A stretch of 63,516 bases of DNA from Macrostomum lignano (GCA_002269645.1 NIVC01002639.1:62485-126000), one strand, 5' to 3'; counted from the stretch's first letter, positions 1-63,516 are shown. The notes: generated by a model not told the origin, from the letters alone. Numbers and translations: made by a program.

Positions 1-2076
1 ATTACTGATGTGGCAAATTGAACTCCGTGGAAATGGTAGATTGGTAGGCCTAGTTATCAAAATGTCCAGATTAGGCCTGCACTCTGACTTCATTCCACTG
101 GATGCTAGGTCGCTCTCAAATACTAGGTAGGGGCCTAAGTTAATTTTTTTACTTTTTTGAATTTTTACTATATTGTTACTGCTGTAAGAGAAACGATGAC
201 ACATACAGTAGTACACAGTACATACCACAAACAAAAAATAAAAGCGTTCTTCCAGGAAAATTTAGAGCATAATCTATATTTGAATAATTCTTTAGAGAAA
301 CAAAAACCTACTTACTTTATTCAAAGATATTGGTTGCTTAGGACTTTAAATTAAAATATAAAAAATTATTCACATTACTACTTTTCATATTACTTTAAAA
401 ATCTCAAAGAAAAAATCTAAAAATATCAAAGCCGAGAAATCTACACTTTAAAAACCCAGGGTCGGTGTGGTTGGTTGGGTGGGCTACGCCATCTGGGCTA
501 ACTGTTCGGGTGATAATTTTTATTTGGATTTCTGAAACAATTTTGAGTAGGCATAGTTTTTTTGCAATTTTAGGTAAGAATGACTCAAATTTGAGAAATT
601 TTAAAGTAGTCTATGACACTTTCCATAGTGAATTTAATAATTACAGTCGTTTCGGTGACAAGACGTTTCGGTGACAGTGGGTGCAAAATTTGGTGCAATT
701 TTTTCACTAAATCATCCATAGCACTGCTCCACTTTTACCAATGGTCTTAAAATTTGACATAAACAATCTTTGACAACTATTTTGACACGATCATGTAAAA
801 TGTTGAGTATCAAAGTTAATCCTAGGCCTAAATGGCACTGTGCACTTTTAAAGTTAGGCTGTTTTTGTCAATGAGGCAGCCACCCAACCTCCTCTCCACC
901 TGTCTATCTTTCTCAATCTGGGCCCAGATATGTAAAAGGGGTTGTAAAAACTAAAAATGACTATCTTTTAGCTGCCATAATTTTACTCCATGTAAAGCAA
1001 TTGATTTCAAACTTGACATAGTCATAGGGCCTTTTTTGTCATTGACTAGACCCAGACAAGATGAAGGTCACAAGACATCAGACTAGATTAATGCAGTGCT
1101 GCGTCCAGTGTTTCTAATTGCTATTGAGCTGACAGCTGAATGAGCTGAGCTATTGAGCTGAGGTGAGAATTATAAGGAGATCAAACAAAAATGTTAAGCA
1201 TTTGGAATTTGGATCATCATTGGATAGTTTGGATAGACAGAAACTTTGAAACATACTATTAGTGTTATACCAGTTTTTGTCTACAGCAGTGCAGCGCATC
1301 CTGGTCTTGAAAATCGCACCCTGAAATCTAGAACGCACAGGGTACAAAATCACACCCAAGTTATAGACAAAAAAAACCCCAAGGCAGTAAATCCATCCTC
1401 TAGGGAAAGACATGTCCTCAATGTCCCTCCCCTTGGCTAGGCCTATGCCCTTGGATTTGAGTCAGAAAAAATTAGGCAAGATTAATAAGGTCTATATTTT
1501 GAGAATTTGAGTATATTATTCAAAATTATCTAGAAGCAAACAATGGAAAGGCATGAAATGTTTAACTTGGCTTATATTTATCTAACCTGCATATCCATAT
1601 ACTAAAAATGGTTTGTCAGTATATGTATGTGTGATTAGTTTTAGAAAAATAGCTCAACCTATTTTCTTAAAACAATCAAGGTATTTATCAAGGACTTAAC
1701 TACTTACTTATGCTTCATTTTTTCTATAGATTGTTATATTGATAGGCATTAAATAATATAATTCCTCCATGATTTATTGCTATTAGATTATCCAACTATT
1801 CTTTTAGGCCATTTGAATTTTTAATGCAATATGCAATATTTAAACTGAATTGTTAATCTTTAGGCCTATTACTCATACAAGTCCTAATACTAATAGTTGA
1901 TGATAATCTATTATAAATAATAAAAGCCTATATTAGAATAATCAATATTAGAAAATGTTAGCTCTAATCATGTTTTGAAATAATTGCTTGCAGTTTATAA
2001 ACTTATAATCCAATTTAGTATGTTTTGTTATATCATTTGTTACATACATCATGTTACATACATCATTTTGTTACAA

Positions 2077-2329
2077 TTGTTATATCATACCAAAAGATAC
2101 TGGTATGATGTAACAATTTATAGGTGTCTATAAAATTTATATTGTGTCTAGTGCATTTATAGGTATCTATGGGTTTTCTAAAAACTCTTAGTATACATAT
2201 ATACTAAGTTAGTATATATTTATACTAAGTATATATCTAAGTATATATAAGTATATATATATATATACTAAGAGTTTTTAGAAAACCCATAGATACCTAT
2301 AAATTGTTACATCATACCAGTATCTTTTG
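2077..2329. repeat. Nested AT-rich foldback / palindrome
   Basis: Arm 2264-2329 is the reverse complement of 2091-2124 plus 2155-2195; an additional hairpin 2077-2092 / 2101-2116; TA-rich centre. Confidence 0.8.
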
Positions 2330-2771
2330 AAGTTTCACTAGTCAGCAGACACTTGATATACTTGTAATTTTTAGGTATGCCACATTGCACTATCACTAGA
2401 CTACAATATTCCTACATCATGCTGCCACTATCTATATTTAAATTTTCTATGTCAGTGTGTATAAAAATATTGTGCTATACTAGAGCCAAATTTTAAAACT
2501 GAAAAGATGTTTTTTAATAAATAAGTATATATTGTATAATAAAAGCATAGGCCCCTATTTGTTGTACAAAATCTGCTAGTCTGGCAAAATTGCTATTAGA
2601 TATTAGCATATTAATTCAAAGAGTTATTTTAATGTGAGTTTTGTGTGTCCTGATAATTACAGCATCTCAAATTTTAACCCTAGATACAAAATTCAAAATT
2701 GAAATAAAAAATATCAGGCAATAATGTTCAACTCTTCTCTCATGTTATTTTTCAGATCTTGCTTGCCAACA

Positions 2772-5700
2772 ATGGATCAAGGTGATTTAATCAAGGAGCG
2801 CACAGTGGCTGGCCTTTTAGCCAGACTAAAGAGTTATGCTGTAAGCAGAAAATATTATTTGCTTTGTAAATGCTGTATTCTTTTTTAGCTAGTTTATTAA
2901 ACACTTGTTGAAAATTTGCGCTGTAATGCTAAGCTTTGTTCTGTACAGAAATTTTGGATTTCATTAATTTTTATTTACAGCTTCAAGGTAATAAAAGGGT
3001 CTGAATTTATTTTGAAAAGTTTCAGCTACTAATAGTAGCGAGTGAATTAGAAACTCACCTTAACTCAACTCAACCTCCCGCAGTCGCTGCCCTGGTCCAA
3101 CAAGCCAATCGAAGTGTCGCCATTAGTTTGCTCTCGTCATGGCTGGTTAAGCCGAGAGCCCGACACTCTTGGCTGCGTTGACTGCGGCGCTTCGCTGTGC
3201 GTTCGTCTGCCGCTGCAGACAACTGAGAACTGTAAGCCTCAACAGCTTCAACAAGATTGAAGAAATTCGAAATTTTATTTTAAGACTTTTTTAAATGCAT
3301 GTTTTTCATACACTACTAGCTTTAGTCTGAGTAGAGTAGTTTGATTTTTATCGGTATTTTTATAAAGATCTTCCACATTTTTTCATATTTAGACGGCCAG
3401 CAATTAATGGACATGGTGACAAATTTGGCGAGGGCTCATTCTGATAGCTGTCCGTGGCTGAATGACCCTATGCCGGGTGAGTCTTTATCTGAAATTTATT
3501 GAATCACCTTGGTAAGCTACAATGTACTTCTCATAGGGTGAGGTTCTTAGCGATATTGTGACATCTCATGGGATGAGATTCTCAGAGATTGTAATATATC
3601 ATAGAGTGAGATTCTCAGCAGTATTGTGACATTTCATAGGGTGACATTCTAAGCGGTATTGTGACATCCCATAGGGTGACATTCTCAGCGGTATTGTGAC
3701 ATCTAATAGGGTGACATTCTCAGCGGTATTGTGACATCTCATAGGGTGACATTCTCAGCGGTATTGTGACATCTCATAGGGTGACATTATCAGCGGTATT
3801 GTGACATCTCATAGGGTGACATTCTCAGCGGTATTGTGACATCCCATAGGGTGAAATTCTCAGCGGTATTGTGACATCTAATAGGGTGACATTCTCAGCG
3901 GTATTGTGACATCTAATAGGGTGACATTCTCAGTAGCATTGTGACATCTCATAGGGTGAGATTCTCAGAGATTGTGACATTTCATAGGGTGAGAGTCTCA
4001 GTGTTATTGTGACATCTCATAGGGTGAGAGTCTCAGCGGTATTGTGACATCTCATAGGGTGAGAGTCTCAGCGGTATTGTGACATCTCATAGGGTGAGAG
4101 TCTTAGTAGTATTGTGAGATCTCATAGGGTGAGAGTCTCAGAGATTGTGACATTTCATAGGGTGAGAGTCTCAGTGTTATTGTGACATCTCATAGGGTGA
4201 GAGTCTCAGCGGTATTGTGACATCTCATAGGGTGAGAGTCTCAGCGGTATTGTGACATCTCATAGGGTGAGAGTCTTAGTAGTATTGTGAGATCTCATAG
4301 GGTGAGAGTCTCAGTGGTATTCAGTGGTATTGTGACATATCATAGGGTGAGAGTCTCAGTAGTATTGTGAGATCTCATAGGGTGAGAGTCTCAGTGGTAT
4401 TCAGTGGTATTGTGACATCTCACAGGGTGAGAGTCTTAGCGGTATTGTGACATCTAATAGCGTGAGAGTCTCAGTGTTATTGTGACATCTCACAGGGTGA
4501 GATTCTCAGTAGGATTGAGACACCTCATAATCTTCATAGGGTGAGATTCGCAGTAAGCCATGTGAGACCTTACTAATTGAGAACTAGAAAGATATGAGCA
4601 TGTTTCATGATGACGTGGTGAGTTGCGTCATAAATCATTCAAAGTATTGGCAGTTACCAATAGGATCAGCTTAAATCCACCCCGCAGACGACACGCCGCT
4701 GCTGCCTTTCACCGATCCCGACGCTGATCTGCGCGCCTTCCTCAACATCAGCGAGAGTCTGGCCCCGATTAGCGCAGCCGTGAATCCCAATGTTCGATTC
4801 ACCTTGCAGGTACCACTTTTTTTCTACTATCGATAATTACGCAAATATCGATTATTATGAATTTGACAACTCTCCCCCTCCTCATCATGCAGTGCACCGT
4901 AGCCCGCGACCTGCTAGAGTTTGTACGCAGTCGCAGCGACTGCCTTCTCTCCCTGCCAGACGATGTCCGACAGCGCTGCTGCCTGCTGGCCGTGGCCGGC
5001 TGGTGCCCGGACACCACAACAGCTGCGGCAGCTGCCGCTCGGAATCGCCTGATCTGTTGCTGCTTCTGTCAGCGTCGAGTCGGCTTATTGAGTCTCAACC
5101 GCGGCTTGGAACAGCAGCAGTTGCAGGCTGCCTCCTCTGCTTCTACGGCGACAACCAACACGACTGTTGTCGTTGATGACGCTTCGTTATCCGACGGAGT
5201 CGAAGCCGGCATGTCGCTCGGAGCTGCCGCTGCAGCCGCCGCTGCTGTTACGGCTTCCAGCTGCGGCGGCAGCAGCGCCAACATGCCGGCCCCGAGCTAC
5301 GCCCTGACTGAGATGATCATCAACAGGCAGCTGCTGTTTGCTAAGAAGCAGCACAGCGTGTCTGATTGGTCGCTTATTAGCAATGCCGGCAGCGAGGCCG
5401 CCTCCGTGAGTCTTCTTTGAGTTCTATTCCTGTCCTGTGTCTGTCTGTTCTTCCTGTCCAGTGCCTATCTTGTCTGTCTTCTTCCTGTCCAGTGTCTATC
5501 TTGTCTGTCTGTTCTTCCTGTCCAGTGTCTATCTTGTCTGTCTGTTCTTCCTGTTTGTTCTTCCTGTCCAGTGCCTATCTTGTCTGTCTGTTCTTCCTGT
5601 CCAGTGCATATCTTGTCTGTCTGTTCTTCCTGTCCAGTGCTTATCTTGTCTGTCTGTTCTTCCTGTCCAGTGTCTATCTTGTCTGTCTGCCCTTCCTGTC

Positions 5701-7531
5701 CAGTATCTGTCTGTCTGCCTTTCCTGTCCAGTGTCTGTCTGTCTGTCTTTCGTGTCCAGTGCCTGTCTGTCTTTCCTGTCCAGTGCCTGTCTGTCTTTCC
5801 TGTCCAGTGCCTGTCTGTCTGTCTTTCCTGTCCAGTGTCTGTCTGCCCTTCCTGTCTAGTGGCTGTCTGTCTGTCTTTCCTGTTCAGTGTCTGTCTGCCC
5901 TTCCTGTAATCCTGTCCAGTGTCTGTCTGTCTTTCTTGTCCAGTGTCTGTCTGCCCTTCCTGTCCAGTGTCTGTCTGCCTTTCCTGTCCAGTGTCTGTCT
6001 GCCTTTCCTGTCCAGTGTTTGTGTTCATCCTGTCTGTTTTTCCTGCTCAATTTTCTTTTCTCTTCTCATGCTAATGATTTTCTTGACCCGTCCTGTCCAG
6101 CCGTCATCTCTGCTTGTCATACCTATCCATCAGCTCTCCAGTCTTCCCTCTCTGCTAGTTTACTCTGCTAATTTATCTGGAACAAATTCTTTTTACAAAA
6201 AAGGACAGCTCGCACTACAATGCTGTGTTGTGTAAATTGTAATCTGCAGACTTATTTGCTAAAATATTGGCAAGATTATTGATTAGATTGATTGATTAGT
6301 GCACTGCTACTGATGAACAGCTGGTTGTACCGGCGAACTTAGGTTATATGATTATCATTTCTCCTCACGCACGCATCATTTCACCTGGCCATCTGGCGCA
6401 AACATGATTCTGGAAATTTTCGCTAGCAACAAAAATAACTTTCAGTTCCTGTCGAACTGTGGATGGGCAAACAATTGATTTCGTAGGAAATTCGATAAAA
6501 TGACTTATTTTCGCGTGTTTCGATAGGCTCCAATTTTGTGACTAAGGGGATATTAATTCGAAAATTATTTCCTTTTTTGCTTTGAGAAGGAAATTTGAAT
6601 TGCTTCCTGTTGCTTCAGCATCTTTGAGTAGAAGTTGCCTACTCGGCTTTTATTACTACTGGGCTTCTTCCTGTCTCAGCAACTCTTTTGTAACGAACCA
6701 GACGCATTTGCTGTGTGCAAACTCTGCCTCCAGACTCCCGCTCTCCATTTGACCCCTCCGGTCTTCTTCTCCACTAGTCTATCCAGCATTTCCTAGAGAT
6801 TATTAGATCTCATAGTCAATAGAAGAAGAACGTTACTTGCTAGCCCCTGTGAAACGAATACGCCGCAGATGCGAGACCTCGACGATGTCCAGTCGGTGGC
6901 CGGCAGCACCGTGTCCAATCTGTCGGCCGGCGAAATCGCCAACCAGCTGCAGGATGTCGAACAGCAGCAGAAGCAGCAGACTCCGCCGCCTTCAGTCGGT
7001 TTGACTCTGTTGAATCTGCCGTCATCGTCGTCAGCTGGCGGCGACGGCAGCGTCAGCGGCGATCCGGACAACTGGTCCACCATGACCAACGCCGATAGCG
7101 ACCGGCGCTCCGTTGCTCAATCCGACGTCGCCACGTTCAGCGTCTGCGACGGCGACTTCGGCAGCGGAGGCGACATCGGCGGCGGCAGCGGCGGCAAGCG
7201 GCCTCGACTAGACGTTCTGGACGAGGCTGGCGCTTCATCGTCGATGGCGCCCGGTGCCGGCTCCTTGGCGCCGATTGTTAGCGTCGATTTGCTGGCTCTG
7301 CACTGGGCCTGGTGTCCCTGGCGGCCGGGCGACCCGTCAGAGGACTGGTGCCGCTCCGTGCTCAGCCACCCGGACCTGCCCACCAAGCCCGGCTTCTCGG
7401 ATGCCGGCAGCCCGGCCGCCGGCGCCTCGGCTGCTGGCGATCGGAACGGCGACAATGAAGGAGGCGACGGGTCCGACCAGCCGCTGCCTACCACGCCGCC
7501 AACGCCCACTCCGCAATCGTCTAGCGCTTGA
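2772..7531 (+). CDS. ZC3HC1: NIPA / zinc finger C3HC-type protein 1 ortholog, 6 coding exons, about 532 aa
   Basis: Exons 2772-2840, 3084-3231, 3393-3476, 4688-4809, 4893-5405, 6869-7531; all introns GT..AG and phases match (1599 nt). Translation has LLARLKSY-SLPWSNKPIEVSPLVCSRHGW..CVDC..AHSDSCPW (C3HC finger), CCLLAVAGW..CCFCQRRVGL, a basic KRPRL motif and C-terminal HWAWCPW, all matching the NIPA/Rsm1 family as I recall it. Confidence 0.9.
3530..4530. repeat. 35-bp minisatellite in ZC3HC1 intron 3
   Basis: Unit ATTGTGACATCTCATAGGGTGAGAGTCTCAGCGGT with variants. Confidence 0.95.
5420..6050. repeat. Pyrimidine-rich degenerate tandem repeat in ZC3HC1 intron 5
   Basis: Recurrent GTCTGTCTGTTCTTCCTGTCCAGT. 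Confidence 0.95.
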
Positions 7532-7544
7532 TTGATTGGTTGAT

Positions 7545-8200
7545 CTGATCTGCTAGTTTGTTAATTGAGTTGATTTATTGAGCTGGAATTGATTGATTGA
7601 CAGTTTATTGTCTATAGGTTGATTGATTGATCTATTTGGGTAATTGATTGATTGATCTATTTGGTTGATTGATTGATCTATTTGGTTGATTGATTGATCT
7701 ATTTGGTTGATTGATTGATCTATTTGGTTGATTGATTGATCTATTTGGTTGATTGATTGATCTATTTGGTTGATTGATTGATCTATTTGGTTGATTGATT
7801 GATCTATTTGGTTGATTGATTGTTCTATTTGGTTGATTGATTGATCTATTTGATTGATTGATCTATTTGATTGATTGATCTATTTGATTGATTGATCTAT
7901 TTGGTTGATTGATTGATCTATTTGGTTGATTGATTGATCTATTTGATTGATTGATCTATTTGATTGATTGATCTATTTGATTGATTGATCTATTTGGTTG
8001 ATTGATCTATTTGGTTGATTGATTGATTGATCTATTTGGTTGATTGATTGATTGATCTATTTGGTTGATTGATTTATTTGGTTGATTGATCTATTTGGTT
8101 GATTGATTTATTTGGTTGATTGATCTATTTGGTTGATTGATTGATCTATTGGTTGGTTGATTGATTGATCTATTTGATCGATTGATTGATTGATCTATAT
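7545..8200. repeat. GATT-based compound micro/minisatellite (about 21-bp unit)
   Basis: TTGGTTGATTGATTGATCTAT repeated directly after the ZC3HC1 stop. Confidence 0.95.
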
Positions 8201-8589
8201 GGTCAATTGACTGGTTCGTTAATTAATTTATTCTTTTTGACGGATCTCATAAAAGCGACTGAATCTTATCAATCAATTCTAGCATTTCATGGCACTCAAC
8301 TGCTGCATTATAAATTATAAGTTGATCGGCTTGTTAAATGTTCAATGGTTTGTTAATAGCAGTTTTCTGTTAATAGTAGTATCTAGCATTGTTATAATAC
8401 CGGTATGTAATTTTTATTTCCTATTTTTGAGATTCTTGCTATGGTGAGCTTTTTTATCTACAGTTCCCGTGTGACTATTTAACCTCATTTTGGGGCTTTT
8501 GAGGTGCATCCGTGTGTATGTGTGTGTGTGTTTAATCCCAGTTCCTTTCATCATTTTTATTTAATCAATTTAGGTCACTTCGGGTATAA

Positions 8590-9935
8590 GATTTTCACTC
8601 TCACTGTAAGAGTGACATTTTTGGAATGAGGGACATCTGTAGTTTTTTCACTCTCACTGTAAGAGTGACATTTTTGGAATGAGGGACATCTGTATTTTTT
8701 TCACTCTCACTGTAAGAGTGACATTTTTGGAATGAGGGACATCTGTATTTTTTCACTCTCACTGTAAGAGTGACATTTTTGGAATGAGTGACATCTGTAA
8801 GATTTTCACTCTCACTGTAAGAGTGACATTTTTGGAATGAGGGACATCTGTAGTTTTTTCACTCTCACTGTAAGAGTGACATTTTTGGAATGAGGGACAT
8901 CTGTAGGATTTTCACTGTCACTGTAAGAGTGACATTTTTGGAATGAGTGACATCTGTAAGATTTTCACTCTCACTGTAAGAGTGACATTTTTGGAATGAG
9001 GGACATCTGTAGGATTTTCACTCTCACTGTAAGAGTGACATTTTTGGAATGAGGGACATCTGTAGTTTTTTCACTCTCACTGTAAGAGTGACATTTTTGG
9101 AATGAGGGACATCTGTAGTTTTTTCACTCTCACTGTAAGAGTGACATTTTTGGAATGAGGGACATCTGTAGGATTTTCACTGTCACTGTAAGAGTGACAT
9201 TTTTGGAATGAGTGACATCTGTAAGATTTTCACTCTCACTGTAAGAGTGACATTTTTGGAATGAGGGACATCTGTAGGATTTTCACTCTCACTGTAAGAG
9301 TGACATTTTTGGAATGAGGGACATCTGTAGTTTTTTCACTCTCACTGTAAGAGTGACATTTTTGGAATGAGGGACATCTGTAGTTTTTTCACTGTCACTG
9401 TAAGAGTGACATTTTTGGAATGAGGGACATCTGTAGGATTTTCACTCTTACTGTAAGAGTGACATTTTTGGAATGAGGGACATCTGTAGGATTTTCACTG
9501 TCACTGTAAGAGTGACATTTTTGGAATGAGTGACATCTGTAAGATTTTCACTCTCACTGTAAGAGTGACATTTTTGGAATGAGGGACATCTGTAGGATTT
9601 TCACTCTCACTGTAAGAGTGACATTTTTGGAATGAGGGACATCTGTAGTTTTTTCACTCTCACTGTAAGAGTGACATTTTTGGAATGAGGGACATCTGTA
9701 GGATTTTCACTCTCACTGTAAGAGTGACATTTTTGGAATGAGGGACATCTGTAGGATTTTCACTGTCACTGTAAGAGTGACATTTTTGGAATGAGTGACA
9801 TCTGTAAGATTTTCACTCTCACTGTAAGAGTGACATTTTTGGAATGAGGGACATCTGTAGGATTTTCACTGTCACTGTAAGAGTGACATTTTTGGAATGA
9901 GTGACATCTGTAAGATTTTCAATCTCACTGTAAAA
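8590..9935. repeat. 53-bp minisatellite, about 25 copies
   Basis: Unit TTTTCACTCTCACTGTAAGAGTGACATTTTTGGAATGAGGGACATCTGTAGGA; period measured 8941 to 8994. Confidence 0.97.
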
Positions 9936-10284
9936 GTGAAGTTTTAGGGTAAAACACTCGCTGTAGCTTCCGTAATTTTAAAGTCCAACCGTTTTAAAAC
10001 AGATTGGGTATTACATGTACTTTAATTTTCTATGCACTTGTGCTAATGCGATGAAATATCGATTTTTTCTAATTAATCGACTTTAACTCTTATGTTTAAT
10101 GTTTCATCGACAATGACAAAGTAAACAGAACTTTATTGTCATCTTCTGCTAATATGCTGTTAAACTTACTGTAGTACTTTTTCTATGTAAATATCTGGTG
10201 TGTCACTTAACTATTCACTCAAATTTTCAATAGGCAGCCTCTCATGTTAACCTTCTTTGTCACCATTCTATCAATCAATGCAGC

Positions 10285-10815
10285 TAACCTCTCCCAAGAC
10301 TCGCCCCTCAACCTCCCCCAGAATCGCCCCTCAACCTCCACCAGAATTGCCCCTCAACCTCCCCCAGAATCGCCCCTCAACCTCCTCCAGAATCGCCCCT
10401 CAACCTCCCCCAGAATCGCCATCGCCCCTCAACCTCGCCCAGAATCGCCCCTCAACCTCCTCCAGAATCGCCCCTCAACCTCCCCCAGAATCGCCATCGC
10501 CCCTCAACCTCGCCCAAGAATCGCCCCTCAACCTCCCCCAAGAATCACCCCTCAACCTCCCCCAAGAATCACCCCTCAACCTCCCCCCCCGCAGAATCGC
10601 CCCTCAACCTCCCCCCCCCCGCAGAATCGCCCCTCAACCTCCCCCCCCGCAGAATCGCCCCTCAACCTCCCCCCCCGCAGAATCGCCCCTCAACCTCCCC
10701 CCCGCAGAATCGCCCCTCAACCTCCCCCCCCCCCGCAGAATCGCCCCTCAACCTCCCCCCCCGCAGAATCGCCCCTCAACCTCCCCCCCCGCAGAATCAC
10801 CCCTCAACCTCCCCA
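10285..10815. repeat. C-rich minisatellite
   Basis: AGAATCGCCCCTCAACCTCCCCC with variable poly-C. Confidence 0.95.
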
Positions 10816-11287
10816 AAAATCACCTTAATACTTGTACATGTAGACTCAAACTCCCAACACTTATTTCACTAAAAGTGGCCTCACTTTAATGCTTGGCGCC
10901 GCATATTTTATATCACTAACTTGTCCTTTACTTTTTCCGGTGTTATTATCAAGCGATTAAAAAGTGTTACAAAACTGTTAAAGCACCCGTCAATAATGCG
11001 CGAATGGAGACAATGGCAAGCTGTTGGTTGCCGTTATTTATCAAAACTTTTGCTTTACACCGCAGTAATCCAAGTTAGGGAGGTATTGTTAATCCTAATT
11101 TTGAATTATTTTCAGGGTTTCACTTCTAAAGTAAATTCGTCAAATTGTGTGCGTTTCTTGGCCACGTAATAAAACTTCGTTTTTCACTTCGATCCGTACC
11201 GCATGTAGATTCAGAATCAGAATTTCATCTTTGCAATTTGTCTTCTTTACTTTAATATAATCACCTCATTTCTTTATTTGTTCTTAG

Positions 11288-11655
11288 ACTCACTCACTCA
11301 CGCATTCACTAATTCATAAACTCACTTATTCACGCATTCACTAATTCATAAACTCACTTATTCATCCATTCACTAATTCATAAACTCACTAACTCACGCA
11401 TTCACTAATTCATAAACTCATTTATTCATCCATTCACTAATTCATAAACTCACTAACTCACGCATTCACTAATTCATAAACTCACTCACTCACACATTCA
11501 CTAATTCATAAACTCACTTATTCACGCATTCACTAATTCATAAACTCACTAACTCACGCATTCACTAATTCATAAACTCACTCACTCACGCATTCACTAA
11601 TTCTTAAACTCACTCACTCACGCATTCACTAATTCATAAACTCAGTCACATTCAC
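11288..11655. repeat. 32-bp minisatellite
   Basis: CGCATTCACTAATTCATAAACTCACT.A.TCA repeated. Confidence 0.95.
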
Positions 11656-12014
11656 TAAAGTATTTATTATTGATATTTGCTAGCAATTTAGCAGATACAT
11701 TCCTATAGCTACTAGTTAACAGGACCAATGCATGGTGAAACCTATATAGTGCCTAGCACTGTGTCATTCCATTTTGTTCTGTACTTTTAGTACCGTCTTG
11801 CTGTTCATTCTCGATAATACAAGTCCCTTCACATTATATGGCATATGCATTAAAGCTAATGTCCGTTGGGGAATGAAATCCATATTAATATAGATTACTT
11901 TGTTTGATGAAACGGCATGACAGCCTAATGTGCTCAACTGAGTGATGCATGCTGTTCTCTAACTTCCTGGCATACATATCCTGCATCTTGCCGCTGCCAC
12001 AGAATCCTAGTATC

Positions 12015-12446
12015 GCCCCCTGTATCCTCCCAGTGTCTTTAAGGACTCGCCCCCCCCCCCTGTATCCTCCCAGTGTCTTTAAGGAATCGCCCCCTGTATC
12101 CTCCCAGTGTCTTTAAGGACTCGCCCCCCCCCTGTATCCTCCCAGTGTCTCTAAGGAATCGCCCCCTGTATCCTCCCAGTGTCTTTAAGGACTCGCCCCC
12201 CCCCCCCCTGTATCCTCCCAGTGTCTCTAAGGAATCGCCCCCTGTATCCTCCCAGTGTCTTTAAGGACTCGCCCCCCCCCTGTATCCTCCCAGTGTCTTT
12301 AAGGACTCGCCCCCCCCTGTATCCTCCCAGTGTCTTTAAGGACTCGCCCCCCCCCCTGTATCCTCCCAGTGTCTTTAAGGACTCGCCCCCCCCCCCTGTA
12401 TCCTCCCAGTGTCTTTAAGGACTCGCCCCCCCCCCTGTATCCTCCC
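12015..12446. repeat. Minisatellite with variable poly-C (about 33-40 bp)
   Basis: TGTATCCTCCCAGTGTCTTTAAGGACTCGC(n). Confidence 0.95.
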
Positions 12447-12586
12447 GCAAAGAACTTTTAATTGTTGATCAGTAGTTTTATTTCCGTGAACATCTTTTTG
12501 TCACTCAAATTTTTACACGCAATAAAAAGGTCAATTATTTGGGACTAAACGTTTTATGAGAACTGAGTTTCATTAGCTGAAAATCT

Positions 12587-12770
12587 TCAAACCGAGTCCT
12601 CATCAATGTCGCTTTCAAGGGCCGAGTTGCTGCCGTTCACTGTTAGATAGGTGCCGGTCATCTGGGGTGAGAGGCGGTGGTTCGGGGGGATTATGTCCGT
12701 CTGTCTATCTATCTATGTATCTATCTATCTATCTATCTATCTATGTATCTATTTATCTATCCATCTATCC

Positions 12771-12806
<36 letters not shown>

Positions 12807-14217
12807 GTCTGTCTATCTATCTATCTATCTATCTATTTATCTATCTATCTATCTGTCTGTCTATCTATCTATCTATCTGTCTATCTATCTATCTGTCTTC
12901 TATCTATCTATCTATCCAGATGCCACTCAGTACCTGCTGCAGGCAGTGCCTCCGCCATCCAGCTGCCTGATTCGCTTCTTCATCGCTGCGGCTTTGACTT
13001 TGGCTGCATTCGCCGCAGCCGCTGCCGGCTAAGCGACTCGTTGCTCCGTTATCAGCTGAGTAGTCGTTGATCTGGATGCTCGGGTTGGCGTGGTTGGTGC
13101 CAGCCGGGCCCCCCTGCTGGCTGCGGCCTCCGCCAGCCGCGCTGGCAGCCCTTCTCAGCGCGGAGCGGACCGTCCCCCCGAGCTTCGACCGGAAGCCCTC
13201 GTAGGACACGTAGTAGACCAGAATGTTGACAGTGGAGTCCAGGCACGTAGCCAGGTTGGCCAAGTAGCCGATGGTATTCCAACCAACCGTGACAGCACTG
13301 TTGCTATCCAGACTGTCCCGGGGGTCAATGCACTTGAGCACGGTGGGCCATTCGAAGGCCAGAAATGCCAGGCAGATGCAGGTCACTGTTCGATTCCTGG
13401 CAGCGAATCGGTCTCCTTGAAGCTTGACGTCGCCACGGCTGTGGCAGTGATGCCGATGCTGATGCTGCATCAGCCGAGCGCGGAGTCTGCGCTGAGCTAG
13501 GATGCTTCTCAGCAGGCGCACGGTGCAAATTAGCAAGCAGATACACGGGCCGCAGCTCTGGAATAGGAAGAGCGCAGCGCCCAGGTAGACTATTCGGTAG
13601 ACTTTTGAGCCATTCAGCTGGCTGTCCAGGTGGCTGACCTGCCAGTCCGATGAGCACACTACCGCTTGGAATTCGAGCAGTCTGGGCAGGGCGATGAGGC
13701 AGCTCAAGACGCCTGCCAGCATCAGGCGTCTGGCCGCGGCTCCGCGGGTTGGCCCGCTGCCACCGCCCCCGCGCGCTGTGCAGGCGGCAAGCAGCGAGCA
13801 GCGGAAATAGCTGATAGCAACTACAGCCCAATTGCGCAGAATGTGCAGCGCCGTTACCATAGCAATCGTGCCAGTGAGCACCATAGCAACCAATTTCGCG
13901 GCCAGTCCAGTTGGCAATCGAAGCAAATTGGAATCCATGGCGTATATTAGAGTCTGGTTCAGAGCGAACACGCCCTGGAATGCGGACTCTGCTATGGACA
14001 GGGCTCGCAGCAGCCGGTGAAACTCCAGACTAGGCTTCATGCGGAGGAACACGGCCCAGCTGATGAGATTCAACACGCAGTTGATTGTAGCCAAGCCGAT
14101 GATGGCAGGGTAGTAGATTCTTAGCGCCGGGTGCTGGCTAAGGAATTCCCCGTTGTACCGGCTGGCGTTCTCGCACTCGTGACTGGAATTTCCGGTTAGA
14201 ATCAGGCTGTAGCTCAT
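12587..14217 (-). CDS. Rhodopsin-family (class A) GPCR, FMRFamide/peptide-receptor-like; 437 aa unspliced (stop 12904) or about 465 aa with a final exon 12700-12587
   Basis: ORF 14217-12904 has seven hydrophobic segments, N-terminal N-glycosylation sequons (NSS, NAS), TM1 N (CVLNLISW), a TM3-end ISYFRC, an ECL2 Cys, TM6 FEWP and TM7 [10 protein letters not shown] possible last intron 12933-12701 (CAG|GTACTG..GACAG) joins in phase to a 37-codon tail. Confidence 0.88.
12701..12916. repeat. (TATC)n / (GATA)n microsatellite at the GPCR 3-prime end
   Basis: About 54 tetramers with TGTC/TTTA interruptions. Confidence 0.97.
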
Positions 14218-14419
14218 GGCGCGCTGTGGTGACGGTCTAGGCAGCTAACTAGTTCAGGTTTGCCTGTCTGTCTAATGCGGCTGAGGCGAAGGGGATGAGG
14301 CACCGTGTGACGGCCGATTGATTTATATTTTAACCTGTGCGCCATTTGGGGATGTCATCCAGCTGCGGTCTCAGTCATTGGCTGCGGTCTCAGTCTGTGA
14401 GATGCACTGTGGCCGAGAT

Positions 14420-14616
14420 AGACGTGCTTCGGTAATCTGTCTGCCTGCCTGTCTGTCTGCCTGTCTGCCTGTCTGTCTGTCTGTCTGTCTGCTTGTCTGT
14501 CAACATGTTGTTGCTTTCACGAACGCGAAACTTCACAACCGCTAAAACGACTGCCGTGTATGAAAGTAAGTGCAAAATTTTTAGCGATTGTGAAGTTTCG
14601 CGTTTGTGAAACCCAC

Positions 14617-14669
<53 letters not shown>

Positions 14670-14890
14670 TTCTGTCTGCTTGTCTGTCTGTTCCTGTCTG
14701 TCTGTCTGTCTGTCTGTCTGTTCCTGTCTGTCTATCTGTGTGAGTGTCTTGTCTGTAAGTGTCCATCTCCCTATGTCTGTCTGTCTATCTGTGTGAGTGT
14801 CTTGTCTGTAAGTGTCCATCTCCCTATGTGTCTGTCTATCTGTGTGAGTGTCTTGTCTGTAAGTGTCTAACTCCCTATCCGTCTGTCTGT
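14420..14890. mobile_element. (CTGT)n-flanked hairpin element, HINE/DINE-like candidate
   Basis: 33-bp inverted arms 14515-14547 and 14579-14611 (2 mismatches, 31-nt spacer) between CTGT microsatellites. Confidence 0.4.
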
Positions 14891-15469
14891 CTTGTCAGTC
14901 TTTTGCTAACACCTGCCCTTGTCTTATCCAGCTCAAGTATGCAGCTTCTAATGATTATCAATTGAATCAGTTTTGGCTGCACCTGGTTGCACTGCCTGAA
15001 ATCACGGCTAAGAAAGATGACTTTATTGAATTCCCGATCTGTAGGCATTGAATCTTCAGTCCACTAAAAAGGCGGAAAATAAATTAATCGAATGTTAAGC
15101 TAATTTAGGGAGCACGGGGACCAGGGATGAGGATATCCGCTTGATTAGCGCCGAAGTGAGTGCGGGATCCGGCTGTCGCACTGTTTCATCTGTCTCATTT
15201 TGTTTTAATTCAAATTAGCTGGCACAAGTCACAGTTCCACGGGAGGGATCTCTTAGTCAATGCAGTCCTGTCGCAGGGCTGTCTCCGCGCCTTTCCTTGG
15301 GCCCGCATTAAACTTTCGTCCATCGTAGAAGCTCATGCTGGCAATGAGAAAGCCTATTTTAAGAGACTAGTTGGCCAAGAGCAGCAATTATCTCAAATAA
15401 CAGGCAGAATCCGCACACGCTGCATTGTACGTAGCTAAATAGGGCCTATGCAGCAGATACTATTTTCAC

Positions 15470-18107
15470 AGGGGTGTGACACTCGTGGATGGATGTGTGA
15501 CACTCTTGGATGGATGTGTGACACTCTTGGATGGATGTGTGACACTCTTGGATGGATGTGTGACACTCTTGGATGGATGTGTGACACTCTTGGATGGATG
15601 TGTGACACTCTTGGATGTGTGACACTCGTGGATGAATGTGTGACACTCTTGGATGGATGTGTGACACTCTTGGATGGATGTGTGACACTCTTGGATGGAT
15701 GTGTGACACTCTTGGATGGATGTGTGACACTCATGGATGGATGTGTGACACTCTTGGATGGATGTGTGACACTATTGGATGGATGTGTGACACTCTTGGA
15801 TGTGTGACACTCTTGGATGGATGTGTGACACTATTGGATGGATGTGTGACACTCTTGGATGTGTGACACTCTTGGATGTGTGACACTCTTGGATGGATGT
15901 GTGACACTATTGGATGGATGTGTGACACTCTTGGATGTGTGACACTCTTGGATGGATGTGTGACACTCATGGATGGATGTGTGACACTCTTGGATGTGTG
16001 ACACTCTTGGATGGATGTGTGACACTATTGGATGGATGTGTGACACTCTTGGATGTGTGACACTCTTGGATGGATGTGTGACACTCATGGATGGATGTGT
16101 GACACTCTTGGATGGATGTGTGACACTATTGGATGGATGTGTGACACTCTTGGATGTGTGACACTCTTGGATGGATGTGTGACACTATTGGATGGATGTG
16201 TGACACTCTTGGATGTGTGACACTCTTGGATGGATGTGTGACACTATTGGATGGATGTGTGACACTCTTGGATGTGTGACACTCTTGGATGGATGTGTGA
16301 CACTATTGGATGGATGTGTGACACTCTTGGATGTGTGACACTCTTGGATGGATGTGTGACACTCTTGGATGTGTGACACTCTTGGATGGATGTGTGACAC
16401 TATTGGATGGATGTGTGACACTCTTGGATGGATGTGTGACACTCTTGGATGGATGTGTGACACTATTGGATGGATGTGTGACACTCTTGGATGTGTGACA
16501 CTCTTGGATGGATGTGTGACACTCTTGGATGTGTGACACTATTGGATGGATGTGTGACACTCTTGGATGTGTGACACTATTGGATGGATGTGTGACACTC
16601 TTGGATGTGTGACACTCTTGGATGGATGTGTGACACTCTTGGATGTGTGACACTCTTGGATGGATGTGTGACACTATTGGATGGATGTGTGACACTCTTG
16701 GATGTGTGACACTCTTGGATGGATGTGTGACACTATTGGATGGATGTGTGACACTCTTGGATGTGTGACACTCTTGGATGGATGTGTGACACTCTTGGAT
16801 GTGTGACACTCTTGGATGGATGTGTGACACTCTTGGATGGATGTGTGACACTCTTGGATGTGTGACACTCTTGGATGGATGTGTGACACTCTTGGATGTG
16901 TGACACTCTTGGATGGATGTGTGACACTCTTGGATGGATGTGTGACACTCTTGGATGGATGTGTGACACTATTGGATGGATGTGTGACACTCTTGGATGT
17001 GTGACACTCTTGGATGGATGTGTGACACTATTGGATGGATGTGTGACACTCTTGGATGTGTGACACTCTTGGATGGATGTGTGACACTCTTGGATGTGTG
17101 ACACTCTTGGATGGATGTGTGACACTCTTGGATGTGTGACACTCTTGGATGGATGTGTGACACTCTTGGATGGATGTGTGACACTCTTGGATGTGTGACA
17201 CTCTTGGATGGATGTGTGACACTATTGGATGGATGTGTGACACTCTTGGATGTGTGACACTCTTGGATGCGTGACACTCTTGGGTGTGTGACACTCTTGG
17301 ATGTGTGACACTCTTGGATGTGTGACACTCTTGGGTGCGTGACACTCTTGGATGGATGTGTGACACTCTTGGATGTGTGACACTCTTGGATGTGTGACAC
17401 TCTTGGGTGCGTGACACTCTTGGATGTGTGACACTCTTGGATGTGTGACACTCTTGGGTGTGTGACACTCTTGGATGTGTGACACTCTTGGATGTGTGAC
17501 ACTCTTGGGTGCGTGACACTCTTGGATGTGTGACACTCTTGGATGTGTGACACTCTTGGGTGTGTGACACTCATGGATGGATGTGTGACACTCTTGGATG
17601 GATGTGTGACACTCATGGATGGATGTGTGACACTCATGGATGGATGTGTGACACTCTTGGATGTGTGACACTCTTGGGTGTGTGACACTCATGGATGGAT
17701 GTGTGACACTCTTGGATGGATGTGTGACACTCATGGATGGATGTGTGACACTCATGGATGGATGTGTGACACTCTTGGATGTGTGACACTCTTGGGTGTG
17801 TGACACTCATGGATGGATGTGTGACACTCTTGGATGGATGTGTGACACTCATGGATGGATGTGTGACACTCATGGATGGATGTGTGACACTCTTGGATGT
17901 GTGACACTCTTGGGTGTGTGACACTCATGGATGGATGTGTGACACTCTTGGATGGATGTGTGACACTCATGGATGGATGTGTGACACTCTTGGATGTGTG
18001 ACACTCTTGGGTGTGTGACACTCTTGGATTGATGTGTGACACTCTTGGATGGATGTGTGACACTCATGGATGGATGTGTGACACTCTTGGATGGATGTGT
18101 GACACTC
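15470..18107. repeat. 21/17-bp satellite, 2.6 kb, with local 118-bp higher-order repeat
   Basis: GTGTGACACTCTTGGATGGAT and the 17-bp variant lacking GGAT. Confidence 0.97.
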
Positions 18108-18748
18108 TCATGATTGGGGGATGTGACATTCACTAACTCATTGGTTTAGTTGCAGTAAAATAAACATATCACATGTATGGACCAAGGACCACTAGGAACA
18201 CTTAGTTCTGAACGATTTCGCGAGCTTTGATTGTGCAACTCATTATATTGCAATGGTAAACAATGTAATGTGCAAATCCACCAACACATTTCAATATAGC
18301 TCGTATATTTATTTATTTATTTTTAGCTAGAAAATATTCGGCATCCGAATAAATTCCTTTTAGCATATGCCATTTAAAGCATCGGCGTTCAATACGACTT
18401 TGTAGTGGCGTTGAATTGTCTAGTGCGCGCAGTGACATTGATTTTGGCGACTCCGTGTGCAGCATCCGGCCTTGACCCCAGACACAGAGTGGCCACACAG
18501 AGTGAAGATGAGAATCTGTGTGCGTGCTCAGGCATCAGGCGACCTGCTTGTCTCCAATTGCTGACTGCGGGTCGGCTGTCGCTTTAATTTTCAGCGGTGC
18601 CTAAAGACCCTCACTCTCTATAGCTAAATTCTATTAGCTACGGCGATTCAGTAACGCATGAGAAGAAACGCGCAAGCGCTGTTGCTTGTCTAGGCATCAT
18701 GCGGGTTGCCAGGATTTTTTATCAGCTGTGTTGGTGCCGTTTTCTTTC

Positions 18749-19112
18749 TTTTTTTATTATTAGAGGCAGGGGGGTTGTGTGCACCCTGGCGCAATTTAAG
18801 CGTCATTGGCACACAACCGGCGAGAGGCATTACTGCCCATTCCGCCGACTCCCCTGAGCAGGCATACAAGCGCGCGGATACGTACGCAGGCACACACTCA
18901 CACAGGAGTGTACAGCGGCCCTAACTTTATCAATTGTTAGGCATGTACACTTCACTGCGCCTTGGGGGTGGGCTCTCAAGGCCGTTAATTGCACAAGCGA
19001 GCCAAGCCAAGATTCCAATCCAGCCCCAAATTAATGTGGCTGCACTTGGAATCGAGCCTGGGTCGCGGCACACCAGAGCAGCTGCGCTACCGCTGGGCTA
19101 CGGCCCCCCTTT
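18749..19112 (-). mobile_element. tRNA-derived SINE, full length, with 14-bp TSD
   Basis: Head GGGGGCCGTAGCCCAGCGGTAGCG.. with A box TAGCCCAGCGG (19100-19090) and B-box-like GGCTCGATTCC (19058-19048); A-rich tail TAATAATAAAAAAA; direct repeat TGCCGTTTTCTTTC at 18735-18748 and 19113-19126. Confidence 0.8.
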
Positions 19113-19400
19113 TGCCGTTTTCTTTCAATTGCTGCCGTTTTTATTAGTGCCATTTTATTTGAATTGGTGCCTTTTATTTAAATTGGTGCTATTTTATTGA
19201 ATTGGTGCCGTTTTATTTAAATTGGTGCTATTTTATTTGAATTGGTGTCGTTTTATTTAAATTGGTGCTATTTTACTTGAATTGTTGCCGTTTTATTTAA
19301 ATTGGTGCTATTTTTAGAATTGGTGCCGTTTTATTTGAACTGGTGCCATTTTATTTGATATAGTGCCCTTTTAGTTGAACTAGTGCCATTTTATTTGAGT
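19113..19400. repeat. About 20-bp degenerate minisatellite
   Basis: AATTGGTGCCGTTTTATTT(A/G); one further unit lies left of the SINE at 18731. Confidence 0.9.
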
Positions 19401-19848
19401 AAGCGCCAATTTCTCGAATTTCGACTTGTTTATTAATTATGCAAGCCTATAGGCGCTGCTATAAGTTGAGTTTAGCTAATAATTAAATAAGAATTCTGTG
19501 AGAACATTAAAATATGCTAGTATAGTAGCTGCACGCACCAGGCAAAGGAAATCGAGAGCTGAGAGCCAGAGGGGCCGGGGCTTCGCTTCTATACTGAGAC
19601 TCCTTTCTCTCTCTCCGCTCCTCTCTTCCTTGCCGCTCACTTTTCACTCACCTTGGGCTGCCACCCACTCACCGCAACGCCCCCCTTCTCAACCCAACCC
19701 CCGGTTGTCAGGGGCAACTGCTGTACACCTGCGTGGCACAGTTTTTATAGCGAGCTGCATTCGTGTTTTAACGGCTTATATAGACTTAGCATGCGTATCT
19801 GTCAAATAGTTAATTAGCAAAGTCCACCAAACTGCAGTACCCAGCGCT

Positions 19849-21196
19849 ATGACAGACAGTTTAACGGAAGAGCAGGTGGCAGAGTGCAAGGAGGTGTTCG
19901 CCCTGTTCGACAAGCAGGGAGTCGGCCAGGTGCCCACCGAGTCATTGGGACGCTTGCTGCGCGCCTTGGGATATAATCCTTCTAATAGGGAGGTTCAGGT
20001 GAGGATCCAGTTGATCGTGATGTGCCGTACGGCTTGATCTTAGGGAGTGCATACAAGTGCCTCCAGCTCGTATGAAAATTAATTGCAAAACTGTGTTTGA
20101 CATTAAGAAAGGGGACGTGCAGAGTATATGGGTTCCTGAATGCTTTCGTTTATGAGCAGTAGTGCGGCCTTGGTTTTTTATTGTGAACTGGACGGACGTG
20201 GATCCGTGTCCTTTTGCCACCCGGTTCGAAGGGGATAGAGCCCTCCTAACCATTGAGAGTGAGTTTATGAGTTCCTGAGTGATAGTGATTTCATGAGTTC
20301 CTGGGTGAGTTACTGAGCTCCTGAGTGATTTCATGAGTTCCTGGGTGAGTTCATGAGCTCCTGAGTGATTTCATGAGTTCCTGGGTGAGTTCATGAGCTC
20401 CTGAGTGATTTCATGAGTTCCTGGGTGAGTTCATGAGCTCCTGAGTGAGTTCATGAGTTCATGAATTTGTTTCTCAGTAAGTTCATGAGTTCATGAATTA
20501 TTGTAGTTCCTGAATGAGTTCCCGAGTGAGTTCATGAATGAGATCCTGAGTGAGCTGAGTGAGTTCATAAGTGAGTTAATGAGTTCCTGGGTAAGTTCCT
20601 GGTGAGTTCATGAGTTCCTGAGTGTGTTCATGAGTGAGTCCTCGAGTGTGTTCATGAGTGAGCCCTCGAGTGAGTTTATGAACGAGTTCCTGACTGAATT
20701 CATGAGTTCATGAGTGAGTTCCCGAGTAAGTTGAGTGAGTTCCTGAGTTTATGAGAGCATGAGTAGATGAGCGAGTTTATGAATTGATAAGTATGCATTA
20801 AGATAACTCTAAAGAGCCGCGCTCCCGATATGTAGCGTGATAAACTTCGCAAATTGAATATTCACCAGCCAAAAAAATCGCCCCCTCTGGCAGGAGATGA
20901 TCAACCAAGTGGCCTCCGAATCTGGGGATGTAATCGACTTCACCACCTTCAGCGATCTGGTTGGCAAGCGACTGTCTGCCGTGTCCACCTCCGAGGACAC
21001 CTTGGAGGAGGCGTTCCGCGCCTTGGACCGTCAGCTGACCGGCCGGCTGAAGGCGGCGGATCTGCGAGTGCTGCTGACCAACATGGGCGAGTGCCTGACG
21101 GAGGAGGAGGTTGAGGAGATGATGCAGGAGGCCCAGGTCGGGCCGAAAGGCGAGTTCGACTATCGCGAGTTCACCCGATTGGTCTTGTCGAAGTAG
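19849..21196 (+). CDS. Calmodulin-like / myosin light-chain-like EF-hand protein (CALML4-like), 2 exons, 150 aa
   Basis: Exons 19849-19998 and 20894-21196 (CAG|GTGAGG..GCAG|GAG, phase 0). Colinear with calmodulin over the full length ([64 protein letters not shown]). Confidence 0.9.
20270..20780. repeat. About 40-bp degenerate minisatellite in the calmodulin-like intron
   Basis: TTCATGAGTTCCTGGGTGAGTTCATGAGCTCCTGAGTGAT. Confidence 0.92.
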
Positions 21197-21989
21197 AAAA
21201 GTTACAGGTATAGCTGCTTAGCAACGCAACTCGTTTATCATGGTTACCACCGGCTGCCTTACCAACGAACAACTATTAAAAATGGAAAATTTGTTGTAGT
21301 AAAATTGCAAATGACTGTAAAATAAACAGAAAATATGAAAAAGCAGAATCCTCATTATATACATATATTTAATCCTCGTTACCTATTATTCTAAAAAAAC
21401 AAGCTATATGGCTTTGAGATTGGTAAGTCACTGAGTGCATCTGGCGTTGTCTGTGCGGTCGCACAGGAAGATGGCGCAAAAACTGCGCATTTACAGGTCG
21501 TCACGTGCGGTGGTTGAAATGAAGTCGACTCACGCTTCTGCATGAGCAGACATGCCACGCCAAGTCCTCCTGTCGGAGATGGATGGATGGTTGCCCGCGG
21601 GGCTTCAGCACAAGGGAGCCGAGCTAGCGGAAGGCTTCGCACTTCTTTGCACACAGAAGAGAGCAGGCAGTGAGACGGCAGGATGTCGGGAGCTTCGTAC
21701 ATGTAGCTGCTGTCATTTTCACGTAGGTATCGGCGGAACAACATAACCTCCATCCACCACTACTTATAAAGCTTGGAATATTGGAGTCTAGCTTGGAACG
21801 TTATCTACGTAACATTTTTATGAATTCTACCCACGATGTGACTATAGTTACATAGGGTTATTTAATATTACTGTTATCATTAAAATGACGCTGACACAAT
21901 GCGCGGGTCCACGAAACACCCGCTGGTGGAGAACAGCTGAGTCCAGCCTATACCCTACGAGCTAGCTGCAGACTGAAGAGTATAAAGCC

Positions 21990-22796
21990 CAGAGACTGCT
22001 ATTGATCAAAGAAAAAAGTGAGGTCAGCACCGTCTCAACCGCCAAGCGGAATTGGCCAACCTTCAGGCTGTCAGCACCTCTGTTCTGCCGTAGTTGATGC
22101 GGAGCCCTGCGCGCTTCCCTTCGTCAACCAGCCGACTGACCGCCCTCTGACCACAGCTTCGGGGCTGCAGCAGCTGATAGCACCACCTGGGCGTCGGCGT
22201 AAAGGAAAGGCAGGACATCTTGGCACAGGGAAAGTGGGAGCTACGGCGAGGCATGGGGTCAGCTTAATTTGGCAGAGGAAAAGAGGGCGAAGCACCACTT
22301 CATAGCCGTCTTCGTCGCGTAGAGCCAGTCGAATGAAATACATGTACATGTGATGTACATTAGTCATACATGTAATAGGAAGACCAAATAGAAATGAAAA
22401 TAATGTGCCACCTTATATGACTCCGGAGGTTGATGGCAAATGATCATGAGGCGTAGTGAATCTACGCCTCAATGATCTGATGGCAAATGATCAGAGACTG
22501 CTATTGATCAAAGAAAAAAGTGAGGTCAGCACCGTCTCAACCGCCAAGCGGAATTGGCCAACCTTCAGGCTGTCAGCACCTCTGTTCTGCCGTAGTTGAT
22601 GCGGAGCCCTGCGCGCTTCCCTTCGTCAACCAGCCGACTGAAGGTTGCTCTTCGTCGCGTAGAGCCAGTCGAATGAAATACATGTACATGTGATGTACAT
22701 TAGTCATACATGTAATAGGAAGACCAAATAGAAATGAAAATAATGTGCCACCTTATATGACTCCGGAGGTTGATGGCAAATGATCATGAGGCGTAG
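21990..22796. repeat. Local tandem duplication with internal deletion
   Basis: 21990-22139 equals 22492-22641 and 22309-22456 equals 22649-22796; the second copy lacks 22140-22308. Confidence 0.92.
22066..22230 (-). mobile_element. Degenerate RTE-like LINE reverse-transcriptase fragment, partly duplicated at 22570-22641
   Basis: LYADAQVVLS (decayed YADD) and, after a frameshift, RLVDEGKRAGLRINYGRTEVL, resembling the non-LTR RT motif GLxINxxKTxV. Confidence 0.55.
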
Positions 22797-25464
22797 GTCA
22801 GGTCTGGACAAAACTCCTGGACAAGTTGTAATTAAGGTCCATGATCATCTGGATTAGCAGCTAAAGAACTCCATATACATATGCTGCAGGAGAAGCCAGA
22901 CAATTGGCCGCCCGACTGACGGAGTCTCTCATAAGCTAATTTGCAGAAATCTACAAAAACAATTGGCACCTTAATTTTAGCGAGTCTCGCGAGTGTCAAT
23001 AATAATCGATGTAAGCTGCAGGAGCGTAAGCGATCGAACTTTTGTTTTACTGCTGACCCTTTATACAATGAAGGTTTAAATCGCTAGCTTGAGTAATCGA
23101 TATACTGGTCGACAGGAAGGTGCATGGCAACGTCGGCTTCATTAAACTTACATGTACTGCATGGCAGGCCTGCTTTCTGTTATGTCCTCTACTTCTGCTT
23201 CTATACCGACTATTGCCTCCAGGCTACCATCTGACATCAAAGTCAAGTCGTCGAAGAAGCCTCTTGCCTCTAGCCGGCGCACGTCTTGCTTGCCCTTTGT
23301 AATACTGTTAGCCTTCGGCTTTTAAAGAAATAAAACATTGTACCCTAGACTATAGACAAAAGAAGAGAAGCATTAGTGCATTTGCTAAACCAAAAGTCCA
23401 TACACAACAAGTCCATACCAAAGTCCATACACAACAAGTCCATACCAAAATCGATGTTTACTGACAGCTGTATTACATATACATATGTAAATTATCGTTA
23501 AAAATAAAACGTAATGTTTTTCTCGATATTTTCCAAGTACGATCATACATGTAATGTTAATGCTCGTGTGTTACTGTCATTATTATGTAGTTGGGTGAAG
23601 CCAAAAATTTTTCCGGAAGGGCCAATTGGCCAGCGGGGTATGTAATCCCCCATTGTCGGCTGATTTTCCATGCAGGAATGGCATTCTTGCACTCTTTTGC
23701 GTGCAGGAATGGATGTCTATGGTAAAATCTCACTGAAAAAGCATTAGGCGCAGAAATGCATTCCTGCACGGTTTTGTGCATTCCTGCACGATGAATCATC
23801 CGACAATGGAATTCCTTCACGTTCACTCGTGCGTGAAGGACATCGTGCACTCGTGCGCTAGCGCGCACTCGTGCATATGTCATTCCCGCACTCGTGACCG
23901 TGCAGGAATATATCATTGCCCATTGCCCATGCCTATGGGGCAAGGACGACTTAAGTCGTCCTTGCTATGGGGCTTGGCACAATCAAGAAATGTTTTCAAC
24001 CATAAAAGCACTTTAATATATCAGAAAAAAACTCCAGAAAAGCATCAGCTTTTTTCAAAGTAAAAGAATACATCTTGCACGTCATGGGCATTTGTTCATT
24101 TGTTTGTTTCTTTGCCTTTTTAGCACGAATTCTAACGAAGCACATTGATCCCGCGTGTGCCACGCCCGCCGATCGATCGTCCGTTTGCAAAGTTTAAGCA
24201 CACCACTTGTTGATTGTTCATCCATGTACAAATACAAATGAAAGCAGACCGTTTTATACATGACAATGACAGCTTAATATGATAGTTTTGATGTCATTGT
24301 CACTTGCCTGCTCCTCTCTTTCAATGTGAGAAAACTATGTGCTATGACGCCTATGGCTATGCTATGAGTAGGCCTAGACTAGAGTAGGCCTATGTATAAA
24401 AACTTTTGTTGAACCCAATAGCTATGCTCTGCTGTTTAAATGATATATTATAATTATATTATTATTGCTGATGGATGGACTATGCCATTGGAATTGTAAA
24501 TATATATTTGAATAATACTAAGAACTACCTTGATTTTCCTTTATTAAAGTTGAATTGAATCTATTTTAGAATTCAAGGTGCATATGCATGCTGCACAAAA
24601 AATCTAGCAAAAAATATAAATATAACATATATACAAAAGAATGATAAAACATGTTATGAAGCACTTAAGCTTAGGTGGCCTAATCAAACTCTTTATTATT
24701 AGGCCCAGGGGCGTAGCGAGGGGGGTATCGGTATATCGGTTTCCAGTTGATTCGTCTGCCGCCAATTCGTCTGCTCAGCAGACGAACTGGCAAACAAATT
24801 CGTCTGCTAGCCAATAAGATTAGAGGAAGAAAAGGAGGGAAAGGGTGATGGAAACCTGCTTTAATCTTCTTTTAATGAATGATTTTCTCGCTGTATATAG
24901 TATAGGCTATATGTGTAGTGTAACAGTGTTATATAGTACATAAATATTCAGAATATGTAATACAATATAGTAACTGCACGACTCGTGACTCGATCTCCTG
25001 ATCTATAGTTAAAAATGAGTACTTATTGTATTTCCTAAATTGCTAAAAATATGGTGTACCTAAAATTTAGGTACTGAGCTATTTTTGAAGTACATGATTA
25101 GTTCGCGTATATTTTACATTTGACTTTTTTATTTCAACGCACTGAGAATATTACGTTTTAATTTGTTATACAACTGGATGACTCTTAATTTTAACATATT
25201 TAACAAGAGTCTAGTAAAACGCGCGGATTTTGAACCCTTTGAGCTCTAATCCCCACTATTTTTGCCAAAACCTAATTTTGAAGTCATACTCGAACAAAAA
25301 CTTGTTGATGGTTTGAATAGAGGTTTAAAAATGGAGTAATTCAAGTGAAAATAAGATTTAAGAAGGCACGCATTGCTCCTGTTGGCTGGGGTACAGTACG
25401 CAGAATGAGTCTGTCTAAACATCTGTCTAAAGCATGTGTTGGCAAAATCTGGCCTCTGCCTCTC

Positions 25465-26145
25465 TCTCCGTCCCTTCTTAGAAACTTCTCTCTTCTCTCC
25501 TCTTTCTTCTTCTTTTCTTATCTCTAATCTATTATCTGCTATTTAATTGTCGACTCTCTCTTCTCTTTTCTCCTTTCTTATCCCTCCTTTTTTATCTCCT
25601 CTCTTCTCTCTCCTCTCTCCTCTCTCCTCCCTCATCTATATCATCTCCATTGCTGTCTCATTTTCCTCACATCTCTTTTCTCTCTTCTCTACAATAAATT
25701 TTTCTCTCTCTCTCTCTCTTTTCTCTCTTCTCTACTCTCTCAGCTCTCCTTCTCCTCCTCATCTCTCCTATCTACTCAGCTCTTAGCTCCCCTTCTTCTC
25801 TTTTCTCGCTCAGAGAGGGTGAAAGAGTGACGACATTGTTGGATGAGAGAGTAAGGTTGAGTGAGAGGGTGAGTGAGAGAGTGGCGAGAGGGTGAGAGGG
25901 TGAGTGGTGAGAGGGTGAGAGGGTGAGTAAGAGAGTGGCGAGAGGGTGAGTCAGAGAGTGGTGAGAGGGTGAGAGGGTGAGTCAGAGAGTGGTGAGAGGG
26001 TGAGTGAGAGAGTGGCGAGAGGGTGAGAGGGTGAGAGGGTGAGTAAGAGAGTGGCGAGAGGGTGAGTCAGAGAGTGGTGAGAGGGTGAGAGGGTGAGTCA
26101 GAGAGTGGTGAGAGGGTGAGAGGGTGAGTGAGAGAGTGGTGAGTG
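25465..26145. repeat. CT-rich then GA-rich low-complexity tracts inside the MULE
   Basis: (CT/CCT)-rich 25465-25810; GAGAGGGTGAGT-type repeats 25815-26145. Confidence 0.9.
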
Positions 26146-27156
26146 GTAGTTTTTGCAGTCCATTAACCTCATACCGGTTCTAATGCAGTTCATAAGATTA
26201 AGAATGTCTCCAAATTTGCAGGTTTAATTTAATGCCCAAGCTATCTATCGCGAGAAAAATCTGTTAGTGCGTAGCATGGGCTCCAAGATTATACATGTAG
26301 TAACATTAATAAAGTTGTCCAAGTGTGTAGCAATTAGCTGGCAATATAGAGAACAAATCATGTGTTGTGCATTGATAGCGGGGGGGGGGGCATTGTGTTG
26401 CTAAGCCGCTGCTATATGCATGGTTAGTCGAGACCAGTCGAGGAATTTACTAAGCCTTGAAGTTCTAGCAATGCTGTATGACGCAATTTGGTATGTGCAA
26501 AGATGCATGGGACTAAACTTGCAGAATAAGAACAAATCAATTATATAATAGAATAGAATAATAGAATGAGTACGAACCACCAATTCCAATCCATTTGTAA
26601 ACAATCAATTGCTTCACTTATAAATTTCACTCACCAGTTTTAGCACGTCAGTAACACTAAGTCTAACTCACACAAAACCTTATTGTTCTCCACGTTGTGT
26701 TAGTTTGTTTTGCTTAACTGTTTCCTATTTAGCTTTTATACGAGCTATAGAAGAGAACAAAATGACATCACAAACTTATTATGCACCACAATGTTATTTA
26801 AAAGCATGCTGTAATTGCAATATATTTAACCTAAATCGCAATTACGTGAAAGACAAAGCCTTCCACTGCAATATGTATATCAAATGCCTTAACCTACAGG
26901 CTAGGTGATAATAAATCATACACGATGCAAATACATACACATACAGTACGCACGCCTGCTTTCATTACTTTTATAATTAGTTCAAGATAAAAAATGGGAA
27001 TCCCAAAAAAGTTATAATGGGATAGAAGCTGATAAAAGCTAAAGTGAATAAGTGAATCGATGAAATAGGTGAATGAATAAATGAATGAATGCGTGTGAGC
27101 TAGGGACTGGTTAGAGAACCGAGATGTTCGCAAAGTGTTCAGCAAATTCAGGAAAA

Positions 27157-29530
27157 TCACGCAGCAGACAATTTGGTGAACTTGGCTGTGAGCTGGGTGC
27201 AAATAATCAGAAGGCGCAGGACGTCAGCTTCTTCGCGAGCGCTGCTCTCGAACTCACGCCAGGCAGATTGAAGCTTCTCCTCTCATCGCCTGTAAACTGG
27301 CCTCACTCGCCGTGCGACACCGACTGAAGCTTGCAGCTGTTGAGCTTGCAGGACTGCCAATGTCGATTGCTGCGCCAGAAGGTCTGCCAAAGCGTACAAA
27401 TTCAGGTTGCCTTTCCTGGCTCGTCGATTGAGGGCCAGGTGCCAGCCCTCGACTTAATTGTTTGTGCGCTCCCTCTGCCTGTAGACAGATAGTTCGTCCA
27501 GACTCCAGATACTGCTTGACAGCCATGTCTGCTCCACGTAGCGACACAGCCACACTAATGCCTCGGAGTTTGCTGAATCCACCAGAGTTCCGAATGCAGT
27601 ATAGATATGCGGCGCTGGCAGGTAGATGAGAGCCATCAGCTTCTTGCAAAAAAGCTGTGTCTCCTTATCGGTTGTGTAGGTCGCAGAAAGGCCAAGGTCT
27701 TGAATTTTTCGAAAAATGCTCTGTGCGAAGTGAAATGAGCATCCCTGCAGCTGAGTTTCGGGGCAGGTTTGATGCAAAGCCTCCCACATAGCTGCTTCAA
27801 AGTCGAGCACAGCTGCCGTGGGTCGAGCTCCTGTCAGCTTGATCAGCCGCTTAAGTACATGAACGTAGTCGTGTTTTGATTTTCCAGACATAAGGATGAA
27901 GCACAGAGGTACCTGCTTTTCCTTTCCGTCTTGATGGATAAGACCGTGAACTAAAAATGTACAGGATTGGATTAGTATTTGGTATTAAACGTTTAGTATA
28001 GTTGGATTTAGTATTTAGTAGTTTATATCAGTAGTAAGATTTAGTTATATAGATTAGTATTAAAAGATTTAAAGCAAATTAAAAAGTAACTCACCGGAAT
28101 AAAGCTGCATAAACGGATTTTTAACAACGTAGAATGTTCCATCCATGAACCATTGATTCATAGTAGTCAGAATCTCCAGTTGCTCATCAGTGGCAAACAA
28201 CAAATGGCGCTTATGGGTTCTGGCCACGGTGATGTCCGCTTTAAGAAAGTTGGAGGGGAGGGCCAGCTCTTGAAGTTCAAATCGAAGATCATGTGGATGA
28301 TGAGGCTGGCTTCCTGCGCAATATCGGTTAGCGTTTCTAGCCAGCTGCTCAACTGCTGGAAGATTAGCGCCCTGCTCACCTCGCAGTGCCTGTGCTATTA
28401 GGGCACTTTCAGCAATCTCTGCCGCTGATTCAAATCGGCATCGCTTTGCTTCGTGTTTCACTTCCCATTGAATTTCTCTTTTGAGGCCGCCGGACATGTT
28501 GGGCTCGCAGATGTGTTGTCAGCTTACGTGAAAAGCGCCATCAATTGTCTCTTTAACCGAGCCGTTACAGGTCAAAGCACCGTTTCGAACCACGCATTTC
28601 CAGTATTTACACCCAGCTTTACCTCCATTTCTTCCCAGAATATAACCACGGGAAGATACAAGCAAATCGCCGCCACGTTCGCTTACGCCCCGCTTTAGTT
28701 GAAACTGCTCTGGCTCCACGTGCATTACTTGAGCAGGAAGAGCTGCCGGTGGCGCGGCGAAAGCTGCTGGTGGATCGGCAAAAGCTGGCAGATTGGCGAA
28801 AGCTGCTGGTGGATCGGCAAAGGCTGCAGGCAGATCGGCGGGAGCTGCTGGTGGCTCGGCGAAAGCTGCTGGTGGATCGGCAAAGGCTGCAGGCAGATCG
28901 GCGGGAGCTGCTGGTGGCTCGGCGAAAGCTGCTGGTGGATCGGCAAAGGCTGCAGGTGGCTCGGCGAAAGCTGCTGGTGGATCGGCAAAGGCTGCAGGCA
29001 GATCGGCAGGAGCTGCTGGTGGCTCGGCGAAAGCTGCTGGTGGATCGGCAAAGGCTGCAGGCAGATCAGCGGGAGCTGCTGGTGGCTCGGCAAAAGCTGC
29101 TGGCGGATCGGCTGAACCCAGATCAGAAAACTGGCTTGTGCCAACCTTACCAGTACCATTGAGCGTCTGCGTCTGTGTGTGAAAAATTTGTTATCGCTTT
29201 GTTATCACTACGAGATTTACATCAAGCTTAAACTTTGCAGCATGGCCGAAAATATCAACAATTACATGTACCGTAGCATAGCATGTAAACAGTAATTAAT
29301 ATATAATAGAATCCTTTATACTACAGTAGCTGCTGCCAGTCTCTTACCTCATTTTTTCCAGTGCACTTTGAGCATTGCCAATTAAAGGAATGTTCCATCA
29401 AAGCATGGTATTCCTTTCGGCTCAAACCAGTGCCGCAAAGACGGTGCTGCCATAGCTGACAAGAATCGCACTGTAAAGCATGCTGCCGATAACTCACTTC
29501 TTTCTGGCATTCAATGCACATGTCAGTCAT
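27157..29530 (-). pseudogene. PHD-FLYWCH-MULE transposase with three in-frame nonsense codons (about 684 codons)
   Basis: Exons 29530-29348, 29172-28095, 27950-27157 splice in frame. PHD finger (C..C..QCDSC..WQH..C..WQC..C), Ala/Pro repeat linker, FLYWCH-like (YWKC..C..H), DDE core DGTF / VLDFE / NNxVEGWH and GCSFHFAQ. Stops at 28521-28519, 27456-27454, 27285-27283. Confidence 0.88.
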
Positions 29531-30689
29531 ATTTCAGTAGCGCACACACTATATTGAATGTGTTTTTGTTATAATTATTAAAATGAATCCTTTAACACGT
29601 TGAATACTGTCATCTTATTGAAATGATGTTCAAAACGATGGCTTTATTAAAACTGTATACAAAAACTTTAGCTGGGGTGGATGCGATGTAATGAAGAATT
29701 GAGTGGTACAAGCAGGCCTAATTTCATTGGTTGCCGCAGCAGACGAGTAGGCAAAACGTTGCAAACCAATTCGTCTGCTGAGCAGACGAACTGGCGGCAG
29801 ACGAATTGACTGGCACCCTCGGTATATCGGCCGATACCCCCAAATTTCCAAAGCAATTTTTTTCCTTTTTTCAGTTGCAATTGCAAGTGACTGTTAAGGA
29901 AGAGAAAGGTATCCAAATCGAAAGAATAACAATTAACAAACAAATAGAGTAATTAGGCTTAATATGCACTAGAAATACATTAAGGGGATATGTGGATCTC
30001 AAGCCCTTGCTTTCTGACAACAGCTAACCGATACCCCCAAAAAAAAATCCTGGCTACGCCCCTGATTAGGCCTACAGTACAATATTAGCAAAAATTATAA
30101 TTCAATTTACTATCAATGTTATCAATTTATAGTATCAATTTTATAGTGACAAACAGCATAGTAGGCCTCATTTTCCACATAGGCCAACCAATAAATATAA
30201 TATTAATAAGTCAAATAGATTGGAATCTGATGAGTTTAATAGGCCTAGCCATAGCCCATAGGCCTATTAGTATTGACAGTGTTAGGCACTATTAATAAAA
30301 ATCTTAACTTCCATTAATGGCAAAAGTGTTAGTGTTAAAACAAAAATTCCTCACTTATTAACTCTTAATTTTGTTAAGTTAACTGAAAGTTGATTGATAA
30401 TTGTTAATAATCATTTATCCCTTAAACAATATAAACAACAATAACAAAGTTAATATAGGCCTAGAAAATATTGAAATCTTGCACCTTTTTCCAAAACAGA
30501 CTTCATAATGCACTATCTTTGCTTTTCCATCTTTTTAGTAAAATATAGAAGTCATCCAAGTGATTTACAAGCTAAAAAAGTAACACATAATAATTTAAAA
30601 TCTTGTATATAATACTACTTAAAGTAAGCATGTGTTAAAAGAAATGACTTTTTTATTTGAAACTGTCTAAGATAAGATAGTTTTCTTAA

Positions 30690-31620
30690 CACTAACTAAG
30701 TAAATCCGGTGCCTTAGCCATTGAAAGGCTCTTATGCTACTAGAAATAATTGGGTTCCAGATTGGGTTCCTTGTTGTTGATGTTGTTCCAGATTGGGAGA
30801 GTACAAATATACACAAGGTTTCTAAGTTAGAGAGAGTGACTGTGGCCAACAAGCTAAGCAGGCAACATTAGTCAAGCAAAGGGCAGGCCCTACCCCCTGC
30901 CTTCAGGGTATTAAGCCTACTCCGAGCTCAAATCAAAACCTCCCTAGGGCTAGAAAGGGTTGAGTAAACCATTCAGAAAAGCCTGTGCCTTTTCCAAGGT
31001 TAGAAATGCCAAAAAACTGGTCATGAGACTGCCCCCACGGCCATGGCAACCCAAAAGAGCCTTCCTACCCACTAAACCCCAGGTACTCTTGCTAGATAGT
31101 CTCTTATCTTTGAAGCGGCAGGAAGGCTAATTGCCGGGACTTTTCACCCTTTGCTTTGCCAACCTGCCATTTTTATAAGGCCGTGCCAATAGCCCCGTTC
31201 TGGTCAGACTCAGTCCCGGTTCTGGCACACTTTAGCTTTAATAGAGTCGCTGGCTGTTCGCTCAGAGGACACTCCAAGGGGGACCCTCAGAGCATCAATT
31301 GGAACAAGTATAGGCCTGCCTTCCTATATAGCTACCGACAGCCCTTCCTGATCAACTATTACCCTCCAACCCAGCCTACTAACTTGTCATAAGCTTTCAG
31401 CCAGGTAGAGAAAAGTGTCACAGGGGTACAAGACAAAACCATGGATAGTTTTTTTAATCTAAATCTAAATCTAAATAGGTGATTCTGGCGTCTCAGCCAT
31501 TGAACAGGCTCTTATGCCACTAAAGATAATTTGGGTACCAAATTGGGAGTTTGTACACAAGGTTTCTAAGCTAGAGTGAGAGTGTCTATGGCCAACAAGC
31601 TGAGCAAGCAGTTTTCTAGG
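30690..31620 (-). mobile_element. Two diverged direct copies of a probable LINE 3-prime end (about 30700-30865 and 31455-31610)
   Basis: Shared GCCATTGAA.GGCTCTTATGC.ACTA..ACACAAGGTTTCTAAG.TAGAG..GGCCAACAAGCT.AGCA; one copy ends in a (TTTAGA)n tail. LINE assignment is by resemblance only. Confidence 0.45.
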
Positions 31621-32389
31621 TTCAACAGCCTTATACTAGTAGACAATCCCGCAGGAGCACAATTTCCCATTGCTTCTACTACTTTCCAAAGGTTGAACTA
31701 CTATTAGTAATGTAAAAGCAAAACTGCTTATTCTCAACTTTGGGTTACTAAATAAATTCTTCTTGACAAATAGGACTCCAACTGGTAAACACCTTAGCAA
31801 AACTGCTTTGAAAATAGCCCCCCCCCTACTACAATAATGTCAATGTTGCCCAACAGGACCGTATATAATGACTTGATCTATGAGATTTATGTAGGTCCTC
31901 CTTGCACATAGATAAAGGTGAAATGGTTCAATAAAAATCATTTTTTATGATTTTGATTAATTCTTTGTTATTTTTATCTAAACTGACTAGGGCCTATGAT
32001 AAAGCTTTTTTAGTATAAGTAATATTTAAATTAATAAGTTAAAATGACAATTATTTTATTTATATATGATAATAATTATGTTTTATTAAATATTATATTT
32101 TAAAAATATAAATATTATTAACTATACTTATGCTATTAAACTTAGGGCCTAGGCTAAAGAGTTTTATAAAAGTGTTACAGGCCTTTTGGCTCTCTATGTA
32201 AGTCCTACCGTTATGCCACCAAGCTGTGCTAGTGCTCTTCCCTGTACACTGAGAATCCCACCCATTAGCCACCAGCTGTGTAGGGTTACTTTTCTAATTC
32301 CTATTATTGACTGTTCTAAAGCTGCCACCAAAGTTGTTACAAGGGTTATTCCTTCTTATTAATATTGCTGGTTATTACATGCCTTTTAC

Positions 32390-32500
32390 TAATAGCGTAT
32401 GTACTTCTATTGGTAGCGTATATACTCTTATTGGTAGCATATGTACTTTTATTGGTAGCGTATGTACTTTTACTGGTAGCGTCTATACTTCTATTGTACT
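32390..32500. repeat. 21-bp minisatellite, about 5 copies
   Basis: GGTAGCGTATGTACTTCTATT variants. Confidence 0.85.
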
Positions 32501-32559
32501 TTCTGGCCTGAGCAGTCTTTTAGGCACTGTCTATCCTATTCCTATACTCCTCTAAAGAT

Positions 32560-34638
32560 ATTATTCTCAGTCCTGAGCGTTCCCGGGATCAGAGGGTCAC
32601 AGCGCACTTTGCTGGGTATTCTGCCCTGAGGCAGGTTTCTCAGACTCTGAGTCTGGGTTTCTCTACCCTGTGGTAGGATCTCTGCCTCCTAAAGGCAATT
32701 TCTCAGATCCTAGATCTGGTTGTCTTGTTCTCTGAGAACGGGTTGAACTCTCCCAATCTTGGGGCTTCTGATGCTTTCTAAAATAACTAAGTCAGTAAGT
32801 ATCGAGCAATATACTAGAACATTTTTAAGCTTGAAGCCAGCAAAGCACAAGTTGCTCTCCTTCTTATTCGGCTTGTGTATTTATACTCCTCTTGATTTGG
32901 TCTTTTAAACAAATAAAATTTCATAATATTTAAAATATTTACAATATTACTAATATTATACCTATTAAAACAAAATAGTCTAGTTTCAAATATACTACTT
33001 TCTAATAAATGAACAATGCTAAAATAAGGCCTACCTCAAAAGGACTATTTAATTAAATATGTTAATTTTTTATTATCAAACATATTAAATGTTGTCATTG
33101 TTTGAATTTATGAGATCTATTAAATCTTAATAATTTTTTAAACACCTATTAGATAAATACTACTCAAATATTAGGTGCTTAGTCTTTTGTATATAGACAA
33201 TTTTGATTTGGTATTATAAAAACAAATCCAAACTCATTTTCAATCAAAGAAAGCTACACTATCATGTAAGTACAATAATTAGAGATAATTGACTTAATTT
33301 TTTATTAAGTCAATTAATTTGCAAAGTAAATTTGTAAAGAGGTTTATGTCATGGTCATGTGATAAGAAACAGTTATAAATCATGACAATTTGAAATTATT
33401 TTCATTGCTTATTTTGTACAATCCACATAATATGACTGCTTTTTGCATATTGAAGTATATAGGTGTGTGGCCTGTTGTTGTTGGTTTGTCTCAGGGTGGT
33501 CTCGAAGTCCTCTATAGGAGCACTGCCACCAGTGAAGTACAGGCTTCTGCAATGTTGACTGGAGAATGGAGATGGCATGGAGAGTCTCCTGGCACAGGTT
33601 GGTGACCTCTAGGTGCTGGTTTCTTAGAAACTAGTTCTCGTAGTGTAGGTAGTGCTGCCACCAGCTTCGCAGAGTCGCAGCCTTTGGTGAGGTGCTAAGC
33701 TTGTAGAAGCAAATAAGTAAGAGGAGAGAAAAAAAACTCGCACTTCATGCAGATTTAGCAGTTCTCGCATAGAGGTGCCCACCGTCAGCAGTCCCTGCTG
33801 GGCTGGTGCGGGGTGAGAGCAAAAGTGCTAGCTTTGGGCGATCTGAGCTGGCCTGCTAATTGATAGCAAGAGCAATCAGAGGCAGACACGCACAAAGTCG
33901 GGACTCTTGGGAGTTCAAACTCAGACGCAAACTTGGTATACACTCTTGGAAACAGCAGAGAAAGCAGGTTGGCAGGTAGGCTAAATGCTGGAAATGCGGA
34001 AAGGAGAAAGGAGTCTGGAGCAAGGGCACAGAAAGGCTGAACACGCGGAAAGGCCAAAAGGCTTGTCTGAGCCAAGCCATGAGAGGGGCCGCATTTATAG
34101 GGAGGATCGATTGCACCATAGCACAAAAGACCCCTGTTGAGAGTCATAAGTGACTCTGTTGCTATTTTTAGCAACAAACAAGCGGGCCCTGCCTCAGAGG
34201 AGGCAAGGGGGTCCAAGCGCATGTGATCTCCCCATAAACACGAGCCCAACATATAATGATGAAATCATTGCACTTTGGACTAAAGAAGGAAGAAGGCCTT
34301 GTCATGTGACTGACTCATATGACAAGGGGAAAAGGCCCACAAGTGAAGGCACTCGTGACTGTGGGACCGGAAAATGGAATGGCACTCCAAATTTGGAGAT
34401 GCCAAACAGAGAACAAAACAGAGGCAAGCCAGACCAAGCTGTCTTGGCACTGCAAAAAAAAACAAAACAAAAGGGGGCAAACAAGGACAAATAGGCAGAC
34501 AGGCAAACAGGCAGAGGACAGGCCAGAAGACAGGCAAGAGGGACAAGCAACTGCCTAGCAGCAGACAGAAGCCTGGGGCGAGGGTGAGAGCAACAGCTGA
34601 CTAGTGCGGCGCCTAACTAAACTAGCAACTCACTACAA
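32560..34638 (-). mobile_element. Possible decayed LTR-retrotransposon 5-prime portion (LTR-like segment plus gag-like fragments)
   Basis: Minus strand starts TGTAGTGAG at 34638, has TATAAAT near 34099, a PBS-like TGGTGGCAGC at 33663-33654, then gag-like YFTGGSAPIEDF and a stop-riddled coiled-coil-like piece. No second LTR or pol found. Confidence 0.3.
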
Positions 34639-34869
34639 TATTGTATACATGAATTGTTGCATATCATCTGCAAATGTGCTATGAGATGGTGGCATGCATG
34701 GCAGGCATGCTACTCATTTGTTAGTAGGTTTATTATTTCAAAAAATATTTATTGAGCCTACTAAAAGTCTGAAAAACTATACAGAACCACTATGAATCAA
34801 TTCTTTCATTGATTTCATTGCTTTTTCCACTGGGTGATATGCTAATAAATAATAAACAGGGATAATATA

Positions 34870-35270
34870 ATATTTATTATCAAACACTTTAGAAATGCAG
34901 AGTTAAGTGTCTTGTTTAAGTGCACAAATTGTTCCAATGGTATTGGTAATCAAAACCTTAACCTTCAAGTCATAAATCTAATACTCTAACTATTAGGCTA
35001 TAACCCACTTGAAAAGCTCAATCCATTTGGAACAATTTGTGTCCTTGAGCAAGGCACTTAACTCTGCATTGCTTCAGTTCACCTAGCTGTAAAATGGGTA
35101 CCAACATTGGCTAGGGTAATTGAATTTATATATAGCAACCCTTAGTCCTTAGACTGAATAGCAGTATATAGCCTTAAGAATAAGATGCATTATGCAATAT
35201 CTGCAGCTAAGCTATTGGTTGCATATCTGGTCCAATTGGAGTAGGTGCAATCAGGTATTATTCTTATTCT
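34870..35270. mobile_element. Two decayed CORE/MIR-type SINE copies, head to head
   Basis: GTGTCCTTGAGCAAGGCACTTAACTCTGCATTGCTTCAG..CTGTAAAATGGG resembles the CORE-SINE domain. 44-bp arms 34894-34937 and 35027-35070 are inverted copies with 5 mismatches; an AT-decayed tRNA-like head lies on the minus strand at 35000-34940. Confidence 0.6.
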
Positions 35271-36226
35271 TATATAGCAATAAAACAGAAAATAAGTTCT
35301 TTCTTTCTCAACATTTTTCTACTTATCAAAAAAGAAGCAATTCCCTCTAGGCTATCAAGCACAGGTGATATGCTTGCAGCTTATATATTCTGTAGGTTTG
35401 GACTTGGACACAATGGCTCTAAGGTAATTAATTAAAACTGCAAAGGCATGAGGCAGAAAACTTTGTAGTTTGATTTCAAATGTTTGAATAATATCAAATT
35501 ACAATTAGGTATTATCAAGTTTAGCTATATAGACTGCTTATTTTACTTTGATGTTTCATAATTGCATTAATATGAAATATAAGTCGTGAAGTAAAAAGTA
35601 CAATGCCCAACTTGATCAATTTTAACTGAAATAAAATATGCTGACTCTATATGCATAGTTTGGTAGGTAGTGATTCAATAGGCTAGAACCTTTACATTTT
35701 ATGTACATTTTAGCATTAAATCTTGTATTAAATAGTTTTTTGCAACTGTCTGATTGATGTATTAGAGCAATTATTTAAAAAACTGATTAAGAATTTACAA
35801 ATTGAAATTGAATTTAAATCTATCTGTTTTGTTTGGGCTGCAGGTTGTGTTGGAGTACATTTATCGATATCAGTAAAAGAAAAAATATGCACCCAAACCC
35901 CAAAGACTAACAAACATCAAGTAAAGAAAATGAATTGTAGCAGTCCACTGCTTAGTGGGTACTCTAGCTCTTGCTCTATGCCTGCTACGTCAAAGTTAAG
36001 ATCTAGCGAGACAAAAATAACTTGCTCAGATTAGCACTCCATTCTATTCTTTCCTCGATGATCACACTACCCTGTAGCTTGCTATTCAGATTTCACAATT
36101 GATCCTTATTTTCTGCTTCAACTTAGCAGAAATATTTTTCAACAGCTACGCTATTTAAGCGCGTCAAATTCTATTCAGTCTACTTTCAGCGGCAGTAGAA
36201 GCATTAAACAACTATTATTGCATTCA

Positions 36227-39200
36227 ATGGCTGAACAAAGACAATCTGAGCAATTGCAATTTGTTAACCGGCTGAATCCGGTCACTGGCGAGATGGAGTG
36301 GACCCTACTGCCTGTTGATTATGACTATCGCCAAGAGATTGCCTGCTCAGCCTATGGCGACATGCTGCACGATACAGCTAGGAATAAGGCCTATTATAAT
36401 GCCCTGCGTAGAGCGATTGAACGCATGCCTAGGCCTGTCAGAGTGCTGGATATTGGCACTGGTGAGTCTTGGTGAAATACTATTAAATAGAGAGATTTAA
36501 GAGATTTTTATTGTTATTTCCTTTATTGGCTACTGAATGTACGGTAGTAGTTATTCTAGTAGTTAATGTAGCGCTTTCATACATTTAGCATGTTTGCTAT
36601 GGTAGCAACCTTTTTTTCAAGTTAAGTTACGCAACAAAAAAGCAATGAACGACTCAAACGACTGCAATGCAACGGAGAGGCGACTGTTGAGTCTGGAGCG
36701 CATCACGTGGGTTGTAAAATCGTGAGAGTCGCGAAAAAGTCGTCCAAGAGTCGCTGTGTTAGCGCTTAACTTTCTACTGACTCAAGTAGACTAAACAGAG
36801 TTGTTTCAGGAGTCTTTGACTTCGATAAGTTTAGATTTAGAAGCCCACAAGCTTGTAGGCGTAAACAACTTGCTAATTGGTTCAGCAATAATGTACATTG
36901 GCCATTCCACTGAAATGTACGTCAGATTTAGGCTGGAACGTACAACCGGGGAAGGCAATAAAATTGGGGCGGGGCAGGGGTGGAGGTTTTTTATGGAGTC
37001 TGAGGGTTTAAGCTGAGGTGGTAAGAGCCAATAAATGAGCCTTGGCTTTAAAAATACAATAAAATTCTTCAGTTTTAACTTACTACTGAACTGAAAGTAG
37101 CTTACACGCAAATGTGCTTGAGTGGCCCATCCAGTTATTCTAGTATCGCTTTTGACGCTCTAGATAAGACTTTAGACATTCAAAATAAGACTTTAGACAT
37201 TCAAAATAAGACTGCATAGGATCGCAAGCAAGGCCAGGCTAGCCACGGCCAGAGCAAGCCCAGTCTTGGCTGCAGGGATGGCTTGGCCATAGACTAAAAA
37301 ATGGAATATCAAAATGAGAATAAGACGCTCAATATGAGACCGGGAGTCTCTCCGACCGCCACGAGGTAGGGATTCAACTCTGCCATGGAGGCGGAACTCC
37401 GCAGCGATCCTAAAGGCGGACGCTCTCTTGATCTTGAGAATTTGAGCGGCAGCTAGGATGGTTGATCCATTGTTTACTGCTTCGATCAGACGCTGACGGT
37501 CTGCTGCAGGAATCGATGGTGCCATCACAGTGAAATCCAAGGGGTCAGATGCAACCCAAGGGGTGAAGAAGGAGAGCTGGCTGAGGGTCAGAGGGTTAGA
37601 GCGATATCTGAAGGCTTTCACATTCAGTCTCATATTGAGCGTCTTATTCTCATTTTGATATTCCATTTTTTAGTCTAAGGCCAAGCCATTCCTGCAGCCA
37701 AGACTGGGCATGCTCTGGCCGTGGCTAGCCTGGCCTTGCTTGCGATCCTATGCAGTCTTATTTTGAATGTCTAAAGTCTTATCTAGAGCGTCAAAAGCGA
37801 TATCTGTGCCACAGAGCAAGTTATTAATATAAAAAAGGCTACCCATTTCCCGCTTTCCGGCACTCCTCACCGCAGGCAGCGGCCTGCTCAGCATGATGGC
37901 CTGTCGCCTTGGCGCAGACACGGTGACCGCCTGCGAAGCCTTCCAACCTGTGGCTGAGTGCGCCAGCCGGGTCCTGGCTGCCAATGGTTTTCTATTAAAT
38001 AATGCCAGCGATAGTAGTAAGCCACCAGGTCGGGGTGTTAGATTGATTTCTAAACGATCAACCGACGTTAATCCGGATACGGATTTAGCGGACGGTGCAT
38101 TAGCTAATCTGCTTGTTGCTGAGCTGTTCGACACTGAACTGATTGGTGAAGGCGCTCTGCAGTCTTACCAGGATGCCGCTAAAAGGCTGTTAACGCCTAA
38201 TGCTGTCGTACTGCCATGGGAGGGCCGACTGCGCTGCGTGCTGTTCCAGTCCGACACCTTGGCTAGGTATCACTATTTGCAGGTGAGTGAGGGTGCCAGC
38301 TAGATCCGAGTGACAATCCCAGCTAGATCTGAGTGAGAGTGCCAGCTAGATCTGAGTGAGTGAGAGTCCCAGCTAGATGTGAGTGAGAGTGCCAGCTAGA
38401 TCTGTGTGACAGTGCCAGCTAGATCTGTGTGACAGTGCCAGCTAGATGTGAGTGAGGGTGCCAGCTAGATCTGTGTGACAGTCCCAGCTAGATCTGTGTG
38501 ACAGTGCCAGCTAGATGTGAGTGAGGGTGCCAGCTAGATCTGTGTGACAGTCCCAGCTAGATCTGAGTGAGTGAGAGTCCCAGCTAGATGTGAGTGAGGG
38601 TGCCAGCTAGATTTGTGTGACAGTCCCAGCTAGATCTGAGTGAGTGAGAGTCCCAGCTAGATGTGAGTGAGGGTGCCAGCTAGATCTGTGTGACAGTCCC
38701 AGCTAGATCTGAGTGAGTGAGAGTCCCAGCTAGATGTGAGTGAGAGTGCCAGCTAGATCTGTGTGACAGTGCCAGCTAGATCTGTGTGACAGTGCCAGCT
38801 AGATGTGAGTGAGGGTGCCAGCTAGATCTGTGTGACAGTCCCAGCTAGATCTGTGTGACAGTGCCAGCTAGATGTGAGTGAGGGTGCCAGCTAGATCTGT
38901 GTGACAGTCCCAGCTAGATCTGAGTGAGTGAGAGTCCCAGCTAGATGTGAGTGAGGGTGCCAGCTAGATTTGTGTGACAGTCCCAGCTAGATCTGAGTGA
39001 GTGAGAGTCCCAGCTAGATGTGAGTGAGGGTGCCAGCTAGATCTGTGTGACAGTCCCAGCTAGATCTGAGTGAGTGAGAGTCCCAGCTAGATGTGAGTGA
39101 GGGTGCCAGCTTGATTTGTGTGACAGTGCCAGCTAGATCTGAGTGAGGGTGCCAGCTAGATCTGTGTGACAGTCCCAGCTAGATCTGTGTGACAGTGCCA

Positions 39201-42200
39201 GCTAGATGTGAGTGAGGGTGCCAGCTAGATCTGTGTGACAGTCCCAGCTAGATCTGAGTGAGTGAGAGTCCCAGCTAGATGTGAGTGAGGGTGCCAGCTA
39301 GATCTGTGTGAGAGTGTCAGCTAGATGTGAGTGAGAGTGCCAGCTAGATCTGAGTGAGAGTGTCAGCTAGATGTGAGTGAGAGTGCCAGCTAGATCTGAG
39401 TGAGGGTGCCAGCTAGATCTGAGTGAGAGTGTCAGCTAGATCTGTGTGAGAGTGCCAGCTAGATCTGAGTGAGAGTGCCAGCTAGATCTGTGTGAGGGTG
39501 CCAGCTAGATCTGAGTGAGAGTGCCAGCTAGATCTGTGTGAGGGTGCCAGCTAAATCTGTCTGAGATTGCACAGGTTCCCAGGTTGAAGTCAGTAGGTGG
39601 GTTGCATCAGTCGAGAAAGCCACATCAAAAGCAAAAATAGCACTAAGCAAATCCAAGTTTTACCTGGCTGTGACTCATAAATATGCTGGATTGAACCAAC
39701 ACAATGGCCTATTATTACCGAAAAGAACAGTTGAAAGCAGTTCCCAGAGGCTGGATTAATCAGGGTCTTCTCAAAGGCTGCTTTTGTGCTCTATTTTAGC
39801 ATTGCTACTACCAGGACATCTGCTTCCGGCACAGTGGATTCCCTTAACCGGTTCTGACTGCTCACAAACTGCACCCTCTGCCCCGAACCCCCGGTTCACT
39901 CTATTCATAGATTTGCAGAATCTCCCAGTTGCCTGTCTGCAACAATAATTCATCCATTTTTTAACTTCATAAAAGAATACAAAATTTAGGTTGAATGTGG
40001 GCGGTTACTAAATTTAGTTACTGTCGGTGCATTTACGATCTTCAGTTTACATTCATAGCTTATTTACAGCCAGAGATGCTCTGCTAACGCAATGCCCATC
40101 ACTGACTCCTTACCCCTGACTCTTTATGCCTGACTCTTCACGCGTGACTCTCCTCACCCCTGACTCTCCTCACCCCTGACTCTCCTCACCCCTGACTCTC
40201 TGTCTTTACCCTGACTCTCCTTACCCCTGACTCTCTGTCTTCACCCTGACTCTCCTTACCCCTGACTCTCCTTACCCCTTGACTCTCCTTACCCCTGACT
40301 CTCTTCACCCTGACTCTCCTTACCCCTGACTCTCCTTACCCCTGACTCTCCTTACCCCTGACTCTCCTTACCCCTGACTCTCCTTACCCCTGACTCTCCT
40401 TACCCCTGACTCTCCTTACCCCTGACTCTCCTTAGCCCTGACTCTCCTTACCCCTCTCTCCTTACCCCTGACTCTTTATGCCTGACTCTCCTTACCCCTG
40501 ACTCTTCACGCCTGACTCTCCTTACCCCTGACTCTTTATGCCTGACTCTCCTTACCCCTGACTCTTTATGCCTGACTCTCCTTACCCCTGACTCTTCACG
40601 CCTGACTCTCCTTACCCCTGACTCTCCTTACCCCTGACTCTCCTTACCCCTCTCTCCTTACCCCTGACTCTTTATGCCTGACCCTCCTTACCCCTGACTC
40701 TTCACCCCTGACTCTTCATCCCTGACTCTCCTTACCACGCCTGACTCTTCACGCCTGACTCTTCTATCTTCCAGTCGAGTCCGTGGCGCCGCGCTCCCGG
40801 CGCGGACGCCTGCCCAGGTCTCTCGGCGCCCCTGGAGTTGCAGCTGTCGCAGCTGATGCCCGGCCAAGATTTCCAGTTGCTAAGCGAACCATTCGAAGTT
40901 CGCCGCTTCCCGTTCGGTCCGCCTGACTGCCTTGCCAATCTGCCGGAGTCCGGCGATGACGTCATCTCGGTGTCCGTTCCCTGGCTTGAGTCCGGCTTGG
41001 AAACTGCTGATGATGCCGAATTGACAGTGACCGGCTGTTTCCTCTGGTGGGATCTGCTGATGGACCCCTGGCCGGAGGCTGAGCTGCTCAGCACGGAGCC
41101 GGCCTGGGTAGCGGCTGGCGGAGTGGCCCAGTTCCGCGAGCACTGGATGCAGTCGGTGCACTTCTTCCCGACGGTCAGGCGCCTCTACCGGGACCAGCGG
41201 GACTCGTTGAAACTGCTGCACTGGCACGACGGTTACAGCAACTATTTTGATTTATTACCTGACTCTGCCGCCTCTCCCGCTCCGCCTGCGGCTCGGTTCT
41301 GCTCCTGCGGCATCCATCAGACTGTTAATAGGGCCAGACTAGCGGAAACTCAAGATCCCAGTTATTCTAGTGGTCATGTAGATTGGATTAAATCCGTATT
41401 GGAACTCTGTCCTACCGATCGGGCTTTAGCAACCGTGGGAGATCTGTGCATCCTGCCGCATCTCCTGGCGTCTGCGGCGATCGACCGTCAGCCGCTTCTG
41501 TGCGTTGAGCCCCGTCGGCGCTGCCGGGAGGCTGTTATTGAATCGAACCAACTGCTGCTGTCATCTGGCAGGATTGTTGCCGAGTTGCCTAAGCTGGCCG
41601 AGCTGATGGATGGGGGCTACGGTGGATTGATTTTATTAGGTGAGTTTTGGCCTCGCCTTGTTAAACTCGTGTCTGTTACCTGTTAGATATGTAACTGCTG
41701 TCTGTTAGACGTGTCTGTTATCTATTGAACAGGTTTATATTACCTGTTAGACAGACGTCTGTTACCTGTTAGACGGGGGCTGTTATTTGTTAGACAGATG
41801 TCAGTTACCTGTTAGACAGGTTTCAGTTCAGTTACCTGTTGGACATGTTTCAGTTACCTGTTGCACAGGTTTCAGTTACCTGTTACACAGGTTTCAGTTA
41901 CCTGTTGGACATGTTTCAGTTACCTGTTACACAGGTTTCAGTTACCTGTTGGACAGGTTTCAGCTACCTGTTGGACATGTTTCAGCTACCTGTTGGACAG
42001 GTTTCAGTTACCTGTTACACAGGTTTCAGTTACCTGTTACACAGGTTTCAGTTACCTGGTTGACAGGTGTCTGTTACCTGTTAGGTGTCAGTTACCTGTT
42101 AGACAGGTGTCAGTTATCTGTTAGACAGGTATCTGTTACCTGTTAGACAGGTGTCAGTTACCTGTTAGACATGTCAGTTATCCGTTTGACAAGGGCTGTT

Positions 42201-43041
42201 ACGTGTTAGACAGGCGTCTGTTAGCTGTTAGACAGGTGTCTATTACCTGTTAGGTGTCTATTACCTGTTAGGTGTCTGTTATGTGTTAGACAGGTGTGGT
42301 GTGTTACAAATACCCGCAGCCGAGCCCAGCTTCGCCTCCAGCCTGCTGCCCTGGGACGACCTGCGCTTCTGGCACTTGGCTGCGGCCGGCTGCCCAGCAA
42401 CCCCGGCGCCGCCCATCAGTATCTATCCCAACGTGTGCCGGATAATGGCTGCCCCAATGCTATTCGACAATTTGCATAAGCTCCGCGCCCCTGTAGGACC
42501 GGACGGTTGCGAAGGCTTCGATCTGTCCGAGTTCGACCGGCTGGCGGAGCCGGCGGCCGAGGCCACCTGGTCGCGGCTGGAATCCCAGCCGTTGTGGGAA
42601 TATCCCGGCCAGCTGCTGGCCCAGCCTAAACTGCTGCTGGAGCTGCGCTGGTCCGAACATTTTCTAGGTCGGCATACTACTGATAACAAAGAGTCTAGTA
42701 GTAGTAGTATCCAAAGCGAATTGTGTGAATTTTTTTTCAACAATTCGGCGGCTAACGGTGTCGCCCTGTGGTGCGATTGGTTCGCTGAAGTTGTTCAACA
42801 AGTTGACGCCAACGAGATTAAGAGATTATATCCGGTGTTGTACAGCGGTTTACTTCCGGTTAAGAACCCGGCGCCGGATAGACTGGGTCCCAACCATTGG
42901 AACAGGTTCAGGCGGCAGGGTGTGTTGATGCTGACGCCTGGCAGGGGGTCCTCACCCATCGCCAAGGACCGCCGGCGGCTGGCGCTCACAGCCAAGTACG
43001 AGTTGGATAGCGCCGAGTTGGCTGTGTCGGTTGCGCCCTGA
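36227..43041 (+). CDS. PRMT7: Protein arginine N-methyltransferase 7 (type III, tandem PRMT cores), 4 exons, about 742 aa
   Basis: Exons 36227-36461, 37876-38282, 40775-41639, 42320-43041; GT..AG, phases 1/0/1, 2229 nt. Motifs NPVTGEMEW..YDYRQEIACSAYGDMLHD..VLDIGTGSGLLSM, double-E loop AELFDTELIGEG, EHWMQ, CSCGIH zinc linker, and second module EP.F.SSLLPW, EGFDLSEFD, QPLWEYP. Confidence 0.95.
37146..37800 (-). mobile_element. Internally deleted Tc1/mariner element in PRMT7 intron 1
   Basis: Long TIRs 37146-37340 (174 bp plus a 21-bp tandem duplication) and 37627-37800; TA on both sides. Retains about 60 codons of a paired-like HTH (MAPSIPAADRQRLIEAVNNGSTILAAAQILKIKRASAFRIAAEFRLHGRVESLPRGGRR, ATG at 37525). 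Confidence 0.85.
38285..39560. repeat. 23/27-bp minisatellite at the start of PRMT7 intron 2, with 357-bp higher-order repeat
   Basis: GCCAGCTAGATCTGAGTGAGAGT and GATGTGAGTGAGGGT variants. Confidence 0.97.
40110..40770. repeat. 17-bp minisatellite at the end of PRMT7 intron 2
   Basis: CCCTGACTCTCCTTACC, about 38 copies. Confidence 0.97.
41670..42300. repeat. 22-bp minisatellite filling PRMT7 intron 3
   Basis: GTTACCTGTTAGACAGGTTTCA variants; each has an ACCTGT-NNN-ACAGGT mini-hairpin. Confidence 0.93.
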
Positions 43042-43219
43042 GCATCGGCTAATCATTGACAGTCTCAACCTTATTGGTTACTAGCTGTGTAGTTCGATTG
43101 TTTAAAATATACATTACATTGTTTTTGGCATTTTCTATTTGTTTCGACTCTTTATCTGAGTAAAAATTTTTGTTTTTTTACATTTTGTGCTTGGTTACTG
43201 ATTAGTGATTAATATGATT

Positions 43220-43857
43220 GCCGAACTGGTTGGCCCAGCAACTGAGGATCTGGGAGGCTGGCCCAGCAACTGAGGATCTGGAGGCTGGCCCAACAGCTGA
43301 GGATCTGGGAGGCTGGCCCAGCAACTGGGGATCTGGAAGGCTGGCCCAGCAACTGAGGATCTGGGAGGCTGGCCCAGCAACTGAGGATCTGGGAGGCTGG
43401 CCCAGCAACTGAGGATCTGGGAGGCTGGCCCAGCAACTGAGGATCTGGGAGGCTGGCAGCCCAGCAGCGGAGGATCTGGGAGGCTGGTGGCCCAGCAACT
43501 GATAAACAGGATCTGGGAGGCTGGCCCAGCAACTGATGAACTGAGGATCTAGGAGGCTGGCCGAGCAACTGTCACTCTGGGAGGCTGGCCCAGCAACTGA
43601 GAATCTGGGAGGCTGGCCTAGCAACTGGGGATCTGGAAGGCTGGCCCAGCAACTGGAGATCTGGGAGGCTGGCCCAGCAACTGGGGATCTGGGAGGCTGG
43701 CCCAGCAACTGAGGATCTGGGAGGCTGGCCCAGCAACTGAGGATCTGGAGGCTGGCCCAACAGTTGAGGATCTGGGAGGCTGGCCCAGCAACTGGGGATC
43801 TGGGAGGCTGGCCCAGCAACTGAGGATCTGGGAGGCTGGCCCAGCAACTAAGGATCT
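43220..43857. repeat. 28-bp minisatellite
   Basis: GGCCCAGCAACTGAGGATCTGGGAGGCT. Confidence 0.96.
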
Positions 43858-44419
43858 AAAAGCTGGGGTTGGTGCAGGCTTCATAAAAATCAACTTAACA
43901 AAGTAGCAGCATGTAAACATTGAATAAAGTGCTAGACAATTATATTGCCTCAATATAGATATATATTTTTAGTATGCTAGAAGACTGTTGGCTTGCCAAC
44001 TGCGGCGCTTAATAATAGATTTTTTGTTACAAAATGAACAAAAACGTTGACAAATATGCACGGCAGTTAGACTCTGGGTCACTTTGGGCAGGAAAAATAG
44101 AAAATCCATCTTTAGGAAAGCAGAGAAAACGCGATTATGTTTCAATACAAATCTTGACAAATTAGATCAGTTAATTCTATTTTTGCTTCGGAATTACATG
44201 CATGGGACCGGGCACAGCCATTTTGTGTGAGGGGTATTCGTACCCGCTATTATTGCATTGGGAAAGCTTTTATATAATATAAGTAGATTAACTTACTCCA
44301 GGAATGAGCTGTGCAGCTGCAGGGTTAACACTACTTAAAAGTATTACTTTTTATGTATTTTTGTGAGACAAAAAGTGCTGCTTCCACGGCTTGATTGTTA
44401 AACTGTAGTAGATATTCAT

Positions 44420-44590
44420 ATTGGGCTGGTTACCTTCCCAGATCTTCAGACTATGTAGGTTACCTTCCCAGATCTTCAGACTATGTAGGTTACCTTCCCA
44501 GATCCTCAGACCGGGTTGGTTACCTTCCCAGATCCCCAGACCCTGTTGGTACCTTCACAGATCCTCAGACCGGGTTGTTTACCTTCCAGA
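44420..44590. repeat. 30-bp minisatellite, about 5 copies
   Basis: GGTTACCTTCCCAGATC(C/T)TCAGACTATGTA. Confidence 0.88.
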
Positions 44591-45672
44591 TTTTCACACT
44601 GGCATTCTCCTAGGCCACTGCATTTTAGCCGTTTACTTGCTAAAGACTGTTTTGTTCCACGATTTTGCAGTATCCACGATTAGCTAGTCTTGTTGAAAAA
44701 GACCCAGCTGCAGATCTCTGTCATAATTGCATAATTACAAGCTAAGAAGCACGTCTCTCGCAGCTGTACTCAGTACCTGGGCCATTAGTCGGTGTTGGAG
44801 TTGCTTGGTGTGGCACACAGAATGAAAACGAAAAGCGAGTTCGGGATTAACACAGATTAGGGCCCGGTGCACAGGTGGAGCGAGGCGTAAATTATAGCAG
44901 TAAAATACACGCGAATCTGGCGAGAGCGAATGACCAATCAGACTATCGAAGAATAACTATTTTTAAACACGTTAGATAAAACAAAAAAGCTATTTCGAAA
45001 AAAACAAATCGGGAATAAAACAAGATAATTGCTTTGACACACAAGCAGTTGCGTCACAATTGACCAAGACGGGACAAAACTTAACAGCCAAAACACAGCA
45101 CAACGGATATGCTAGTGTGCAATAGCTGGCTTCTTTGCGCCCGCAGAATGCATAAATTAATTGCCTACGAAATCAAAGCTGACAAGAAAAGTAGTTCTGA
45201 CGAGTAATCGGCCTTTGTTGGAACAGGGTTGAGAATATCTAGCTTCACTTTCTGGTTACTCTTTGTCATTTCATATCGTTTATCTAGACACTTGTACACG
45301 CTCGATATTGTCTGGTTGAGGCTCATTGTTTAATCAACCTCCATCGACATATTTCAGATGAGCAATCTATAATAATTCCTTCATCCACGATTTCAATATG
45401 CTTGCTTCTACTTTCGTCTATGGTTAAAACACCGTCAATGGTCTGTGTGGCATTGGTCTGTACTCTCCCCATGCACTTTTTTAGCCACTTTTTTAGACAA
45501 TCGTCGAAGCATGGGTTGAATATTATTGGCCGTCTTTAACTGAGCTCTCGACATCTTAAATAACCGTCAATCGTCCGATAGTCGAAATTATAAAAAAAAA
45601 TTTGAGCTAGCGAATGTGACTAGCAAGAATGTTTGACGATGAGAAACTTTGAGCTCGGGAAAACCGACTGGC

Positions 45673-48600
45673 CTAGAGTCCTGACGAGCCGTCTCCATCG
45701 GGAAAGCGAACGCCCGATGCTGTTGCGGCCTCGCCAGCATGGGACTGCAGTTTGCTGTGGACTTTCATGTGCCTAGTAATCATGTCTCTCCGACAGGCGG
45801 AGTAGTTGCACACGCTGCAAATGTACGGCTTCTCACCCGTGTGCGTTCGCATGTGAGTGCTCAGGTGGTCCGATCTGAAGCGGTTGGAAATGCGTTTAGG
45901 GTTTGCTTTTCATAGCTGCGCGAGTGGGTGTGACTTGAGTTAGTTCATGGCCGAAAGTGCGATATATCATGACCAAAGGTTGCTTTCTTCGTAACTTAAC
46001 TGCGTATCTCTTCTCCAAATTAGATTAAGAGAGAAGCAGTGTTATGTGCCCTGGATTTTTTGACCAGAGCGCAATATGCAATCAAGGACCACTAGAAGTT
46101 ACCGTTGTATGCAATGAAGCAAAAATGTTAACGGAAGGGGTTTTAACTGAGGAATGTTTCAGAACAGAAGACTGCCTGGGTTTAAAGAGTGGAATGCTAT
46201 CGATGATTTAAGACAGACTGCATGGGTTTAAAGAGTGGAATGCTATCGATGATTTAAGACAGACTGCATGGGTTTAAAGAGTGGAATGCTATCGATGATT
46301 TAAGACACAGACTGCATGGGTTTAAAGAGTGGAATGCTATCGATGATTCCAGACACAGACTGCATGGGTTTAAAGAGTGGAATGCTATCGATGATTTAAG
46401 ACACAGACTGCATGGGTTTAAAGAGTGGAATGCTATCGATGATTCCAGACACAGACTGCATGGGTTTAAAGAGTGGAATGCTATCGATGATTCAAGACAC
46501 AGACTGCATGGGTTTAAAGAGTGGAATGCTATCGATGATTCCAGACACAGACTGCATGGGTTTAAAGAGTGGAATGCTATCGATGATTCCAGACACAGAC
46601 TGCATGGGTTTAAAGAGTGGAATGCTATCGATGATTCCAGACACAGACTGCATGGGTTTAAAGAGTGGAATGCTATCGATGATTCCAGACACAGACTGCA
46701 TGGGTTTAAAGAGTGGAATGCTATCGATGATTCCAGACACAGACTGCATGGGTTTAAAGAGTGGAATGCTATCGATGATTTAAGACACAGACTGCATGGG
46801 TTTAAAGAGTGGAATGCTATCGATGATTCAAGACAGACTGCATGGGTTTAAAGAGTGGAATGCTATCGATGATTTAAGACACAGACTGCATGGGTTTAAA
46901 GAGTGGAATGCTATCGATGATTCCAGACACAGACTGCATGGGTTTAAAGAGTGGAATGCTTTCGATGATTCCAGACACAGACTGCATGGGTTTAAAGAGT
47001 GGAATGCTATCGATGATTCCAGACACAGACTGCATGGGTTTAAAGAGTGGAATGCTATCGATGATTTAAGACACAGACTGCATGGGTTTAAAGAGTGGAA
47101 TGCTATCGATGATTCAAGACAGACTGCATGGGTTTAAAGAGTGGAATGCTATCGATGATTTAAGACACAGACTGCATGGGTTTAAAGAGTGGAATGCTAT
47201 CGATGATTCCAGACACAGACTGCATGGGTTTAAAGAGTGGAATGCTTTCGATGATTCCAGACACAGACTGCATGGGTTTAAAGAGTGGAATGCTATCGAT
47301 GATTCCAGACACAGACTGCATGGGTTTAAAGAGTGGAATGCTATCGATGATTCCAGACACAGACTGCATGGGTTTAAAGAGTGAAATGCTTTCGATGATT
47401 CAAGACACAGACTGCATGGGTTTAAAGAGTGGAATGCTATCGATGATTTAAGACACAGACTGCATGGGTTTAAAGAGTGGAATGCTATCGATGATTCCAG
47501 ACACAGACTGCATGGGTTTAAAGAGTGGAATGCTTTCGATGATTCCAGACACAGACTGCATGGGTTTAAAGAGTGGAATGCTATCGATGATTCCAGACAC
47601 AGACTGCATGGGTTTAAAGAGTGAAATGCTTTCGATGATTCAAGACAGACTGCATGGGTTTAAAGAGTGGAATGTCATCGATGATTCAAGACACAGACTG
47701 CATGGGTTAAAGAGTGGAATGCTTTCGATGATTCCAGACACAGACTGCATGGGTTTAAAGAGTGAAATGCTTTCGATGATTCAAGACAGACTGCATGGGT
47801 TTAAAGAGTGGAATGCTATCGATGATTCAAGACACAGACTGGGTTTAAAGTGTGGAATGTCATCGTCGCCTATCAATGAGAAAGTCAAGTCCTCTGTACA
47901 TCCCGCGTGAGCGTCTAACTACACTTACAAAAATAAATTCCAGCTTACAAGCGTGCATGCCTATAGAAGCAGCAGCAGTAGCATTATGTTATGTCCTGAG
48001 CTGCGGAATGATACACTCTCAAGCAGTCCAGGGTGTCGCATGACTTTTGGCAATGTTTACATAAATCGATGATGCGATGCATACATGTAATTTGGACCTG
48101 GGGACAGGACCTGTGTAACGTGAATCCCTATACGATCCTCGTATATTAATATCTCACTAATTCACAAGACTGCTATGCACACAAAATCTTTATATCTGGC
48201 TATTAGCGATCAATATAAATTTAGCCTTCAACTAAGCTTTGCCAGTGCAAAATAGAATTGGTTGCACTTGCACTGTGCCAGCGACTGTTTATGGCTGGCC
48301 TTCCTATGTATGTATATGCTGAATTTCTCACGGAGTACTATTGAGCTCTGTATACGCAATTGTGTAGCGAAGCCAAACACCAGATTTTACCAACTGATCT
48401 GAGAATTGCATGCTAGATCTGCGGCAGACTGACCGCGTACGCGGCATGTACACCCGTTGCACACTAATAAATTTGCATATCGCTTCTCTTGATTCTTTTA
48501 GTGAGGATTTTATGACGATAGCTGCAGCTGATACAAATTAATAGCAAATTTTCAATGAGGTGTTCGTGTTAGAGTAATAACTTCGGCACTGACTAGCTAA

Positions 48601-51600
48601 CTGTAATCAGCTGGTTTCAGGTCTTGAGCTCAAGTGTCAGATTCAATCGACAAGTGTCAGCTTGAATCCGATAGTGTCAGGCTCTGTGTGTCAATCATAC
48701 AATTGTACCCCATATTACTTTCTGCACTATTGAGTACAGACCTAGGCAGCCTAGCTAGACAAATTTGAAAGAATTGACTCGTTGACACTGCAAGCGCGGA
48801 GCACGGCAAGGTGTCAAATAAGGTTAAAAGCATGTCTTGCTAATGTCTTGATGGTAAGGTGTTTGCTCATCAAATTTACAATGCTCGCTTAGCTTTATTG
48901 CCTTGTGTGTTTTATTTATGCAAATGGCCTTTAATGCCCCAAACCCATTGGCAGAAAGCTCGGAGCTTGACTATTACGAAGTATTAATTATTACTATTAT
49001 TGGGTGGCTAGAGCATTGACGACCCTAAGTCACGATTTTTAACTGGGTAATTGAATAGTCTTTTATCCTCCGGAAATAAGCCGATCAGAAGTAGACATCC
49101 TTTGGAGAATATAGGCTAGAGGTAAGAATAAAATGGATAATCAAGGATAGAAGGTAGAATGAAATGTAGAATCAAGGGTAGAATGAACTGTAGAATCGAG
49201 GGTAGAATGAAATGTAGAATCAATGGTAGAATGAACTGTAGAATCGAGGGTAGAATGAACTGTAAAGTCGAGGGTAGAATGAACTGTAGAATCGAGGGTA
49301 GAATGAACTGTAAAGTCGAGGGTAGAATGAAATGTAGAATCAAGGGTAGAATGAACTGTAGAATCGAGGGTAGAATGAAATGTAGAATCAATGGTAGAAT
49401 GAACTGTAGAATCGAGGGTAGAATGAACTGTAAAGTCGAGGGTAGAATGAACTGTAGAATCGAGGGTAGAATGAACTGTAGAATAGAGGGTAGAATGAAA
49501 TGTAGAATCCAGAGTAGAATGAACTGTAGAATAGAGGGTAGAATCAATTGTAGAATAGAGGGTAGAATCAACTGTAGAATAGAGGGTAGAATCAACTGTA
49601 GAATAGAGGGTAGAATCAACTGTAGAATAGAGGGTAGAATCAACTGTAGAATAGAGGGTAGAATCAACTGTAGAATAGAGGGTAGAATCAACTGTAGAAT
49701 AGAGGATAGAATCAACTGTAGAAAAGAGGGTAGAATCAACTGTAGAATAGAGGGTAGAATCAACTGTAGAATAGAGGGTAGAATCAACTGTAGAATAGAG
49801 GGTAGAATCAACTGTAGAATAGAGGGTAGAATCAACTGTAGAAAAGAGGGTAGAATCAACTGTAGAATAGAGGGTAGAATCAACTGTAGAATAGAGGGTA
49901 GAATCAACTGTAGAATAGAGGGTATTGCGGCATGAGTTGCAGTTGCAGGATTTCTCCATCACTCGAATATGCTCAGCAAGTTTCGAGCTGTCACTGCAAT
50001 GATATGTCGCTACTTCAAGACGAAACCTCAATCCGATCATGCGACGCAGATAAAAGTACATTGGAGAGTAGCGTCGAGGGAGGTACGAGAAAGCGAGAAA
50101 AAGCAAAAAAGCTCATCATTTTGTACTTTTCAAACTAAACGATCCTCAGTTCTCTCCCTGTGGCTCAAAGCAGCCCCTCGGTCGGGGAGGGGGATGAGGG
50201 GGCAGAGTGCCTAGCGAGTGCACTTTCTGATGACGTCAATGTGCCCTGTTGGCGCGAGCAATTTGCGTGAGCAGGAGGCGGCGGAGGTGGGGCGTGGCAA
50301 TGGGAAGATTCGCTGTTGAGAGAGTGAGGCACGGAGGTGCTCCCCGGCTCAAAGCTAGGGAAGAGTGCACCACTCGGCAGTTGGCGCGGAGGTGAGGGAA
50401 GCTTCTAGTCCCCGCTCTGTCCCATAAGCCCCCCTCTGCCCGTGGCTGAACTATCATAGCAACTCTCTCCCCGGCAGGTTCTAAATTTAGATATCTGGCA
50501 ACGCAAACCCCCCCCCGTGGCCTGTCAGAGACAGACAAATTGTATTTTGTAGAAGCAGCAAGCAGAGAGCTGGGGAGACAAAAGTTGTGGAAACAAAAGA
50601 GTTCAGGCCCTGACCGTGACTTGATTGTTGGGGGGGCGGAAAGCATAGGTCGGGTTTAGCCTTGTGTATTAAGCGGTATCTGAGACTCTGAGAGGTCCCA
50701 GTGAACTTTAAAAAGCATTCTGATCCCTGATTTTTGTTTAACAGTAAACGTTGGATTCACTTGCGTTTACTTCTATCGGTGTTAGTAAAACTGCAGGTAG
50801 AATAAGGTCACTGCAATGTCAGATATCAGTGCCAAATAAATTCTTCCATTGTTTCACAACTCAATCGCTCAGTGGCGCACCTGTTGAGCACTCAATGCTT
50901 CCAATTCAGAATTGTAAATTGTTTTTTGCATGACTGATTTCTGAAAGCTCCAGTTCTCAGTCGAACACTTTCTCCCACTCATGTCTCCCCAGTCCCACTC
51001 TCACCCTCAAAATCCTCACCCTCTATCACCCTCTCACCCTCTATTACCCCTCTCACCCTCTATCACCCTTCTCACTCTCTATCACCCTTCTCAAACTCTA
51101 TCACCCTTCTCACCCTCTATCACCCTTCTCACTCTCTATCAGCCTTCTCAAACTCTATCACCCGTCTCACCCTCTATCACCCTTCTCACCCTCTATCACC
51201 CTTCTCACCCTCTATCACCCTTCTCACCCTCTATCACCCTTCTCACCCTCTATCACCCTTCTCACCCTCTATCACCCTTCTCACCCTCTATCAACATTCT
51301 CACCCTCTATTACCCCTCTCACCCTCTATCACCCTTCTCACTCTCTATCAGCCTTCTCAAACTCTATCACCCGTCTCACCCTCTATCACCCTTCTCACCC
51401 TCTATCACCCTTCTCACCCTCTATCACCCTTCTCACCCTCTATCACCCTTCTCACCCTCTATCACCCTTCTCACCCTCTATCACCCGTCTCACCCTCTAT
51501 CACCCTTCTCACCCTCTATTACCCCTCTCACCCTCTATCACCCTTCTCACTCTCTATCACCCCTCTCACCCTCTATCACCCTTCTCACCCTCTATCACCC

Positions 51601-52303
51601 CTCTAACCCTCTATCAGCCATCTCTCTATCACCCATCTCACCCTCTATCACCCCTCTCCCCCTCTATCTCCCTCTCAACCTCCACTATGCCTCTTACCCT
51701 CTATCACCCCTCTTACCCTCTATCACCCCTCTTACCCTCTATCACCCCTCTTACCCTCCATCACCCCTCTCACTCTCTATCAGCCCTATCACCCTCCGTC
51801 ATTTCTCTCACCCTTTACCACCCCTCTCAGCCTCTGCATCTTTCTCCTGATAAAACACAACACTCTATCGTTCTGACCACTGACCTTGAGAATGACTGCG
51901 GGCACAGGTGACACTCGTACGGCCTGGTGTTGCTGTGCAGCCGAACGTGCCTATTGAGCATATCGCTTCGGGTGAAACTGCGCCCGCAGAACTGGCACAG
52001 GTGGCCGCCGCTGCCGGAAGCGGTTGCTGGGGATTTCGACGCAGCAGATGGAGCTCTTGCTGGCTTTTGCTGCCTCCGATGCGGCTGCTGCGGAGGGAAT
52101 ACAAAATGCGGCGACAATTGCTGCTGCTGCTGCTGCTGCTGTTGTTGTTGCTGCAGTTGCTGCTGCTGCTGCAAGAAGGCCGCATTGTTGGGCGTCTGCG
52201 GTGCGCTCTGGCACATTCGAAATTGCTCCGCAAAAAAGTAAAAATTCGACTGCTGCTGCGTGTGATGTTGCTGCTGCCTCTGGAGCTGGTGCATTCTTAG
52301 TGC

Positions 52304-52346
<43 letters not shown>

Positions 52347-53014
52347 CCCTCCATCGTGCCGAGACTGAACGGTGACGGCATCGGAGAGAACGGATCGGAC
52401 TCGAAATCAACCGACGGATGACTCGACGAACTATTCGAGCCTAACCGACGCTGGTCCGGCATCGAAGCGGAGCTCGAGTGTCGGATCTGCGGCGGTACGG
52501 CGAGCAGTCCGGAGCCGCTGCCGGCCGCCGCTTGGGCTGACGGTTCCTCCCGACCTGATAAGTAGCGGTCTCGGAGGAGCTTCTTGAAGCCGCCAGCCTG
52601 ACCGACAGCGTCCGAGGACGGTTGCTGCTGCTGCGGAGGTGCATGCAGCGGCGGTGGTGGCAGCGGAGGTTGAAAGAATGCCTGCTGCGGCTGCGGCGGC
52701 GGTGGCGGCTGCTGCTGCTGTTCAAGCCTTGCTGCTTCAGCCGATGAGCCACTGCTATTTCTACGCTTCATTCGTTTCTGATAGATTTGGGCTTGACTCA
52801 TCTTGTCCAGGAGGCCAGAGAAGTCCCGGTGCGGCTGTTGCTTTTGCTTCGTCATCTCCTGCTCCTGCTGCTTCAGCTGAACCGATTTGCCAGCAGCTGC
52901 CGCCGCCGAGTGATCAAAGTCGAAGTTCAACTGCCGTTTGACTCCGCGGATCAGAGGGGAAATGACGCTGCCGGCCGACTGTGGCGGCTCTGGCGGGGAA
53001 GCCTCGCCAGACAT
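45673..53014 (-). CDS. klu: Klumpfuss-like (EGR/WT1-related) C2H2 zinc-finger transcription factor, 2 coding exons, about 443 aa
   Basis: Exon 53014-51885 (poly-Gln/Pro/Ala N-terminus, then CQFCGRSFTRSDMLNRHVRLH..CHLCPQSFS; donor AG|GTCAGT, phase 2) joins exon 45874-45673 (TTCAG|A; RSDHLSTHMRTHTGEKPYICSVCNYSACRRDMITRHMKVH), which is absent from the ORF track. The RSDML/RSDHLST/ACRRDMITRH helices match klumpfuss as I recall it. Confidence 0.88.
46165..47845. repeat. 48/46-bp satellite in the klu intron, with 286-bp higher-order repeat
   Basis: AGACTGCATGGGTTTAAAGAGTGGAATGCTATCGATGATTCCAGACAC. Confidence 0.97.
49148..49922. repeat. 24-bp (2 x 12) minisatellite in the klu intron
   Basis: GTAGAATCAACTGTAGAATAGAGG. 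Confidence 0.97.
50990..51830. repeat. 19-bp pyrimidine-rich minisatellite next to the klu donor
   Basis: CTCTATCACCCTTCTCACC. Confidence 0.95.
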
Positions 53015-53729
53015 GCTGTTAGCAGTTAATAACAGCTAATTAGCATAATTTATTACGCTTATAGCCAGAAATTTCAACGCCGCAAGATGCGAACAGACAG
53101 GCAGTAGAAGACAGCACAGTCCGGATTAATAATTGGCACTGCATGGAGAGCGCATCTATTTAAAAGTTTTTTTCTCTTCTCTACCCAACCAACACTCCTT
53201 TCTCCATGTCTGTCTCTGTCACCCCCGCTCTGTCCCTCCAGAGCCAACCCGCGAAGCCCCCCCCCAAGGCCCTGGATGTTGGGAACCCCTCCTCACCCAA
53301 GTATTGCCAGAGACCCTTAGGCAGCCACCACCCCAAACCCGCCTACAGCCGTGGGGTGGTGGGTGGCGGGAAGGGGGGTTGGCCCCGGGTGTGCGTGGGG
53401 GTGTTGGGGTAGAAAATCAGGCATGAACTTTAGTCAGACAGGGTGGGCGGAACGGTCCGGTCAGTCCAGTCCAAGCGCTTAATTGCCGCCTATCCGCCCA
53501 CCTATCGCGCGACCCTCGAGAACGAGGTGTCGAATAAAAAATGAGTGTCGGTGAACACTTGATCAACGACAAGGGAAGCTCCGTTGAACATCATCGCCCC
53601 CCCCCCCTCCTTTCGTTAGGACAAGCCTAGCTCTGACGCACTAAAAAGGTGCCAACTTTTGAGAGCGTTTTTTTATTTCTATACAATACAATCGTTTGGA
53701 GGCGTTAAAAAAACTAGTCTCGATGTAGC

Positions 53730-54250
53730 GTCATTAGTGGCGCGCACAATTAGTGTCATTGGTGGCGCGCACAATTAGTGTCATTAGTGGCGCGCACAAT
53801 TAGTGTCATTGGTGGCGCGCACAATTAGTGTCATTGGTGGCGCGCACAATTAGTGTCATTGGTGGCGCGCAAAATTAGTGTCATTGGTGGTGCGCACAAT
53901 TAGTGTCATTGGTGGCGCGCACAATTAGTGTCATTGATGGCGCGCACAATTAGTGTCATTAGTGGCGCGCACAATTAGTGTCATTGGTGGCGCGCACAAT
54001 TAGTGTCATTGGTGGCGCGCACAATTAGTGTCATTGGTGGCGCGCACAATTAGTGTCATTGGTGGCGCGCACAATTAGTGTCATTGGTGGCGCGCACAAT
54101 TAGTGTCATTGGTGGCGCGCACAATTAGTGTCATTGGTGGTGCCACAAGGTAGTGTCATTGGTGGCGCTGCAAAGTAGCGACACAATGGTGGCGCCACAA
54201 CGTAGCGACTCAATGATGGCGCCACAACGTAGCGACAATGGTGGCACCAA
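53730..54250. repeat. 25-bp minisatellite upstream of klu, about 16 near-perfect plus several diverged copies
   Basis: ACAATTAGTGTCATTGGTGGCGCGC. Confidence 0.97.
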
Positions 54251-54764
54251 AAACGGGGAAGCACTACGAATAACAAAAGAATAACTAATAAACATTTTCT
54301 CCAGAGAAAAGCAATCCGAGGCCCAGAGCATCAGGTGACTTGGGAAGGGCTGCGGACAGTGCGGAGAGCAGGTGGAGGCAACGGCCTTTTTAACGTCCTT
54401 ATAGAGAACGGCCTCGCGTCTCAAGTACTAAATTATGCTAGCTCTTTTTCAGCGGAGGTAGGAAATATAATTGCCCTCCACAACCCCATCATCGCGGAGA
54501 TAGGGGGCTTATAATGGAAATAGCAGTATGCCACGCAATCTAACGCTGTACGTTCTCAGCTCACTCTGAGTAGCGAGAGCTGCACTGTAAGAGTCAAGCC
54601 TGTAATATGCTGCTTATTAATTCTTTTTAAAGTAAAGTGGCTTGGCTTATGACTGGCCTGAAAACCAGGATTTAAAAAAATGACTAGGCAAGTGCAAAAC
54701 AAAAACTGCAGTGATCAGAAGACGGATGCGAGGCTGTCGCAGGTATGTAGTCATAATCATATTA

Positions 54765-54990
54765 CGCTCGTAGTTATAGTCATATGTAGTCATAGTCATA
54801 TTATAGTCATATGTAGTCATAGTCATATTATAGTCATATGTAGTCATAGTCATATTATAGTCATATGTAGTCATAGGCATATTATAGTCATATGTAGTCA
54901 TAGTCATATTATAGTCATATGTAGTCATAGTCATATTATAGTCATATTATAGTCATATGTAGTCATAGTCATATTATAGTCATATGTAGT
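54765..54990. repeat. 27-bp TAGTCA-based minisatellite
   Basis: GTAGTCATAGTCATATTATAGTCATAT. Confidence 0.95.
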
Positions 54991-55079
54991 CACCCGTAGA
55001 CACAAAAATATCCAGAAAAAAGCCAGAGAATCAAAAGGTTCAAAATGAATTGAGAGTCAGATTGGTCAGAACAATAGCC

Positions 55080-55495
55080 CGAGAGAGGTCAGGAAGAGTC
55101 GGGAAGAATCGGAGAGGTCACAGAGAGGTCAGGAAAAGTCAGAAAGAGTCAGGGAGGTCAGAGAGAGGTCAGGAAGAGTCAAGAAGAGTCAGAGAGGTCA
55201 CAGAGAGGTCAGGAAGAGTCAGGAAGAGAGTCAGAGAAGTCAGAGAGAGGTCAGGAAGAGTCAGGAAGAGTCAGAGAGGTCAGAGAGAGGTCAGGAAGAG
55301 TCAGGAAGAGAGTCAGAGAAGTCAGAGAGAGGTCAGGAAGAGTCAGGAAGAGAGTCAGAGAAGTCAGAGAGAGGTCAGGAAGAGTCAGGAAGAGAGTCAG
55401 AGAGGTCAGAGAGAGGTCAGGAAAAGTCAGACAGAGTCAGAGAGGTCAGAGAGATGTCATGTAGAGTCAGAGAGGTCAGAGAGAGGTCATGTAGA
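55080..55495. repeat. Purine-rich AGGTCA/AGAGTCA degenerate repeat
   Basis: AGAGGTCAGAGAGAGGTCAGGAAGAGTCAGG variants. Confidence 0.93.
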
Positions 55496-56089
55496 GCATA
55501 AAAGTTGAAAAAGAGATCTAAGGAGCAGGCAGTCTAAGGGAGAACAAAAGCAAAGGGACAGAGCATCAAAAGGTGCTTTGCCAGCTGAAGATGCAGAGCC
55601 AGATGGGGAGCCAGATGAAGAGGTCTAGAACGGAGAAACGGATTTGCAGTAAAACTGTAGCCTTCACATGGAAATCTATACAGCTCAGGAAATGATTATT
55701 TTGCTTCTATTATTAGGGATGGTGCGTCAATAAGAAGCGAACTAGGAGGAGGACTCGTGACGCACATGCCGCATCAGCAGCTGCTAGTGCGACTTCCGCC
55801 TGCTTCTCCTCTCGCACCGCCCAGTCCATTACGAAATTCAAGCTAAGCAAGGGCGAACATCTCGGCGTTTTGCCATCGAATTTCGCTACTCGAGTTACTT
55901 TATTAAACAAAATTTCCAATTTAGATAGTAGGGGGAGTAAGATAAAAACGCTTGGCGCTTAATCCTCACAAATCCTGCGCCCGGGTAGGCTGTGTCCGGT
56001 GACTGCTCAACGCCTACAGCGCTTTCAGCTTGGAAAGAATTATTTTATTCCTTTGCTCTCAGCTTTTCAGTGCAATTTGCAATGCCAGT

Positions 56090-56784
<695 letters not shown>

Positions 56785-57421
56785 TGGCTTGAACCGATCC
56801 AGGCCGCCAGGAGTTCTTGTGCTGACCTCATTGTCAGCAAAAGTACCGCTGGAGCTGCATCCGCCGCTGGCAACCCGGATGCGCCGCCCCCTTCCCCCTG
56901 GTGCAGGCTCGCATGTATGACGCCAAAGTGCGCAGTCGCTTCTGTGAATGCAATCTCAAAAAAGTGGGACTCCGGGCCAACACTTCCTTCCTTCCTTCCC
57001 GGGCACAGAAGGGGCACCTGAGGTCCATTGTCGCTCAAAAAATGATGGATTTAAATGAACTTGGAGGATAATCGAGGCCCTTGCAGTTACAGCTAGGAAA
57101 GGTATTTGAGACCAATCACATTGACAGTCTTCTGCTCAAGAAATTTCCCCTCATTACTAATTTTATTGTCGGGCTGTCAGCAGCTCAATACACCGCGTAC
57201 TTTTGATCGATCTTTCTTCTTACTACTCAACGATCGTTAACTAAAGCTCCGTTCCCACACGATTTTCTATTTTTGACTAACAAATCTATTTACTGCTACT
57301 TTTACTGAGTAGTGCAATTCAGACATGTTCGTAAGATTATCCACTTTGTTTCCGTCAACAGAGATACGAGCGTAGCCTTACTGACAAGCAGGCGACGTTC
57401 CTGTCCAACGGATTTATTAAT

Positions 57422-58068
57422 GTCTTACTGGTGATTCTCCTGTCTTACTGGTGATTCTCCTGTCTTACTGGTGATTCTCCTGTCTTACTGGTGATTCTCC
57501 TGTCTTACTGGTGATTCTCCTGTCTAACTGGTGATTCTCCTGTCTAACTGGTGATTCTCCTGTCTAACTGGTGATTCTCCTGTCTTACTGGTGATTCTCC
57601 TGTCTTACTGGTGATTCTCCTGTCTTACTGGTGATTCTCCTGTCTCACTGGTGATTCTCCTGTCTTACTGGTGATTCTCCTGTCTTACTGGTGATTCTCC
57701 TGTCTTACTGGTGATGTTCCTGTCTTACTGGTGATGTTCCTGTCTTACTGGTGAGGTTCCTGTCTTACTGGTGATGTTCCTGTCTTACTGGTGATGTTCC
57801 TGTCTTACTGGTGATGTTCCTGTCTTACTGGTGATTCTCCTGTCTCACTGGTGATTCTCCTGTCTTACTGGTGATGTTCCTGTCTTACTGGTGATTCTCC
57901 TGTCTTACTGGTGATGTTCCTGTCTTACTGGTGAGGTTCCTGTCTTACTGGTGAGGTTCCTGTCTTACTGGTGATGTTCCTGTCTTACTGGTGAGGTTCC
58001 TGTCTTACTGGTGAGGTTCCTGTCTTACTGGTGATGTTCCTGTCTTACTGGTGATTCTCCTGTCTCCT
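57422..58068. repeat. 20-bp minisatellite
   Basis: TCTTACTGGTGATTCTCCTG and the GATGTTCCTG variant. Confidence 0.97.
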
Positions 58069-58074
58069 GTCTTT

Positions 58075-58320
58075 GGAGGGATATCAGGGCGGTTACTATG
58101 GCATCGTTACCTCTAGGGAAAAATCCGCATTGAGGAATTCCAACTTTGCCTCTCCGGTGTCGAGAATGCGGAGCACTTTATCTGTGAATGCCCCGCCTTT
58201 ACTCAGGAGAGGCTCACCTACCTCGGCCCAAACCCGGACCTCTCCGACGTTTTTAAGCTCGAGAATGTCTGGCAGCTCCTCCGCTACCTGAGGGCTGCCG
58301 GGCGAGCGACCTTCCACCTC
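58075..58320 (+). mobile_element. LINE ORF2 3-prime fragment with CCHC zinc knuckle remnant (I/R1/Nimb-like)
   Basis: Frame reading CLSGVENAEHFICECPAFTQERLTYLG..LLRYLRAAGR, typical of a non-LTR ORF2 C-terminus; upstream part disrupted. Confidence 0.6.
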
Positions 58321-59232
58321 CTGGACTCTCCGGAGGGGGACCGCGCTGCGGACACCGGCACCACCGGATCTCTGCGCGACACCGCAACACCAGCTGCCCG
58401 TGGTCGCCAGTGGTCAGTGGAATGGACGTCAACTCCTTCCCCCGCTGTACCCCAGAGCAAGTTAAGTAAACCCTTAGCTAAGTAAAATCTTAAGAGCGGG
58501 CAAATTCTGAATGAAAAATCAGCTAGAAGCGATAGAATTTGTAATCTGAAACTAAATTTCAAATGCGAGCCATGTCTACCAACAGATATTTCATATTTTG
58601 TGAGACTAGTTACTGACTCTCGCATTATTAGCTAGTGAGTCACAGTGACAGACCAAGCGGCCAGCAACCCAACATTCGTTGCCAAAATTTGAGGACTCGT
58701 TGAACTCAAAGCTGGCTGAATCTCTAGCAAGGGCTCCTCAGGTGGTGGTTGAGTCTTGCTGAGCAAATTTTACCGAATCGGCGACTTTCCTTTGTGTCTT
58801 TGAAGTTGCAACCTTCCCGCCCTCGGAGCACCATCTGCAGCTTTTGCTGGCTCAAAGCACCCCTCCCCCCAAATCAATTTGGAGCCAAAAATATCAAAGT
58901 CTCCGATGCGTGGCTTCCTGAGATTTTCGAAATTTCTGGTAGCACCTGGGCCACGATAATTTCTCTGCGCGCAGAATGTGGCTGCAGCTGTTCGACTCGT
59001 TTCTGCGTTGGCGGTGCTCCTAAAGGCGGGGCTGCCGAAATGCTGTAGCAGCACTCAGCCAACACAGCGCCTAAACAGCTAGAACTCCTTGTTATCGTAG
59101 GCGCTGTCAAATGCAGGTTGCTCCATGCTTCAAGGATTTTATGATCCTAGAAAGGAAACCGCAGACGGACATTCTTACGCAACCTGCAAGCTGCCAGACG
59201 GATTCAAAGTGGATGCAGCGTTTCAATCTGAT

Positions 59233-60060
59233 CTAGTCAATCTGAGCAATTCCCATTCAGTCCCTAGTCAATCTGAGCAATTCCCATTCAGTCCCTAGTC
59301 AATCTGAGCAATTCCCATTCAGTCCCTAGTCAATCTGAGCAATTCCCATTGAGCCCCTAGTCAATCTAAGCAATTCCCATTGAGCCCCTAGTCAATCTGA
59401 GCAATTCCCATTGAGCCCCTAGTCAATCTAAGCAATTCCCATTGAGTCCCTAGTCAATCTGAGCAATTCCCATTGAGTCCTAGTCAATCTGAGCAATTCC
59501 CATTCAGTCCCTAGTCAATCTGAGCAATTCCCATTGAGTCCTAGTCAATCTGAGCAATTCCCATTCAGTCCTAGTCAATTTGAGCAATTCCCATTCAGTC
59601 CCTAGTCAATTTGAGCAATTCCCATTCAGTCCTAGTCAATCTGAGCAATTCCCATTGAGTCCTAGTCAATCTGAGCAATTCCCATTGAGAGTCAATCTGA
59701 GCAATTCCCATTGAGTCCTAGTCAATCTGAGCAATTCCCATTGAGTCCCTAGTCAATCTGAGCAACTCCCATTGAGTCCCTAGTCAATCTGAGCAATTCC
59801 CATTGAGTCCCTAGTCAATCTGAGCAACTCCCATTGAGTCCCTAGTCAATCTAAGCAATTCCCATTGAGTCCCTAGTCAATCTGAGCAATTCCCATTGAG
59901 TCCTAGTCAATCTGAGCAATTCCCATTGAGTCCCTAGTCAATCTGAGCAACTCCCATTGAGTCCCTAGTCAATCTGAGCAACTCCCATTGAGTCCCTAGT
60001 CAATCTGAGCAATTCCCATTGAGTCCCTAGTCAATCTGAGCAACTCCCATTGAGTCCCTA
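59233..60060. repeat. 31/30-bp minisatellite
   Basis: GTCCCTAGTCAATCTGAGCAATTCCCATTGA. Confidence 0.97.
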
Positions 60061-60142
60061 ATCGAACAGATAAATAAACTGCCTAGTTTGTAAGCGTTAT
60101 TAATGCCTACATGATGGGTGATGCCGCAGGGAGAGGGACTTC

Positions 60143-60612
60143 TGGGCGCAGGGGGAGAGAGGGAGAGAGGCAGGGAGAGAGGCAGGGAGAGAGGCAGGGA
60201 GAGAGGCAGGGAGAGAGGCAGGGAGAGAGGCAGGGAGAAAGGCAGGGAGAGAGGTATGATGCAGGGAGTGGGCAAGATTGGCGTTGTGCGTTGGCGGGTG
60301 ACAGACAATTAAGCGGGCGATATCGATACTGATTACACACCCAATGGTAGTATGGTCTCTAGGAGATGGAAATAATTTTTCTGCTTAAAGCTTTTTGGTT
60401 GCACCTGGGGCAGTAGAGAGCGGAGTGCAGTATGGAGTGCAGTAGGGCGTGCAGTAGGGAGTGCAGTAGGGAGTGCAGTAGGGAGTGCAGTAGGGAGTGC
60501 AGTAGGGAGTGCTATAGGCAGTGCAGTATGGAGTGCAGTAGGGAGTGCAGTAGGCAGTGCAGTAGGGAGTGCTATAGGCAGTGCAGTAGGGAGTGCTATA
60601 GGCAGTGCAGTT
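60143..60612. repeat. Two short arrays: (GAGAGGCAGG)n 60143-60252 and (GGAGTGCAGTAG)n 60418-60612
   Basis: 10-bp and 12-bp units visible directly. Confidence 0.93.
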
Positions 60613-61007
60613 AGGGGAGTGCTGCAGGTGTCTGCAATTTAGTCATCATTTGTGTGGCTGCGGAACTGCTGAAATGGCGTAGGTTCTTTGAAGCCTCAAA
60701 GGATGCTGGGGACCCAAAATGGCTGCCTTCAATCATTCATAAATACAGATTGCACCTACAGTTCACGTTTTTCCCTGCAGAGAAAAGCAGAAAATCAGAA
60801 AGGAGGGACCAGATGGCTGTTGCTTCTTTATAATTGTCTTCAAAAGCAATCTTAGAATTTCTGCACCTGTTTCAGACTATTTTATCCATTTGCATGGAAT
60901 TATCCTATGGAAATTTCTTGTCAATGCTTGTTTATTGGTCTCGGGCCGATGGCCAAAATTGATTCTCTGTGATCCGGTGACGCCCACGATCGACGAGAGA
61001 GCAACAC

Positions 61008-61014
61008 TATAAAG
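61008..61014 (+). promoter_or_regulatory. Candidate TATA box of the prohormone-like gene (CRE half-site TGACG at 60978-60982)
   Basis: TATAAAG 110 bp upstream of the ATG at 61124, in a GC-richer context. Confidence 0.5.
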
Positions 61015-61123
61015 CCAGCAGGTCCGCGGGCCCGAGAGAGCTCCTCACTGAGTCACTTGCAGAGTCACCTGCACCAAGTCTCTTCTCCAGCTATTGTATT
61101 GCAGCGAAAACGAATTAAGGGCA

Positions 61124-61548
61124 ATGTGTCGCGTTATCCGAAAGGCTGTGCTCTGTGCTAGCGTCGTATGGGTTGTAGCCATGGTAACGCAGACGCCCGG
61201 TGTAGCCGAGTGTTGTAAGTACTCTGATATTCTGTGTGATGACTCTATCGCATTTAAACTACGATTACCTCGAAACATATACTACAGTATTTAATGACTG
61301 TTATTGATTTATTAATTTTTCTAGCACCTATTCGACTGTCTGATTTTGACGAGGACCAGGAGAAGCCCAGGGTGATAGCCGAGCAGCGCCAGTGCGCCGT
61401 GGAGTGGCTGGTCCGCCACCTGCTGGCCCATCGTGCCAGGCAGGCCGACTGGAGCGAGGACGGCGACGTTGACCCGTCGATGTTCTCAGAGCCGCCGCGG
61501 CGTCATCATCCGCGAGTGAGGCGGCTCTACAGCCGGTTTCGGATCTGA
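61124..61548 (+). CDS. Putative secreted peptide precursor (prohormone-like), 2 exons, 104 aa
   Basis: Exons 61124-61214 and 61325-61548, 110-bp intron GTAAGT..TTTTTCTAG, phase 1. Basic N-region plus hydrophobic core (MCRVIRK-AVLCASVVWVVAMV), acidic spacer, C-terminal RVRR-LYSRFRI*. TATAAAG upstream and AATAAA overlapping the stop. Confidence 0.72.
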
Positions 61549-61553
61549 ATAAA
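61548..61553 (+). terminator. Polyadenylation signal overlapping the stop codon
   Basis: TGAATAAA: the A of TGA (61548) starts AATAAA. Confidence 0.55.
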
Positions 61554-63269
61554 ACAGCGATCGATGGAGATGATGCAGCCCCATCTCCTATAATTGGGCC
61601 GTCAGCTACACCATGTGACTTTGGAATTGTTATTTCGTAGCGTAAATTACTGTATATTTATTAGGTATAGGGAAGTCCTGATTGACATCTCCGAAATATC
61701 TACTATCAATATAGTATAGAGCTCGCTTGAAGTGCGCGTCCACTGTTAGCCCCTTACGCTTCGCTAATAAATACAAAGTCCTATTCAAACTTTGAGAGAA
61801 AGCAATATTAATAAAATTAGTTGACAAGAAGATATTTTTTGTCTGCAGCATCAAAAACTTTTGGATTGTTGATAAAATTGTTTTTCTTGCATAACCGGCC
61901 GCTGATCGGATATAAGTGACTTCATGTAATCAAGTCGGATAAAATGAACGCGTAGCAATGGAAGTCGAAGTTAAAGTTTAAACCAGTGGCAGCTATAGAT
62001 AAATAAAGCCTTGTTATTCGTTATAATAGTAGATATATTTTAGATTTAGTTCGAAAATCATTACTATAATTCGATTAAAGCCGAGGACAGACAGAAATTG
62101 TGCATGCAAGTGTGAGATAGTTAGAATTTGGGGAAATAACGCGTAGCTTTTTAAAGAATATATTTTGTTACTTTTAAAAAGGAAAAACTCGTAAAATAAA
62201 AGTATAAAAAGCTACAATTAACAGTTAAATGTGTGATTTTTATGTTGTCTTCAAAAGCAAAAAAAGCTAAAGCTAGCAGGCCATGCAGCAATAAAATGTT
62301 TTTTTTCTTCAGAATAAGTATATCATTCCTCCTTAACCTAGGACCACTAGCAGTATATCATCACGCTACACTCAAAGATCGTATTTTTTAGGCCAATTTC
62401 CGTAAAAAAACACTGCAGAGGTAAAAAAATCTTTTTTTCTTCACAAATTTTTTTTCATGGAAATCGGCCTTGTCTTGTAATATCTTGTAATATTTTTCAG
62501 ATGACTAATTTTTTAAGAAATTCAAAGCATTATATAGCTAAAATCAGATTCAAAGCCACTGAAGGTTGGTTGTTTGCCAAAATCATATGTGGGATTTTTA
62601 TTGTACATGCAGGCTTGTAATAACTAATAAACTACATTCTAAATTTCTTACTTGAATCATAATGCTTCATTTTAGACTACAAAGCAGCTTGTAAAAATAT
62701 AATACGCTCGTAGTTACATGTAGCTACATAATATGCACATTAAGAGGCCGTTTCATGCAGATAAATTTAAGACGCTTTATAATTTTTAGAACCATTTTGC
62801 GAACTACAAAGTTTTCTCAGCTTCCTTATAGCTAAATTGAGAGGTGAATAAGTTACAAAATTTCCTTTTTTACGAATCAAGGCTTCTTAAAAGCAGCTGT
62901 TGAAATCCTGCATAGCCAATGTGATTTCTAATCAAATTAGTAACAGAAATGAGGATTTGTTATACTGCTTTGTTTATTGTTCGGTGATTCTGAACCTTTA
63001 ATAGGGACAAAATTTTAATTGGGATGACGTAATATCGTAACTTCCGACCTGCAGTACAAAGCCTAATTATAATGGTTTCCAGCCAAGCAAATTAACAAAC
63101 TTATACGGATAAAAGGCAAGCACGTTTGATTAACATGGGATTAAAGATCAAATAAGCTGAAATTTTGCTACGAAGAATTTTCTGTTGTTTTTGTTGTTTC
63201 TGTTGACAGTAGTTTCGTTGTCAAGCCCAACTATTATCGGCTTTAAAAAAGCTTCATTATTTTCATTCG

Positions 63270-63413
63270 CTAGGGCTGATCCTCATTTCTTGGTGCTGCC
63301 GGCTGCTCCGGCCTTCGTCTTGGCTCGCCGTCTTCATCATATTCATCAAGAAAGCCGAGATGTTGCTCAGCGGCGGCCTCTTCTACTACTGGAGCGGCTG
63401 GGCCCTGAATCAG
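63270..63413 (-). CDS. Probable terminal coding exon of a gene extending beyond the right end of the window
   Basis: CCCGCAG acceptor at 63420-63414 (same style as the other genes here) followed by 47 sense codons LIQGPAAPVVEEAAAEQHLGFLDEYDEDGEPRRRPEQPAAPRNEDQP and TAG, then an AT-rich UTR-like stretch. No family recognised. Confidence 0.5.
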   Translation of the reverse strand: MIQGPAAPVVEEAAAEQHLGFLDEYDEDGEPRRRPEQPAAPRNEDQP

Positions 63414-63516
63414 CTGCGGGCGTTGTGTTGTTGTTTAGCAATCGGTATTTTGAGGGGCAGAAGTTTTAGCGGTTGAGGGGCTAGAAAACTGAGGCGCCAA
63501 CGAGTGTACATTCGGG

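What the first reader, a model, noticed from the sequence alone, without database searches (positions are those of the whole stretch)
60978..61553. Hidden two-exon prohormone-like gene releasing a candidate C-terminal peptide LYSRFRI
Seen: two ORF-track fragments join through a canonical 110-bp intron into a 104-aa protein, MCRVIRKAVLCASVVWVVAMVTQTPGVAECSPIRLSDFDEDQEKPRVIAEQRQCAVEWLVRHLLAHRARQADWSEDGDVDPSMFSEPPRRHHPRVRRLYSRFRI, with TATAAAG and a CRE half-site upstream and AATAAA on the stop. Established: signal peptide + acidic spacer + R-X-R-R convertase site + short terminal peptide is the standard architecture of neuropeptide/pheromone precursors. Inference: it encodes a non-amidated heptapeptide (no terminal Gly) that I cannot assign to a known family; an RR-HHPRV-RR peptide is also possible.
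Basis: partly seen in the sequence, partly recalled or inferred. Interest (0 to 1): 0.75.

Follow-up and report, generated by a model that had tools for sequence, protein, structure and literature searches.

The report
Annotated small secreted orphan flatworm gene
The two-exon gene is real, but it is already in GenBank and UniProt as an uncharacterised secreted protein of the flatworm Macrostomum lignano, and nothing available here shows that it is a hormone precursor releasing LYSRFRI.

Summary
ATG 61124 to 61214 joins 61325 to 61548 across a 110-bp GTAAGT...TCTAG phase-1 intron and gives exactly the 104-aa protein quoted. The stop is TGA 61546-61548, and AATAAA (61548-61553) overlaps its last base.

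The gene is not hidden. The identical protein is GenBank PAA56311.1 (BOX15_Mlig005115g2, Macrostomum lignano) and UniProt A0A1I8H701 ("Secreted protein"). Two more genomic copies keep the same structure.

An N-terminal signal-peptide-like segment, an acidic middle and an Arg-rich tail (RR89-90, RVRR94-97) are all present. The protein therefore meets the loose operational criteria used for planarian prohormones.

It has no homologue outside M. lignano among 1.84 billion representative proteins, and no Pfam or PDB match. It has no amidation signal, and I could retrieve no expression or peptide data.

The paralogues conserve the middle helix and the tail equally, so they cannot say which part is functional.

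Best reading: a lineage-restricted small secreted pre-pro-protein, probably clipped by a furin/PC-type convertase, of unknown role. The LYSRFRI neuropeptide idea is possible (about 0.1) but untested. Ordinary; low interest.

The parts
60978..60982 (+). TGACG pentamer (CRE half-site-like); no evidence of function
   Evidence: Present. It is conserved in L002, but so is all flanking DNA at 96-98%. A 5-mer is expected by chance about every 0.5 kb.
61008..61014 (+). TATAAAG, likely TATA box
   Evidence: It lies 44-50 nt upstream of the most 5' base of the annotated transcript of the sister copy: P0005, a 'partial' CDS, starts at the equivalent of 61058. It is identical in all three copies.
61058..61123 (+). 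Minimal 5' UTR (colinear with the genome, no upstream ATG; in-frame stop TGA 61049-61051)
   Evidence: P0005 (BOX15_Mlig005115g1, partial) is the in-frame translation of these 66 nt followed by the same protein.
61124..61214 (+). Exon 1 CDS, Met1-Cys30 plus the first base of the Ser31 codon. It encodes the signal-peptide-like segment: n-region R3/R6/K7, h-region A8-V21, c-region TQTPGVA(EC).
61215..61324 (+). Intron: 110 bp, phase 1, GTAAGT...TTTTTCTAG, 29% GC
   Evidence: The paralogue L002 has a 103-bp intron with the same GTAAGT/TTCTAG ends.
61325..61548 (+). Exon 2 CDS, rest of Ser31 to Ile104 plus stop TGA 61546-61548
   Evidence: This matches the GenBank gene span L001 5001-5425.
61327..61380 (+). 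Acidic spacer (Pro32-Ala49), the fast-diverging part
   Evidence: The 61325-61391 stretch is 88% identical to L002 and carries a 6-nt in-frame indel, while the rest of the CDS is 97.5% identical. This stretch is absent from UniProt A0A1I8JLH3.
61366..61443 (+). Predicted helix (res. 45-70, containing Cys54), invariant from Glu50 on among the copies
   Evidence: AlphaFold2 secondary structure, with low confidence (pLDDT about 50-55). Alignment.
61498..61545 (+). Arg-rich basic tail RRHHPRVRRLYSRFRI. RR89-90 = 61498-61503; RVRR94-97 = 61513-61524; LYSRFRI = 61525-61545.
   Evidence: Seven of the 13 Arg are in the last 16 residues (P=0.004) and there are no acidic residues there (P=0.025). One H-to-Q change and one synonymous change separate it from L002.
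61548..61553 (+). AATAAA overlapping the last base of the stop; candidate poly(A) signal (use not shown). A second AATAAA lies at 61766-61771.

Best explanation
This is a genuine, already annotated, lineage-restricted gene of Macrostomum lignano (BOX15_Mlig005115g2). It encodes a 104-aa pre-pro-protein that enters the secretory pathway.

Shown:
- The two-exon structure.
- An identical public gene model.
- Three intact genomic copies.
- A signal-peptide-like N-terminus encoded by its own exon, followed by a phase-1 intron.
- Marked charge segregation: residues 30-88 have pI 4.6 and net charge -6, and the last 16 residues carry 7 Arg.

Inferred:
- The signal peptide is removed after Ala28 or Cys30.
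- Cys30 (if retained) and Cys54 form a loop around the variable acidic spacer.
- The exposed, probably disordered tail is cut by a furin/PC-type convertase at RVRR97 and/or RR90 and trimmed by a carboxypeptidase. That would separate an acidic, helix-containing piece of about 60 aa from short basic peptides (HHPRV, LYSRFRI, or the uncut 14-mer).

The sequence does not tell which piece, if any, is bioactive, or whether the producing cell is a neuron or a gland cell. I rate 'secreted protein gene' at about 0.85, 'convertase-processed' at about 0.5, and 'LYSRFRI is the active product' at about 0.1.
For: - Exact spliced translation.
- The identical protein is in GenBank and UniProt, where one source names it 'Secreted protein'.
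- Mlig_3_7 gene models are built from RNA-seq with StringTie/TACO/TBONE.
- Paralogous copies L002 and L003 keep the ORF, splice sites and frame. The exonic indel is in frame and the intron differs by 7 gapped positions, not a multiple of 3.
- Coding-like GC1/2/3. The annotated frame scores best of the three sense frames under a small M. lignano codon model.
- Hydropathy and the -3/-1 residues fit a signal peptide, and RR and RVRR are present.
- Arg clustering and acid depletion in the tail are non-random.
- A PC2 homologue is expressed in M. lignano neurons, so the processing machinery exists.
- The protein meets the three operational prohormone criteria of Collins et al. 2010: signal sequence, basic sites flanking a peptide, under 200 aa.
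Against: - No SignalP or NeuroPred run was possible. The signal peptide rests on heuristics and a database name.
- No direct junction reads, expression pattern or peptide data could be retrieved. The gene ids are absent from every supplement I searched.
- dN/dS between paralogues is 0.57 on only 17 substitutions, so purifying selection is not demonstrated.
- The codon-model score of the sense frame is tied with one antisense frame.
- The structure prediction has low confidence, mean pLDDT 49.
- Leu at P1' of RVRR|L is, from my memory of convertase specificity studies, not a preferred residue.
Confidence: 0.6

Rival explanations
1. One reading: a neuropeptide, hormone or pheromone prohormone made in neurons or neuroendocrine cells. 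PC2 cleavage at RVRR releases the non-amidated heptapeptide LYSRFRI (and/or HHPRV) as the signalling molecule.
For: - Signal peptide plus spacer plus RXRR plus a short C-terminal peptide.
- It satisfies the Collins et al. 2010 operational prohormone criteria.
- PC2 is present in M. lignano neurons.
- The tail is invariant across four distinct copies, apart from H92Q.
Against: - No similarity to any known neuropeptide family or to any protein outside M. lignano.
- No Gly amidation signal. Only one candidate peptide copy.
- The heptapeptide itself contains two further Arg.
- The site lies in a generally Arg-rich tail, so the motif is cheap: it appears in 6.8% of shuffles.
- The middle helix is conserved just as well as the tail.
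- No neural expression or MS evidence. The peptide string occurs nowhere in the searchable literature.
Confidence: 0.1
2. A gland-cell secretory product, for example prostate/seminal-fluid, pharyngeal, epidermal or adhesive gland. It acts as a small protein, and the basic tail serves as a matrix- or membrane-binding end rather than as a released hormone.
For: - M. lignano expresses many small, signal-peptide-bearing proteins without database hits in gland cells. For example, 31 of 76 prostate-limited transcripts had no BLAST hit, and 38 of 65 had SignalP signal peptides.
- Orphan status.
- A fast-diverging spacer.
- Base rates favour this class over neuropeptides (my inference).
Against: - No expression data.
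- Sequence k-mers and peptide strings from this gene are absent from the Weber et al. 2018 supplementary tables. That is a weak test, since only 27 kb of text is held.
- A furin-type site in a disordered tail would probably be cut in any secretory cell.
Confidence: 0.25
3. A host-defence (antimicrobial) peptide precursor. An anionic pro-piece neutralises a cationic C-terminal peptide (HHPRVRRLYSRFRI or RRHHPRVRRLYSRFRI), which is released at RR90.
For: Signal peptide, acidic pro-piece (pI 4.6, net -6) and an Arg-rich C-terminal 14-16-mer. From general knowledge, this layout is that of many AMP precursors, such as the dermaseptin and cathelicidin types.
Against: - The tail is not more amphipathic than its own shuffles: muH 0.37-0.53, shuffle P 0.19-0.48.
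- No homology to any AMP family.
- An internal RVRR would cut the candidate peptide in two.
Confidence: 0.08
4. A transcribed but functionally unconstrained young ORF, such as a recent de novo or decaying gene. Its prohormone-like look would be a by-product of a GC-rich (CGN-rich) exon.
For: - No homologue anywhere.
- dN/dS of 0.57-0.9 between copies.
- Low-confidence structure.
- Exon 2 is open in the antisense frame as well, and the codon model does not separate sense from antisense.
Against: - The ORF, splice sites and frame are intact in at least three copies, and the indel is in frame.
- A dedicated signal-peptide exon with a phase-1 intron.
- Non-random charge segregation.
- Coding-like GC3.
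Confidence: 0.12

Closest known systems
GenBank PAA56311.1 (BOX15_Mlig005115g2) / UniProt A0A1I8H701 'Secreted protein', Macrostomum lignano. Paralogues: PAA93572.1 (g1), PAA86872.1 (Mlig014483g1), A0A1I8JLH3.
   Same: PAA56311.1 is 100% identical over all 104 aa, with the same two-exon model on contig NIVC01002639.1. The paralogues are 88-99% identical and have the same neighbour, an ITPR/RyR-like gene.
   Different: Nothing differs: it is the same gene. The public records give no function ('hypothetical protein', 'Secreted protein').
Planarian peptide prohormones (Schmidtea mediterranea npp/spp/npy genes; Collins et al. 2010, PMC2953531)
   Same: Under 200 aa, a signal sequence, and basic cleavage sites flanking a short peptide. 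A PC2 homologue is present in the species.
   Different: - No sequence similarity to any of them.
- No amidation Gly.
- No MS-confirmed peptide.
- No shown neural expression.
- The candidate peptide sits in a generally Arg-rich tail.
Anionic-propiece / cationic-peptide precursors of host-defence peptides (general class; recalled, not tested by homology)
   Same: Signal peptide, acidic pro-region, dibasic site and a cationic C-terminal peptide.
   Different: No homology. The tail is not significantly amphipathic. An internal furin-type site lies in the would-be peptide.
M. lignano prostate-limited putative seminal fluid proteins (Mlig-pro1-76; Weber et al. 2018, PMC5977470)
   Same: Small, signal-peptide-bearing, often without any BLAST hit.
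   Different: No evidence that this gene is among them. Its expression site is unknown.

Membership tests
Flatworm peptide prohormones (operational definition of Collins et al. 2010) | N-terminal signal sequence | tested here: met
   Heuristic only. n-region of +3 charge, a 14-residue h-region with mean Kyte-Doolittle above 2, Pro/Gly in the c-region, and small residues at -3/-1 (G26/A28 or A28/C30). UniProt's name is 'Secreted protein'. SignalP was not available.
Flatworm peptide prohormones (operational definition of Collins et al. 2010) | Basic cleavage sites flanking a predicted or MS-confirmed peptide | tested here: met
   RR89-90 and RVRR94-97 flank HHPRV and precede LYSRFRI. The motif has low specificity in a tail that is 7/16 Arg.
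Flatworm peptide prohormones (operational definition of Collins et al. 2010) | Precursor shorter than 200 aa and not similar to a gene annotated otherwise | tested here: met
   104 aa. No Pfam, PDB or other homologue.
Flatworm peptide prohormones (operational definition of Collins et al. 2010) | Mature peptide detected (MS), or transcript expressed in neural/neuroendocrine cells | not testable with these tools
   No M. lignano peptidomics found. The gene ids are absent from the supplements searched.
Known neuropeptide families (FLP/RFamide, NPF/NPY, FxRIamide, calcitonin-type and others) | Sequence similarity of the peptide or precursor, and a C-terminal Gly amidation signal where the family is amidated | tested here: not met
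   No hits. The protein ends ...RFRI-stop with no Gly. The ...FRI end resembles FxRIamides only in 3 residues. The C-x5-C plus helix layout appears only in the 86-aa variant P0003, which has no Pro-amide end.
Furin/PC substrates | R-X-[K/R]-R motif in an accessible segment of a secretory protein | tested here: met
   RVRR94-97. Residues 70-80 just upstream fall below pLDDT 50, and the last 15 residues average only about 42-53. Actual cleavage is not testable here.
Cationic amphipathic host-defence peptides | Cationic peptide with significant amphipathicity | tested here: not met
   The tail is cationic, but its helical hydrophobic moment is within the shuffle distribution, P 0.19-0.48.
M. lignano seminal fluid protein candidates (Weber et al. 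2018) | Prostate-limited expression by ISH | tested here: inconclusive
   Peptide strings and 13-mers from the gene were not found in the held supplementary text. The transcript ids there (RNA815_*) cannot be mapped to this gene with these tools.

The most novel reading that the evidence does not exclude
The gene is a Macrostomum-specific signalling-peptide precursor. Its unusual non-amidated, Arg-rich C-terminal peptide (LYSRFRI or the 14-mer HHPRVRRLYSRFRI) acts as a neuropeptide or as a mate- or conspecific-directed pheromone in a hermaphrodite under strong sexual selection. It would be an orphan ligand with no counterpart in other flatworms.
Probability: 0.1. Interest if true: 0.45.

Novelty: already known. 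Interest (0 to 1): 0.15.

Why it matters
If the prohormone reading were right, it would add one lineage-specific, non-amidated peptide to the poorly charted peptide repertoire of M. lignano. This flatworm has transgenesis and RNAi, so a phenotype could be tested quickly.

As things stand it is one of many small orphan secreted proteins in a neopolyploid genome, and the gene model is already public. What this check adds is negative and clarifying:
- The gene is not hidden.
- No homologue exists outside the species in very large databases.
- The available paralogues cannot tell whether the helix or the tail is the functional part.

Tried and rejected
- Homology: word-indexed search of 5.8 billion proteins, exhaustive phmmer against 1.84 billion representatives, Pfam and PDB sequences. 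Only M. lignano's own copies turned up.
- Structure: AlphaFold2 on the 4-sequence alignment gave mean pLDDT 49. I ran no fold search, because a model this poor gives meaningless matches.
- Expression and literature: ids Mlig005115 and Mlig014483 are absent from the full-text library. They are also absent from the supplements of PMC5730564, PMC5816591, PMC12896417 and PMC5946080. PMC11398382 holds no supplements.
- Peptide strings (LYSRFRI, VEWLVRHLL and others) occur in no paper. Neither they nor 13-mers of the gene occur in the Weber 2018 supplements.
- McVeigh et al. 2009 (PMC2749192) is not held. No Macrostomum peptidomics exists in the library.
- Selection: Nei-Gojobori dN/dS between the window and L002 is 0.57 overall, on 11 non-synonymous and 6 synonymous changes. 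That is too few to separate the helix from the tail.
- Amphipathic-helix (AMP-like) idea: hydrophobic moments of the tail and the mid-helix are no higher than shuffles, so I rejected this as positive evidence.
- Calcitonin-like idea (C-x5-C ring plus helix): this layout is seen only in the 86-aa variant P0003, and there is no C-terminal amide signal. Rejected.
- Local paralogues or a repeat or TE origin: tblastn and blastn of the gene against the window find only the gene itself. No Rfam family lies in 55000-63516.
- Codon-usage frame test, trained on 742 codons: the annotated frame beats the two shifted sense frames but ties with one antisense frame, so it is only weakly informative.

Full report

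Yes. Reading the window and translating it shows the following.
- An ATG at 61124 opens exon 1 (61124-61214).
- A GTAAGT donor starts at 61215, and a TTTTTCTAG acceptor ends at 61324. The intron is 110 bp, phase 1.
- Exon 2 runs from 61325 to the stop TGA at 61546-61548.
- Reading through the intron instead meets stop codons after 56 codons.
- TGACG (60978-82), TATAAAG (61008-14) and AATAAA (61548-53) are all present. AATAAA shares one base with the stop, and a second AATAAA lies at 61766-71.
- No upstream ATG lies between the TATA box and the start codon, and an in-frame TGA lies at 61049-51.

**2. Is it more than chance, and is it "hidden"?**

It is real, and it is not hidden.
- A protein search returned three proteins, all from the flatworm Macrostomum lignano.
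- An exact look-up showed that the very same 104-aa sequence is GenBank PAA56311.1, "hypothetical protein BOX15_Mlig005115g2". It is also UniProt A0A1I8H701, "Secreted protein".
- The encoding contig, NIVC01002639.1, carries the gene at exactly the window position, 61124-61548.
- The Mlig_3_7 gene models behind that record were built from RNA-seq with StringTie, TACO and the TBONE boundary pipeline (PMC5730564). The splice junction therefore has indirect transcript support. I could not inspect reads directly.
- The "partial" model of the sister copy (P0005) begins 66 nt upstream of the ATG and is colinear with the genome. That puts the transcript start at or upstream of the equivalent of 61058, which is 44-50 nt downstream of the TATA box.

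**3. The copies.**

M. lignano is a neopolyploid with much duplicated sequence. I retrieved three genomic copies.
- The window copy (g2).
- L003 (g1), with one nucleotide difference in the CDS, giving Q42P.
- L002 (Mlig014483g1), with about 95% CDS identity and a 106-aa product.

All three copies:
- lie about 1.7 kb from the 3' end of a convergently oriented ITPR/RyR-like gene;
- keep the ATG, the GTAAGT donor, the TCTAG acceptor, the frame and the stop.

The only exonic indel is +6 nt (in frame). The intron differs by 7 gapped positions (110 vs 103 bp), which is not a multiple of three.

GC content is 56% and 65% in the exons against 29% in the intron. GC at codon positions 1/2/3 is 0.69/0.48/0.70, like other M. 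lignano coding sequence at 0.58/0.40/0.67. These points argue for a real coding gene.

There are caveats.
- The flanks are as conserved as the CDS (96-99%), so conservation of the promoter motifs means nothing.
- dN/dS between the window and L002 is 0.57, on 11 non-synonymous and 6 synonymous changes.
- Exon 2 is also open for 96 codons on the antisense strand.
- A small codon model ranks the annotated frame above the two shifted sense frames but level with one antisense frame.

**4. Anatomy of the protein.**

- Residues 1-28/30 have the layout of a signal peptide. There are three basic residues, then a 14-residue hydrophobic core (A8-V21), then TQTPGVA(EC) with small residues at -3/-1.
- This segment has an exon of its own followed by a phase-1 intron, a common arrangement in secreted-protein genes.
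- The rest of the protein comprises:
  - an acidic spacer (res. 31-49);
  - a predicted helix (res. 45-70, low confidence) containing Cys54;
  - an acidic, Pro-containing linker;
  - a strongly basic tail, RRHHPRVRRLYSRFRI.
- The charge segregation is non-random. Seven of 13 Arg fall in the last 16 residues (P=0.004), and none of the 14 acidic residues do (P=0.025).
- RR89-90 and RVRR94-97 are candidate convertase sites. Because the tail is so Arg-rich, however, an RX[KR]R leaving a 4-20-aa end piece appears in 6.8% of shuffles of the mature protein.
- There is no Gly before the stop, so no amidation.

**5. What the copies say about function.**

- Among four distinct protein sequences, the region from Glu50 to Glu75 is fully invariant. 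The tail is invariant except for H92Q in one copy.
- The signal peptide and, above all, the spacer vary.
- The spacer and the adjoining 3' half of the intron form a patch of 86-88% identity inside a locus that is otherwise 96-99% identical.
- One UniProt model (A0A1I8JLH3, 86 aa) lacks exactly the 18 spacer codons.
- The spacer therefore looks dispensable.
- With about 2.5% background divergence, invariance of a 27-codon block is not significant on its own.

**6. Relatives elsewhere.**

None were found.
- An exhaustive phmmer pass over 1.84 billion representative proteins returned only M. lignano's own cluster.
- Pfam and PDB sequences gave nothing.
- The peptide strings occur in no searchable paper.
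- Other Macrostomum species are probably not represented in these protein sets. "Orphan" here means no homologue in any other annotated flatworm or other organism. It does not mean no orthologue within the genus.

**7. How it most likely works.**

- I commit to a small secreted pre-pro-protein.
- The signal peptide is removed.
- The protein passes through the Golgi. There a furin-type site in a probably disordered tail is likely (about 0.5) to be cut, whichever cell type makes it.
- A PC2 homologue is expressed in M. lignano neurons (PMC4490696, PMC12435804).
- The protein formally meets the criteria Collins et al. used to accept planarian prohormones: a signal sequence, basic sites flanking a peptide, and under 200 aa (PMC2953531).
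- Those criteria are permissive, and in that study they were backed by cDNA and mass spectrometry, which are missing here.
- Against the specific LYSRFRI-neuropeptide idea:
  - no family resemblance;
  - no amidation;
  - a single peptide copy;
  - two more Arg inside the heptapeptide;
  - Leu at P1' (unfavourable, from my memory of convertase specificity);
  - a middle helix that is conserved equally well.
- M. lignano gland cells express many small signal-peptide proteins without database hits. For example, 31 of 76 prostate-limited transcripts had no BLAST hit (PMC5977470). By base rate, a gland secretory product is at least as likely as a neuropeptide.
- An antimicrobial-precursor reading fits the anionic/cationic layout, but amphipathicity does not support it.

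**8. Comparison with what is known, and novelty.**

- The closest known thing is the gene's own public record.
- In kind, it resembles flatworm prohormones in architecture only. It fails the one testable membership feature of any named neuropeptide family, namely sequence similarity or an amidation signal.
- The gene model is already known and its function is not.
- Even if the prohormone reading proved true, it would be a new member of a known kind.

**9. Verdict.**

"Hidden" is wrong, and the released-heptapeptide claim is untested.
- Interest is low (0.15).

Direct RNA-seq mapping, cell-type expression, Macrostomum orthologues and peptidomics would settle the question. They are listed under the next steps.

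Noticed in passing
window 55081-60622: The 5.5 kb upstream of the gene is almost entirely satellite or tandem-repeat DNA: an 82/40-mer array (55081-55483), (GATA)x174 (56090-56784), a 20-mer x32 (57421-58065), a 31-mer x27 (59233-60060), and 12-mers (60148-60254, 60422-60622). No gene is annotated there in GenBank.
   Followed up: partly
window 60432-60614 (+): The 12-mer repeat GGAGTGCAGTAG produces a 60-aa '[14 protein letters not shown]...' Cys-rich ORF. This is a repeat artefact, not a gene.
   Followed up: partly
window 61283-61391 vs L002: A patch covering the 3' half of the intron and the first ~19 codons of exon 2 is only 86-88% identical between paralogous copies and carries indels. 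Everything around it is 96-99% identical. This could mean locally accelerated evolution of the acidic spacer, or a gene-conversion boundary.
   Followed up: partly
window 61377-61379; UniProt A0A1I8JLH3 (P0003): An 86-aa public variant lacks exactly the 18 spacer codons, which turns Cys30-x23-Cys54 into C-x5-C directly ahead of the helix. In the window an in-frame AG at 61377-78 could give the same product, but it has no pyrimidine tract. I could not tell whether this is an alternative isoform, a deletion in another copy or a prediction artefact.
   Followed up: partly
window ~63270-63516 (-), continuing beyond the window (L001 7147-10425): This is the 3' end of a large ITPR/RyR-like calcium-channel gene (Pfam RIH_assoc, RYDR_ITPR, Ion_trans), convergent with the small gene. 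The same neighbour is present at all three paralogous loci.
   Followed up: partly
window 51827-53014 (-): A 395-aa ORF with C2H2 zinc-finger matches near its C-terminus.
   Followed up: no
window 40838-41686 (+): A 282-aa ORF with a sub-threshold match to the arginine methyltransferase oligomerisation subdomain (PRMT_C, 25.8 bits against a cut-off of 27).
   Followed up: no
window 49116-50106, both strands: Long overlapping ORFs on both strands give scattered, implausible Pfam matches (Bactofilin, CdrL_M, COX_ARM). This looks like low-complexity or repetitive sequence rather than genes.
   Followed up: no
window 61321-61610 (-): GC-rich exon 2 is open for 96 codons on the antisense strand. 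This is a reminder that ORF length is weak evidence in this region.
   Followed up: yes
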